This document shows positions 1-64,000 of a stretch of 64,000 nucleotides of DNA, piece after piece. Both the position numbers and the translations under genes were made by a program. The stretch's first letter is position 1; every line of letters starts with the position of its first letter. Under the pieces are notes generated by a model that had not been told where the DNA came from, did not search any database, and was given only the letters and a program-made list of their open reading frames with translations. The DNA lies in NCBI GenBank assembly GCA_951406725.2, contig OX597826.1, positions 38,812,001 through 38,876,000 on the forward strand, written 5' to 3'. Source of the stretch: Octopus vulgaris (Eukaryota).

Positions 1-286
1 CAAAGTAGACCTCGGGAGAATTTGAACTTAGAACGTAGCGACGAGCGAAATACCTATTTCTTTACTACCCACAAGGGGCTAAACACAGAGGAGACAAACA
101 AAGACAGACAGACGGATTAAGTCGATTATATCTACCCCAGTGCGTAACTGGTACTTAAGTTATCGACCCCGAAAAGATGAAAGGCAAAGTCGACCTCGGC
201 GGAATTTGAACTCAGAACGTAACGACAGACGAAATACGGCTACGCATTTCGCCCGGCGTGCTGACGTTTCTGCCAGCTCGCCGCCT
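1..286 (-). mobile_element. tRNA-derived SINE, family A (full copy 53-286 plus an abutting partial copy 1-52)
   Basis: The minus strand starts GGCGGCGAGCTGGCAGAAACG (A-box-like), has GAGTTCAAATTCC (B-box), then GCCTTTCATCTTTTCGGGGTCGATAA..AAGTACCAG (MetaSINE-like central domain). Homologous copies lie at 311-513, 42233-42400 and 59775-59825. Confidence 0.85.
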
Positions 287-310
287 AGTTCAACAATTAA
301 TAATAATAAT

Positions 311-513
311 CCTTTCTACTAATAGCACAAGGCCTGAAATTCGTGGGGAGGGCTTATTGACCCCAGTATTGAACTGGTACTTAATCTATTGATTCAGAAA
401 GGATGAAAGGCAAAGTCGACCTCGGTGGAATTTGAACTCAGAACGTAGCGACGGGCAAAATACCACTGAGTATTTCGTCCAGTGTGCTGATGATTCTACT
501 AGCTGGCCGCCTT
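311..513 (-). mobile_element. tRNA-derived SINE, family A variant with (TTA)n tail
   Basis: Same head and core as 53-286 (AAAGGCAAAGTCGACCTCGG.GGAATTTGAACTCAGAACGTA on +), with a different 3' part that ends in the taataataat run at 298-310. Confidence 0.8.
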
Positions 514-667
514 GTCAAGGCTAGAATGCTTTTCTAGCATAGTTGACCTGGTGCTACATAGGTGAAATAACTGTCATCTTCAAGCTCACTTTATAAACTT
601 TTTTTGTTTTATTTTGTATCTGTATTTCGTTAAATTACAAAACGTGACAGCAGCGACCCAGATGAAT

Positions 668-1124
668 GGGTGCCCTACGACTTTGTTTCCGCAAGACTTT
701 CTATAAAATGGATATTTTCAATGAAATTTTCCAGAGATAAATTCGAGAGTGTAGAGTACAATTATGTTGATAACAAGAAAAAAGATTTTTTTGAAGGTTC
801 GTTTTCTTCTACCTCTCAGTTTTGTTTCCGCGTAACACTCTAAAATGCATTATTCTAAATTGACATTTTGCAAGAATACATTTGCGAAGAGTGTACATTA
901 CGTAATGTCGATTCCCCAAAACATGACCAAAGTTACGGAAACTGTGACAACAAAGTCGGGGCGGGAAGGAGGGTGGAAGTCCGAGCCGAAACTATCCCAC
1001 TAAACATTTTTTTGTTTCTAAGTTTTTATCAATCTGCAATCCCGAAAAACATCCTGCTGTAAAATGTCATTTAATATGCATTCTTCAGCAAGTTATGAGG
1101 AAACAAAATTGGGGTGAGGATACC
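668..1124. mobile_element. Putative MITE / foldback element
   Basis: TTTGTTTCCGC motifs at about 682 and 820 are mirrored by GAGGAAACAAAA at about 1098. An imperfect inverted repeat of about 55 bp links 812-875 with 1055-1114. No coding capacity. Confidence 0.45.
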
Positions 1125-2972
1125 AATCTGTAGTTACCATACAGCAGGGTCTCAACAACCAAACTACGACGAACTAAAAAGGATTCCTTTACTAGAAATA
1201 GCAGCCAAATCTTTCTTCAAATTATATTTGATCGAATGTTGTATAGTAAAGAAAGGGCACAAAACTTAGTAGGGTATTCAGCTGTTTTACAAATAATCAC
1301 GACTGGAATACTTTTGATCATAAGTCACCAGCACGATCTAGGATGACCTATGTCTAAATAACAATAACAAAACGCGGTGGTCAAAGAGGAGTCGGCAGCA
1401 TGGTTAACAATTATCACCATTCGTCTCAGACACCACCTCTTTCTCACAACACTTCCTCATACATACAGCTATGAGCAACTATAATTATTTCAACTTACCT
1501 GACAATGACAACAGCCACATCAACAAGTTTGGTAAAGAATCCTCATTTCATTTTTAAAAAGAATGTTTTCATGAATAGTTATTATTTATCATCTTCATTT
1601 ATTATTATTATTATTATTATAGTAATATCCACAAATATTTCACTGTGTTGTATAGAATGTACCGGCTGGATAACAGAAACATCGTAAGTATATACATACA
1701 CACTATACACACTTGTATGTGTGTATGTATGTATATATGCGTGTCAGATCAAAGATTTAGAAACACACACACATACATACATGCATACATATATATATAT
1801 ATGTATGTGTATGTATGTATACACGTGGTGGGTGAGTATAATTTCCGTGAAATAACTTTAGGATAGGCAGTAGGTATAATACGTAGACCAATACTTGGCT
1901 TGTGAGTTTAATAGTAAACTTAGTAGTGGCGGTAGTGTTGTTCTTAGACACCTACAGAAACGTTGGGGTATGTGTGTAAGTGTTTAAAAAAAAAAGGCAC
2001 GCTTACTGCTGATTTTTCTGTTTCTCTCTCAGTGGGTCTAGTATGTCTGTGTCCACACTCACATATACTTGTACACGCATACACACCACTACCACCTTAG
2101 CTAATAGATACACCCTCTTTCTCTCTCTTTCTTTCTTTCACTTTTTTACGCACTCCGTCGGTTTATCATTCCAAAATATCAGTGATCACTAGATAGGAGT
2201 GACATTCGTTTGAAATTACCATTACACTTTGTGTGTGTGTGTGTGTGGTGTTAACCTTTATATGTATGTAACAAGTTGTGATTTTATTCTATAAATGAAG
2301 GCTGGTGAAAATACGTAAGTAAAAAAAAAAGAAGAAAAAGCTTATGGTCGCCGCCCATCACTTCATTCTATCATACGCATACACTATTTCACTTTATATA
2401 ATACATACCCGCGGTTTTCTCTAGTCACACTCACCACTCACTGTCTCGCTCTCTTTCACATACACTTTTCCCTCATACTCTCTCCTTCTCTCTATCACAT
2501 ATTGTCTTCTCTTTTGCTCTCACGCTTTTCTCAAACACTGTTTTTTTTTTTTCATGTACTGTATCTTCCATCTCAACAATAGTCTTTTCTTTCTCTGTCT
2601 CTCTTTCTCCCTCCTTCTCGCCCTCTCTCTCTCACACACAACCACATATTCACAGCCACTTTGCACACTAACTTCCTTATACTGTCAGCACTCTTCTCCC
2701 TATACCGCAACTCTAAATTGTCATTTCTTTCTAAATTCTACCCTGTCAAGCTATGTCCAAATAATTCCTTTCATTCTACTCCTGTCTTTTTACTACGATT
2801 AACGCTCTTACACTTTCTATTCCTGCTCTTTGTTTTCCTCTTTTTGTTCCGTCCATTCATTAAATTTCCCTTCTCATTTTTACTCAATGATCATCTTCCT
2901 CAACTTAGACTTTTCTCATATCCCATACCATTCTTCCCTTTTTACTGAAACTCATCTCTCTATCTCATATGC

Positions 2973-3210
2973 CAGCGTTTCTTAAAGTGGGTTCCGAGGG
3001 AACCCAAGTTTTTATGAAAACATATTTGGATTTCGTGAGATGTATTTTTGATAAAATTTAATAAAAACCCATTTTATATTTATATACTTAAAACTTACCA
3101 TTTAAAAAAGAAAAAGTGGTGTTTGATATATACATAAATTATCTCCCTAAAAAAAGTTTCATTTAATGTCTTATTAAAAGTAGGGTGGTGGGGGGTTGTC
3201 CGTAAAATAT
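2973..3210. mobile_element. hAT/Charlie-like MITE end fragment
   Basis: Starts CAGCGTTTCTTAAAGTGGGTTCC, which resembles Charlie-type TIRs. The partner TIR was not found. Confidence 0.3.
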
Positions 3211-3414
3211 AGCTTATGGCCACCTCAATTTACTTTTTACTTGTTTCAGTTTTTGGACTGCACCGCCTTGAGGAGGTTTAGTAGAACAAATCGACCCCTC
3301 CCCCAACCAGTACTTATCTTAAAAACCTGGTATTTATTCTGTTGATCTTTTGCCGAAGCGCTAAGTTACAGGGACGTAAACAGAACAACATTGAGGGACA
3401 AAGACACAGCTACA

Positions 3415-4588
3415 TACGCAAGGGCGGGATGCAAAGTTCATAGGCTCTCTATGAAGGAGTGATGCTAGAGTTGTGAAATCTTGTGTGCAATAATTTCAAC
3501 TCATTAATAACTGCATTGTCTCTTTCCAGGTAAACTGACATTTGGCTCTTGAAAGAAGACTTCAAAAGTAACAAGTAGTGACTTCTTTTGAAAATGAACA
3601 AAATTTGGCATTGTGGTGTTATCAAGTATCAGCAGGAAAGGGGTTTAGCCCCCAATGATTTTCATACTGACATGGTTGCTACATTAGGGGATGAAGTTCC
3701 AGCTTTATCAACTGTGCAAGTGGGCTGCTGAATTTAAGAGGGAAGGGATAGTCTTGAAGACGACCCAAGATCTGGACTTCTTGCAATTGCCAACACCAAG
3801 GAAAATATTGATCCTGTACACCACATGGTGATGGATGACAGGCGATTGACTTATAAATTAAATAGCCAATGTTATTAGTATATCCTGTCAAAGAGTTGAG
3901 AATATGAACTTGGCTGGTGGATGCCACGTCTTCTGACACCTGACACCAGGCTGATCACATCACAGGAAAATTTGACATTGTTTCAGGCAGATACAGCTGG
4001 TTTCCTTGAATGTTTTCTGACCCTGAATGAGCATTGGTTTCATCATTTTGCATCAGAGACAGAGATAATCCATGCAGTGGAAACACCCCTTCCTCACCTG
4101 CTCTGGAGAAGGCTATGGTCATTTTGTCTGGAGAAAAGTTGATGGTCTCAATTCAAAAGGGCCATGTCATCAATGGAGGGTACTATGCCAACTTGCTGAG
4201 GCAGTTAGGAAAGGTTATCAAAACCAAATGCCTTGGAAAACTGACAAAAGGGATCTTGTTTTAGCAGGACAACACTCCAGTACACAAATCCTTGTTTTAG
4301 TGACTGCTGTGCATGACTGTGGCTTTCAACTTGTTGATCACCATCCCTATTCTCCTGATCTGGTCCCATCTGATTATCTATTCTTTCTTTTGTTTCAGTC
4401 ATTTGACTGTGGCCATGCTGGAACACCGCCTTTAGTCGAACAAATCAATCCCAGGATTTATTCTTTGTAAGCCTAGTACTAATTCTATCAGTCTCTTTTG
4501 CCGAACTGCTATTTTACACGAACATTGGTTGTCAAGCGACGGTGAGTGGGGGAGACACAGACACACAAACACACACACACACGCACGC

Positions 4589-4626
<38 letters not shown>

Positions 4627-5012
4627 GACGGGCTTCTTTCTGTTTCTGTCTAACCAAATCTACTCACAAGGCTTTGGTTGGCCTGAGGCTATAGAAGACA
4701 CTTGCCCAAGGTGCCACGCAGTGGGACTGAACCCAGAACCATGTGGTTAGGAAGCAAGCTACTTACCCCACAGCCACTCCAGTTCACAAACATGAAATAA
4801 CACTCGTCTGGGAGCCAGTATCGCAACAATGACAACGTGATATCTACTGTTGCTGACTCTTGACCAACAGGATGACAAGCTCTTTACCAGTGGGTTCTGA
4901 GCACTACAACACCGATGGAAGAAGTGTGTGAACTGTTGAAAAATAAACTTCATTGGTCACATTCCATAAGGGTATCTTGGTCAGCCTGTAAACTTTTCAG
5001 CTGACCCTCATA
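3415..5012 (+). mobile_element. Mariner DNA transposon with pseudogenised transposase (ATG 3594 to about 4940)
   Basis: Imperfect TIRs (TACGCAAGGGCGGGATGCAAAGTTCATAGGCT / AGCCTGTAAACTTTTCAGCTGACCCTCATA). Translated motifs: MNKIWHCGVIKY, WMPRLLTPD, LTLNEHWFHHF, QDNT and HPYSPDLVPSDY. Multiple frameshifts. Confidence 0.9.
4385..4780 (-). mobile_element. tRNA-derived SINE, family B, with internal (CA)/(TA) microsatellite, inserted in the mariner
   Basis: Minus-strand head GGAGTGGCTGTGGGGTAAG (A box), GGTTCAGTCCC (B box), CCTTGGGCAAGTG (CORE-like). It interrupts the transposase immediately after YSPDLVPSDY. Confidence 0.9.
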
Positions 5013-5339
5013 TATACGATGGGCTTCTTTCAGTTTCAGTCTACCAAATCCATTCATAAGGTTTTGATTGGCCCGAAGCTATAGTAGAAAAGACTTGCTC
5101 AAGGTGCCACACAATGGAACGAGATCAGAAACTACGTGGCTGGGAAGCAAACTTCCTGTCAAACAACCACGTCAACACCTATCCTCTTTACTCAATCATA
5201 TCTCGCACTCTCTTCCTCTCTTTATTATCACATACATAACCAAATTACTGATCTTATTTTTCATTTACTCCACCCATTCTATAAATCCTCTTTCGTTTTC
5301 TTTATTTCTTATTATATATGTATGTATGTTAGGTCACTC

Positions 5340-5780
5340 CTAGTGTTACTGCTAACATCTAACCTAGTACAATCTATTGTATGGTTGGGCCATCGACAAC
5401 TAAACTGGCCGCTCTCCCAAATTAGCTTCTTGAAGAGGGTGATTTTCAATGGACACTCTGCAGGATAAAAAGATAACTTGCCAAAGGACAGAAGAACTTG
5501 ATAGAGCCTTCGGACATCCACCAGCTGAAAGTGAGAGGTCTCTAGAGTTTGTTTGGACATCCCTCAAGGAGAAGGTAATTCTGAAGAAATAACACTTGCC
5601 ACATTGCAAAGCCAGAGATCTTATTCTAGCTTGTTTTTGAATTATTTAGCGTTGTAGGTGAAAGTCTTAGGGTAAAGTACAAGTTGTTATTTGAGTTTAC
5701 ATTTCGGTATAGGCATTTACTGACAGCCATTGCCTTTAACATCTCAAATAAGATAATTTGTCAGCGATGGTCATACTCAT
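5340..5780 (-). mobile_element. Degenerate 3' end of a non-LTR element (second copy about 49100-49290, + strand)
   Basis: Shares TTTTTATCCTGCAGAG.GTCCA and a similar downstream segment with 49160-49280. No intact frame. Confidence 0.3.
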
Positions 5781-5920
5781 CTATAAGTTGACAGCCGTAT
5801 TGTATGTATATGTGTGTGTGTGTGTGTATGTACATATGTCTTCACTTTTTCTTTAATTTAGAGTAAATTTTGACTGACTACCTACTTGTTTTGTTCATCA
5901 TCTTTTAAAACTTAAGAAGG

Positions 5921-7376
5921 TACTGTCAACTAGAATAGCAGGTCCCTCTGTTGGGTCGACATTTGGCAGACGCTCTTTCTCTCATTCATTTTCTTTATTC
6001 AGCAACCTTTCATAATGGCATCTCCAAATCTCTCTCTTTGCAGCCTCATCTAGAGCAAGTGAACCATCACCCATGCGAACACATTTCCTGCCTACATCAC
6101 GATTCTCTCTCACACAGTCTTGCAACATAAAATACCTCAAGTCTTTGGTCCTCACAGCACAGAACATTGGCAAATTTTTGTCTTATCTGCTTCCCCTCTG
6201 GCTAAATAAACCTGCCTCCTAGCTTCCCTTCTGGCAGTCTGATACAATTCCCTGCTACCCCCGTTCCTCCAGTACTTCCAAGCCTGTTTGTTTTCTCTAA
6301 TAGCCCTGTCAACAACATTGTTCCACCACCATGTTATTTTGGGTCGAGAAGTGACTTTGCACCATCCACAGATCTGGTCAGTGGCCCTCAGCAGATTGTC
6401 CTGTAGAAACCTCCAGTTGTCTTCTACATTGTGTGAAGGTATATCCCCTGCTATTTTGTCAAAGGCTTCAAGTAATATGTCTCTAAATCTTTGTCCATTC
6501 GCAGGATCTTTAAGCTTCCAGACCCTTCTCTTCCATGCTGGTCGTCTTCTGGGCATCCACTTAGCCCTGATCCTGAAGTCACTAACTACCAGTCTATGTT
6601 GTGGGGTACATTCTTCACCTGGGAAGGTTTTGGCATTCATAAGCAGCCATCTTTCCCTTTTTCTGGTGAGGATGTAGTCAATTTGGCTTGTGTGTCTGCC
6701 AGAACGGTAGGTGACTAGGTGACTGGCAGGTTTTCTGAAGTTAGTATTGCAAACCATAAGATCATTTGCATCGCAGAACTCCAGCAGCCTGGTTCTCTCC
6801 TCATTGCGGGAGCCAAAACCGTAACCTCCATGTACGCCATGGAAGCCCCCAGCATGTTGTCCAACATATCCATTGAAGTCACCAGCCACAAAGAGAAGGT
6901 CCCTGTCATTCGTCAAAGCAGTAATCTACAAGAGGGTGTCATAGAATCGGTCTTTCTGGCCATCAGGTAACCCTGGCTGAGGGGCATAGGCCGAGATAAT
7001 GGTTGCTAATCCATGATGAAGCACTAATCTAATCTTAAGTATTGTCACATACTCTGACTACTTCGATTACCTTTACCCATTTTTCAACAAGAAGTATACC
7101 CACGCCTCCGACCCCGTCAGTGTTCCCCGCCCAGAAAATCTCGTACCCGTATTCTTTGCCTGTGAGGAACCTAGCAGAACCTCCTCTCCACCTTACTTCT
7201 TGGATGCAGCATATATCGACACATCTCCGCTCAAGCATCTCAACAATCTCACCAGACCTACCTTTCAGTGTGCCGACGTTGAGAGTGCCAAACCTGAGGG
7301 TGTGGGAGGTATGGGCCCTTGAGACCCTGGGATGGGAGACAGTAGCTTGCATTTGGCAGAATTCATAAACAAACAA
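5921..7376 (-). mobile_element. RTE-clade LINE, 5' part: AP endonuclease plus linker, pseudogenised; 5' UTR may extend to about 8050
   Basis: Translated motifs: LRFGTLNVGTLKGR, ICCIQEVRWRG, GVGILL, IISAYAPQ, AGDFNGYVG, GFGSRNEE, CNTNFRK, SQIDYIL, QHRLVV, TWWWN and WRCHYERLLN. Confidence 0.93.
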
Positions 7377-8149
7377 TAGCCATTAGTTCAACCTGCGTAC
7401 ACTACACTATCATATTTTTGCGCTATGCGATCACTACCTTATATAGCATGGGTAGGGGTGGCGTAAGCCTTTAGAAGTGTTCATGGGAGACAACCAAAGG
7501 TTGACAAATAATGGGAACTTCCGATACAGGTGGAGGGGGTGGGAGGACGGACGTACCACCAACTAGAAGCTTGGACGAGAACGAGAGCATCAGGACACGG
7601 ATCCTTTCGGTGGAGGTGTTAAGACTCGAGTGAGGAGGTCAGCCTGTGTGCGCTAGTTTATATAGGGTAGTGGTGGTGGAGGAAGTAGGAAGTCTTGGCG
7701 AGGCGATTGGTAATCGAAGGAGAGAGACACACAAAGTGAGGCAGATAGAGAGAGGGGGGGGGGGTCATAACACGAGGGATAAAAGAAATTCTTTTAGAAT
7801 CTGAGTGGCACAGTTAATTTAACGAGACAGCAAATATAGATAATAGTAAATAGAATTGAAGAATCTGAGAGCCAGTCTAATACAAAGTTAGAGGAGGATG
7901 TCTGTGTGATAGCTTTTAATAGATGAATGAATGAATGTTGCAGTTAAGGAAATGCGTGAACTAACGTTATCTTAGGCAACAACAAGGAAGACGAAACTAC
8001 AGAATTATATTTACATGCTGATATGGTATTGACATAGACAGAGTAATGAAAAGGAGCTAATAAGGGGTTTATAATCTGCTCAAAAATAGTAGAGTAGATG
8101 ATAAGATTGAGAAAGGCAAAAGACTTATCTGGCCATCTTCTGGGTTTCG

Positions 8150-9957
8150 TATTTTCAACCGAGATATTGAAATCGAATTCTCGTAACTTCCTCAGTGATG
8201 TAGGAACAGGGATATCTGTTAAGACATCAACTTATTCTTTTAATGGACGAATTCCATTTTTGTCAATAACATGTAGCAAAAATGTAATAGAAGAAACACC
8301 AAAAAGATATTTACTAGGGTTAATTATCACACCGAACTCTGACAATCTGGTAAAAAGCTGTTCTAAATGCTGTTCCATACGGCTATCAATCAAGGCATTT
8401 CAAGAAATTCGAAAAGTCCGAAAGGAGTAATTATGGCTGTTTTGAGGACATCAGCAGATTCTCTAAGAATCTTAATACAGGAGCGTGCTCAATCCATTTT
8501 TGAAAAAAGCAGTACAACCATGTAAAGAAGCTGAGAAATCATGATTATTAGGAACTGAGTACTAACCTGGAACATTCAAACGTCTGTAGTCTCCACAAGG
8601 ATACCAGTCTTCTTCAGATTGTTTGGAACCGTATGATGTGAAGAAGACCAATTACTGCTGGAAAGTTGAATTATTCCAAGATCCAACATGTGATTAAATT
8701 TGTCCTTAGCTATTTTCAACATATCGGAAACTTGCCTGGCGATGACGTTTTTCCACGGCTGAGTAAATGACTTGAAAGGACAGAGCTGAACACACTTGTG
8801 TTCATCGACACCAGTGCGATTATGATACCATGAAATAATGCAGAGCTTCTTCAAGGATTAAAAAAGGCTTTCTAGAAATTCTTCCGCCACAGTAATTTGA
8901 GTGTGTATAATATCTAGAGTATTGCAACTGCTCAAGCTTATCTGTTAGAGCCTTAATTCTACGTTCGATTGTTTTACAGAACAACACTAACTTAGAAGAA
9001 ATAGAAAAGATGGATGAAACAGATGAAGTCGCCATTCCTTGGTTTAGCTGTTTGTTTGTTTTTTGTTTTTGTTTTTTAACAGAAATTAGTTGAAATCACA
9101 CAAAAGGATATGGAAACTCAAAAACAACAGGCCATTTGTGAACTTGGAAAAGTTCAGGATTAACTTTACTCTGGAAACATTTGAGAGAAGAAAAGAGTTT
9201 TCTTGGTGTTGACAGGTAGATTTGACTATGTTTCGAATAAGACGAAAGATATATCGTAAACTAATAGTTGTTGCTTGGTTGCGGTGGTAAGAAAAGTGTC
9301 TGAGTCGGCTTTTGCTCCTCTGATCATGGTGGGTTATCATGTGTTGCGTGTGTGTTGGTGTCATGCTGGTTTGATGTTCATGCAATAATTGAGTCAGTCT
9401 TGCTGGCTATTTCGGAGTTGAATATGACCAAATGGTGCTCGTATCAAAGGTCGCCAATATTGTGAGGTGTCATTTGTGTACTTGATGTTGGTGAAAAATG
9501 AAGCTGTCTTTCTAGGGCTGCACGTAAAAATGATTAACAATACTCACGAAAAATTAACAGATTATTTATTTACATCATGTCATGTTTTCTGTGTTAGTCT
9601 TTGAATGAAAACTAACAACAGCAGTTACACATCAAGAGAGATATACTACTGGGATTTACATCAATCTAATTGATATATATCAATCTGCTGCTGGCTTATC
9701 ACAACTGGAAAATAATTGCATTATATTCATGACGACAAAATATGTGTCTTCTAAACTGCAATGAAAATGGAGACGTCAAGTGGCTGCCTCAACATTCTGG
9801 AGTTACTACCAAAAAGCAATGAGAAAGTTACAAAAGGTCGAATGATGTCAGGACTTGATGCTGATTGGTCGGTTATTCTACTGATCACGTGAAACGAGTG
9901 TGGCTAAGCAGTGATGTCTACTCGGTTATCCAGTGATTTGGTTTTGAATGTGCTACA
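8150..9957 (-). mobile_element. Ty3/Gypsy LTR retrotransposon remnant (5' LTR 9461-9957, PBS, deleted gag-pol with RT pieces)
   Basis: RT peptides FNHMLDLGIIQLSSSNWSS, CGDYRRL, FGLFEFLEMP and HLEQLFTRLSEFGVIINPSK. PBS-like TGGCGACC at 9449-9456 (-). LTR bounded by TGT...ACA and containing AATAAA. Confidence 0.8.
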
Positions 9958-10093
9958 TATATATGTATTGTAATCTTGTTGAAGGCATACATTTTCAAAA
10001 CGTTCTTGACTTCTGGTAAAAAACGAAAGTGATGTAACATCATTAAATACAATTCAACTAAGGGATTACCTATACAATATATACATATATATT

Positions 10094-10249
10094 TATACAC
10101 ACACATACATACATACATACATACATACATACATACATACATACATACATACATACATACATACATACATGCATGCATGCATGCACGCACGCACGCACGC
10201 ATGCATACATACATACATACATACATACATACATACATACATACATACA

Positions 10250-10283
<34 letters not shown>

Positions 10284-10302
10284 CACACACACATACATAC
10301 AT
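10094..10302. repeat. (CATA)n compound microsatellite
   Basis: Directly visible, with an internal (GCAT)/(GCAC) patch. Confidence 0.97.
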
Positions 10303-11350
10303 AGGTTATAAGAGATGATGGTGTCATTGAGACCCAAAGGTGTCAGGTAATGCTGAATTAGTGCTCTAGACAGACCATAGTTAAGTTCCAGATTCGGTAA
10401 TTTTGCGAATAAGGGGTTTAACATTGGTTCTATGTCAGCGTGTGTATTTAAGAATTTTTTTGCGTAATAAGATAAAAAACTAAGGGTGTGTAAATATTAG
10501 AGCATTTAAAGATAGGTCTTACAGCTGTTTCTAGGATATTTATTAATTATATCCTTTCATCGGAGACCGTGTGAGAGGATGGTTAAGTCATAGTTAGTTT
10601 AGATGTGTTACAAAATAGAGAGTGAAGTGGAGGAAAGAAAATAGATGCAAGATATGTATGGATATTGAAGTTGTAAATCCATTTTATAGGCATAATGGTA
10701 TATATGCAATATTCCAATATCCTATGAGTAAAGTACAAAAGTCCAACAGAGTTTAAAATGGGTCCTTCCAAATATAAAGTTTATACGCAATGTAAGATTC
10801 CTTTATGAGTGAGATCCAGTAGATTTTTAAACTTGGTCATTCAAAGTAGAGAATTAATATACAGTATAAACAGAGAGAGAATAAAAAAAATTGTGGATTT
10901 AGTGATCAAGCATGGCGAATGGTTGGGAAAAACGGTTCAACAGGAGAGGTAGAAAGAAGGGGAGATAATAAAGTATTGGTGATCCCAAAACAAAGGTGCA
11001 CATGCATGAGTGTGTGTGGATAGGGGCTAGTGACTTTGATGCGGGTGGATATGTGCATGTGTGTGTCTAATGTGTGAGTGTGCAGATGATGGTGTGTGGT
11101 GTGGATGCTGGGAAGTGGTCAGTGCTAGTGTATGTGGAGTGGGGTGGGTGGAGAGGTATCGATGAGGTGAGAAGGTGGGTAGGAGTGAAGAGAGGAAGTA
11201 GGTGCCAGATGAAGAGAGGAGAGGAGGGGAGATGAGCCTATGTGGTGCAAAGGAGCAAAGAGAGAAGATTAATTCCTTTTCACAGTGAAGGCGGGGGTCT
11301 GGATGGCCCCTATTCAAAGACAATCCAAACACAGACAAATGTTGTAGTGA
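10303..11350 (-). mobile_element. Penelope-like element 3' end: GIY-YIG C-terminus plus 3' repeat region
   Basis: SVFGLSLNRGHPDPRLHCEKELIFSLCSFAPHRL resembles the PLE endonuclease C-terminus. It is followed by a pyrimidine-rich tract and a hammerhead fold. Confidence 0.7.
10515..10568 (-). ncRNA. Type I hammerhead ribozyme-like motif (core variant CCGAUGA)
   Basis: GGTCT-CCGATGA-A-AGGATAT(loop)ATATCCT-A-GAAA-CAGCTG-TA-AGACC: 5-bp stem I, 7-bp stem II, palindromic stem III and a GUA cleavage triplet. Confidence 0.75.
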
Positions 11351-11351
11351 A

Positions 11352-11387
<36 letters not shown>

Positions 11388-11557
11388 TATAAGGGAGTAT
11401 AATTCCAAACTTACAGGGAAAAATTCAATTTAGTATGAAATCAAAGTTCATAGTATAAATATATAAAATATAAATTAGAGATAAAACCACTATTATGCAA
11501 CTTATAACTAGATCTCAAAAAGTATAAAATGAATGATAAATATATAATAAGTAAAAA

Positions 11558-11657
11558 CACTACATACGTTTCATTGCTACAATTAAATTCGAATTACAAT
11601 TAAGTTTAAATTCAATTGAAATAAATTCGAATTAAAATTATAGTCAATCTTCAGGTT
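11558..11657 (-). ncRNA. Hammerhead ribozyme-like motif with very long stem II
   Basis: AC-CTGAAGA-[TTGACTATAATTTTAATTCGAATT...AATTCGAATTTAATTGTAGCAAT]-GAAA-CGTATG-TA-GT. The core is intact but stem I is weak. Confidence 0.55.
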
Positions 11658-14437
11658 AATGATAATAGTTAAATAAATAATCAAATAGAGTTAAACAATA
11701 TTTATTTAAGAAATAAATAAAATAATAATTTTTCTTATAGAAAAAACTCCATTAAATAAATTAGAAACTTAAAACATTAGGATTATTTCCTACAACACAT
11801 TTATTATGTTAAATATTTATTTTTAAGGTAAAAAAATAGATAGAAATATGTATTTATCTTTGAGGGTATAATTTGGCTTTAAAAACATAATAAACTCCCG
11901 AATATCTTTAACTCAGTTATACTCCAATATTTAATTACCAAATTATTTAACAAAATAATCACTATTCATATTTTTAGATTTAAGTTCACATCTAATAATT
12001 ATAAAATATTTAAAAACAAGTATCTAAATTATAATCAACAAATATAGTAATTAAAAATCTAAAATTTTCCCTATCAATAAATATATAGACATGTAAAGAA
12101 AAATCAATAAATTAATTAGCCCATTATTACTTACATATATATTATAAATATCAATAGAATATATTTATGAAATACATTTAAAAATTTAAAGATTAAAAAT
12201 CAAATTAAAAACGTATAACCGATCTTAAAAGAACCGTATAACTATTTTACGATCTATAATACCACAGTGACTAAGTAATATTTTACATTTTACGTACAGT
12301 TATAATCTAATAATTAAATATACATATCTAAAATATCATCAACTAAATAACTATAGATTCAAATTAACAATCAGTAGTTATATAGAATACAATACAATAA
12401 AACCTCTTAAAATATCTTAAATTTCTTAAATAGAAGAAGGTTTACTTAACTCTCAAAAACCGTGTCATTAACTAAAATTTCAAAGCGGAAAACGTCTTTG
12501 AAGCGTTTATAAGGAAACTCGTGGAATTACGTAATTAACAGAAATAGAATAAACAGATGGAAAAATTATTTTAACAATGAAAACTACGAATAAATATTAT
12601 CAATGGAAAAGACGGTTATATTTTAGCTTTAATAGATAAAGAGAACAAAGTCACTAATAGTGAATATAATCACTATATACTATAATATCTTTCACTATAA
12701 ACCTAAAATTTATAATAAATTATACTCAAACTCTATAAATTAAATAATTTATACAACTGCCATTTACTGTATATTCTCTAAAAATCTTATACAAATTAAT
12801 TTATTTTATATATATAAAAAAAGGTTACGTTGGAGTCAAATCTTTATTTAAATAAAATAACTTTTAGACACATTCAATATTAACTCAGCAGTAATTCAAA
12901 CATTATCTATATTATGACCACTAATTAATAAACTAAATTAAATTAAAAACTATAATGTAATAAAATTCATTAATATAATATTAATTAATTAAATAAACAT
13001 CTAAATAAAACTACTTCGAAATATATAATAAATACATTTTGATTAATTTTAAAAAATTATTACAAACTATAACCAAAACTGTCGTATATAATAAATATAT
13101 ATTATATATCAAATTAATACTCAAAACAAATGCTAAATAATAATAAATTAAGCTTATTATATAGGTAAAGTAATATATATTTAGGTCAAATAGTTCGTTC
13201 TTTAATTGAATAAATAAAGTACATTTTATCATTATAAATAAATAGTACATAAAGAAAAAAAATTATTATTCTACACATTAAAATTTATTAATTTAACGTT
13301 ACTAAAACTATCACCAAAAAGATATATATACTTAATACTGTTAATTTTAGTAGACATATAATAATCATAGTAATAACAATAATAATAACAAAACCAACCA
13401 CAAAAAAATTAAATAACTATCTTTTAATCTATATTCATTAAATACATTATATATTTAGAAATAAAATAGACACCTAAATATAATCTAACTATAAGTATTT
13501 AAAGAACCTTTACTAACTCTTATTGACTAATACTCAAACCACCTACAGAATTGCAAACACAACACTATTATCATTAATTAATATATTTATTTTATTTATT
13601 TATTTATTTAGTTATTTAATAATATTAAATTATGTAATATGCAATATAAATCACATACTAAATTTAGAATTAATTCTATTACAAAATATAACTACAAATT
13701 AGAAACAAAATAGGGTTTAAATATAGTTGCTATTTATCTAAAAATTTATTATATAAGTAAAGTAATTTGTGTCTACATTTAATTTTACGCTCGCCTAATG
13801 TATTCACTAATTTATTATGATTATTAAATAATATTTCATTAAATTCACTAGAACATAAATGATAACAATTGCTACCTATACTATATGATTTTGCCTTACA
13901 AATTATATCCCACTTTAAATTATACTTAATTCGTTGGGATTTTAGTCCCCATAAGTATTTGCTAAGCTCTGTAGAGTTCATAAGATTTTGATTTTTAAAT
14001 GAATGCGTATACTGTGCTATTCTTAATTCAATTTTAGAGGAAGTGGACCCTGTATAAATGGCGTTTAAGTTATTATTATTCCTATTATTCTCACTAATTA
14101 ATGTAACTATACATTTATATACAACATCGTTTAAATCACATTTATTATTAAATTTACACTTAGTTTTATCTCTACATGTACAATCTATGAGTGCTTTATC
14201 TTTATTATTATTAGTATGATTATAAAATTTCGTTTTATAAAAATTATTCAACTTAAAGCTAAAAGAAGAAATAATGTTACCTACATTATTAGTGGTAGAA
14301 TAACCAACTCCAAAATTATTACTGGAGAAAATTTTTTTAGATTTACGATTATCATGAATGAATTGTTCAATAATGTTTAAAATCTCATTTAATAATGTTA
14401 GTTTAAACTTGAGTCCCACAAGGAACAATTAACCAAA

Positions 14438-14477
<40 letters not shown>

Positions 14478-14483
<6 letters not shown>

Positions 14484-14692
14484 TAGTTTTATTTTTATAG
14501 CGTGCTTTCACTTCACTACCGAGCGCAGCTCTGTGTGGCCTTAGGTATGTGCTGTGATTTGTTGTGATGCTCTGATGGTTATTGTATGGAAAGTATTCTG
14601 CGTAGGATGTGTGCAGTGCCTAGTAGTGCAATTTTCTGTATGTTATATGCGTTTGTAAGTCCTGGTGTTTTTGTTATGTATTTGTCTGAATA

Positions 14693-14695
<3 letters not shown>
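14478..14695 (-). mobile_element. R4/Dong-like LINE 3' fragment (family 1) inserted in (TAA)n
   Basis: Matches the 3' end at 18995-19211 (QKIALL..AHIL plus the 3' UTR) and is flanked by (TTA)n on both sides. Confidence 0.85.
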
Positions 14696-14728
<33 letters not shown>

Positions 14729-14752
14729 GATTAACACTATTATTATTAATCA

Positions 14753-14822
<70 letters not shown>

Positions 14823-15237
14823 AATAATATTACCATTATTATATTTCTTTTTAATAGTATTAAAAAATTATAATTATAATTATAATTATCATTTATTGAA
14901 TTAAAATTGAAATTCATCTTATTTCTATTTTTATTTTTATTTTTATTTTCATTTTTATTATTATAAGTACTACAATTATAATTATTACTTCTACAATACT
15001 ACTAATATTACTATTATAATTATTATAATTGGTATTAATATTCTTATTTTTAGTTTCATTAAAGAATTTAATATTATTATTATTATATCCTGCCTCTCGC
15101 AGGGCTTCATTATAATAAGGTGCATGTTTATTGAAAATCTCTAAATCATAAGAAAGTAATGATATTCGTTTACTAATATTATTTATCTACGATTTTTTAA
15201 TTGATGGTGGATGATTACTATTAGCATTTATGTATCT

Positions 15238-15900
15238 CAAGAGGCCATGGAGCTGTGCCCAAAGAAATTGTGCCAGCTGATCATGGTGGTGCTGTGTCTG
15301 TTGTGACTGTACAGACCCACATGGGAGTGGCAGTCACACATATAGCAACTGCATTTGGAAGAGCTTTCTGCCAGTGCTGATGATTTTTCCTTCCATTGAG
15401 TGTGCTTTTCTTTAATGGTGAGTACCTGTTTTTCTTCCACTCTCTTCATTCCCTTTCACAGTATTTGCCTCCAGTGTGGGCGATCATTTGCAACCTCCTC
15501 CTGTCTCAGGACGTCCAGATCAAGCAACTTGATATCTCTCTTTGAAATGAAGATGAGGTTGTCCTCGTGCTCTTGTACCTGTAGCCAATTCCCCATACAG
15601 GAGGTCTTTTGGGACCCTTGCATCTGGCATGTGATGGACATGACTGAGCAAATGCAAATGATGCTGCTGGAGCAAGATGTGTGTGCTGGGTATCTTTGCT
15701 CAGTTGAGAACTTTAGTGTTGGAGATGTGGTTGGTCCACTTGATGTCCAAGATGCGTCTTATATTGCAAAGTGAAAGACATTGAGATGCCGCTCCTGTCT
15801 AGAGTAGAGGTTCTACATCTCCATACAATTCATTACAATACAATAATCTCCCAAATCACTGTGCCTAGCATATGGAGGTCAGACTTGCTGTCAGATTAGC
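15238..15900 (-). mobile_element. RTE-clade LINE 3' fragment
   Basis: C-terminal peptides EVANDRPHWR and CYMCDCHSHVGLYSH (terminal zinc-finger-like motif). Frameshifted. Confidence 0.75.
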
Positions 15901-16075
15901 AAGTCTAGAAACATATTGTATATGATTAGGCCAATGATTTGTAATGTATTGCATAATCTTATAGATGCTGCACATCTTACATAACCAAATTTATTTATAT
16001 CTATCTATCTATCTATATATATATATATATATACATATATATATAATCTATCTTTCTATCTATCTACCTATCTTT

Positions 16076-16126
<51 letters not shown>

Positions 16127-16621
16127 TACACACACACACATACACACACACACACACACGCACATGGAGTAAAACCAATATATCCAAAAATTTATACTAA
16201 CACATATTTCTCTGAATGTGTAAGGTATGTGAATAAAAGTTCTAATCATCCTATAAATATCATAAATTCTATTTAAAATATGTCAACACGTCTTTTGAGG
16301 CTTTCTGCTAATATGGCTGTATTTGAACAAAATGACTAGTACTATAACCACACATTATCTGAAGGATAAAAATTTATTACACCCAGAATCAAAATGGTAA
16401 TAAAATTCCTGGTAATGATAGTATATAAAATATGATGAGCCTTGACAGAGAGGGCAATAAAAATAAATACATCAAACAAGCATATTTAAGAGAGCTAGGT
16501 AATAACCAGAAGAATAATACAAATTAGATGTATAAGAAAGGCAGTCTTAGAGATAAGCACATTAATAAGCATAGATGTAATTCTGAAGATACTAAGAGTA
16601 TAATTAATAATAATAATAATA

Positions 16622-17167
16622 AATGCCATGATGCAGTACCAGGCAGTGGCTCTCATGGCTTCTGATCTTAACTGATTGGAAGTGTTATCATGTACATGTT
16701 TTGTCTTGGTATAAAAGAAGGGCTACAGCAAATATTCTGCTCAATACCATGGATTTGCTTGTCAGTTGCTTGACCATAACCAGTTGAGGATGTCCCTTAG
16801 TGGCTGACGATATGTGCATCTCTGATCACGAGCAGAAGTAGTGGGGGAATATCATAGCCGTGTGTTGAGAGGGATTCTTTGGGATTTGAATAATTCACCT
16901 CTGGAAACATGGGTGTTTCGTTCAACATCCTTAAACAACCCTTATTCAGGGATCTTTTGTGTGGGATAGGTTACTTGACCAGAAGAAAATTCTAACTGGA
17001 CCCCACCTGCAAGGTTGTGTGCTGTTTATCTTGATATGAGATCACCATGTCGTGCACATATGGTTGTGATGCATGTGCCTAGTGTACCCTTATCAGAGGG
17101 GTAGTCATGATGGGTATACTAGGCTTCATATATTTTACCCCAGTGTCACTTTGATGGCATGCACTCA
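16622..17167 (+). mobile_element. Non-coding interspersed element of about 545 bp embedded in (AAT)n (strand inferred)
   Basis: A second partial inverted copy lies at 44314-44590. Both abut (AAT)n/(TTA)n arrays. No meaningful ORF. Confidence 0.7.
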
Positions 17168-17168
17168 A

Positions 17169-17169
17169 C

Positions 17170-17237
<68 letters not shown>
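17169..17237. repeat. (AAT)n microsatellite
   Basis: Directly visible; it separates two insertions. Confidence 0.97.
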
Positions 17238-17238
<1 letters not shown>

Positions 17239-17239
17239 C

Positions 17240-19211
17240 AAGGATCAATAAAGCCATAAATGAAGACAGTCACAGAAAGAAGAAGGGTCTAATTATGGCC
17301 TGGATTGATTACCGAAAGGCTTTTAATAATATTCCCCATGCATGGATCCTGGAAATACTAGCCATAAACAAGGTAGCACTAGTAATCATAAAATATATAA
17401 CACATTTCATGAATAAATGGCAGACAGTGCTACAGCTCCTGACAAAAGAGGGACTCATAAAAACCAAAGCCATCACCATTAGAAAAGGAATATTCTAGGG
17501 AGACACGCTTTCTCCATTCCTTTTCTGCTGGGCACTGACACCTTTATCTGACATGCTAATCAGAACTGGATGCTGATACAACTGTTGCAGCAAAGCAATC
17601 AGTCACCTCTTATATATGGATGACCTAAAACTGTACACTACAAATGATAAACAGTTGAAAACATTACTACAGACAGTACATGGATTCACCAAAGAAATAA
17701 ACATAAAATTGGCAACCTTGAAAAGAGTAGCAACATCACACTAGATAAAGCAAATGAAATAAGAGAATTAGACCAAAGCCAGACATAAGAATATTTAGGA
17801 ATCAATGAACTAGATGCAATACAACACGCACAAATGAAAGAGAAAATAAAAAAGAATACTATAGAAGAGTTAGATTAATACTGAAAACAGAGCTCAGTGC
17901 GAAAAACAAGATAATAGGTATCAACACTTTAGCCGTCCCAGTTATAAGTTACAGTTACAATATCCTTAACTGGACACTAAATGAATTAATCAAAGTAGAC
18001 AAAACAAGAAAAATAATGACAGGATTTGGGATGCACCACCCAAAATCTGACATAGTAAGGTTATATATACAATGTGTAGTAGGGAGTAGTGGCCTTATAC
18101 AGCTAGAAAACTAGTACAAAATAACCACCATAGGACTACAAAAATACCTACTTCAGAAGCATGGAAAACTCAAACAAATAGCCACAAAAAAAAAAAAACT
18201 GTTTTCAGTCTTTAAGGAAGCTGACAAATACAAAAAAAGAAAAGTCATACTACCTAACAAATATGAAGAAAAAGAAGAAACTACAAAAACTATAAAACAA
18301 CTGAAATCCAAACTAAAACTGGAACAGCGATGTACCATGATAAAACGATGGCAAGAAAAGCCCCTTCATGGCTAATACTGGGTTAAACTAATGCAAAAGA
18401 AATAGAAAAAGCAAAATCCCAACAATGGCTGAGAACCTCAGGACTCAGAGCAGAGACTGAAGGATTTTTAATTGCAGCACAAGACCAAAGCCTCCCCACC
18501 AGAAATTACCAAAAACATTTAATGAAAAGAAACATAACTTGTAACTTCAGAATATGTGGAGAAACAATAAATCATATTGCCTCTGGCTGCTCAGTCCTGG
18601 CTAAGAAGGAATATATTCACAGATACAAGAGAGTTGGGACCCATATACACAGGAAGCTATGCCAACACAATGGAATAACAACAGATAGAAGATGGTATTG
18701 GCACAGACCAGAAAAGGTTACATAAAATGAGAAAGCAACCATACTCTGGGATATGCCAATACACACTGATAGAGAAATTAAGACCAATAGGCCAAATATA
18801 GTTGTCAGAGATCATCAAGATAAAAAAATGCTTTCTAACTGATGTATCAATACCAACAGATAACAACGTTTCTCTAAAAGAAATGGAGAAACTTTCAAAA
18901 TACAAAAATCTGGAAATAGAGGTAACTTGAATGTGGAGTCAAAAAACAGAAACAATTCCTATCGTAATAGGTGCATTAGGTATGATAAAGACATATTCAG
19001 ACAAATACATAACAAAAACACCAGGACTAACAATTATATATAACATACAGAAAATAGCACTACTAGTCACTGCACACATCCTACATAAAACACTTTCAAT
19101 ACAGTAACTACAATATAAGAGCATTACAACAAACCACAGCACATTCCCAAGGCACACAGAGCTGTGCTCGGTAGTGCAGTGAAAGCACGTGATAAAAACA
19201 AGACTACTGAG
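17240..19211 (+). mobile_element. R4/Dong-like non-LTR retrotransposon, family 1, 5'-truncated (RT, CCHC knuckle, REL endonuclease), pseudogenised
   Basis: Motifs: MAWIDYRKAFNNIPH, RKGIF*GDTLSP, HLLYMDDLKL, ETEGFLIAAQDQ, CGETINHIASGC, ILWDMPI..NRPNIV and QKIALL. Flanked by (AAT)n. Confidence 0.92.
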
Positions 19212-19231
19212 TGATAATAATAATAATATAA

Positions 19232-21550
19232 TGGGAGTGACAAAAGGAAAGATCCATTGTGGAAAAGAAGAATACAGGCAGTGTTAGAGATGTTCTTGAA
19301 GGACATTTCTGTGTTATAATGAAATGAGAAGTGTGAGCTTAAAAGTGAACAAAAATGCAGAGCATTGAACAGGAAGTGTGATATTGAAAGAACAGGCCTG
19401 AAAGTGGTAATGGAGGAACTGAAACAGCACCTCATTGCAAAGATGGTAAGATACGACTAATGAATGAAGGGATACCAGCAAAAGAGGTTATTCAGAGTAG
19501 ATCAGAAGAGACTCTACAAAGAAATAACTAGAGAGTGTACAGATGAAAAGTTGATACCAGATAACATTGAAAGCCAAAGGTTTGGAGTGACATCTGGAGC
19601 TAAGATAAGGAGCACAAGAAGGATGATGAATGGTTGCAAGAACTGAAACAAACAGTAGTCTGTCCACAACAGGCTGAACTAGTCATTTCAGTTAAGGAAG
19701 TGAAGGAAATTAGCAAAAAAATGGGCAACTGGAAGGTCCTGGGACCAGATGGAGTTCAAGGCTACTGGATCAAAAGATTTGGTGTATGTCATGCATGAAT
19801 AGCTGCACAATTCAACACCTTGTTAAATGCCAACCAAATAACACCAGAGTGGTTGACAATGGGCTGGACAATGCTGTGCTTGAAAAACATCGAAAAAGGC
19901 AGTAAAGTAGGCAATTACAAGCCAATATCCTGCTTGTCACCTATGTGGAAATTATTGACGGGAATAGACATAGAGTTAATGTACTGGCATCTTTAAAAAA
20001 AACTAGAGTCCTACCACATGAGCAGAAGGGGTACAAGCATAAATGCAAAGGTATCAAAGATCAACTACTGGTAAACAAAACTGTACTTAGAGACTGCAAG
20101 GGGAGGAAAACTAACTTAGCCATGTCATGGATCAATTATTGTAAGGCATATGATATGATCCACTATTCTTGGATTATAGAATGTATGAACCTGTTTGGTA
20201 TTATGTCAAATGTTGAGCAATTGCTTGGAAAAAGTATGGCGAAGTGGAGGTCAGAACTGACAGTATATGAAAGAAATTTAGGGACAATAGAAATCAGGAG
20301 AGGCATCTTCCAAGGGGACTGCCTGTCCTCACTGATCTTTGTATTGTGCATGATACGACTAACACTGATTCTGAGGAAAGTAAAGGCTGGGTATGTATTC
20401 AAGAGCCGCCAACAAAAAGTCAACCACTTGTTATTCATGGATCACCTCAAACTTTATGGTAAAGATGAAGCCCAAGTCAGTTCCCTCGTTGATACGGTGT
20501 ATACTTTCACTGCTGACATCAGAATGAAGTGAAAAAGTGCGGTGAGTTAGTCTTGAAGAGAGGCAAAATTAAATGTATGGCCGGGCAAGCAATACCATCA
20601 GGGTTATGAAGCAAATAGAAAAGACAGGCTATAAGTACTTGGGGGATATTGGAAATGGATAAATTGATGGAGAAAGAAATGACAGAAAAATTTAAGGTTG
20701 AGTACTTGCGCAGACTGAGACTGATCCTTAAGTCAAAATTAAACAGACGGAATAAGATTGAAGCTATTAACACCTAGGCAGTCTCACTTCTTAGATATGG
20801 AGCAGGGGTAATCACATAAACAGTAGATTAAAAACTGAAAAGGGAGACTCTAATCTGTGTGCCCAAGAGCAAGAGTTAAGAACAAATTACATCAAATACA
20901 GAATAGACGACACATCAGAAAATGATAAATGCAGAATTTGTGGACAAAATAGTGAAGCCGTATGGTATATTACCAGTCAATGTAAGCCACTAGCCCAGAA
21001 AGAATATGAGACATCATGTCAACATAGCAAGGATTGTCCATTGGACACTCTGCAAAAAGTTGATAGAGCAAAAAAGTGGTACAAACATAAACCCGAAGGT
21101 ATCATCGAAAATGATAATGCAAAGTTCCTATGGGATTTTGTGATTTAGTGTAACCATGAAATAGAGAAACCTGACATAATGTTAATTGAGAAAGAAAGCA
21201 AATGATGCCGGATCATAGATATAACATGCCCAGTTGACAACAAGGTATGCAATAAGGAGATAGATATGACAGGTTAACATGGGAGGTTAAGCAGTTGTGG
21301 TCACTGAAAAAAGCAGTAGTAGTACCAATAATTGCCCTGGGAATGGTGAGTAAAAATCTTGAGAAGTGCATGGAACAAATAGGGGCTGTAATAAGGGTGG
21401 AGTACTCGCAGAAAACAGCACTGCTTGGAAATGCTCAAATACTCCTGATGGTGCTTGAAAAATAAGTGGTGTTACCTTAGTTCACTGGTTCTGAACAGTT
21501 GACACCATAGTACATCTCCAGCATTAGAAGCTGAGAAGTAGTGTAAAGAC
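19232..21550 (+). mobile_element. R4/Dong-like non-LTR retrotransposon, family 2, 5'-truncated, pseudogenised
   Basis: Motifs: GPDGVQGYWIK, NYKPISCL, EQKG..GIKDQLL, WINYCKAYDMI, RRGIFQGDCLS, HLLFMDHLKLY, KCRICG, KPDI and QKTALLG. Begins after and ends at AAT-rich runs. Confidence 0.9.
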
Positions 21551-21954
21551 AATAAAATAATAATAATAAAAAGAAGAAGAAGAAGAAGAAGAAGAAGAAG
21601 AAGGATGACGACAATGATGACAAGAAGTCTATAGATATGAATAACAATAAAAATAAGAATTATGGCAGAAGAACAATCAAAAACATTCCATTGATGAGCA
21701 CCTTTTGTTGTTTTCAAACAGTATACTTAGAATTATATTATTTCAAAATACCCTACTTTTTTCAAGATGTGAAGTATGTGAAATTTTAAGAGACATTTGG
21801 CTGCTATTGCTAGCAGTTTGAGTGAATAAATAGAGGGTATTTAATGGTTCTCTACAGTACTCATTCAATGAAGGCTTGAATTATGAAATATATTAATCAA
21901 ATCTTCACATCACATTGTACTATTTTAAAAAGGATACATTCGATTACACACTTA

Positions 21955-23233
21955 TATCTGGTCAACCCATAAGTTCAGTCCGATTTTACCTTTTTTAAAA
22001 TTGATTGAAATTTAATAGTATTTTAGAATGTCTAATGGAATTAAAAATTATTTTTATGCATTTGTGTACATTTAAACTAATTAAATATTATTTTAAAAGA
22101 ATAATAGAATTAAAATTTCTTTGATTAAAACCTGTTCTAACATGGAAGTATCCAAAGAGCATTTGAGGTACATAATGCTTTATGAGTACAAAAAAGGAAA
22201 CTCTACAGCCAAAGCAACTCAAAACATACTCTCAGTTTATGGGAAAGACTGCTTGAATGAAAGAACTTGCAGAAGATGGTTTGCAAAATTCAGAAGTGGA
22301 GATTTCAGACTTGAAGATGAAGATTGAACAGTTTGATGATAATCTCCTTGAAGCACTACTTGAAGATAATCCTGCATTATCAGTTGAAGAATTGGCAATA
22401 AAACTTAGTTCAAACCATACAACTGTTCATTGTCATCTTCAACAACTTGGAAAGGTTCCTAAATGTGGAAAATGGGTACCGCAGGAATTATCTGAAAGCA
22501 ACTGCAAATCCCGAGTTGGCATCTGCTCTTCTCTCCATTCTCATGAACTCATTTCACCCATTTTGGATAAATTTGTGACTGATGACAAAAAATGGATCTT
22601 CTATCGAAATGCAAAATGTCATAAACAGTGGCTTGGTAAAAGGGAAAAGGCTCAACCACAACCGAGAAGGGAACTTCATGGAAAAAAGGTTCTTCTTTCT
22701 ATCTGGTGGGATTGAAAAGGAGTAATTCACTTTGAATTGTTACCACCTAATGCAACAATCAATGTTCAAGTCCACTGTCAGCAATTAGAGCGTTTGAACC
22801 AAACGTTGAAGGAAAATAGACCCACTGTAGTGAATCAAAAAGGAGTGATGTTTCATCAGGACAATGTGTGACCCCATACTGCAAAGATCACATCACAGAA
22901 GATTGAAGAGCTTAGTTGGGAAAAAATTCCTCATCCACCTTATTCTCCCGACCTTGCTCCATCAGACTACCATTTGTTTCATAGTCTACAGAATCATTTG
23001 GGGGACATAACTTTCGCAAGCTAGGAGGAGGTCGAAACTGACATTTCAGAGTTCTTTGCTTTGAAACCAAAAGAGTTTTTCATTGATGGAATTAAAAAGC
23101 TTGTAAATAGATGGAAGGAAGCCATAGATAATCAGGGAAAGTACATTGATGATTAAATTTCAATTAAATATAACATTTGATCACTTGTTTTCTTTATTCA
23201 AAATTAGGATAGAATTTATGGGATGACCTGATA
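21955..23233 (+). mobile_element. Full-length mariner (about 1.28 kb), transposase pseudogene 22142-23156
   Basis: TIRs TATCTGGTCAACCCATAAGTTC / GAATTTATGGGATGACCTGATA. Motifs RWFAKFRSG, WVPQEL, VTDDKKW, HQDN and HPPYSPDLAPSDYHLF. One frameshift or deletion and several stops. Confidence 0.95.
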
Positions 23234-23540
23234 AATACACTAGATTTAAAAAGATGCAATGGTTATGACTGGAATGTTTTTGACCATAGGTCTAGCCTGG
23301 GGTTAAATCCTACCACCCCAAGTATTTATGATGATGAAATCAACTAAAGGTACTGCTTACACAGTTGTTCAACCTGCTAAGTATAGCAATCAAGTCTCCC
23401 TCAAATTGCACTTGACCATTAAAAACCTTGTATGTGGTCCAGGGTTCTCTGCATATAGGAAAAAGATGGGATTGTGACAGCTGGAATGTCCTTGGCCTTG
23501 TTCAATCAGTGCTGACAAAGAGCTAAAGAACAATAACAGC
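23234..23540 (+). repeat. Unclassified interspersed repeat of about 200 bp (other copies about 1185-1370, 21885-21954, 38870-39030, 39050-39290)
   Basis: Shared motifs CTAGAAATAGCAGCCAAATCT-like, CTGGAATG..TTTGA.CATAGGT and GCTAAA.AACAA.AACA. Confidence 0.55.
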
Positions 23541-24299
23541 ACCACTTTCATCTAAGTAGACAACCAGTCAGCCAATCCAGTCTGTTGTTGCAGTTATTGT
23601 TATTATTTATCTGCTTTCTTTGTCACCATCCTACTGTCACCACCACTACAATCACTAGCAATAATACCTTAGTATAATGTTTCAGAGCATAATTGACCTA
23701 GATCTTCTGACCACAGGTATGTGAAATATTTCACATATCCTCTCTCCCTCTTTGTGTGTGTGCCGGTACACACGTATGCACATGCACACACACTCACACA
23801 GGTACATTTTGCTCTATCTCTTCCTCTCTCCCTCTGCCCCTCTATATATATCGTCATATGTGTGCGTGTGAATTCTACGTTTTACCTCTTAATTCCTGAA
23901 TTTCTAATTCAAATTTCTAATCACACCTTACATTATGAAGAAATAATCATCTCCCTTGTAATAGTTGCCATCACTAGAGAAAAACATGTGTATATGTTTT
24001 GTTATTTTATTAAAAATAGAAGTGCAAGTTTGCATTTTTATGTTAGAACACTTGAAGATTACACTGACTTGAAACTCAAGTCACAAGACTAACTCTTTGT
24101 TTCAATTTCAATAAAGAACTATATTTTTTACCACATGTATTGAACACTCCTCTTCTATTGATATATTGTATGTTGCTTTCTGTGCCTTGACCCAAGCATA
24201 TGATGGGGTTCGCCTAGTTGAGCTGGGAAATTAATGGAATACATGGTGTGTGTCTTGTCGTGGTAACCCCCTCCTATAGGGAATTTAGGCCTTGTATTC

Positions 24300-24790
<491 letters not shown>

Positions 24791-25259
24791 TAAAATGGCC
24801 TGTATAACTGAGGAAGAGTTGAAGAGAGATTGAGCTATGATCCGTGGCAAAGAGATGAGAGATGGTAAGTAAAAGAAGATGCGCAAATATAGGAGGGAAC
24901 AAGGGAGAAGAAAGGGAGTACTGACACAGTTGAAAGGAAAGAAAAGATACAGTTGAAAATGTGATAGCAGTGATTGTGTGGTGGGTGGGGATTGAGGGCT
25001 ATCCAATGTAATAAGGGAGCATATATGGACAGGTGTAAGAGAAGGGGGACATTAAGGGAGTGATAGACTAGGGTGGAAATGAATCTTGAGAGAGTCATTG
25101 GGGGAAAGAGAGGTGTAACAGGTTGTACAGGTAGGCCAGAGGATGTGGGATGAAAAAGCAACTTCATCCATTCTTTTTTGATGTTACTGTAACTGGTCCC
25201 ATTTACTTGAGTAGCACTTGCAGTTTCTGCATGGAGCAAAGGGTCTCTGATGTTTATTA

Positions 25260-25732
25260 TCCCTAACTGACCCCATTTTCTTGAGCTTGTTGTGATAATC
25301 TGTCATGCCAAGCCTTCAAGAGAACTTTGAAAATGTGAAATTTTATTTTTGGCAAGATTGGGCACCCTCACACTACCATAATAATGTAGGAGCTTATCTT
25401 GAGGAGATTTTGATAAATGGGGCACTGGTTTTCACTCTACTAAACTTTTTTTCTGAGGATACTTAAAAGATAAAATTTATGGCACAAAATGACAACAGTC
25501 ATTGAATTGAAGACAGCCATTGAATGAGAATGTGCACAAATGCTGAATAAAGCATTTCTTGATACTTGTAATTCGATTGCTTCTGTTATGAGTAGTGTCT
25601 GAACCAGGATGGTTATCAGTTTGAAAACCATTCTTGTGTATATTCCTTTAAGTTTGAAAATAAAATGTACTTTCAAATCACTGACTTTCAAATCATTTAG
25701 TGAATGCATATGTCCTTTGTGAACTCCCTGTG
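25260..25732 (+). mobile_element. Tc1/maT-like transposase 3' remnant
   Basis: FYFWQD.APSHY and ..NFFL*GYLKDKIY-like peptides. Ends in ..CCCTG, the reverse complement of a CAGGG-type TIR. Confidence 0.6.
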
Positions 25733-25859
25733 TGCATGAATATACTTATAAAAAGCAAAGTTTGTATGTTAACTGCTATTTTCACAAATTAAATTTGGCA
25801 ATTATATTTTCAGAACATCTTCCTCCACTGCTAATACGGTTACCTAGATAACAGAAATT

Positions 25860-26600
25860 ATCTACAACCTCTTGAGAGCCACCAGGCCTTTCAAGAAAAT
25901 CAATTTCCCATGCATTCATAGACTTTGTGGCTCCTTTGCATCTTCCACATATGTACACTGCTCTCTTTGTTAACCTTCATATGATCCCACTGCACTTCTT
26001 ATGTGTCCATACCTTGCACTGGTTACACCGAATGAAATTCCTGCCTACAGCTTTCCTACATCTTGAACAGGGTCATTTACCTGGAGTGGATAGGGTCCTG
26101 TCTATTTTCTTGATTAGTAGAACCTTGGTCTTTACTACATTAACTTTAAGGCTCTTCAATTCCAGGTTTGGCTTCCACACCAGGAATTTCTTTTCCAGTT
26201 CTTTTACAGATTCTGCTATGAGAGCAAGATCATCAGCATATAGTAGTTCTCATAGGCAGCTAGTCTTAAATTCCTAGGTTATGGATTGAAGGATGAGGTG
26301 GGGTCTGAAAACCAAACCTTGGTGGACACCTACCTGTACACTAAATTTGTGTAACTCTTACCTTACTAGCATCAACCTTGTACACAGCCTGTACTGCTTT
26401 CACAAGCCATTCATCTATTTCTAGCTTCTCACAGAGCAAGGTGCTCAGTCAAAACGCTTTCTCCAGATTAACAAAGTCAAGTACAATGGCTTATTCTTAG
26501 CTAAGTACTTCTCTTGCAGTTGCCAGACTATGAAGATAGTGCCAGTAGTGCTTCTTCCCAAACTGCATTTTATGTAGCCTAATTCTATTCCTCTCCATAA
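25860..26600 (-). mobile_element. RTE-clade RT remnant
   Basis: ELLYADDLALIAES..KVNVVKTKVL followed by PCSRCRKAVGRNFIRCNQCKVWTHKKCSG. Confidence 0.8.
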
Positions 26601-26769
26601 CTTTCATCACCTAGTCCAGCAGTTTGATGTCTCTATAATTACTTCTATCCAAGGGATCTCCCTTCCTCTCGTAGCACCAGTCATTGGTAATGACACCTCC
26701 TGGTACAAACTGTAAAAGGGTTGGCCTAGTGGGTGTCCTAGGACAGCATAGTCTAACCTAGTTGTCACC

Positions 26770-27570
26770 CTGTGACTGCTAGAAAATGTAAGCCTGTATA
26801 TATTGGCTGCTGAAACATTCAACCTCTACTAGATAACAAATCAACAGCATGTCCTGAAAGATCTGCACTTGTAGCAAAGGAAATGCAGTGCTATCATATG
26901 GACATTCCAGCGCTCTTAGAGACAAGAATTGTGAATGAAGGTAATAGGATGCTTCTGCTGCAAATGTGTGCTGAATTAGACCTTTGAATTAGAAATACTC
27001 TTTCAACTGAAAGAGAAGTATAAGACCACATGAATGTATCCTGGTTTAAGACAATGGTATGTTATTGATTATTTTATGACCTGCAGGTGTGATGTTCATG
27101 ATATATGTATTGTTCATTTGTTGGATGGTGCTGAGTGCTGGGCTGACCACAAGCTCATCAGAGCAAAGGTTAAGTTCATGGTAAAGCCAAAGATAAGATA
27201 TAACAGCCTCTTTGGAAGAGATTGGCTGTTGTTCACCTGAAAGATTATGAGATCTATGCATGGTTTATGGAAAAGTTGGGAGTGATGGAACATGAAAATG
27301 ACTGAAAAAACTTTAAGGAGTCGGCGTATAATGTTTGTGTGGATGTGATTGGTTTTACAAAAATGCAAACACCAAGATTTGTTTAATGAAAATGACAAAG
27401 GAATCAACAAGTTGCAATTTGAAATGGAGAGAGCACTTTTGACCTTGCTTAAAGGTAGCTACTCTATTGCTGAAAAATAAAATATACCAATGCACTTAAA
27501 TATGTGAAATCTCATGTTTAGTAACGGCTGAGAAACATCCAGGAGTCTCGGTGGAGGGTTAAAAAACCAA
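26770..27570 (+). mobile_element. RTE/BovB-like AP endonuclease remnant
   Basis: IGC*NIQPLLD..PER.ALVAKE, ALLETR, and WYVIDYF..GAECWADHKLIRAK. Confidence 0.8.
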
Positions 27571-27656
27571 CAATGACAAAAGCAATTTACACATATCAAG
27601 CAAAAACATCTATTTTCTTTTACCTCTTGACATGAAGACCATATACAGTGTAATTA

Positions 27657-27694
<38 letters not shown>

Positions 27695-28046
27695 CACATG
27701 CGTGTGTGTTTGTGTATGTATTTATTTAACTATATATGAGTGTATGTGTGGTGGAGTGGTTGTGTGGCTATGTAGATAGTGGGGAAAGAAAGGTGTTTAG
27801 GTTCAGTATAACTGTTTGTCTTGTTGCTAGGTGTGTACTGCTGGTGATATTTCTATGGTACTACTGTTGACATTTAGAGCTTGCTGTCTTCTAATTTTTA
27901 ATGTTCTCAGAAAAGTGAGATAAAGGGACAAATAAAGATGACAGAATGAGAGAGAGAAAGATAGAGGGAGGGGCAGAGACTGTAGAGACTTCCCTCAACA
28001 AATGATATTTTGGTACATTGTTCTTCTTGGTTTTACATGTTATATA

Positions 28047-28085
<39 letters not shown>

Positions 28086-28224
28086 AAGCACATGTATGAG
28101 TGCTTGGGTTTTGTGAATAAGTGAGTGTTAGTGAACATGTGTACTGCCTATAATATCAATCCATTTGTCGTGTACATATGTATATATGCATGTGCATTTA
28201 TATACATATGAACAATATATGTAC

Positions 28225-28780
28225 CTTTTTCAAGCAGCCACAACTGAGTTGCATCTCACAAGACTGCATCAGAAATCTCAGTCCCAGTTATCTTTGGCCG
28301 GTACTCGGTTTTATGTTGCGTGTTTCTGAGAAGTCAGATGTATGTACCATCAAGTCAGTCCTGAAGCTCCTTCTTCATAATGCAAGTTTCAGTAAATGCC
28401 GTAAAGTAGACAAGTCTTGTTGACTCTGAACTATTTGATTGCCAGATCACTTCAGATTTTCCTTTATATGTAATAAAGTCTTCCTTACTATCAGCAACAT
28501 AGGACCTTAGGTACTTAAAGCTATTGAGTAGTATGCCATCATTAGAACAAATTGGTAGTGGCTTTCATCTTCAATAATAATAATTTGTTTCCTTTGTATT
28601 ATGAAACAGACTAACTTTTGCTTCAACATTTTCAAGAAATGTTTACAAGACTTGTGCATCACACAGATTATGAGATGTAAGTGAAAGATCATCAACATTG
28701 TCAAGATTAGAGATATACACATTTTGCTGATGTCTTGATTAATTCTGCTTCAGGGAGAGGACTTTGACTTCAATTGGATC
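28225..28780 (-). mobile_element. RTE/RTEX-like RT C-terminal remnant
   Basis: ISNLDNVDDLSL (YADD-like), FKYL.SY and LDGTY..LLR-like peptides. Many stops. Confidence 0.6.
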
Positions 28781-28781
28781 A

Positions 28782-29150
28782 TACCTACCTACTTCCTACA
28801 TATGTACCTACCTACCCACCCACCTACCTACCTACCTACCTACCTACCTACTTACCTACCTACCTACTTACCTACCTACTTATCTACCTATCTACCTACC
28901 TACCTACCTACCTACCTACCTACCTACCTACCTACCTACCTACCTACCTACTTACCTACATACATACATACATACATACATACATACATACATACATACA
29001 TACATACATACATGCCTTCCTACCTACTCACCTACCAACCTACTTACCGGGTTACCTGCCTACCTACCTACATACATACCTACCAACTTACCTACATATA
29101 TACAGACATGCACACACATACACACATACATACACACCTACATAGACTCA
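28782..29150. repeat. (CCTA)n/(CATA)n compound microsatellite
   Basis: Directly visible. Confidence 0.97.
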
Positions 29151-29220
29151 CATGCATATATTACAGATATTACATGCATTGCAAAGATGCATACATTACT
29201 GTTGAAATCCTCTGTCAGAC

Positions 29221-30720
29221 TGTTATAACGCCGACTCTGGTATAGTAGTATAGTTAGACAAGTAAGACATGACTATCTAATGACCATCTACCCAACTGAC
29301 ACTCTTCTCAACTTCCTACGTCACGGTGTTTATAGTGACTAGCACATACCACTCATCACATAAGCGGGGTGTTCCATTATTACTATTATCCCCATAACAT
29401 CTCCCCTTTTTTTAAGTTTTTCTTTTTTTCTAGGGAGTGTAATTTTATTTCTTCTATTAGCAATAATTTTTATATCACCCCACCTGCTCCTGTTTTTTAG
29501 TTTTTTTCTTTCTTTTTTCATACAGTTACACATTTGATATTTTTTTGTTTGGCATCCACTTCCAGGAACTCCGTACATTTTCTTTTTCTTTCACTTGTGT
29601 GTCTGGGTTCAATTATTTGTAGCGGTGTTGGTACTTGAAAAGTATCATATAATCATTCCATTAGTTCTTCCATTCTCTTGGGGTCACTCTCAATAAATCT
29701 TTTTTTTTAGTTGGTTCATGTGTCTCTTGTATGTCCCTTTTCTTCCTTTTACCAAGTATAACATTTTTCCTATGTGTTTGGTGACCATGCCATCTTCCCA
29801 ACTTTATTTTCCATTCTTTTATGCCGTCACAAATACATTTTTACCAATTTTGAAATATCTTGCTGCATTATCCATTGCAATTTTTCTTTTCTTACCAGGT
29901 AGTAATTTGTTGAAGACTGATATTATTTTCCTCGCAAGCATCAGCTCCGCTGGTGACATACCTGCTGGTGCATTTAGATATGTTGTCACATGATATACTC
30001 TTAAGAATTGTTATAGAGCTACCTTATCCATGACTTCCTTATTTGACTTTATTAGGGCTCTTTTGAATGTATTGGCAAAGTGTTCTGCTTGTCCATTAGA
30101 TCTGGGATGGTATGACGTCATAGTTACTTGTTCTACAGTGAACATTTTACAAAACTTTTTAAACTCAAAAGACACAAACTGCATTACATTGTCAGACACT
30201 ATTACAACTGGGACGCCTAATCTTGCAAACAGCTCATGTAGAAAGTTTTTCATAGTTGAGGAGGTTGACTTTTAACACTTACAAATTTCTGGCCATTTAG
30301 AGGAACTATCTATTATCACTTAGTAGTATGAGCCATTTAAGGGACCAGTGAAATCAACATGTAATCTCGACCATGGAACATCTATTTTTGGCCAAAATTC
30401 ACTTTTTATCATCAGTAATTTAGCTGCGAGTGCACATCCTCTGCAATCTTTCACTAGGTTTTCAATTTCTCTATCCATTTTTGGCCAGTAGCTACACATT
30501 AAAGCTTTCTTCCTTGAAATACCAGGCTGTCCAACAGGGAACTCCCTCAACATTTTCTTTTGCAATGTTTCAGGTATTACTATTTCCTGTGCATACATCA
30601 GTACACCATCACAAAATGAGTATAAGTTCATGTCTTGATTTCATTTCACACCAATCCTGTTCCTATTTACTTTTCCTGTCCATAATATTCTTTTCATTTC
30701 TGTTATGAATTTGTCCTTTC
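29221..30720 (-). mobile_element. Ty3/Gypsy 3' remnant: integrase, polypurine tract and 179-bp 3' LTR (29221-29399)
   Basis: Motifs YWPKMDREIENLVKDCRGC, PWSRLHVDFTGP, IVSDN..QF and YHPRSNGQAE. PPT AAAAAAAGGGGAGA abuts an LTR bounded by TGTTAT...ATAACA. Confidence 0.9.
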
Positions 30721-30799
30721 TGTACTCATTGCTGATCCCCATTTTTTTTTACCCTTCATACATTCCTCACAAACCTTTCATTTATTTTTAATTTTCCTA

Positions 30800-31540
30800 A
30801 TGACCACCGAATCACAGTACATGGGTCCTTGTCAAAGGCCTTCTCCAGATTAGTGAATGTTAGGTATAGAACATATTCCTTAACCATGTATTTCTCTTAC
30901 AGTTGTCTCACAAAGAGTATGGAAACAGCAGTGCTTCATTCAAGGACAAAACTGAGCAGTAACTTTTATAACCTAGTTTAACAGTTTGATGCCTCTTTAT
31001 TACCTTCCTCAAGTGCATCTTGCTTACTCTATGACACTGAAATATCAGTCAATGAATATGGCACCTTCCAGTATTACTTAATTTACTTAAATGACAAACT
31101 AGTACCCTACTTTGCTACATATTTTAAGCATCTCAGTTACTCTCCTTGACTGTCCACCTGTTTTCCCTACTTTCATCTCCTTTATTGCACTATCTACCAT
31201 ACTGCTAAAACTTAATTGACTGGTCCCTCTGTTGGTTCTATATTGGGTCCTCTCTCCCCTCCCTCTCTCTCTCTCTCTCTCTCACACACATACACACTCA
31301 CAGGCATTCTCCACATTCAGCAGCCTCTGACAGTAGCACTTCTATGCCTCTTTCTTATCAGTGTTAATGAGAACAATGATGTCATTATCATTCTGCACAC
31401 ATTTCTCTCCAACATCTCGATTTTCTGTAGCACACTGTCTAGCAATGAAGTACACGTTATACCCCTGATCTTCATGCTGCAAAACATGTTCAATCTTCTT
31501 TTCTGACTGTCTTTTTGTTTTGTATATGTAGGCATTTAGA
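30800..31540 (-). mobile_element. RTE-clade remnants related to 5921-7376
   Basis: PTEGP and FTNLEKAFDK peptides, and a CVQNDND segment homologous to 6040-6150. Confidence 0.6.
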
Positions 31541-31544
31541 GACT

Positions 31545-32540
31545 TTTTTTAGCAATTTGATATTTTTTCTATGGCCTCCTCTCTTCAAATCTTTCCAAGT
31601 CTGTCTCTTTATTGTTATGACACTGCCCAGTAGCATATTGTCTTGAAAATGTTGCTAGTTTTGTTCTATGTCATATACCTCTATCTCCTCCCTACTGTCA
31701 TAAGCATCAGTTAATACCTCTAAATCTATGGCTAGTAGTGATTTCATAGTTAGATATTTGTCTTGTGCAGTGAGAATCAGCCCTTCCATTTCAGCTTTTA
31801 AGTACAGAGCTTTTGAGTCATTCCTGGCTTTTACTTGAGCTCACTTTTTTTTCTGTCAAGTGTTGCAGGGTATTGGCTATCAAGTGATTTTTCTCTCCAT
31901 TTATTCTTTAGTATGTTTTGTAGTTCTGTTTTCATGTTGTTTTTTGTCTCTCTGACCATTTCTGCTATGTTGTCATCTAAGATCAGTATATCAGTATAGT
32001 TTGTTTCTGCTTTGTATTTTGTCACTTCCTTGTGTATAGAGAAAGGTGCTTTCTTCTTCTCATGTTGCTTTATTACATGTAGTAGTCTTCCACTTTTTGT
32101 TTCTAAGTAGTTTTCTAGTCCAACTGTTGTTATTTTATAATAATTCTGTATCTGTATTAGGCCACATCCTCCTTCTCAACGGGGTAGGTATATTCTGCTT
32201 GCTCTGCTTTGGGGTGGTGACTTTGTTACGCTGTTAATAGTTTTCTAGTTTTTCCCATCAAAGTTTCTCAATTCACTAATCATCCAGTTTATTATGTTGA
32301 AGCTGTAATTTATGACTCGTAAGGCTAGCATGTTTATCCCAACTATCTTATTTTTAGCATTGAGTTCAGTGTTCAATATTAGTCTAACAACTTCTGCAAT
32401 ATTCTTTCTTAATTTTCTCTTTCATTTCTTTGTGTTGTATTTTAGCTGTTTCATCTATTCCTAGATATTTGTATGGGTGATTGTGGTCTAATTCTCTGAT
32501 TTCTGTATCTATGTTGAGTGCAGTGTTTTCAGAATAAGGT
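31545..32540 (-). mobile_element. R4/Dong-like RT-to-C-terminal remnant
   Basis: HPYKYLGI, LNTELNAKNKIVGINMLA, HHPKAE and LKAEMEGLILTAQD. Confidence 0.75.
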
Positions 32541-32566
32541 GTTTATTATTGTTGTTGTTGTTGTTA

Positions 32567-33010
32567 TTCAGTAGTTGTATTTTTAGCATGGGCTTTCACT
32601 GCACTACCGAGCGCAGCTCTGTGTGCTTTGGGTATGTGTTGTGGCTTGTTGTGGTGCTCTTATTTTCATTGTATTGAAAGTGTTTTACATAGGATGTGTG
32701 CGGTGCCAAGTAGTGCTATTTTCTGTATATTCTATATACTTGTAAGTCCTGGTGTTTTTGTTATGTTTTTGTCTGAATGGTTTTTTTGTTATACTTAATG
32801 CACTTACTATGATAGGAATTGTTTCTGTTTTTAGGCTCCACATTCAAGTTACCTCTATTTCTAGATCATTGTATTTTGAAAGTTTCTCCATTTCTTTTAG
32901 AGAAACATTGTCATCTGTTGATATTGATACATTGATTAGAAAGCCTTTTTTTTTTTTGGTGATCTCTGACAACTATATCCGGCCTAATGGCCTTAATTTC
33001 TCTATTTGTG
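32567..33010 (-). mobile_element. R4/Dong-like family 1 3' fragment (REL domain and 3' UTR)
   Basis: Homologous to 18765-19211. Abuts a (TTA/TTG)n run. Confidence 0.85.
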
Positions 33011-33019
33011 TGTCTTGGT

Positions 33020-34650
33020 CAGTGGCAGCTCTACCATAAAACTAATGAAGCTTAAGCTTCAGGGTCCCTAATCTTGGAGGGGCCCCCTCTGAAGCAACCT
33101 AATTTTTTCAATTTTTTTGTTTTTGTATTTTTCCATGCAGATTACTGTTACCAGTCTTAGTGGATGTCATATCATACTCCTACACAGAGTCTAGTCACAA
33201 GTTGTTCACCTGATGTTTCTGCCAGTGTGGAGTAGCATACAAATAAAAGTACAGATGACTTGAATTATTTTGGAAACTTTGGCCCTGCCCCTCCCATTGT
33301 CAAATATGTCTACTACTACATCAGCACAGTAGAGATAAGAATTCTTATTTACACACCATAATTTAATGACCAATGAAAGAGTTTGCCTCCTAATTTTGGA
33401 CTTACAATCTGTTCAGTAACAAAGCATTTTTCTACTTTAAAAATTGTTTGAATATCACCTTGTACAAAATAAACAATTCTTCATTTATGACTATATATTA
33501 AGTTGTGGACCCTTATCTTGATTGATCTCTGTCTCACTGTGGCTAATGAAAATATTACCATAATTTTTTTACACAGAGGTTTAGGCTCCAAGAGGAATAC
33601 CAATGTCTTCATGAAAGTAATTCAACAGATACCAGAAACACCAACTCAAGGAAATCCAACGAAATTTCTAAATGTTAAAAACTATCAAACTATTTTACAA
33701 TGTCAAGTAAAAGTTTGTCATCACCTGCAACTGAAACAAGCAATGCAAGCACCAGTGAAGTCAACGATAGTGCGCAAACCATGAGTGCTCTGTATTGCAA
33801 TAATCAACCTACTATTGACACTTTTGATACAGATGATGATCACCGTGGTCAAGAAATTCAAGAAAAAGAGAGCAGAAAAAGGAAACAGGAAGCAAATTTA
33901 GTGATTTCAAAGAATACAGTGACATAGCAAACAGGCCCATAACAATTGATAATGATTTCATACAAAACTGTTTAATGCAAGTCATCAGTTTTTTTTTTTT
34001 TGTTTTTTTTTCAAAATAAAGAACCAGATAATGGATATACTGAGTCCAGCAAGATTTACAAACGCCAAAATCAAAGTTTCTCAAGCAAATACTTTGAAAA
34101 AAAAAAGATTGAAAAATGGCCAGACTGTGATGAGATCCTGGTTAGTTTACTCAAAGAGCAAACTCTCTTCTAAATGCCAAATATCACTTACAACAGGTGG
34201 GTTTTCTGATTGGATGAATATACTCAGAACTCTAGAAAATCATGAAGACAGCATGAAAAATAACAGGGCGATGTTGAGCTGGCTAACACAAAAGTCAAAT
34301 GAAACCATTGTGGATCAGCAATTTGAGGAACAGTTGAGAAATTTTGAAGAACTAAAAACAGTTGTAGCAGTTATATAGTTTCTAAGTGAAAGAGGTTTAG
34401 CATTTAGAGGTCATGAGGAAAAGTAGGGCTACCCAGATAATGGAAATTTCAGGGGTGGGGACATTGAGCCTATTGTGGAATTTGACCCATTTTTATCTTT
34501 GACAGTGGGAATATACACATCTGGGAGCAAAGATAAAAATTAAAGTGAGTGTTGAAAATTTCGATTATGAAAGTTTGCTCAAATTAAATTATAGGTGGCT
34601 TAGTATTTTGTGAGATATTATTTTTTTAAGGCTAAGAAAAGGCACACTTA
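33020..34650 (+). mobile_element. hAT transposon remnant (TTF zinc finger / DUF4371-type transposase)
   Basis: Left end CAGTGGCAGCTCTACC. Peptides RSWLVYSKSK, GFSDW..LENHE.S, FLSERGLAFRGH, DNGNF and EFDPFL. Confidence 0.8.
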
Positions 34651-34774
34651 GGTGGACATGATGTTTATGTGGATAAAAGCAAGCAGTGCAAATTGAAGGA
34701 GACTGCATGTACAGAAGGGTTTATATAAGTCAGCAACAACAAGAAGACTTCACCACCAGAAATGACAGCCAAGA

Positions 34775-34894
34775 CATGTAGATAGACAACCAACAACTGA
34801 TGAAGGGTCTTTTCTCTGTGTTCACTTGTCCTGTTTTTACATATTTCATGCTGTTTGCATATTTGGTGATGTTGTGTACTCATATATGCATATA

Positions 34895-34952
<58 letters not shown>

Positions 34953-35595
34953 CACACACATATATATTATTTATTATTATTATTTAATTGAGCACCACGC
35001 ATCCATTTCCAAGTAAGTTTATCTTCACCTTTTTGATACGACTCTACCCTATACTCTTTTCTTCCTCCATCCTTCTCTAATTCCTTTTTTCTCCTCCTCC
35101 CTCTTTCACCGTTTTCTATCGCTCTCTCTCTCTCCCTTTCTCTTTTTCTCTCTTTTGTTGCTCACACATGACCACTGTCCATCTTTCTTTTAATCACATG
35201 ACCATTTTTCTTTTCCTGCATTGATGTTCAAAAGACTGGATGTTTTATTTTGCTCTCTTCTGTCTTTTCTCTTTTCAAAGAAAATATTCCTCCCAGCGTT
35301 CACTATTTTCCTCTCATTCTGGTCTAATGACCTTCCATGTTTGTTTTCATTCGGTTTCCTTGCATGCTTCCACTATTCTGTTTTTGTTCGCAACTTTGAC
35401 CCTCCATAAATCCTAAATTCTATTTTAGAATTTATGGGAGCAACTGTCTTTGAAGACTCATATTGTCATTGAATGCTCGAAATGAGGAGTAGAGAGACAG
35501 CTAACAACTGATGAAGGGTCTTTCTCTGCATTTACTTGCCCTGTTTTCATGTTGTTTCCACAGTTGGTGACATCCTGTAACCATATATGCATATA
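34775..35595 (+). mobile_element. Two tandem copies of a PLE-type 3' terminus (34775-34890; 34985-35595) with a degenerate hammerhead at about 35443-35500
   Basis: Direct repeat GACA.C.AACAACTGATGAAGGGTCTTT...CCTGTTTT...CATATATGCATATAT. Hammerhead-like CTGTCT-TTGAAGA...GAAA...GTA-GAGAGACAG. Confidence 0.5.
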
Positions 35596-35599
35596 TATA

Positions 35600-35654
<55 letters not shown>

Positions 35655-35681
35655 GTTATTATTATTATTACTATATATGTC

Positions 35682-36005
35682 GAGGCACAATGACCCAATG
35701 CTCAGGGCAGCAGACTCATGGTCATAGGATTGCGGCTTTGATTCCCAGACCAGGCGTTGTGAGTGTTTATTGAGCGAAAACAATTACAGCTCCATGAGGC
35801 TCCAGCAGGAGTTGGTGGTGAACCCTGCTGTACTCTTTTCCCACAGCTTTCTCTCACTCTTCCTGTATCATGCTGAATTTTCCCAATAACTATGTTAAGG
35901 GTCCATGTATCTGTGGAGTGCTCAGCCACTTGCACGTTAATTTCACGTGCAGACTGTTCCGTTGATTGGATCAACTGGAACCCTCATTGTCATAATGACA
36001 GTGTG
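35682..36005 (+). mobile_element. tRNA-derived SINE, family C (second copy 60781-61030)
   Basis: A- and B-box-like head (..TTGATTCCCAGACC) and GGCGTTGTGAGTGTTTATT, shared with 60810-60930. Confidence 0.75.
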
Positions 36006-36111
36006 TTGTAGTAATATATGTATGTGTGTATGTGTGTGTGTGTGTGTGTATGTGTGTGTGTGTGTGAATGTTTGTTTGTGTGTGTGTATATATATATATA
36101 TCTATATACAT

Positions 36112-36315
36112 ATAGTTGGAATTTACAAAAAAATAAACAAAACAAAAGACGAAGACGGGTGTGTAAACAACAAACAGATGTATGTATTAGTTCAACACTC
36201 GGTAAGTGAGAAAGTCTTTTACGTTTCAAGCCTATGCTCTTCAACAGAAAGGAACACAGAAATAAACAGAGAGAGAAAAATAAAAAAAGGTTTAAGGGCT
36301 AGCGATCAGTCATCT
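36112..36315 (-). mobile_element. Short PLE-terminus-like repeat containing a minimal hammerhead-like motif (36216-36251)
   Basis: CTTT-CTGTTGA-A-GAGC-ATAG-GCTT-GAAA-CG-TA-AAAG. Flanked by (TA) runs. Confidence 0.5.
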
Positions 36316-36719
36316 ATATCTATATATTTACATATATGTATATCCACTCACACACATAGCACATAAACAGAACCCGAAAGATTGCTTTAAGATACATGGT
36401 GTATTTTATAAATATGTATGCCTATTCAAGTATCATAATAGCATGAAACTATTAGTAGCACTTTTGGCAGCGTATTTAATTATATATATATGCCAATATG
36501 CTGAAAAATAGATGTCTGATTCGGGAATTGTTTCAGCACAGTGTATATTTATAGTGAAAAATATTGCATGTGATTAGACATTCTAAGGCCTATATTTCAG
36601 TATATTGGGATAGAAAAATTTTTCCTTTTGCCCTTATTTATAATTGTTTATCTTTTCACCTTGAAAGATATTTTAATATCCTGGCCACTAATAAATTTTT
36701 TTTTGGAAGATTTTATCCT

Positions 36720-36800
<81 letters not shown>

Positions 36801-36824
36801 TATATATATATGTGTATATATATA

Positions 36825-36990
36825 TAAATTAAATTAGAGATAAAACCACTATTAGGCAAATCAAACAGTGGAAAACATAAACCAAAACATAGAAATAAAA
36901 TTAATTAATATAATATACAAAATATATAAAATATAAAATTCAGAATATAAATTTATAAATTTAAAGTTAAAAATTTAAAATTATTAATTT
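36825..36990 (-). mobile_element. Solo terminus of the AT-rich PLE family
   Basis: TAAATTAGAGATAAAACCACTATTA is identical to 11471-11495. Confidence 0.55.
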
Positions 36991-37147
36991 ATATTTATAA
37001 ATTTATATATATATATATATTTTTATTTTTATTTTATTTTTATTTTTTATTTATTTATTTATTTATTTATTTTTTATTTATTAAATATATATAACTATCA
37101 AAAAGTATTAAAAAGTTTAATATAAGATAAAAATACATATATATATG

Positions 37148-37209
<62 letters not shown>

Positions 37210-37220
37210 TATATGTATGT

Positions 37221-38455
37221 AGGTGCAGGAGTGACTGTGTGGTAAGTAGCTTGCAACAATGGTTGCCCACCAATGGATCCTGAGGTGGCAGGAGGGAAGG
37301 AAGATCTTCCAGACAAAATGAAAGAACTCCAATCTCCCATCATAAAGGAGAAAAGAAGAAAAAGGGAAAATAGGGCATTGCTAGCGGTTGCTAGTACACT
37401 GCCGGCATGTCCCGAAACCTCTTTGGTGGGAATTGTGCCACCGGAGGGGAGATTTGAGGACTCTCCCTATGTGGAGGAGGAATTTGTAGTCCCGTTCCAC
37501 AAGAGAGGGGAAATCAAAAAAAATTATCAAAAAGTTTAATAAAAAAGGTCGAAAGGAAGGGATTCTTACCTGTACCAAGAACCCTGATTGACCTCCACAG
37601 ATAGCTGCAGAGGCCTTGTGGGAAACAAATTTGTTTGCAGTAATGGAGTCCTTCTCTGAAGACACATTCTGCTTCATGCTGAAGCACCCTAAGCTAGAAC
37701 TATCGAGGTGCTTGAATGAGGCATTGAACCTGGACGGGTGACAGCAGGGCGGAAAAAATTAAAAGGCTTAGTGGCTCTTATTGCATATCAAAATTAAGGT
37801 TAGAAGTTTAATGCCTTGGTTTGTTGTTTCTTTGAATTTATTGTTTGTAAGAGGCTCAGCGCCTCAATTTATAATGAGCTATGGAACTAAACTAAGAGGT
37901 TTAATACCTCGTATTGTTTTTACTGTGTAAAAAAAAATAATAGTTTTAAAGAAGCAAAAGATTGGCGGGCGTCTTTTGTCTTCTCCCATCAATATCATCC
38001 TTTTCATCACTCATCTCATCAATGTTTTTGTCCAGCTCGCAAGCTACTCCCATTGTGCTATGCCTTTATGGCAAAATTTTGAAATAATGTAGCTTGCTTG
38101 CTAACTACATGGTTCCAGGTTCAATCCCACTGCACAGCATCTTGGGCAAGTGTCTTCTACTATAGCCTCAGGCTGACCAAATCCTTGTGAGTGGATTTGG
38201 TAGACAGAAACTGAAAGAAGCCCATTGTATATATATGTGTGTGTGTGTGTGTGTATGTTTGTATCTGTGTTTGTCCACCCACCATCGCTTGACAATCAAT
38301 GCTGGTGTGTTTATGTCCCTGTAACATAGCAATTTGGCAAAAGAGGCCAATAGAATAAGTTTTAGGCATACAAAGAATAAGCCCTCGGGTCAATTGGTTT
38401 GACTAAGGGTGGTACTCCAGCTTAGTCACAGTCAAATGACTTAAACAAATTAAAA
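37221..38455 (+). mobile_element. SINE family B split by an insertion (head 37221-37254, remainder 38089-38455)
   Basis: AGGTGCAGGAGTGACTGTGTGGTAAGTAGCTTGC resumes as GTAGCTTGCTTGCTAACTACATGGTTCCAGGTTCAATCCC. Confidence 0.88.
37255..38088 (+). mobile_element. 834-bp insertion with a 9-bp TSD (GTAGCTTGC), class uncertain, possibly a deleted L1/Tx1-type retroelement
   Basis: TSD at 37246-37254 and 38089-38097. Carries an 88-aa charged ORF (37273-37539). No TIRs. Confidence 0.65.
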
Positions 38456-38476
38456 AATATATATATAGTGAGAATG

Positions 38477-38507
<31 letters not shown>

Positions 38508-40059
38508 TGTACAGTGAAAAAGAGAGAAATAGACAAACAATATTATAGTACTATTTATTACTGGAAATATATCTGATGGTTGTGTGACATACATATACAG
38601 TAGTCTAAATACTTTGAGTACTTGTTGGGCAATATATATCCTAGCAGCCTGGGAGTGACAAACATCATTCTAGAAATGCCATAAGTAAGATTCCTCTGCA
38701 TTTTGGCTTTCTCATCTTATTTTTTGTTTTGTAATATGGGTGGGGTTGACATATAATTTGGTGAAAGAACTTTTGTTGTTCATTGTTGACCTTTAATAAA
38801 TTTGTCCACCGACATATTTATCCCTCCTCTAATTTACCTTCCAAACTTACAAGTCATCCACTATGTGGTTACTGAGCTTACTAGAAATAATGATAACCTC
38901 TCCCTCAAGTTACACATTAAAGAGAACACATTGGATGATGTGGCCTGGATTCAATGCATATAACTAAACAACAAGAAGGTCATAGCTAGAATGTCTTTCA
39001 TTAGGTTTGACATGGGCCCAAGCAACATCAACATCAAAAAAGGGCCTGTACATGGATGCTTGACTTGTTAGAAATAGTTGTCAAATCTCATTCAAATTAT
39101 TACTTTTACATCTGACTTCAATTCACTTGTAGTGATCCAGTTTCTTTGTGAAGGACCCATGGAAATCCTACATCCAAATAAAACAACAGGATAGTCACCT
39201 TTGATATGCCTTTGATTATAGGTTTGCTATGGTCAATCACTGTTTTCTATGAAGTCACAATTAAGTCTGTGGCTAAACAACCCTAACACATCAGCAGCCA
39301 ACATCTTTACACTTGATATTAATTCGCCATCTGCCACACAACATATACAGTCGTTGTCAGAATATATAATAGCTTAAGATTAGATATGTATGTAGGGGAA
39401 CATGGCTGTATGTGTGTGGACAGAAGTGTGTATGCAAGTGGATCTCTTGGAGCATATGTGACAGGTGGTGTGTGTGTGTGTGTGTATATGTATATGTCTC
39501 TGTTTTTATGTCTATATGTCCCTAAGTGTGTCGGCCTATGAAAAATGTGTGTGTATGTGTGTGAAGATATCTGTGTGATATCAGAACGTGAATTTGTGAG
39601 TATATATGTAGCTATGTTTGTGTATGTGTGGTTGTGTGTATTTTGTGTAAAAGTGTGGTTGCATGAGTACCAGTGTTCGGGTGCATGTATGGAGTGTATG
39701 TGGCATAGATATGTATGTGTGGTAGCAGATGCATATGCTAGGCTATATATTTTAGTGTGTATATGTCAAGTTTTATGCCAGTGTAACACTATATGTTAAT
39801 GGTTGTGTATATAATGTTATATGTTTATGTGTATATAAGGTTGTATGTGTATGTGAGGGTATATTGTATGTATGTAAGGGTGTTTATCTATTTACATGTG
39901 TGTATGTAAGGTTGTATGTCTATGTGTACGAGCATTTATAAATAAGGTCATTTGTCTGTTTTTGCGTGTGTGTATGATGTATAAGCCTGTGTAAGTTATG
40001 TATTCAAGACGTTGACAGACATTCTTTTGTCAGCAACACCACAAAGATCTTATTGTAGT

Positions 40060-40975
40060 GGAGAGATGGTAGTGGTGGTGGTAGGAGTAATGGTGGTGGT
40101 GATCATAAATGGGGTTTAATGGTTGTGATGGTGGTGGTTGAATGGTAGTGGTTATGGCTGGGATGGTGACTGATGGTGATTGATGGTAGTGGTGATCATA
40201 GTGATGGTTATTGATGGTGGTGGTGGTAATGATGGAGACTGAAGGCAGTGATTGTGGTAGTAGTGGTAATGACAATTGATGGTACTGCTGATTGTAGGGA
40301 TAGTGATTGATGGTGGTGGTGATGGTGATTGATGACTGTGGTGGTGGTAATGGTGATTGATAGCTGTGATAGTGGTGATTAATGGCTATAGTGGCAGTGA
40401 TTGTGATTGATGGTTGCAGTGGTGGTAGTGATTGATGGCTGTGGTGATAGTGATGGTAATTGATGGCTATGGTGGTGGTGATGGTAATTGATGGCTGTAG
40501 TGATGGTGATTGGTGGCTGTAGTGATGGTGATTGATGGCTGTGGTGGTGATGGTGATTGATGGCTGTAATGGTGGTGGTGATTGATGGCTGTGGTGATAG
40601 TGATGGTGATTGATACTATGTTGGTGGTGATGATGATTGATGGTTGTGGTGATGGTGATAGTGATTGATGGCTGTGGTGGTAGTGATTGTGATTGATGGC
40701 TGTGGTGGTAGTGATTGTGATTGATGGCTGTGGTGATGATGGTGATTGATGGCTGTGGTGATACTAATGGTGATTGATGGCTGTGGTGGTAGAAATTGAT
40801 GGTTGTGGTAGTAGTGATGGTGATTGATGGCAGTGGTGATACTGATAGTGATTGATGGCTGTGGTAATGGTAATTGATACCTGTAGTGGTAGTAATGGTG
40901 ATTGATGCTGTGCTGGTGGTGATGGGGATTGATGGCTGTAGTAATAGTGATGATGACTGATGTCTCTGATGATGA
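40060..40975. repeat. Degenerate minisatellite of about 21-33 bp units around GTGATTGATGGCTGTGGTG
   Basis: The motif GATTGATGG recurs dozens of times in a TGA/TGG background. Confidence 0.9.
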
Positions 40976-41247
40976 TTCGATAGAAGGATGATCAAAAACT
41001 ACTTTTACAATAAATATATTGGTACAATTTTCCATATCCTTATATTTGTCTTTACCCTTCTAGCTGTCATCAGTCCATCCTCTTATTAACTATTCTAGCT
41101 GTCTATTTAGTCATCACTTCTCCTTTTCTCTTTCCTTTCTTTATGCAGTCAGTCTATTCATGCAGTTACTTGTCTCTTTCCCTTTAGCTATTAGTCTAAA
41201 AAAATATATATATAAACATCAAAATAAATATCAAATGGAAATAGTAG

Positions 41248-41594
41248 TTGTGATAACTGTGCCGGTGGCACGTAAAAAGCACCATCTGAATGTGGCCGAT
41301 GCCAGCGCCGCCTTGACTGGCTTCTGTGCCAGTGGCACGTAAAAAGCACCAACCGATCGTGGCTACTGCCAGCCTCGCCTGGCACCTGTGCCAGTGGCAC
41401 ATAAAAAGCACCCACTACACTCACGGAGTGGTTGGTGTTAGGAAGGTCATCCAGCTGTAGAAACACTTCCAGATCAGACTGGAGCTTGGTGCAGCTGCCT
41501 GGCTTCCCAGACCCCGGTCGAACCGTTCAACCCGTGCTAGCATGGAAAACTGACGTTAAATGATGATGATGATGATGATGATGATAATGATGAT
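41248..41594 (+). mobile_element. SINE/LINE 3' part with internal tandem repeats and (TGA)n tail (second copy 43975-44182)
   Basis: Three GTGCC.GTGGCAC.TAAAAAGCACC units, ending AACCC.TGCTAGCATGGAAAAC.GACGTTAAATGATGATG. Confidence 0.8.
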
Positions 41595-43720
41595 ATAAGC
41601 AAGAGGATTTCAAAATTTTCCTCCAGTCAAGAAGCCTTCAACACAGTAGCACCATACTATAATGAGGCCCTAGCTGCCAGCAGGTATAGGGACCACGTCT
41701 CCTACATGCCAGAACTCAACAGCTGCAGAAGGAAGTGCCGCAGAAATAGGATTTGGCTTGTGCCCCCACGCTCCCTTAACACAATAATACCCGTAGGTAA
41801 ACTTTTCCTTAAATTAATAGATAAGAATTTCACTAGCTCCCAGAGGTACGAACCCATATTCAGCAGGCACAACATTAGGTTCTTGTTTAGCTGCACCCCC
41901 AACATTAAGAGCATCCTAGTTAGCACCCCTAGGATACAAGAAGAAGCAGGTTGTTCATGCAGGATCTGAAGCAGTTGCTTGGTAGAAGGCCGCTGCAAAA
42001 CCAAAGGGGTTGTATATCAAGCCAAGGTTCTAACTAGACATGTGTTTAACACCAGCAGAAGCAATAACAGCAGTAGACCTGAGAACAGAGCCAGTAACAC
42101 AGCCACCATCGCCATCACCATCACCATGGATGGCAGCATTGCCAACAACAACAGCAGCAGCATCATTGCCATCACCTGCCTCACAAATAGCTTCCTTGAC
42201 ATCCACGATGCCAGACCTATTAGCCACTATAGTATATTTCTTTATTGCCCACAAGGGGCTAAACATAGAGGGGACAAACAAAGACAGACAAAGGGATTAA
42301 GTCAATTACATAGACCCCAGTGCATAACTGGTACTTTATTTGTCGACCCCGAAATGATGAAAGGCAAAGTCGACTTTGGCGGAATTTGAACTCAGAGCAT
42401 AAGTAGCAGAAGTAATAGGTCCAGTCCCATCAACAGAGCCAGGACAGTAGCACAGCCACCATCACCACTACTGTCACGATGGATGGCAGCATCGCTAACA
42501 ACAACGGCAACAGCATCGCAAACAGCAGCGATATCACCACCACCACCACCACCACCACCAGCATTACTAATAGCTTTTCTGACATCCACAATGCCAGGCC
42601 TATTGGCCACTATAGTTGTAGTAGCAGAGGTAATGGATCTGGTTCCATTTCTGGCTATAGTAGCAACAGCAGCAGAACCAGCAGTGGCAATAGAACAACT
42701 GTTGCTACCACCACATCCTCCACCATCGCCAGCACCAGCAACAACACCAGCAGCCCTGACTCCAACAACAGCAAGACTGGCGGCAGCACCAGCAGCAGCA
42801 GCAATAACAACAGCAACACCAGCACCAGCAGCAACAATGACTGCACCACAGGCAACATGAGCAGGATCAAGAATATGACCAGCACCAACACCATCCCTAG
42901 CAATGACAACACCAGCACCAACAGCAGCAGCAGCCCCAACTCCAGCAGTGAGCTGCAGCACCAGCGGCAATGGTTGCAGCAACAGCAGCAACAACAACGC
43001 CCATAGAAGTACGTGGGCTGCACTGGGAACTCTCTCAAACAGCGTATTTCCAATCATCTTTCCTCCTTCAGAATCCCAGAAAGGAAATATGTTACATCGT
43101 TGGCCAGCCATATCAATTATGAGATGAAGAGATTCCATACTTGATCGCATGGAAAATACTTGAGAATACAGGCCCCTACATCAACGGAACGAAATGGTGC
43201 AAGTTATGCATTGCCAAATGCATGAGGATCCTTAAAGACTCGCTCCTGCCAGGGTGAATCCTGAATTCCAAGACGGAGATTTTGGGATTATGCTTGTATT
43301 TTAGAAAATTCCTTTTGGCTTTTTGGAATCCACAGGGTGGCACCACAGCCAGAAACCAATAGCCAAGGCTGAAGGGAGGCAATCATTTACCTTTGTAGTG
43401 CTTTGGTAACTGTAAGATGGCAGCATGGCCAACGATCGATGGACAGTGGCAAAGTGAGATAATTACTTAGTATTTTACCCTTAAAAACGAGGCTTTTCCC
43501 CTCCATATTTTAAAGTGGTCTCAGGCCAGTAGTGTTTGGGATCTGAAGATACACCATTAGGCTAAACGCCTTCTGATCAAGAAACCCAGGGTAACCCCCT
43601 AGACGAGCCTACCTCACTATAATATATAGTTGTTGAGTGTCCCACCCATGAGGGATCGATGCTATATGTGTCAAAACAATTGTCATAATTAATAATAAAT
43701 CCTTGTATATTCCATCTTCT
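41595..43720 (+). mobile_element. Penelope-like element: RT C-terminus, linker, GIY-YIG endonuclease with a large low-complexity insert, and 3' region
   Basis: Motifs ISKRISKFSS..FNTVAPYYNEAL, RNRIWLVPP, SCTPNIKSI, CSCR..C.VEGRC..KGVVYQA, then about 1 kb later KYVGCTGNSLKQRISNHLSSF, TSLASHI, CKLC and LNSKTEI. Confidence 0.9.
42233..42400 (-). mobile_element. SINE family A fragment inside the PLE
   Basis: Closely matches 55-220 (CCCACAAGGGGCTAAACA...AAGGCAAAGTCGAC). Confidence 0.9.
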
Positions 43721-44282
43721 GTCTTTCATTTGCCATATATATATATATATATATGTACGCACATATAGACACATTGAAGACAGTTCGTGTCTAAATTAAT
43801 TTACAATTCTACATCATAGAATGCAAAGAAGATCAATGTAAAACTTTAAACAGTTAAATGAAAGGATATTAAAGTGAAGACCCTAAAGAAACTGCACCAG
43901 TAATAGAGTAAGGTTGCAATTTCAGTAGTTAATAGTTAATGCAGTAGAAACATGTGTAGGTTATTTGAAGCTGTATATCAGCCTCCCCTGGCACCTGTGC
44001 CGGTGGCACATAAAAAGCACCCACTACACTCATGGAGTGGTTGGTGTTAGGAAGGGTTTCCAGCTGTAGAAACACTGCCAGATCAGACCGGAGCCTGGTG
44101 CAGCCTCCTGGCTTCTCAGACCCCGGTCGAACCGTCCAACCCATGCTAGCATGGAAAACGGACGTTAAATGATGTTGATGATATATATATATATATATTT
44201 AAGCTGTATATATATATATTAATATAAAGGATTTAAAGGTAATGTTAATGCAATGTTACTTCATAATAATCCTTATTATTAC

Positions 44283-44313
<31 letters not shown>

Positions 44314-44857
44314 GGGTGAGATAGCAGTGCTTGCCATCAAAGTGACACTGGAGTAAAATATACAAAACCCAGTATACCCATCTTGACTACCCATCTGATA
44401 AGGGTACACTAGGCACATGCATCACAACCGTATGTGTGTACAATATGGTGATCTCATATCAAGATAAACAGTGCATGACCTTGCAGGTGGGACCCAGTTA
44501 GAATTTTCTTCTGATCAAGTAGCCCATCCCACTCAAAAGGTCTCTGAATAAGGGTTGTTTAAGAATGTTAAACGAAACACCCATGTTTCCTTTGACTTTC
44601 AATGTTATCTGGTATCAACTTTTCATCTGTACACTCTCCATTTATTTCTTTGCAGAGTCTCTTCTGATCTACTATGAATAACCTATTCTGGTGGTAACCC
44701 TTCATTCTTTGGTTGTATCTTACCATCTTTGCTTCTTCCTTTGCAACGAGGTGCTGTTTCAGTTCCTCCACTATAGCCCGAGGCTATAGTAGAAGACACT
44801 TGCTGAAGATGCCACACAGTGGGACTGAACCCAGAGGCTTCTTACCACACAGCCATG

Positions 44858-44860
<3 letters not shown>
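44314..44860 (-). mobile_element. Tripartite composite: SINE-B head (44860-44771), R4 family 2 ORF piece (44770-44591), 3' half of the 16622 element (44590-44314)
   Basis: Each part matches another copy in the window (4680-4780; 19410-19580; 16903-17167). Confidence 0.8.
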
Positions 44861-44938
<78 letters not shown>

Positions 44939-45689
44939 GTGTGTATGTGTGCGTGTGTGTGTAATTTCTCTTCTTCCTTTCTTGTCATATGTTACTTATA
45001 AAGTTAGCTTCTCTACACATTTATTGTTCTTTATTTCTTATAGAGTGATAGGCAAAACAAAATACATTTTGTCAGTGGACTAACAATTATAGATTAATAT
45101 CTACATCTACATTTAGACATATACATACATCCATGCATATACACATACACACATATACATATATGTATGTACACACACACACACACATACATGTATCCAT
45201 AAGCATAATATGGAGAGCATGATGCAAAAGACAGGTTAAGATTTCACTTGAGATAGTTTGATAGATTAACTCAGTGATATTGATGTCATCACCACCATCA
45301 ATTGATACTGAAGTGGTGGTGGTGGTGGTACAGAATGGAAACCTGTAAACTTATTAGTATCTAGTTATAGTGAGGGGGTCTGAACTAATGAAAGTTTAGT
45401 ATCATTCCCAGTGACACAGTTCAGTGACATTGCTGAAACAGGATCATCTGAAATTTCAGCTGCTAGTCTGTTAACCTATTAATTCCGTCTGTTGCTGCAA
45501 TACTATTTCGCCTTCTCACATGTCAATAAACTAAGTCATGTGTAAAATACACAAATACAAACACATGCATACATACATAACACGTTACACACATTACATA
45601 CACATACAAAGTCGTGTCCCATTTCAAAGAAAGACATCCTCCCTAAGGTCGCCAGCTGTTATTCTCATGCACTTATTTCTAACATCTCG

Positions 45690-45950
45690 AAAGCAATGAA
45701 GACAGACATTAACAATCATATTCTCCAGGATTTTAAATTACTCTCTCTCTCTCTCTCTCCTTCCCTCTCTTGAGTGACCACCGGTATGTCTTCTGCAGAA
45801 CCAGATCTACCCTTCTATGTCCATCCACAGTAGGTTCTAGCTTTAGAGAAAATCAATGACAGCAATGCTGTAAGTCCAGATATCAGCAAAACCTTCAACG
45901 ATAGCTAGAATACAAATCTCATATCAAAACTTAAAACCTATATGTTCTCA
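45690..45950 (+). mobile_element. CR1/Jockey-group RT remnant
   Basis: LLSDHRYVFCRTRST and DISKTFN...LISKLKTY resemble the QYGF..ST and DISKAFD motifs. Confidence 0.5.
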
Positions 45951-46639
45951 AGTGTTTCTTTTGTTCTATTGATTATTTCAGCACTGTATCTTATGACTGA
46001 TAAGACCCTTGACTCTATGATAGAAGTTGGTATTTATACTATTGAGTTTGGATTTCAGCACTTTTACCTTTCAGAAGTATTCTCTCCTGATTTTATCGTT
46101 TATAGTTCTAAGACTTAGAAATATTTATACTTATCAATCTCCTCATTATTCATTAGATTTATTCATGGCTTTTCCCTTCCTTTGTTACAAAGATTTCACA
46201 CTTTGAAATACCAAATTTCATATTGCCTTTGTTAAACATTCTCACTGTACAGATAAGGGTATCTAATTATTGCACAGCTTTTCCAAAGCAATTTAAATCA
46301 TCTATAACTCACTCCTGGTCCCTTCTGGGTTATATCCAGCTTTTACTTTTTTCTATTCCAGAGAAAGTGGGATAAGAGTAATGAAAAACAGTAGGTGTGA
46401 CAGGCTGTCACCTTAGAAAATACTCCAATCAACTATGAGTTTTCAAAGTGGGTGGCTTCTGTTAGTTCCATTTTCCAGTTTTCAAAGTTTACTCATATCA
46501 GCTTTGTGATGTTATTTGGAATTATGAACATTTTGAGTGTCCTCAAGATACAAGAGTGTGGAAGCTATGCCATACACATTTTTGTAATTGATCCCCTCCG
46601 CCTATTTCTAAACCAGTTCAGTTTGTTTTATAAGCATCC

Positions 46640-47800
46640 TGTTGATTAATAATTGGTCTTTTGAATTTCTCTGGCACCCTTTCTGTTCTTTAGGGAGTTG
46701 GTTCTATTCTTCAAAGTGTGCATAGATCTTATCCGCAAGCTTATTTGTTAACATGTGATAAACAAGTCATCGGTCTGTACTTTCAGACCTCAGCACCCTT
46801 AGTCTTTTATAATAAGGGTTGTCATACCCATTAATTAACTAATTTGAGATACTTTCTCTCTGAAGATATTCATTTAATACTTGTCTAGTATTTTAATATT
46901 CTTTAGCCAGAAACCTTGGAGTCTGACTTGGGTGTCTTTTGATTAAGTTATTTAGAAGCTTGTTTTGCAGTGAACTTTGGAGTGATTACTATGCCATATA
47001 ATTAATTTTCTACTTCTTTTATACACGTCCTTTTCTTTTCATTGTTGTTATCTTTCTAGTTCCATATGTCAGTCCAAAACATTCTGCTTCTGCTGTTTGT
47101 TTTCACTTCAGTTTTTCAGTTATGGCATTTCTTATTCTCTTTTCCTTTGCATATTGTATTTTCTCTCAAGGGTTTTATTGACTCTTTCTTTTTGTAGCAC
47201 ACCTCCTTTAGGGAGCTGTAACTGACTAACTTTCCATTTTAAGCTTTTGATGCTATCTTTTCTTCTTTTCCACTAAGCTGTTTGCTGCCTGCTCTTGGTA
47301 TACTTGCTCTTTGCAACTATTCCTGCAACTGCCTTATGTATTGACACATAGGGGTAAGTAGCACATGTTCTATGACCATGTCATTTTCTTTTGTTCTTTG
47401 CACTACTGTCTTTCTGTCGTATCTTTTAAGGTTGGCAGGCTTTTCATTACTATTTCGCCCAAATTGGTCAAATAGCTTGTCTAATAATTTGATCTTCAAT
47501 CTGACTATCCTTCGGCATTCTTAATTTTATTCTTTCTTTACTTAATTCACCCTAACTCTTTGATATGATAGTTTTCACATTGACTCTGTGCTTCCTTCTT
47601 TTATATTAACTTCAACTTCTTTTTTAATTACTGTTTAATTTCCCTTAATTTCAGGTTCAATGGGTATCTAGTTTATAGATCATGTCCAGGTAGTTTTAGT
47701 TGACTTCTCTTGTCTTTCCAGTTGATTATCATTCTGAGCCAGTGTTATATGTTACCTTATTAGACATTTCTGTTCATAATGAGGCAAGACATTTAAGTTG
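46640..47800 (-). mobile_element. Old R4/Dong-like remnant, N-terminal to RT
   Basis: LQGFWLKNI and other decayed peptides paralleling 19240-20050. Confidence 0.5.
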
Positions 47801-48329
47801 ATGTTACCACTGTTGATTTTATTGAGATGCAATCACTATAAAAATTGCCAACCAAAACTAAAAAAGGCCCTTCTTCCTAAGTTAACTCTGCCAATGGCAA
47901 CTTGATACTTTATGACCTTTGGGTATATTTTAAGGTGGCCTCACTTCTGGTATTTTTGTTAAGACATCTTGATGCCAGACAAAACTAAAAAGGCATGCCT
48001 CTTCTTCTAACAGAATCAACATAGCTAGGAGCTAACCTGGTACTTAAATTATTGTTGTTATTGTTACCAATTATAATCGGGCAGTACAAGGTCCCATGGT
48101 TAGTTACAATCATTCATTAGTTCATCTGTTGTTGTTGTCAATGACCAAAGGACATCACATGAGAGAAAAGGATGGGGGACAGTGTATCTGGCTACGGCCA
48201 ATTCAATGTGTGCTCAAAGGTTCTGCTGCAGGTCAGGCACTAGTGGTCTAGTGGGACTGAAACCAAGCAGTTGGTTCTAGATCTGTATAGTTCATATTTT
48301 CTTTGTACCCTTGCAATCCTGTTCTAGAA

Positions 48330-49055
48330 GAGGACTCAATGCACAACATCTTGTTCACAAACAGCTGTGCATTCAGTGCCACCACAGAGGCTCAGATGCA
48401 ACAGAGAATGAACTGCTTTTCCACTGCTGAAACAAATTTGACCACACAATCAATACTCAGAAGACAAAGGTCATGTACCAACCTGCAGAACCAACTATCA
48501 CCATTGAAAGGGAAACTTTGAAGGTTGTTGATAAGTTCATGTACCTCGGCAATACACTCTTCAGATCTGTGAATGTTGATGATGAAGTCAACTCTCACAT
48601 CACCAAGGGAAGCTCAGCATTTGGGAGCTACTTGAATCAGTGTGGGAGAGGAAAGACTTTAGGCTGGCTGTCAAGTTGAAGATGTATGAAGAAGTTGTAC
48701 TGCCTACACTATTGTACACCTGCAAGACTTGATTTACAAACGTCATGCCAAAAAGCTAAACCAATTCCACATGAACTGCCTGAGAAAACTGCTGAAGATC
48801 ACACAGGAAGACAAGGTCCTAGACACAGAGGTCCTCTCTCAAACCGATCTGCCAAGCATTTACACATGACTGAAGAGAATGCAAGTCAAGTGGGTAGGCC
48901 ACTTTATTCAAATGCCTGACACACGACTCCCTGGGGGACTGCTTTTCAGTGAATTGGCAGAAGGCAAGCCCATCCAAGTTGGACAGAAAAAATGCTTCAA
49001 GCCTGACTTTTAAAGCCTCGCTGAAGGGCTTTGAGATCAACCCTGACACCTGAAA
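48330..49055 (+). mobile_element. RTE/BovB-like RT C-terminal remnant
   Basis: LKVVDKFMYLGNTL..VDDEVNSHITKGSSAFG and KLNQFHMNCLRKLLKI..DKVLDTEVL. Confidence 0.85.
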
Positions 49056-49972
49056 AATGGTTAATTATAATAATAGCAATAACAACAACAACAATCATAA
49101 TAACCATCTAGATGGTTGTTGGCTCTCCTGAGTTCAATTATATTTTTGATAGCTTTTTGTTTTTTATCCTGCAGAGGGTCCACTTCAAAAAAAGACACTA
49201 TTCTCAAGCTCGTTGGGATTGCTGATTTAATCGCTGACAGCTGTTCAGATTGTATGATACTGCATGATTACTAGTAGCAAGTCTTTATGCTAGCATTTGT
49301 CATTGCAATGTTGAGACTTCTCCCATACTTACAGATGTGGTGGAGTGAATATATATCCTATTAAGAAAGATGGGAAAGAAGTAGAAAAATGACTAATAAA
49401 AGGTCTTAAAAAGAAAAAGCTAGATTGTTTAATGTGGAGAATAGGGGAAAAGGAAATAGTTACATAAACTAACCATTGTGAGTTAAGTTAAACGATGGAG
49501 TTTTTCCTCCTCTGTGTTTACAAGGTTGCCTGTGGGGAAGGAATGTAGAAAATGAAAGAAGAGTAAAAATGTTTGGAAGAGGAAAAGGAAACTACATTAG
49601 CTTATTTAGTGTGGAAAATAGGAAAAGAAGAGTAAAATGAAATAAACAAATGCTTTTGTCTCATCTTAAACGAAGTTATTATTATTTTTTTTTTTTTACC
49701 TTGTGTTTACTATTAATCTTGTTTAGGAAGAAAGGAGGCAGAGAAAGAGAGGAAAAAAGACTGATAAGATTATATAGGTCAGAGAATAAGGTAAGAGGAG
49801 AACAAATTGAAATAAAGAAACCATTGTGACTTATCTTAAGCAACCTCATGTTTCAAATTAATGTTGTCTAAAGGATGGAAAAAAATGGGAGAAAAGAGAC
49901 CCTTCTAAGACGAAAACTAGAAAAAATTAATTAGTTCAGAGCACAGGGAAATGAAGAAAACTGAAATAAGCA

Positions 49973-50018
<46 letters not shown>

Positions 50019-50855
50019 GCTACTGCCGTTGTTGTTGTTGTACTTGAAAGGAAAGTTTCTGGGGATATTGTTAAATTGTGTGGATTATTTTGTTTGGCTG
50101 TCACTTTTCAATTTCCTCAATATTTTTCCAGTTGATTTCATATTTGGTGTTTTGGTATAATTTTGACATGGAATCTTTGTGGTTTTCATCACTGCTTACA
50201 ATTTTGTTTCAATTGTTTTCAAATTTGGTATATTGATTAAGTTTTGTAAGCTAACTATGAAAATGAAATTCATTTTTCATATAAATCCATAGTTAAAAAG
50301 TTATTAGCCATTAAAATTTGCAAAATTTGGGTGTTTTAGGCAATAGGAAGCAAGTATTTTACACATCACCATGGCGAAAAACTCTGTTTACATAGTAACC
50401 AAAGATGCTGTTCACGTGCACAAGGAGGAGAAAGTGATACTAGATAGATAATCTTCTACTATAATAATACTCTTGTGCATTTTTCCGTCTCACAATACAT
50501 GAATGAAAAAGAAAGGGGTGATAGTTGAATAAGGAAGGAAGGGGTGATAACAAACTGGTAGTGAGAGTGTTTCAACTTTGTGTGTGGGGTGGGGTGCAAT
50601 GGAAGTGGAATGGTGAACATTCAACACTGAAAAGAAAAATCAGTGTTTCAACTCTAAAATACTACAATTAACTCTCATTTTTGACCCCAGGAGTGTCAAC
50701 ATGTAAGTTTTTGATATCAAAACAATGCAACATTGGCACTTGTTCCGTATTACATTTCATTCAAAACATAAAAATAAAAGTGAAGCATTCGACAGAGTAA
50801 GTGATAAATAGTTTCACTTTTATTCTTTCACTTTTAATACTTTCATATACATGTA

Positions 50856-50856
<1 letters not shown>

Positions 50857-50918
<62 letters not shown>

Positions 50919-50922
50919 TTAT

Positions 50923-51001
<79 letters not shown>
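50857..51001. repeat. (TG)n-(TA)n-(GATA)n compound microsatellite
   Basis: Directly visible. Confidence 0.97.
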
Positions 51002-51259
51002 TTCTACCTATATGTCTGTGCACACCTTTTAATGCAATGTATGCCAGAAGGTTTGAAAATCTAATGGAAGCCTCAAAAGACATTTTAAGATCCACAAAGA
51101 TCAGAACTTATCTGCAGCTGTTGGTGGTCCAAACCGGATATGCAATCTACGTGGGTGTCTTTTCAGAACATTGTCTGGTTTAAAAAGCCACATCAGATGC
51201 TATGATATTTCTAAGGTGTAGGTACAGTAGGTACATAAGGAGGAGACAACCACCATATA

Positions 51260-51810
51260 TTGATAGAAATGTATGAAAGAGACCTCGATATTATGTAAAT
51301 AGAGGTTCGGGGGGTGAAGGTGAAACCCAAAAAGTGGAAAGAGTGTAAGAAGTTAATTGAAAGAGAAGGAGCCAGTTTGAAGCTGACCCCACCTGAAGAG
51401 CTAATGAACAGTATTGCAAAAAGAACAGTAGTGTATAGAACGCTGTCGGTGTCATCCAAAAAGATAGAAATTGCTACCATTGAAGCAACAGAGGAATGTT
51501 TGAAAGAATTTTAAAATTCTACAACTTTTTACACGAGAGGTAGAAAGTATGGCACAGTGGAGGCGAGGTTCGCGAATGAAGAAGACGCGATAAATCCACC
51601 GTGGTCATAAGGACACAAGAGTCGGTGCTTCTGCCAACTTACTGTGGCAAACGCGTGGCCAGGGTAAGAGTGGGAAGGATATCCCCAGAAATTAAAGGGG
51701 CATGGCTGATAGCAGCAGTAGTGCATAAGATGGAAGAAGAAACGAAAATACTAAAGGTTACAAGAACCAAACAGATGAACTAATGGGGTTGTGGCCTTGA
51801 AATGGTCATA
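51260..51810 (+). mobile_element. Probable L1/Tx1-type ORF1 remnant
   Basis: Decayed protein-like frame (RTVVYRTLS..RGRKYGTVEARF..PTYCGKRVARVRVGRISP) resembling RRM-type ORF1. The family call is from memory. Confidence 0.45.
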
Positions 51811-51811
51811 C

Positions 51812-52127
51812 AGTTATGGTTAGGATTAGGGGTGGGGGAAGGGCATCTTTTTTTCTTCGCAAATGTAAATAAACCCAATCTGTTTCTTAAACGAGGGACA
51901 TATTCATACAGCACGGAATGTTTTCACCCCAAATGGAGGTCAACGATTGGTTAAAATTGCCGAAATGCTCGAAATTAAAGTCGAAATAGGTTACAACATA
52001 TAGAATTTCTCAATAAAGCCAAGAAAAAATGATGTTTTATAAACACATTCTACCAGTATACGAAGTTTAAAAGTGTTTAGTTAACTAGAAATTGTGTTGA
52101 AAACTGCCGTTCAAAAGGAAAAGATCC
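51812..52127. mobile_element. Right arm of a GGATC-terminated long-TIR element related to 59404-60325
   Basis: ACACATTCTACCAGTATACGAAGTTT..GTTTAGTTAACTAG..TTCAAAA.GAAAAGATCC, shared with 60250-60325. Confidence 0.75.
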
Positions 52128-53420
52128 GCAAGCAAAGATGCAGATAAACGTTCCCGGATATTAACAAAATTAGAACAGAACAAAAATTTAACTCTGCAGG
52201 CAGTAACAGAAGAATGTCAGAGAATTATTAATCTACGATATGACACAAATAAAACTGAAGAGAAAGATTGTTCTCAGATTCAGGCGTGTCAACCGGTAAC
52301 GAATAGACAAAAAAATATCAAGACCGAAACCATGTTATGGGTGCGGTGGTCTACATTTTAAAAATAGCTGGCCGTTTAAAAATATAAAATGCTACAAGTG
52401 TGGTAAAACAGGCCATAAATAGTCGCAATGTATAACAGAACCTAAAAAATAGTTTAACAAAAAATCGCGTAAACGGATTATCGGTGACAAAAAATATGAA
52501 TAAGCCTCAAAGAAAATTTGTGTATGTAAAAATTAATAACACAAACGTAAAGATACTATTGGATACAGGCAGTGACATTTCGATAATAAACAAAGATACA
52601 TGGAAAAAGATCGGGACACCTAAATTAAATGGAACCTCGAAAATTGCCCGTGGTGTTACAAGAAAAAATTATATTCTAAGGCTGAATTAATAAAGTAACA
52701 TTACATCTCGTAAAAAAACCTTAAAAGCTAAGGGTTTTGTTCGGTATTGACTGGATGGAACTGTTTAATTTATGGAACCTCCCCATAAATCTTTTCTGTA
52801 AAAATGTAAATGGCTTTTTTTCCCCAGTAAAAATAAGTCGTCAGACGAATTTAAAAAAGAAACTTTTTTTAAGTTTCCTGAAGTTCTGTCCGATAAATTA
52901 GGTCTGTGTACCAAAACGAAACCACGTTTTCAAATACAAGGAAACACCTTACCGACAGTTAAACAAAAACAAACTACTGTTTGCAGCGTTACAACAAATA
53001 AACTTAGTGTTAGAGAAACTAGAAAAAATTGGAATTATCCAAAAAGTGGAATATTCTGAATGGGCAGCACCAACCGTGTTCGTTAAGAAAAAGAATCAGA
53101 GTGTGAGCTGATTTTTATCCACTGGAACTGAACTCTAAGCGTAAGAGATATTAAAACTCTGAGCGGAGTTCAATTCTTAAAAGGGGAGAACATAGGGGAG
53201 ACTGATTATAAAAAGGAGAGATTCCGACGACCCCTCAAGTGACGAAAAGGTGGACTAAATCATTGTTATAAAGTAAAGAACTGTGAGCGATTGGACTTCG
53301 ATGTTGGTAGCAGTTCACTGTGAGCCTTTGATATAGAACGTTGAGTTTCGTGCAGTAGTCATAGAAGTGCGTCGTGCATATACTTTCTTCCGCCCCGCTT
53401 CATTATATTATGTATCAAAT
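52128..53420 (+). mobile_element. Ty3/Gypsy remnant: gag knuckles, protease, RT start, deletion to PPT and possible LTR
   Basis: CYGCGGLH and CYKCGKTGH (zinc knuckles), ILLDTGSDISII (protease), SEWAAPTVFVKKK (RT start), and PPT AAAAGGGGAG at about 53180. Confidence 0.85.
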
Positions 53421-53424
53421 ACAA

Positions 53425-55975
53425 GGATATAAAAGTCTGTTGGTGACGGTACCTAGGACACCTATAACAACTGGAATTACTTTTGTAGTAACCTTCCACA
53501 ATCATCGTATTTCCCTTGCTAAATATTGGTATTTTTCTATTTTTTCTGATCTTTGACTGCTATATTCATACCCGCAGATATAGCCACATCTATGATGGTG
53601 CGCTCCTTTTTTTCCTTCGTCAAGAACCATGATATCTGGTCGCATAGCATAAATTTTGCAATCAATCTAGATATTGTTTTCTCCATTTTGAATTTTTTGT
53701 GGTTTCTGGTGGGGAGGCTTTGATTTGTGCCGCAATTAAAATCCTTCGGTCTCTGTTTTGAGTCCTGAGGTTCTCAACCATTGTTGGGATTTTTCTTTGT
53801 TTATTTCTTTTCTGTTTAGCTTATTCTAATACTTGCCATGTAAGAACTTTTCTAGCCATCGATTTATCATGCTACTTTGTTGTTCCAGTTTTAGTTTGAA
53901 TTTCAGTTGTTTTACAGCTTTTGCTGTTTCCTCTTTTTCTTCATAGTTGTCAGGTACTATGATTTCTTTCTTGTATTTTGATTTGCATAGCCTGCATTGA
54001 GAATCTACTTGGGTTTTGTCAATCTTGGCGTTTATCCAATTAGTCCTTAATGCTCAATCTTGTGCTGCTACTAACAAACTTTCTGTCTCCCTTTTCAGCC
54101 TTCCTTTCTGCGACTACAACCATGTCTCACTATTCGTATTTGCTGCACTATCTTTAAGAATCTACCACATAAAGCCTTCTCTTACCAGCCAGATAACTTC
54201 TGTTTTTTCTTCTGGTTTTTAACCTCGTTTAGTTTTTTGGTTTCCATATGTCTTGCTGTGACTCTAGCAGCTTTTGATAAACTTTCTTCACTATTACCTA
54301 CATAGAAGGTAATATCTACTCTAGCTAGTTCCACCCAGTCTTCTATTGATATTAACCTTCTTCCACCTTCTTTTCTAGGTAAGTATAATCTTGTTACTCC
54401 AAGGTGGAGTCCTCCATTCATATTGAATTCCTTCTTAGTTCTTCTGTCTGGCTTTGCTAATTCAGTTTTTGTCCAATCTACAAAAGCTGCTGAGTATCTA
54501 AGTAATGATACTACCTAAATATTTACAGCCTTCACGAGATTCGGATCATTTAGCTTTGACTTCATAAGCTTCCTCACCCTTCTGATGTACTCCTGCTAAA
54601 TTTTCATTTTCATTTCTATAGTTAGTACTCTGTAAGATTATTCTAATACTCCTATATACTTACAACTCCCCCTTCTTTCAATGATTTTAATGTCTGGCCA
54701 TCTGATAATTCGATGCCTTCGCTATTGACTACCTGTCCCCATTTCATGACAAATATTGCACACTGATCTATGCCAAATTCCACACCTATATTTTGCTGAA
54801 GAGTCTTACAGTATGTATTAAGGAATCTATCTTTTTTTCATTCTTACTAAAAAGCTTCAGATCATCCATGTAGAGCAAGTGATTAATTTTTCACTTAGCA
54901 TTTCTGAACCCCGACTTTGCCTTCCTTGATACTAAACTGAGGGGGATCAAACATAAGACAAATATAAAATGGGATAACGAGTCCCCTTGGAAAATTCCTC
55001 TCTTGATATTAACTTTCATTAAGAGTGTGTTACTTGATTAGAGATCTACTTTCCATTTCTTCATGCTCAAGTTAATTAATTCTCTTATGTTGTCTGCTAT
55101 ACTGAATATACTCAAACATTCACTTATCCATAAGTGTGGGATCATGTCATAGGCTTTCTTATTATCTATCCATGCTATTGTTAGATTTTTCTTTGTAGCT
55201 TTTATTTTATTGAGAACTACTTTGTCTATGTATAATAGATCATGTCTTCCTTTAGCCTTCTTTCTGCAACCTTTCTGTCTTTCTGGCAGTAAATTCTGGT
55301 TGTCAAAGTGCTCGTAAATGTTTCCTGAAAACATTCCTATTAACAGCTTCCACACTAACGGTCTATAATTGCTAGCTATATTACCCTTGCTTTTGTCTTT
55401 CGTAAGGAGTATTGTTCTACCTCGAATCATCCGATCTGGTATTATTCCTCTATTAAGGCAATCCTAAAGTTGTTCCCTCAGCCTCCTATGTAAACTACTA
55501 AATTTCTTTAACCAGTACCCTTGAACTAAATCTGGTCCTGGGCCTTTCCAGTTCAGCATTTTCCCTATCATTTTACTCATGAATGCATAGTTAGTCTTAG
55601 ATCTTGTTGCTTCTCACTACTTCTTCCTTCACTTTCTGTAACCATACTGCATCTCCATTAGGATTGACTGGCTTATCCCAAATATTACACCAGAACTTTC
55701 TAGTTTTTTCTGTATTAGGTTTCTCACTTGTGTCTCATCCTTGCCATACAGTTTCAAATCATCCATGAAGAGGGGTTGGCGGACTGTTTGAGATTTTCCC
55801 TTTAGGTAATATTCCAGATTCTTTTTCCTAAATACCAAAGTCAGAGGGATCATGCAGAGAACAAAAAGCAACAGAGATAAGCTATCACACTGGAAAATCC
55901 TTCTTCTGAGCACAAGCTTTTTCCGTAGGATGTCAGTTCAGTTTTTCATCCCATCATACTTCTCTTCAGGATCAT
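53425..55975 (-). mobile_element. Cluster of R4/Dong-like remnants (53425-53990; 54030-55628; 55629-55975)
   Basis: GPDLVQGYWLK, NIASNYRPL, QKGCRK, AWIDNKKAYDMIPH, RGIFQGDSLS, LLYMDDLKL and RLYLPRKEGG; a second RRIFQCDSLS / LFMDDLKLY; and QWLRTSGLK / PDIMV. Confidence 0.85.
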
Positions 55976-56769
55976 TATTATTATTATTGTTGTTCTTGTT
56001 GTTCTTGTTGTCGTTATCTATTTGCTCGAACGTGCTTACATCGACCCTGAAGGTTTGTCAGCTTTGGTTATTGTCCAGGACCTCAAGCTTACTGGTTAGA
56101 TCCAGAAAGATTCATTGTATCTCGAGAGCAAGGCGTTTCTGTAACAGCACCGCTACCCCACCCCATTCCGGATAGCGTAAGAGATGCAAAGATCTCAAAA
56201 TTGCCAAAAATGAGTGCTAAAGCGCATGTTGGAAACCCTGGTCTTGCTGACGTGTATCACATTCATATCTAATGATCACTGAGCAGGCGACCTTGCTTCT
56301 AGAATGACCCTATGCTATGCACATTTATCCTACCTATTCTTAAGGTCACCATATTGGTGGAAAAGTAAACCGACTACTTATCCATTTGGTGGTCCCAGAG
56401 ACCGGATGGCTCAGTCTCCATGAAGTCTTAGATTTCCTTTGGGAAGCTCTTTAAAAGCCTACTGCTGGCTTTTGCATTCAAACTTTCTAGTTATTAGGGA
56501 AATCCTCCCTCAATATATTATATGTATCCAAGTTCAGCCTTATAATTTTTGAAGTTATGTAGTACTTTGAAAGTGCTGAACCTGAAGACTTCTCCTGTTT
56601 CTATATTCTTCGATGAAGGACATCTGGGTTTTTTTTTGTATTTATTAAGTTTATGTTGTTTGTGTGGCCGTCTGCTGCTGCTGCTCTTATATGTGTTTGT
56701 GCTCTCTTTTTTAGGAGGTTGTTGCTACTGATGGTGGTGGAGTTGTTTTTGTGAATGTTTATGTGTATA

Positions 56770-56916
56770 TGTGTAGTAAGAAGCTTTCTTCCTAGCCACA
56801 TGGTTCGGGTTCAGTCCCACTGCATGGCACCTTGAGCAAGTGTCTTCTACTATAGCCTTGAGCCGACCAAAGCCTTGCGAATTAATTTGGTAGACAGAAA
56901 CTGAAAGAAGCCCGTC

Positions 56917-56918
<2 letters not shown>
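56770..56918 (+). mobile_element. SINE family B head, ending in (TA)n
   Basis: GGTTCAGTCCCACTGCATGGCACCTTGAGCAAGTGTCTTCTACTATAGCC. Confidence 0.85.
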
Positions 56919-56970
<52 letters not shown>

Positions 56971-56974
56971 TGCT

Positions 56975-57940
56975 ATTCTATAACCCATGCAATGCTTTCT
57001 GCCCCGAGAGATGTGGCAAACCGGCGAGGAAATCCGTAGAGTCCACCCTGCGCTCCAGTCCGCTGCTCCTCCCGAAAAGCTGGCTGAAATGCTCGTAAAA
57101 AATCTTTCACATCTCCTTGTGTTCGTTTATCAGTTGTCTTTGGTTGTTCATCATAGACCTTATTCTGGCATTGTTGCCATGTTGGGCTTCTACCACACGG
57201 ACCAATCTCGCCGCGTTGATTCCTTCTTGACCCATTGTACGAACCTTCGACCTGACAATGCAACTTTCGTGTTTAGTCTCGAGGTGTTGGTTGAGTGCCA
57301 ATCTCGATGCCAACACTTGGGCTACACTGCCTCTCTCCAATGACTTTTCTAGGTCCTTGACTAAGTTCCTTTCCATTCTATTCTTCTTAGCGGCTAATTT
57401 CTTACTAAATCTAATTGACTCAATTTTAATGGCTCTTTTGAGGGCTCTCCACCATTTGTTGTTAATAATGGCGCCTGTGAGAGCCCTCTTCTCTAACTGA
57501 CTAATCCGGTTCCTGTACTCCTCACAGGTCAAAAACGACCTGTTGAGTTTCCAGTCGCCAGGACCTTGTCTACATATTATATCTAAAACCAGTTTACAGG
57601 ACACAAGTTTGTGGTCGCTGTAGCTAACAAAGTGGAATTGTGGACAACAAGGTGTCTCCTTGTCCTTCCGTCTAACTAAAATTCTATCTAGATAAGATCT
57701 AAAAGATCCGTTGCTATTCGTCCAGGTCCACACTGGAGCGTTCGGAAATTTTAGTCTGTACCGATCTGCTAGCTGAAAGTGACTGAGAAGATCGGCCACG
57801 CCACGAACATTTAAACATCCTACTGTGAGTGTAACCATGAAATGTGGCTTACCTTCTCTCTATCTTCCGTGTCTTGCGGAGTCTTTTCGACTAGGCCCTT
57901 GTACATAGACTTGCAAAAGTCCATTCTTGGAGGGCCTATG
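56975..57940 (-). mobile_element. L1/Tx1-clade LINE remnant: internally deleted AP endonuclease plus linker (ORF 57107-57838)
   Basis: VGCLNVRG is fused directly to ..WTWTNS..SYLDRIL..SDHKLV..GPGDWKLNRSFL. Confidence 0.85.
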
Positions 57941-58504
57941 TTTTTTTAATTAATAACTATGTAATAAACTATAACTGTCTCTGTCAATTTCATAAATTAC
58001 AATCCCTTCCGGAAGAATACATAATGTTTGGTATACTGCATCAAGAGGACATTGTATGTAATGCTTATAATCAAACTGAGGTCAATCACGTTATTAATGT
58101 ATCACACACGGTATTGGAGTGTGAGACAAGAATATTTTTTGCTAGGTCTTCACAGACGAACAATGTTACACCTTGTTTCCGTACTATGCAAGTAGTTCTA
58201 TGTAGTATGTAACCTTATATATGTACTTCTGCATCCAATATGTCTGGGATCAAGTGCATTTCTGTTAGTGTCACACATAATACCTTTTCTGTGTGTGCAA
58301 GTTTTCTTAATTCGGCTTTAAAACTGTTATTGGTATTTGTTATCCGCAATTATTTCTTGTCTTTAACTGGTTTAACTTTAGAGGAGTGGATGTGGAGATC
58401 TAAAAATGTGTCGCAAACTTGTTTTTACCAATTATTTGTTTTTCATTAGTAGTTTCCTCGTAGTTCCTTTCTTAGTGGGTAGGAGGTGTGGTTCATTGAA
58501 GTAG

Positions 58505-58517
58505 TTGCTGCTGCTGC

Positions 58518-58591
<74 letters not shown>

Positions 58592-58680
58592 GAGGAGGAG
58601 GAGGAGGAGGAGAAGAAGAAGAAGAAGAAGAAGAAGAAGAAGAAGAAGAAGAAGAAGAAGAAGAAGAAGAAACAACAACA
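58505..58680. repeat. Compound trinucleotide array (GCT)-(GTA)-(GGA)-(GAA)-(ACA)
   Basis: Directly visible. Confidence 0.97.
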
Positions 58681-59350
58681 CCAGCAGGAAGAAAAGTGGA
58701 GCGTCATAACAGTGAGTCCATTGTTCCCATTACAAGCTGCGTGTAGCGGAGGGAGAGAAATATATGCTGCTTCTTTTTATTATTAATGCTTGAACATTTA
58801 ACCTGTTTTGATGTTGTTGTCAGAAAAAAAGTCTAACACTTTTATGTGTTGCCTAACAGTCAAGTATTTTTTATCAGACTGTCTTTCAGTTTGCTGTTTC
58901 TGATCCATCGAAGTGCTGATGGACCAATTCCCTTGCAACGTATGTGTACATATTGATTTCTTTGGGATTCAACTTGGAAGTTGACCGTTTTCTGATTTTA
59001 AAAATTGTTTCTTCTACAGATGATGCTTCAAAAGTGTTTCTTTCACTCGTAGAAGTTTATCTTTTTTAGTTTTCTTATTATATGATATGATGGGTACCAT
59101 GAATCAGTTAGTTTAAAGACTGTACTTGGAGTTGTATTTTTTTGTCTGGTTGTTACAATTTTTTAAAACAAAACAACTTAAACCGAACCACTTGCGTTAG
59201 CTCTACGAAGAAACAGTGATACGATTTTCATTCGCACTTTGGATTAAAGTAAGGTATTTAGAAATTGAAGAGGTGCTTACAATTATATCACACTTTCATC
59301 CCCCACCCACCCCGAAAATATCGCATTCGTCCCTCTGTTTAGATATTCTG

Positions 59351-59389
<39 letters not shown>

Positions 59390-59393
59390 CATA

Positions 59394-60774
<1,381 letters not shown>

Positions 60775-60780
60775 CGTGCG

Positions 60781-61030
60781 GAGGTGCAATGGTCCAGGAT
60801 CGTGGTTTCGATTCCCAGACCGGGCGTTGTGAGTGTTTATTAAGTGAAAACATCTAAAGCTCCACGAGGCTCCGGCAGGGAGTGGTACCGATCCCTGCTA
60901 TATACTTTCGCCACAACTTTCACTCGTTCTTCCGTTGGCCTGCTCGCTTAGCCAGTGGGGTGGCGTCATTTGAAGGCTAAAAAACAATGCGAAGCGCATT
61001 ATGACCAGCGATTTTTAGCAACACCTGATA
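60781..61030 (+). mobile_element. SINE family C copy
   Basis: GGTTTCGATTCCCAGACCGGGCGTTGTGAGTGTTTAT; homologous to 35682-35860. Confidence 0.75.
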
Positions 61031-61045
61031 GCCTGGTTAGTCACG

Positions 61046-61096
<51 letters not shown>

Positions 61097-61105
<9 letters not shown>

Positions 61106-62320
61106 AAATTAGAGAAATTTTCTGCCAGTGGCTAGCATTCATAAAATAGTCAATAAACAACATCTTATTCATATAAAATTAGTGTACATTTATACACAAA
61201 AGAGGTGACTCTACCAGAACACCTTACACGCTAAAAGGAATAGTGAAAGTCCAAACCACGGTTAAGAGCAATTTCGAAGGGGATGAAAAATAAAAAACAT
61301 TTCCACTAGTTACCACTTGTACCTAGATTTCGAACATTAAAGAACAAATATAATAATTCGTTATCCGTGTTCTTCATCAGCAAGGGCGCTAAAAATTAAC
61401 GTATTATTATAGGACAAATAGACAGCGCATGCTCCATCTTTATGCATTATAATCTTTCAAATCCACCGCGCAAGCACAGTTATAGTCAGCAGCGAATAAA
61501 ATATATGTACCATGTATAATATAACACACACACACACACATGAATATCAAACAAAGAGAATGAGTGCTCCACACCACATTGGTGGATATGATTTCGTTAT
61601 TTGTGCATTATGGCTATCATTAGTTTCATGTTAAGAAAAAAATATCTTAATATCTTAACAAATTTTCAAGCCCATCACATAGAGGGATGGTGTTCGTCTC
61701 CATTTTTTATGAAAACACAAAGTCTTGTGAATTCGCTGAGATTCTCGCAAAGAAGACAATAAATCAAGGGGTGCTGATCTTGGATGAGATCTTTTGAGTA
61801 GTTATCTCCCTTAGATTTGTCTTTTGGGAAAACAGTCATGCTGGGTGGCAAATTTGTTTGCTTTATCTTACATTCTGTGTATATATGATATTCATATATT
61901 TGTGTGCCCAGGTACTTCGTTATGGGGGATATTTCTTCTGTCTGTGGAGTTTGTAAGTTGTATATATTCAATTTTCACATTCAGGGAAAAAAAGCTACCT
62001 TGTAGAGGTTAGTGGTGCAGGTGGTGGTTCCTCTTTGAGGTGTGTAAGTGTGAAATATTGCTTGTGTATACAGGGAGAGAAGATTTCGTCATTAATATTT
62101 AAGATGTTGTCTGTTGACTGTATGATATTTAATTTTTCAGTGATAAAGAGTTCACATTTGGTACCCGCCTTCTGCATTTTCTGGCTTTAGTAATGACGTT
62201 CCATTTTATGTAGGGGTTACTTATTTCTCCTTCTTTCAATGTCCATATCATATTGTATAGGGATGTTGTATGTCTTCTATTTTTGTCTCTGAATGATGCC
62301 ATTTCGTGCGCGCCTGTATA
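61097..62320 (-). mobile_element. Penelope-like remnants: GIY-YIG C-terminal half (61995-62320), RT-thumb-like piece, and 3' terminus with hammerhead
   Basis: SFRDKNRRHTTSLYNMIWTLK..IKWNVI and KCELFITEK..LNINDEIFSPCIH parallel 13730-14000 and 43050-43310. Confidence 0.75.
61316..61384 (-). ncRNA. Type I hammerhead ribozyme with canonical core
   Basis: CTTG-CTGATGA-A-GAACA(large loop)TGTTC-GAAA-TCTAGG-TA-CAAG: stems I and II, near-palindromic stem III, GUA triplet. Confidence 0.8.
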
Positions 62321-62322
62321 CA

Positions 62323-62439
<117 letters not shown>

Positions 62440-62759
62440 ATACATACACACATATGTTCTCCAGAGTTGCCTTGAATATCACTCCCAACTATGATCAGCA
62501 TGCTGTGTGAAATTAATATCTGAACTTGAGGTATAAGTGAGCTTGTTATAAAATATATATAAGCGACAGAGTCAGCAATAATACCGAGAGGTAATATTTA
62601 TCCCCACTTAAACGTGGATGTTCTGTTAGAACAAGTTATACTGCAGTAGATACCATGATAGAAACTCTTATATTGGCTTTTGATTCAAAAGTCACTCTTG
62701 TTTATAAATCCCCGCCATCTCCAGTGCTGAGACCACCAGCTCACTTGATTTCAACCTTC

Positions 62760-62893
62760 CTTGGTCTTGTCAATGATGGATGTTCACTGGCCAATTACGA
62801 CAGCAGCGCCTGTTCTGGCACTATTTTTTGCTTGCGGGGAGATGGGTCGCTTCTATTTCTAGCAGTCAAGCGCCCATCATTGACAAGACCAAG
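62760..62893. repeat. Perfect 20-bp inverted repeat enclosing 94 bp
   Basis: CTTGGTCTTGTCAATGATGG (62760-62779) / CCATCATTGACAAGACCAAG (62874-62893). Confidence 0.9.
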
Positions 62894-62949
62894 TATTAAT
62901 GCTGCCTCTATTGCTTATACATATTTTTAATCAAGCATCAGTAGATCTA

Positions 62950-63300
62950 ACCTCCCTGTTAGAATCACAGACGAGGCCACGCACTAAGAGACTACCTCTC
63001 ACACAACAACTATGTCCGGTTGTGTTTAAAATCAAACACAGTATACTAGAAGACATCTTCTTGTCGAGCGACGTACATAGGATCAACTAAGAGAAACGTT
63101 GAGCGAAAAGACACCAAAGACATCTAAGAGTGAAGACACCTAGGAATGACGGAACATTTCTACAAGGCCACGCCACCCAGTGCTGTATTCCAACAAGGCT
63201 AACACAGTGAAGGGGATTTTTCAACCCCGAGATTACAGAGGCACACTTCATTTGGAGGAAAATACCAAGCCTGAACCACCGTAATGAGATAAATGCATGG
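62950..63300 (+). mobile_element. Decayed GIY-YIG (PLE) remnant
   Basis: VVFKIK followed, after a frameshift, by CRATYIGSTKR. Confidence 0.5.
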
Positions 63301-63499
63301 AAACATATTTGCTGCTTCCAGGAGTATTAACCGACCAAAATTAAGGGAAATTTAAGAACTAAGGAAGTCTGATAGAGTCTTTCATTCGAAAAGCGCTTAC
63401 AACGAAATAAACTATAACACCCAGCAACAAGGCTCACTCTAGGATACATGCTGTCTGCCTACTCATTCAGTCACTCACTTTCTTTTATATCCGAAAACT

Positions 63500-63830
63500 T
63501 ATTGAAGAAAATTAAACTTCCATATATCTTCTTGTACTTTACTGCCTTTCACTGTTCTTTTATTTTCTGTTATCTTCTTTAGAAGTTTTTCTGCTAACGG
63601 CATTATCCTGTTATATATATGCACATATAATGGCAGCCTACACACATACTGATTATAATAAATAACATGGGCTGGAAATGTATTAGTGCTTGATAGATTT
63701 TGTGTAAACATGTTATTAAATCTGAATTTTTTTAATGATTTACAAGAGGAGATTAGAATTTGAAGAGATTCTCTAGGGTATAAATGACAAAGCTTTTGGA
63801 GAAGGTGCGTAATTTTTCAATTTATGTTAT
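63500..63830 (-). mobile_element. Possible PLE RT remnant
   Basis: Decayed FRFNNMF.Q-like peptide. Weak. Confidence 0.3.
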
Positions 63831-64000
63831 AGGGTTATTATTTTCTTTTAGTAATCAGACTAGGTTGGTGTCATTTCCTTCCTTAGAAGTATGGAATGTG
63901 TGTGTGTTTTGAAATATGTTAGCATTGAAACTAATGTCAAATCAAATCAAATCAAATTTATTGGCAGAAGAGCACAATGTGCTTAAGCCATGTAAATTTT

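Follow-up and report, generated by a model that had tools for sequence, protein, structure and literature searches.

How can a GIY-YIG endonuclease accommodate about 1 kb of low-complexity sequence between its GIY and YIG motifs? In these nucleases a single small active site brings together two tyrosines from adjacent strands, and the turn that connects the strands is short (GIY-X10-11-YIG), normally ∼13 residues. In the window, by which we mean the whole stretch of 64,000 nt of Octopus vulgaris DNA analysed here, a copy of a Penelope-like element (PLE) has its GIY and YIG tyrosines 995 nt apart. Our answer, which we regard as probable, is that the insert at the GIY-YIG turn is a family-wide, in-frame feature, and that its translation probably yielded a disordered loop on the protein surface, tolerated by active elements.

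The element in the window

The features of the window copy are collected in Table 1. Family homology begins at 41593-41601 and the family 3′ match stops near 43625. The reverse transcriptase (RT) core is absent from the window copy; RT is found upstream in longer family copies.

Table 1. Features of the PLE copy in the window
Feature	Position	Strand	Notes
Hydra-clade Penelope-like element copy, dead, 5′-truncated	41593..43625	+	End of thumb, linker, GIY-YIG endonuclease, 3′ UTR
CxCx5C linker motif, cut by TGA 41967-41969	41952..41978	+	Translation; motif also in subfamily consensuses
GIY strand GVVYQAKV, beta-1 of the nuclease	42006..42029	+	GVVY at 42006-42017; predicted strand 49-59 in the L152 model
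Expanded S/N/T-rich insert, GIY to YIG	42030..43006	+	∼275 family codons plus SINE; frameshifts at ∼42440, 42950 and 42999; TAG 43004-43006
Internal duplication, unit 1	42054..42233	+	Common to window, L007, L020 and L176
SINE piece between the duplicated units, later insertion	42235..42402	.	Missing from L176 (165-nt gap); extreme depth
Internal duplication, unit 2	42405..42616	+	
YIG strand KYVGCT and endonuclease C-half (R..NH, CxxC, N, CxH)	43007..43362	+	Broken: frameshift, TGA 43255
Degenerate hammerhead ribozyme motif (CUGAnGA ... GAAA core), 3′ UTR	43537..43599	+	Read by eye in the window

Translation confirmed that GVVY opens in frame into an S/N/T-rich tract, as the initial annotation of this locus had it. 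That annotation had also described a 175-codon ORF running in frame, through one TAG, into KYVGCT. The positions are correct (the stop-free frame 42419-43003 has 195 codons, or 175 when counted from the ATG at 42479, and is followed by the TAG and by KYVGCT at 43007); the continuity of the frame is partly luck, since two frameshifts private to this copy cancel each other. The Q-rich end of the insert (ELQHQRQWLQQQ) lies between these two frameshifts, at ∼42950 and ∼42999, and is outside the family frame. Comparison with the open relative L176 reveals three private frameshifts in the window copy (these two and one at ∼42440) and a SINE of 165-168 nt, and 13 of the 16 indels between the two copies are multiples of three. 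The insert had been called ∼1 kb long and largely in frame: the length holds, and the two halves of the window copy proved not to be in one frame (995 mod 3 = 2, and still 2 after subtraction of a 168-nt SINE); the cause is an insertion of 5 nt, private to this copy, at ∼42440. The remaining lesions are the TGA at 41967, a frameshift near 43120-43135, the TGA at 43255 and a Lys replacing the conserved Glu after CxxC.

A diverged duplication split by a SINE piece, also noticed earlier, was recovered as given in Table 1. Since L007, L020 and L176 share the duplication, it is older than the SINE of the window, whose loose ends are seen in contigs at 42235 and 42396-42402. Contigs of independent DNA runs span the passage from GVVY into the loop with 0-1 differences (X2 record 2, X3 record 11) as well as the loop-SINE junctions; the insert is therefore not an assembly artefact. 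The window copy is a dead descendant of a long-loop family.

Two other features of the window were observed, both on the minus strand. At 13730-14380 a second, AT-rich PLE fragment of Hydra type has an N-rich turn of 21 residues from Tyr to Tyr, which bears out the small N-rich expansion reported there at the matching position; in the flank tree this fragment falls far from the long-loop clade. At 40030-40998 a 322-codon open frame arises from a degenerate GAT/GGT tandem tract, a similar tract being present in L069. We rejected this tract as part of the PLE.

Assignment to the Hydra clade

The defining features of the Hydra clade are given in section 11 of PMC8557442 (Craig et al. 2021). As described there for Hydra-1_Obim and the clade, the octopus family lacks CCHH and has RWK, DKT, a CxCx5C linker, CxxC and CxH flanking the conserved E and N, an apparently C-terminal endonuclease, a predicted 3′ hammerhead and (TA)n targets. 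In the RT N-terminus, RWK was found in L014 and L022, and DKT (changed from DKG) in L022 and L018; this region is truncated from the window copy. The linker motif is intact in five of six subfamily consensuses, the sixth having an internal stop. Two alignments revealed no conserved Cys pair in the GIY-YIG turn, so CCHH is missing from the endonuclease, unlike in the Neptune rows of Fig. S7 of that paper. All seven long-loop consensuses retain YxG and R..NH, while CxHF is present in six, and CxxC..E and LNSR in four each; the last three motifs are also visible in single copies. Longer copies carry RT motifs directly upstream of the endonuclease, and all copies seen are non-intact.

A 3′ hammerhead ribozyme is predicted from a strict pattern in six family copies and from a core that recurs across 64 copies; an Rfam scan of three loci listed no hammerhead. 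At least four TA units follow the predicted ribozyme within 115 nt in 30 of 47 copies, a count made without a shuffled control. On these sequence features we place the family as a Hydra-clade PLE; the placement is by defining features, and the trees that we built are flank trees with unnamed outgroups. An identification of the motifs as Nematis-type was dropped in the light of the features listed in section 11. Six proteins had no match in Pfam, and word-index protein searches returned two, one and zero relatives. The octopus family with a 27-residue turn reads like Hydra-1_Obim in a by-eye comparison.

At four loci (L008, L016, L017 and L025) inverted Hydra partner pieces adjoin the main copy, resembling inverted PLE insertions reported in PMC8557442.

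The insert as a family feature

The 2.8 Gb genome was searched with DNA of either flank, and 40 of 248 and 40 of 406 candidates were scored. The first 60 loci contained 20 distinct inserts (the window counted) of 267-1246 nt. With DNA and protein searches and further fetches, 79 distinct copies having both anchors were obtained among 200 loci, with an insert of at least 200 nt in 58 and a shorter one in 21; the queries bias this sample, and its size should not be read as a copy number. Searching with just the insert led back to endonuclease flanks in 26 of 30 fetched loci (a count that takes in the window and duplicate loci), the other four being one fragment, a CAG/CAA tract fetched twice and one minisatellite. 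Either of two findings was to speak against a lineage-wide loop according to the initial annotation, an insert unique to the window copy or an independent repeat; the insert is family-wide, and it is found with the endonuclease.

Subfamilies form a series of Tyr-to-Tyr spacings, with 18, 27, 32-57, 92-137, ∼143-156, ∼197-220 and ∼285 codons. Fully open copies span 57-399 codons across the family; open loops include those of L176 (399 codons), L004 (200), L073 (199), L066 (188), L092 (155), L152 (151), L105 (144), L095 (137) and L075 (117). L176, which shares the duplication of the window copy, is a 501-aa open frame (L176:838-2340, minus strand). A loop of >250 aa, as originally proposed, is found in the duplication branch (290 in L007, ∼275 in the window copy) and in subfamily B2 (∼285), and is above the ∼200-220 codons typical of the window's subfamily. 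At the end of the L176 loop is a 21-nt repeat that reads NERRNRC and probably arose later by minisatellite expansion.

Octopus long loops of ∼120-290 codons (399 in one copy) contrast with the turn of Hydra-1_Obim, which has 27 residues and is already S/N/T-rich, and with the 13-16 residues in the eight other Hydra rows of the PMC8557442 supplement. The portions of PMC8557442 available to us make no mention of long insertions at the GIY-YIG turn. Among the best 150 representatives of outside relatives, 146 had measurable spacings; 144 of these were 9-23 residues in a list whose ranking favours short turns. The other two, the Hydra-type proteins P0016 and P0139, have low-complexity expansions of 77 and 82 residues at the same turn; they are T/N/Q-rich or Q/E/R-rich, unlike the octopus loop, and are single records. 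P0112 is a protein of the 18-residue turn type.

In a flank tree with outside outgroups, the octopus subfamilies group together in a single clade (support 100), and the shortest turns fall near its base. This arrangement of sequences suggests stepwise loop growth; since the inner nodes along the length series are weak (support 39-83), the order of the expansions is not established. A further flank tree leaves out seven loci that are mis-anchored, deleted or segmentally duplicated.

Constraint on frame and selection on the nuclease

Frameshifts were counted in 36 copies from six subfamilies; singleton copies were left out, as was B2, because its three copies are neighbouring duplicates. The rate was 2.14 per kb in loops vs 2.65 per kb in flanks, and the positions differ from copy to copy, except for one column common to two of eight B copies. 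No frameshift is fixed in the loops of the six subfamilies, and all six loop consensuses are without stops, so the insert is present and open in the consensus. According to a rough estimate, in which the dead-copy rate is scaled by the divergence between subfamilies, unconstrained loops should have fixed some 9-17 frameshifts, vs zero observed. A loop free of both frameshifts and stops is found in at least one member of five of the six subfamilies; the sixth is that of the window, where L176 is open.

Between subfamilies, dN/dS indicates purifying selection both on the two flanks (0.06-0.26) and on the endonuclease C-half downstream of the loop (0.03-0.19 in four of five pairs, one pair being saturated), vs a dead-copy baseline of 0.47-0.53; subfamilies B and C differ in this half by 31 synonymous and five non-synonymous changes. 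Within the loop dN/dS between subfamilies is 0.44-0.89, no lower than the dead-copy baseline of 0.59, and there is therefore no coding signature at the amino-acid level. Stop depletion in the loops is likewise non-significant once codon-position composition is retained (P0 0.16-0.61 per subfamily). The constraint seen is therefore on frame and not on sequence. The training set of the phase model consisted of 11 open loops, and its result is therefore partly circular. The preservation of frame together with selection on the nuclease core supports the proposal, made from the window copy, of a lineage that tolerated a disordered loop. Since copies are ∼10% diverged from their subfamily consensus and no intact full-length copy was seen, activity of the elements is something that we infer.

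An antisense ORF as the cause of frame keeping is unsupported: one minus frame has 0-2 stops and is not consistently open.

Predicted structure

L152 has its whole endonuclease in one open frame with a spacing of 151 residues, part of its loop being a short out-of-phase stretch. An AlphaFold model made with 116 aligned sequences predicts a confident GIY-YIG core (pLDDT ∼91-97) and a low-confidence loop (pLDDT <50). Of 48,161 chains, the one that this model matches best is the catalytic domain of I-TevI (Z 9.3, rmsd 2.1 Å, 89/92 residues, model range 49-294), followed by T4 EndoII (Z 7.4) and the N-terminal domain of UvrC (Z 6.3). These matches came from the wide structural search; Foldseek gave no match for this model. 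A first, shallower model (28 sequences, pLDDT 50.8) had no match to a GIY-YIG fold. Thus, the core of a long-loop nuclease is predicted to have the three-stranded fold shared with I-TevI (PDB 1ln0), T4 endonuclease II and UvrC, with GIY and YIG on neighbouring strands, and the loop is predicted to be disordered; the turn in these three enzymes is short. The alignment behind the model is dominated by short-turn relatives, and the model therefore indicates compatibility, not function. On inspection we rejected an intein, since the insert is low-complexity, hypervariable and predicted to be unstructured.

Origin of the loop and alternative explanations

Most simply, a surface loop would have grown near-neutrally within the limits set by the frame. 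Loop codons are mainly AAC, AGC and ACC, and unit duplications are visible; from these the insert likely grew by triplet slippage and by short template-jump duplications during copying. Selection would purge only frameshifts and stops, leaving the loop to drift near neutrally, and the conserved nuclease halves would close around it into a normal GIY-YIG fold. In other PLEs two cysteines of the CCHH zinc finger sit in the GIY-YIG turn, and according to PMC8557442 the Hydra elements are without CCHH; in the absence of this finger the turn was probably free to grow.

It is unlikely, in our judgement, that the loop is positively useful, i.e. that selection favoured a low-complexity disordered region for its part in RNP assembly, in altered second-strand cleavage or tethering, or in evasion of host control; the premise that the loop is coding is the same as in the account above. 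No fewer than six subfamilies retain long loops, which tend to lengthen in nested branches, and subfamilies A and B still share short motifs such as TNSF.D/NVH; the loop sequences of C, D and D2, however, are very unlike those of A and B, and dN/dS in the loop comes close to the neutral baseline. Relative to the consensus, order-promoting residues show 248 gains vs 72 losses in dead copies, a weak hint that composition was maintained, but this test is biased by the majority-rule consensus. A further point against a useful loop is that the 18- and 27-residue subfamilies have similar terminal branch lengths and so spread over about the same period. That the octopus Hydra elements evolved a selected, stepwise-growing S/N/T disordered domain within the catalytic hairpin, one that serves RNP condensation, the geometry of cleavage or evasion of host restriction, we consider doubtful; if it were true, a retrotransposon nuclease would carry a functional disordered domain that exceeds the nuclease in length.

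We give still less credence to an inactivated nuclease, i.e. to long-loop elements mobilised in trans by short-loop relatives with the frame held by triplet composition alone. Short-turn relatives (18 and 27) do coexist in the genome, and triplet slippage, which yields 3n indels in non-coding DNA as well, favours such indels; yet 1-2 nt indels strike the loops of dead copies at 2.1 per kb and none has been fixed. Moreover, the C-half is under strong purifying selection between long-loop subfamilies (the 31 to 5 differences between B and C) and the consensuses keep their YxG, R..NH, CxxC..E and LNSR motifs to the extent given above. The purifying selection suggests that the long-loop nuclease would be active in DNA nicking.

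Least credible of all is a retained intron, removed by splicing before translation. Some PLEs do keep introns (PMC8557442), and in most copies the conserved Val codon that follows the GIY Tyr supplies a GT, with CAG right before KY in subfamily A; that GT is a Val codon present in short-turn families too, the GT..CAG pair leaves five residues from Tyr to Tyr, no GT/AG pair giving an in-frame turn of 9-30 residues occurs in more than two copies of any group except in three of five in D, T makes up 7-21% of the last 60 nt so that there is no pyrimidine tract, and an intron has no need to retain frame. The splicing alternative raised in the initial annotation is thus not supported, no splice-site pair being conserved. 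Four contig sets guessed to be RNA contain short family pieces only, and none of the 15 joints listed out of 98 has GT..AG ends, a result that speaks neither for nor against splicing.

Novelty and implications

The Hydra clade and the GIY-YIG fold are already known; the giant loop at the level of a family in a PLE endonuclease appears to be new. No PLE endonuclease with insertions this large came up in the literature, subscription journals and Repbase/Dfam aside (the latter may hold the family), and the accessible parts of PMC1564403, PMC11975286 and bioRxiv 10.64898/2026.07.22.740005 hold no GIY-YIG spacing data. The widest printed spacing that we found for an active GIY-YIG enzyme is that of the ANKLE1/LEM-3 domain, 33 residues from Y453 to Y486 (PMC10287932, as far as its accessible text goes); this is a host enzyme, and its spacing is 4 to 9 times shorter than the octopus loops.

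It seems that the elements spread while carrying 120-290 residues at the turn, more than the nuclease domain itself contains. If so, the GIY-YIG turn would be a very permissive insertion site, useful for building GIY-YIG fusion nucleases. The series of subfamilies (18, 27, ∼145, 200, 290) would be a natural record of a low-complexity region arising in a protein core with frame alone constrained. For annotation it serves as a warning that profile searches can miss or split long-loop endonucleases.

Other insertions and expansions

Low-complexity expansions were also observed outside the turn. In the Hydra-type proteins P0015, P0029 and P0103 they lie in the linker just before CxCx5C, a second permissive site.

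Other elements recur in the loops. The SINE piece of the window is inserted elsewhere in the loops of L014, L017, L124 and L127. A recurring element of ∼110-200 nt, found in the loops of L072, L113, L155 and L188 and in L194, also occurs beside a pure CAG/CAA tract; it is possibly a small mobile element targeting trinucleotide repeats. A SINE-like element ending in CAA repeats was seen repeatedly within loops (L028, L030, L088, L118, L132, L151 and L198), which suggests that the loop is a landing site for it.
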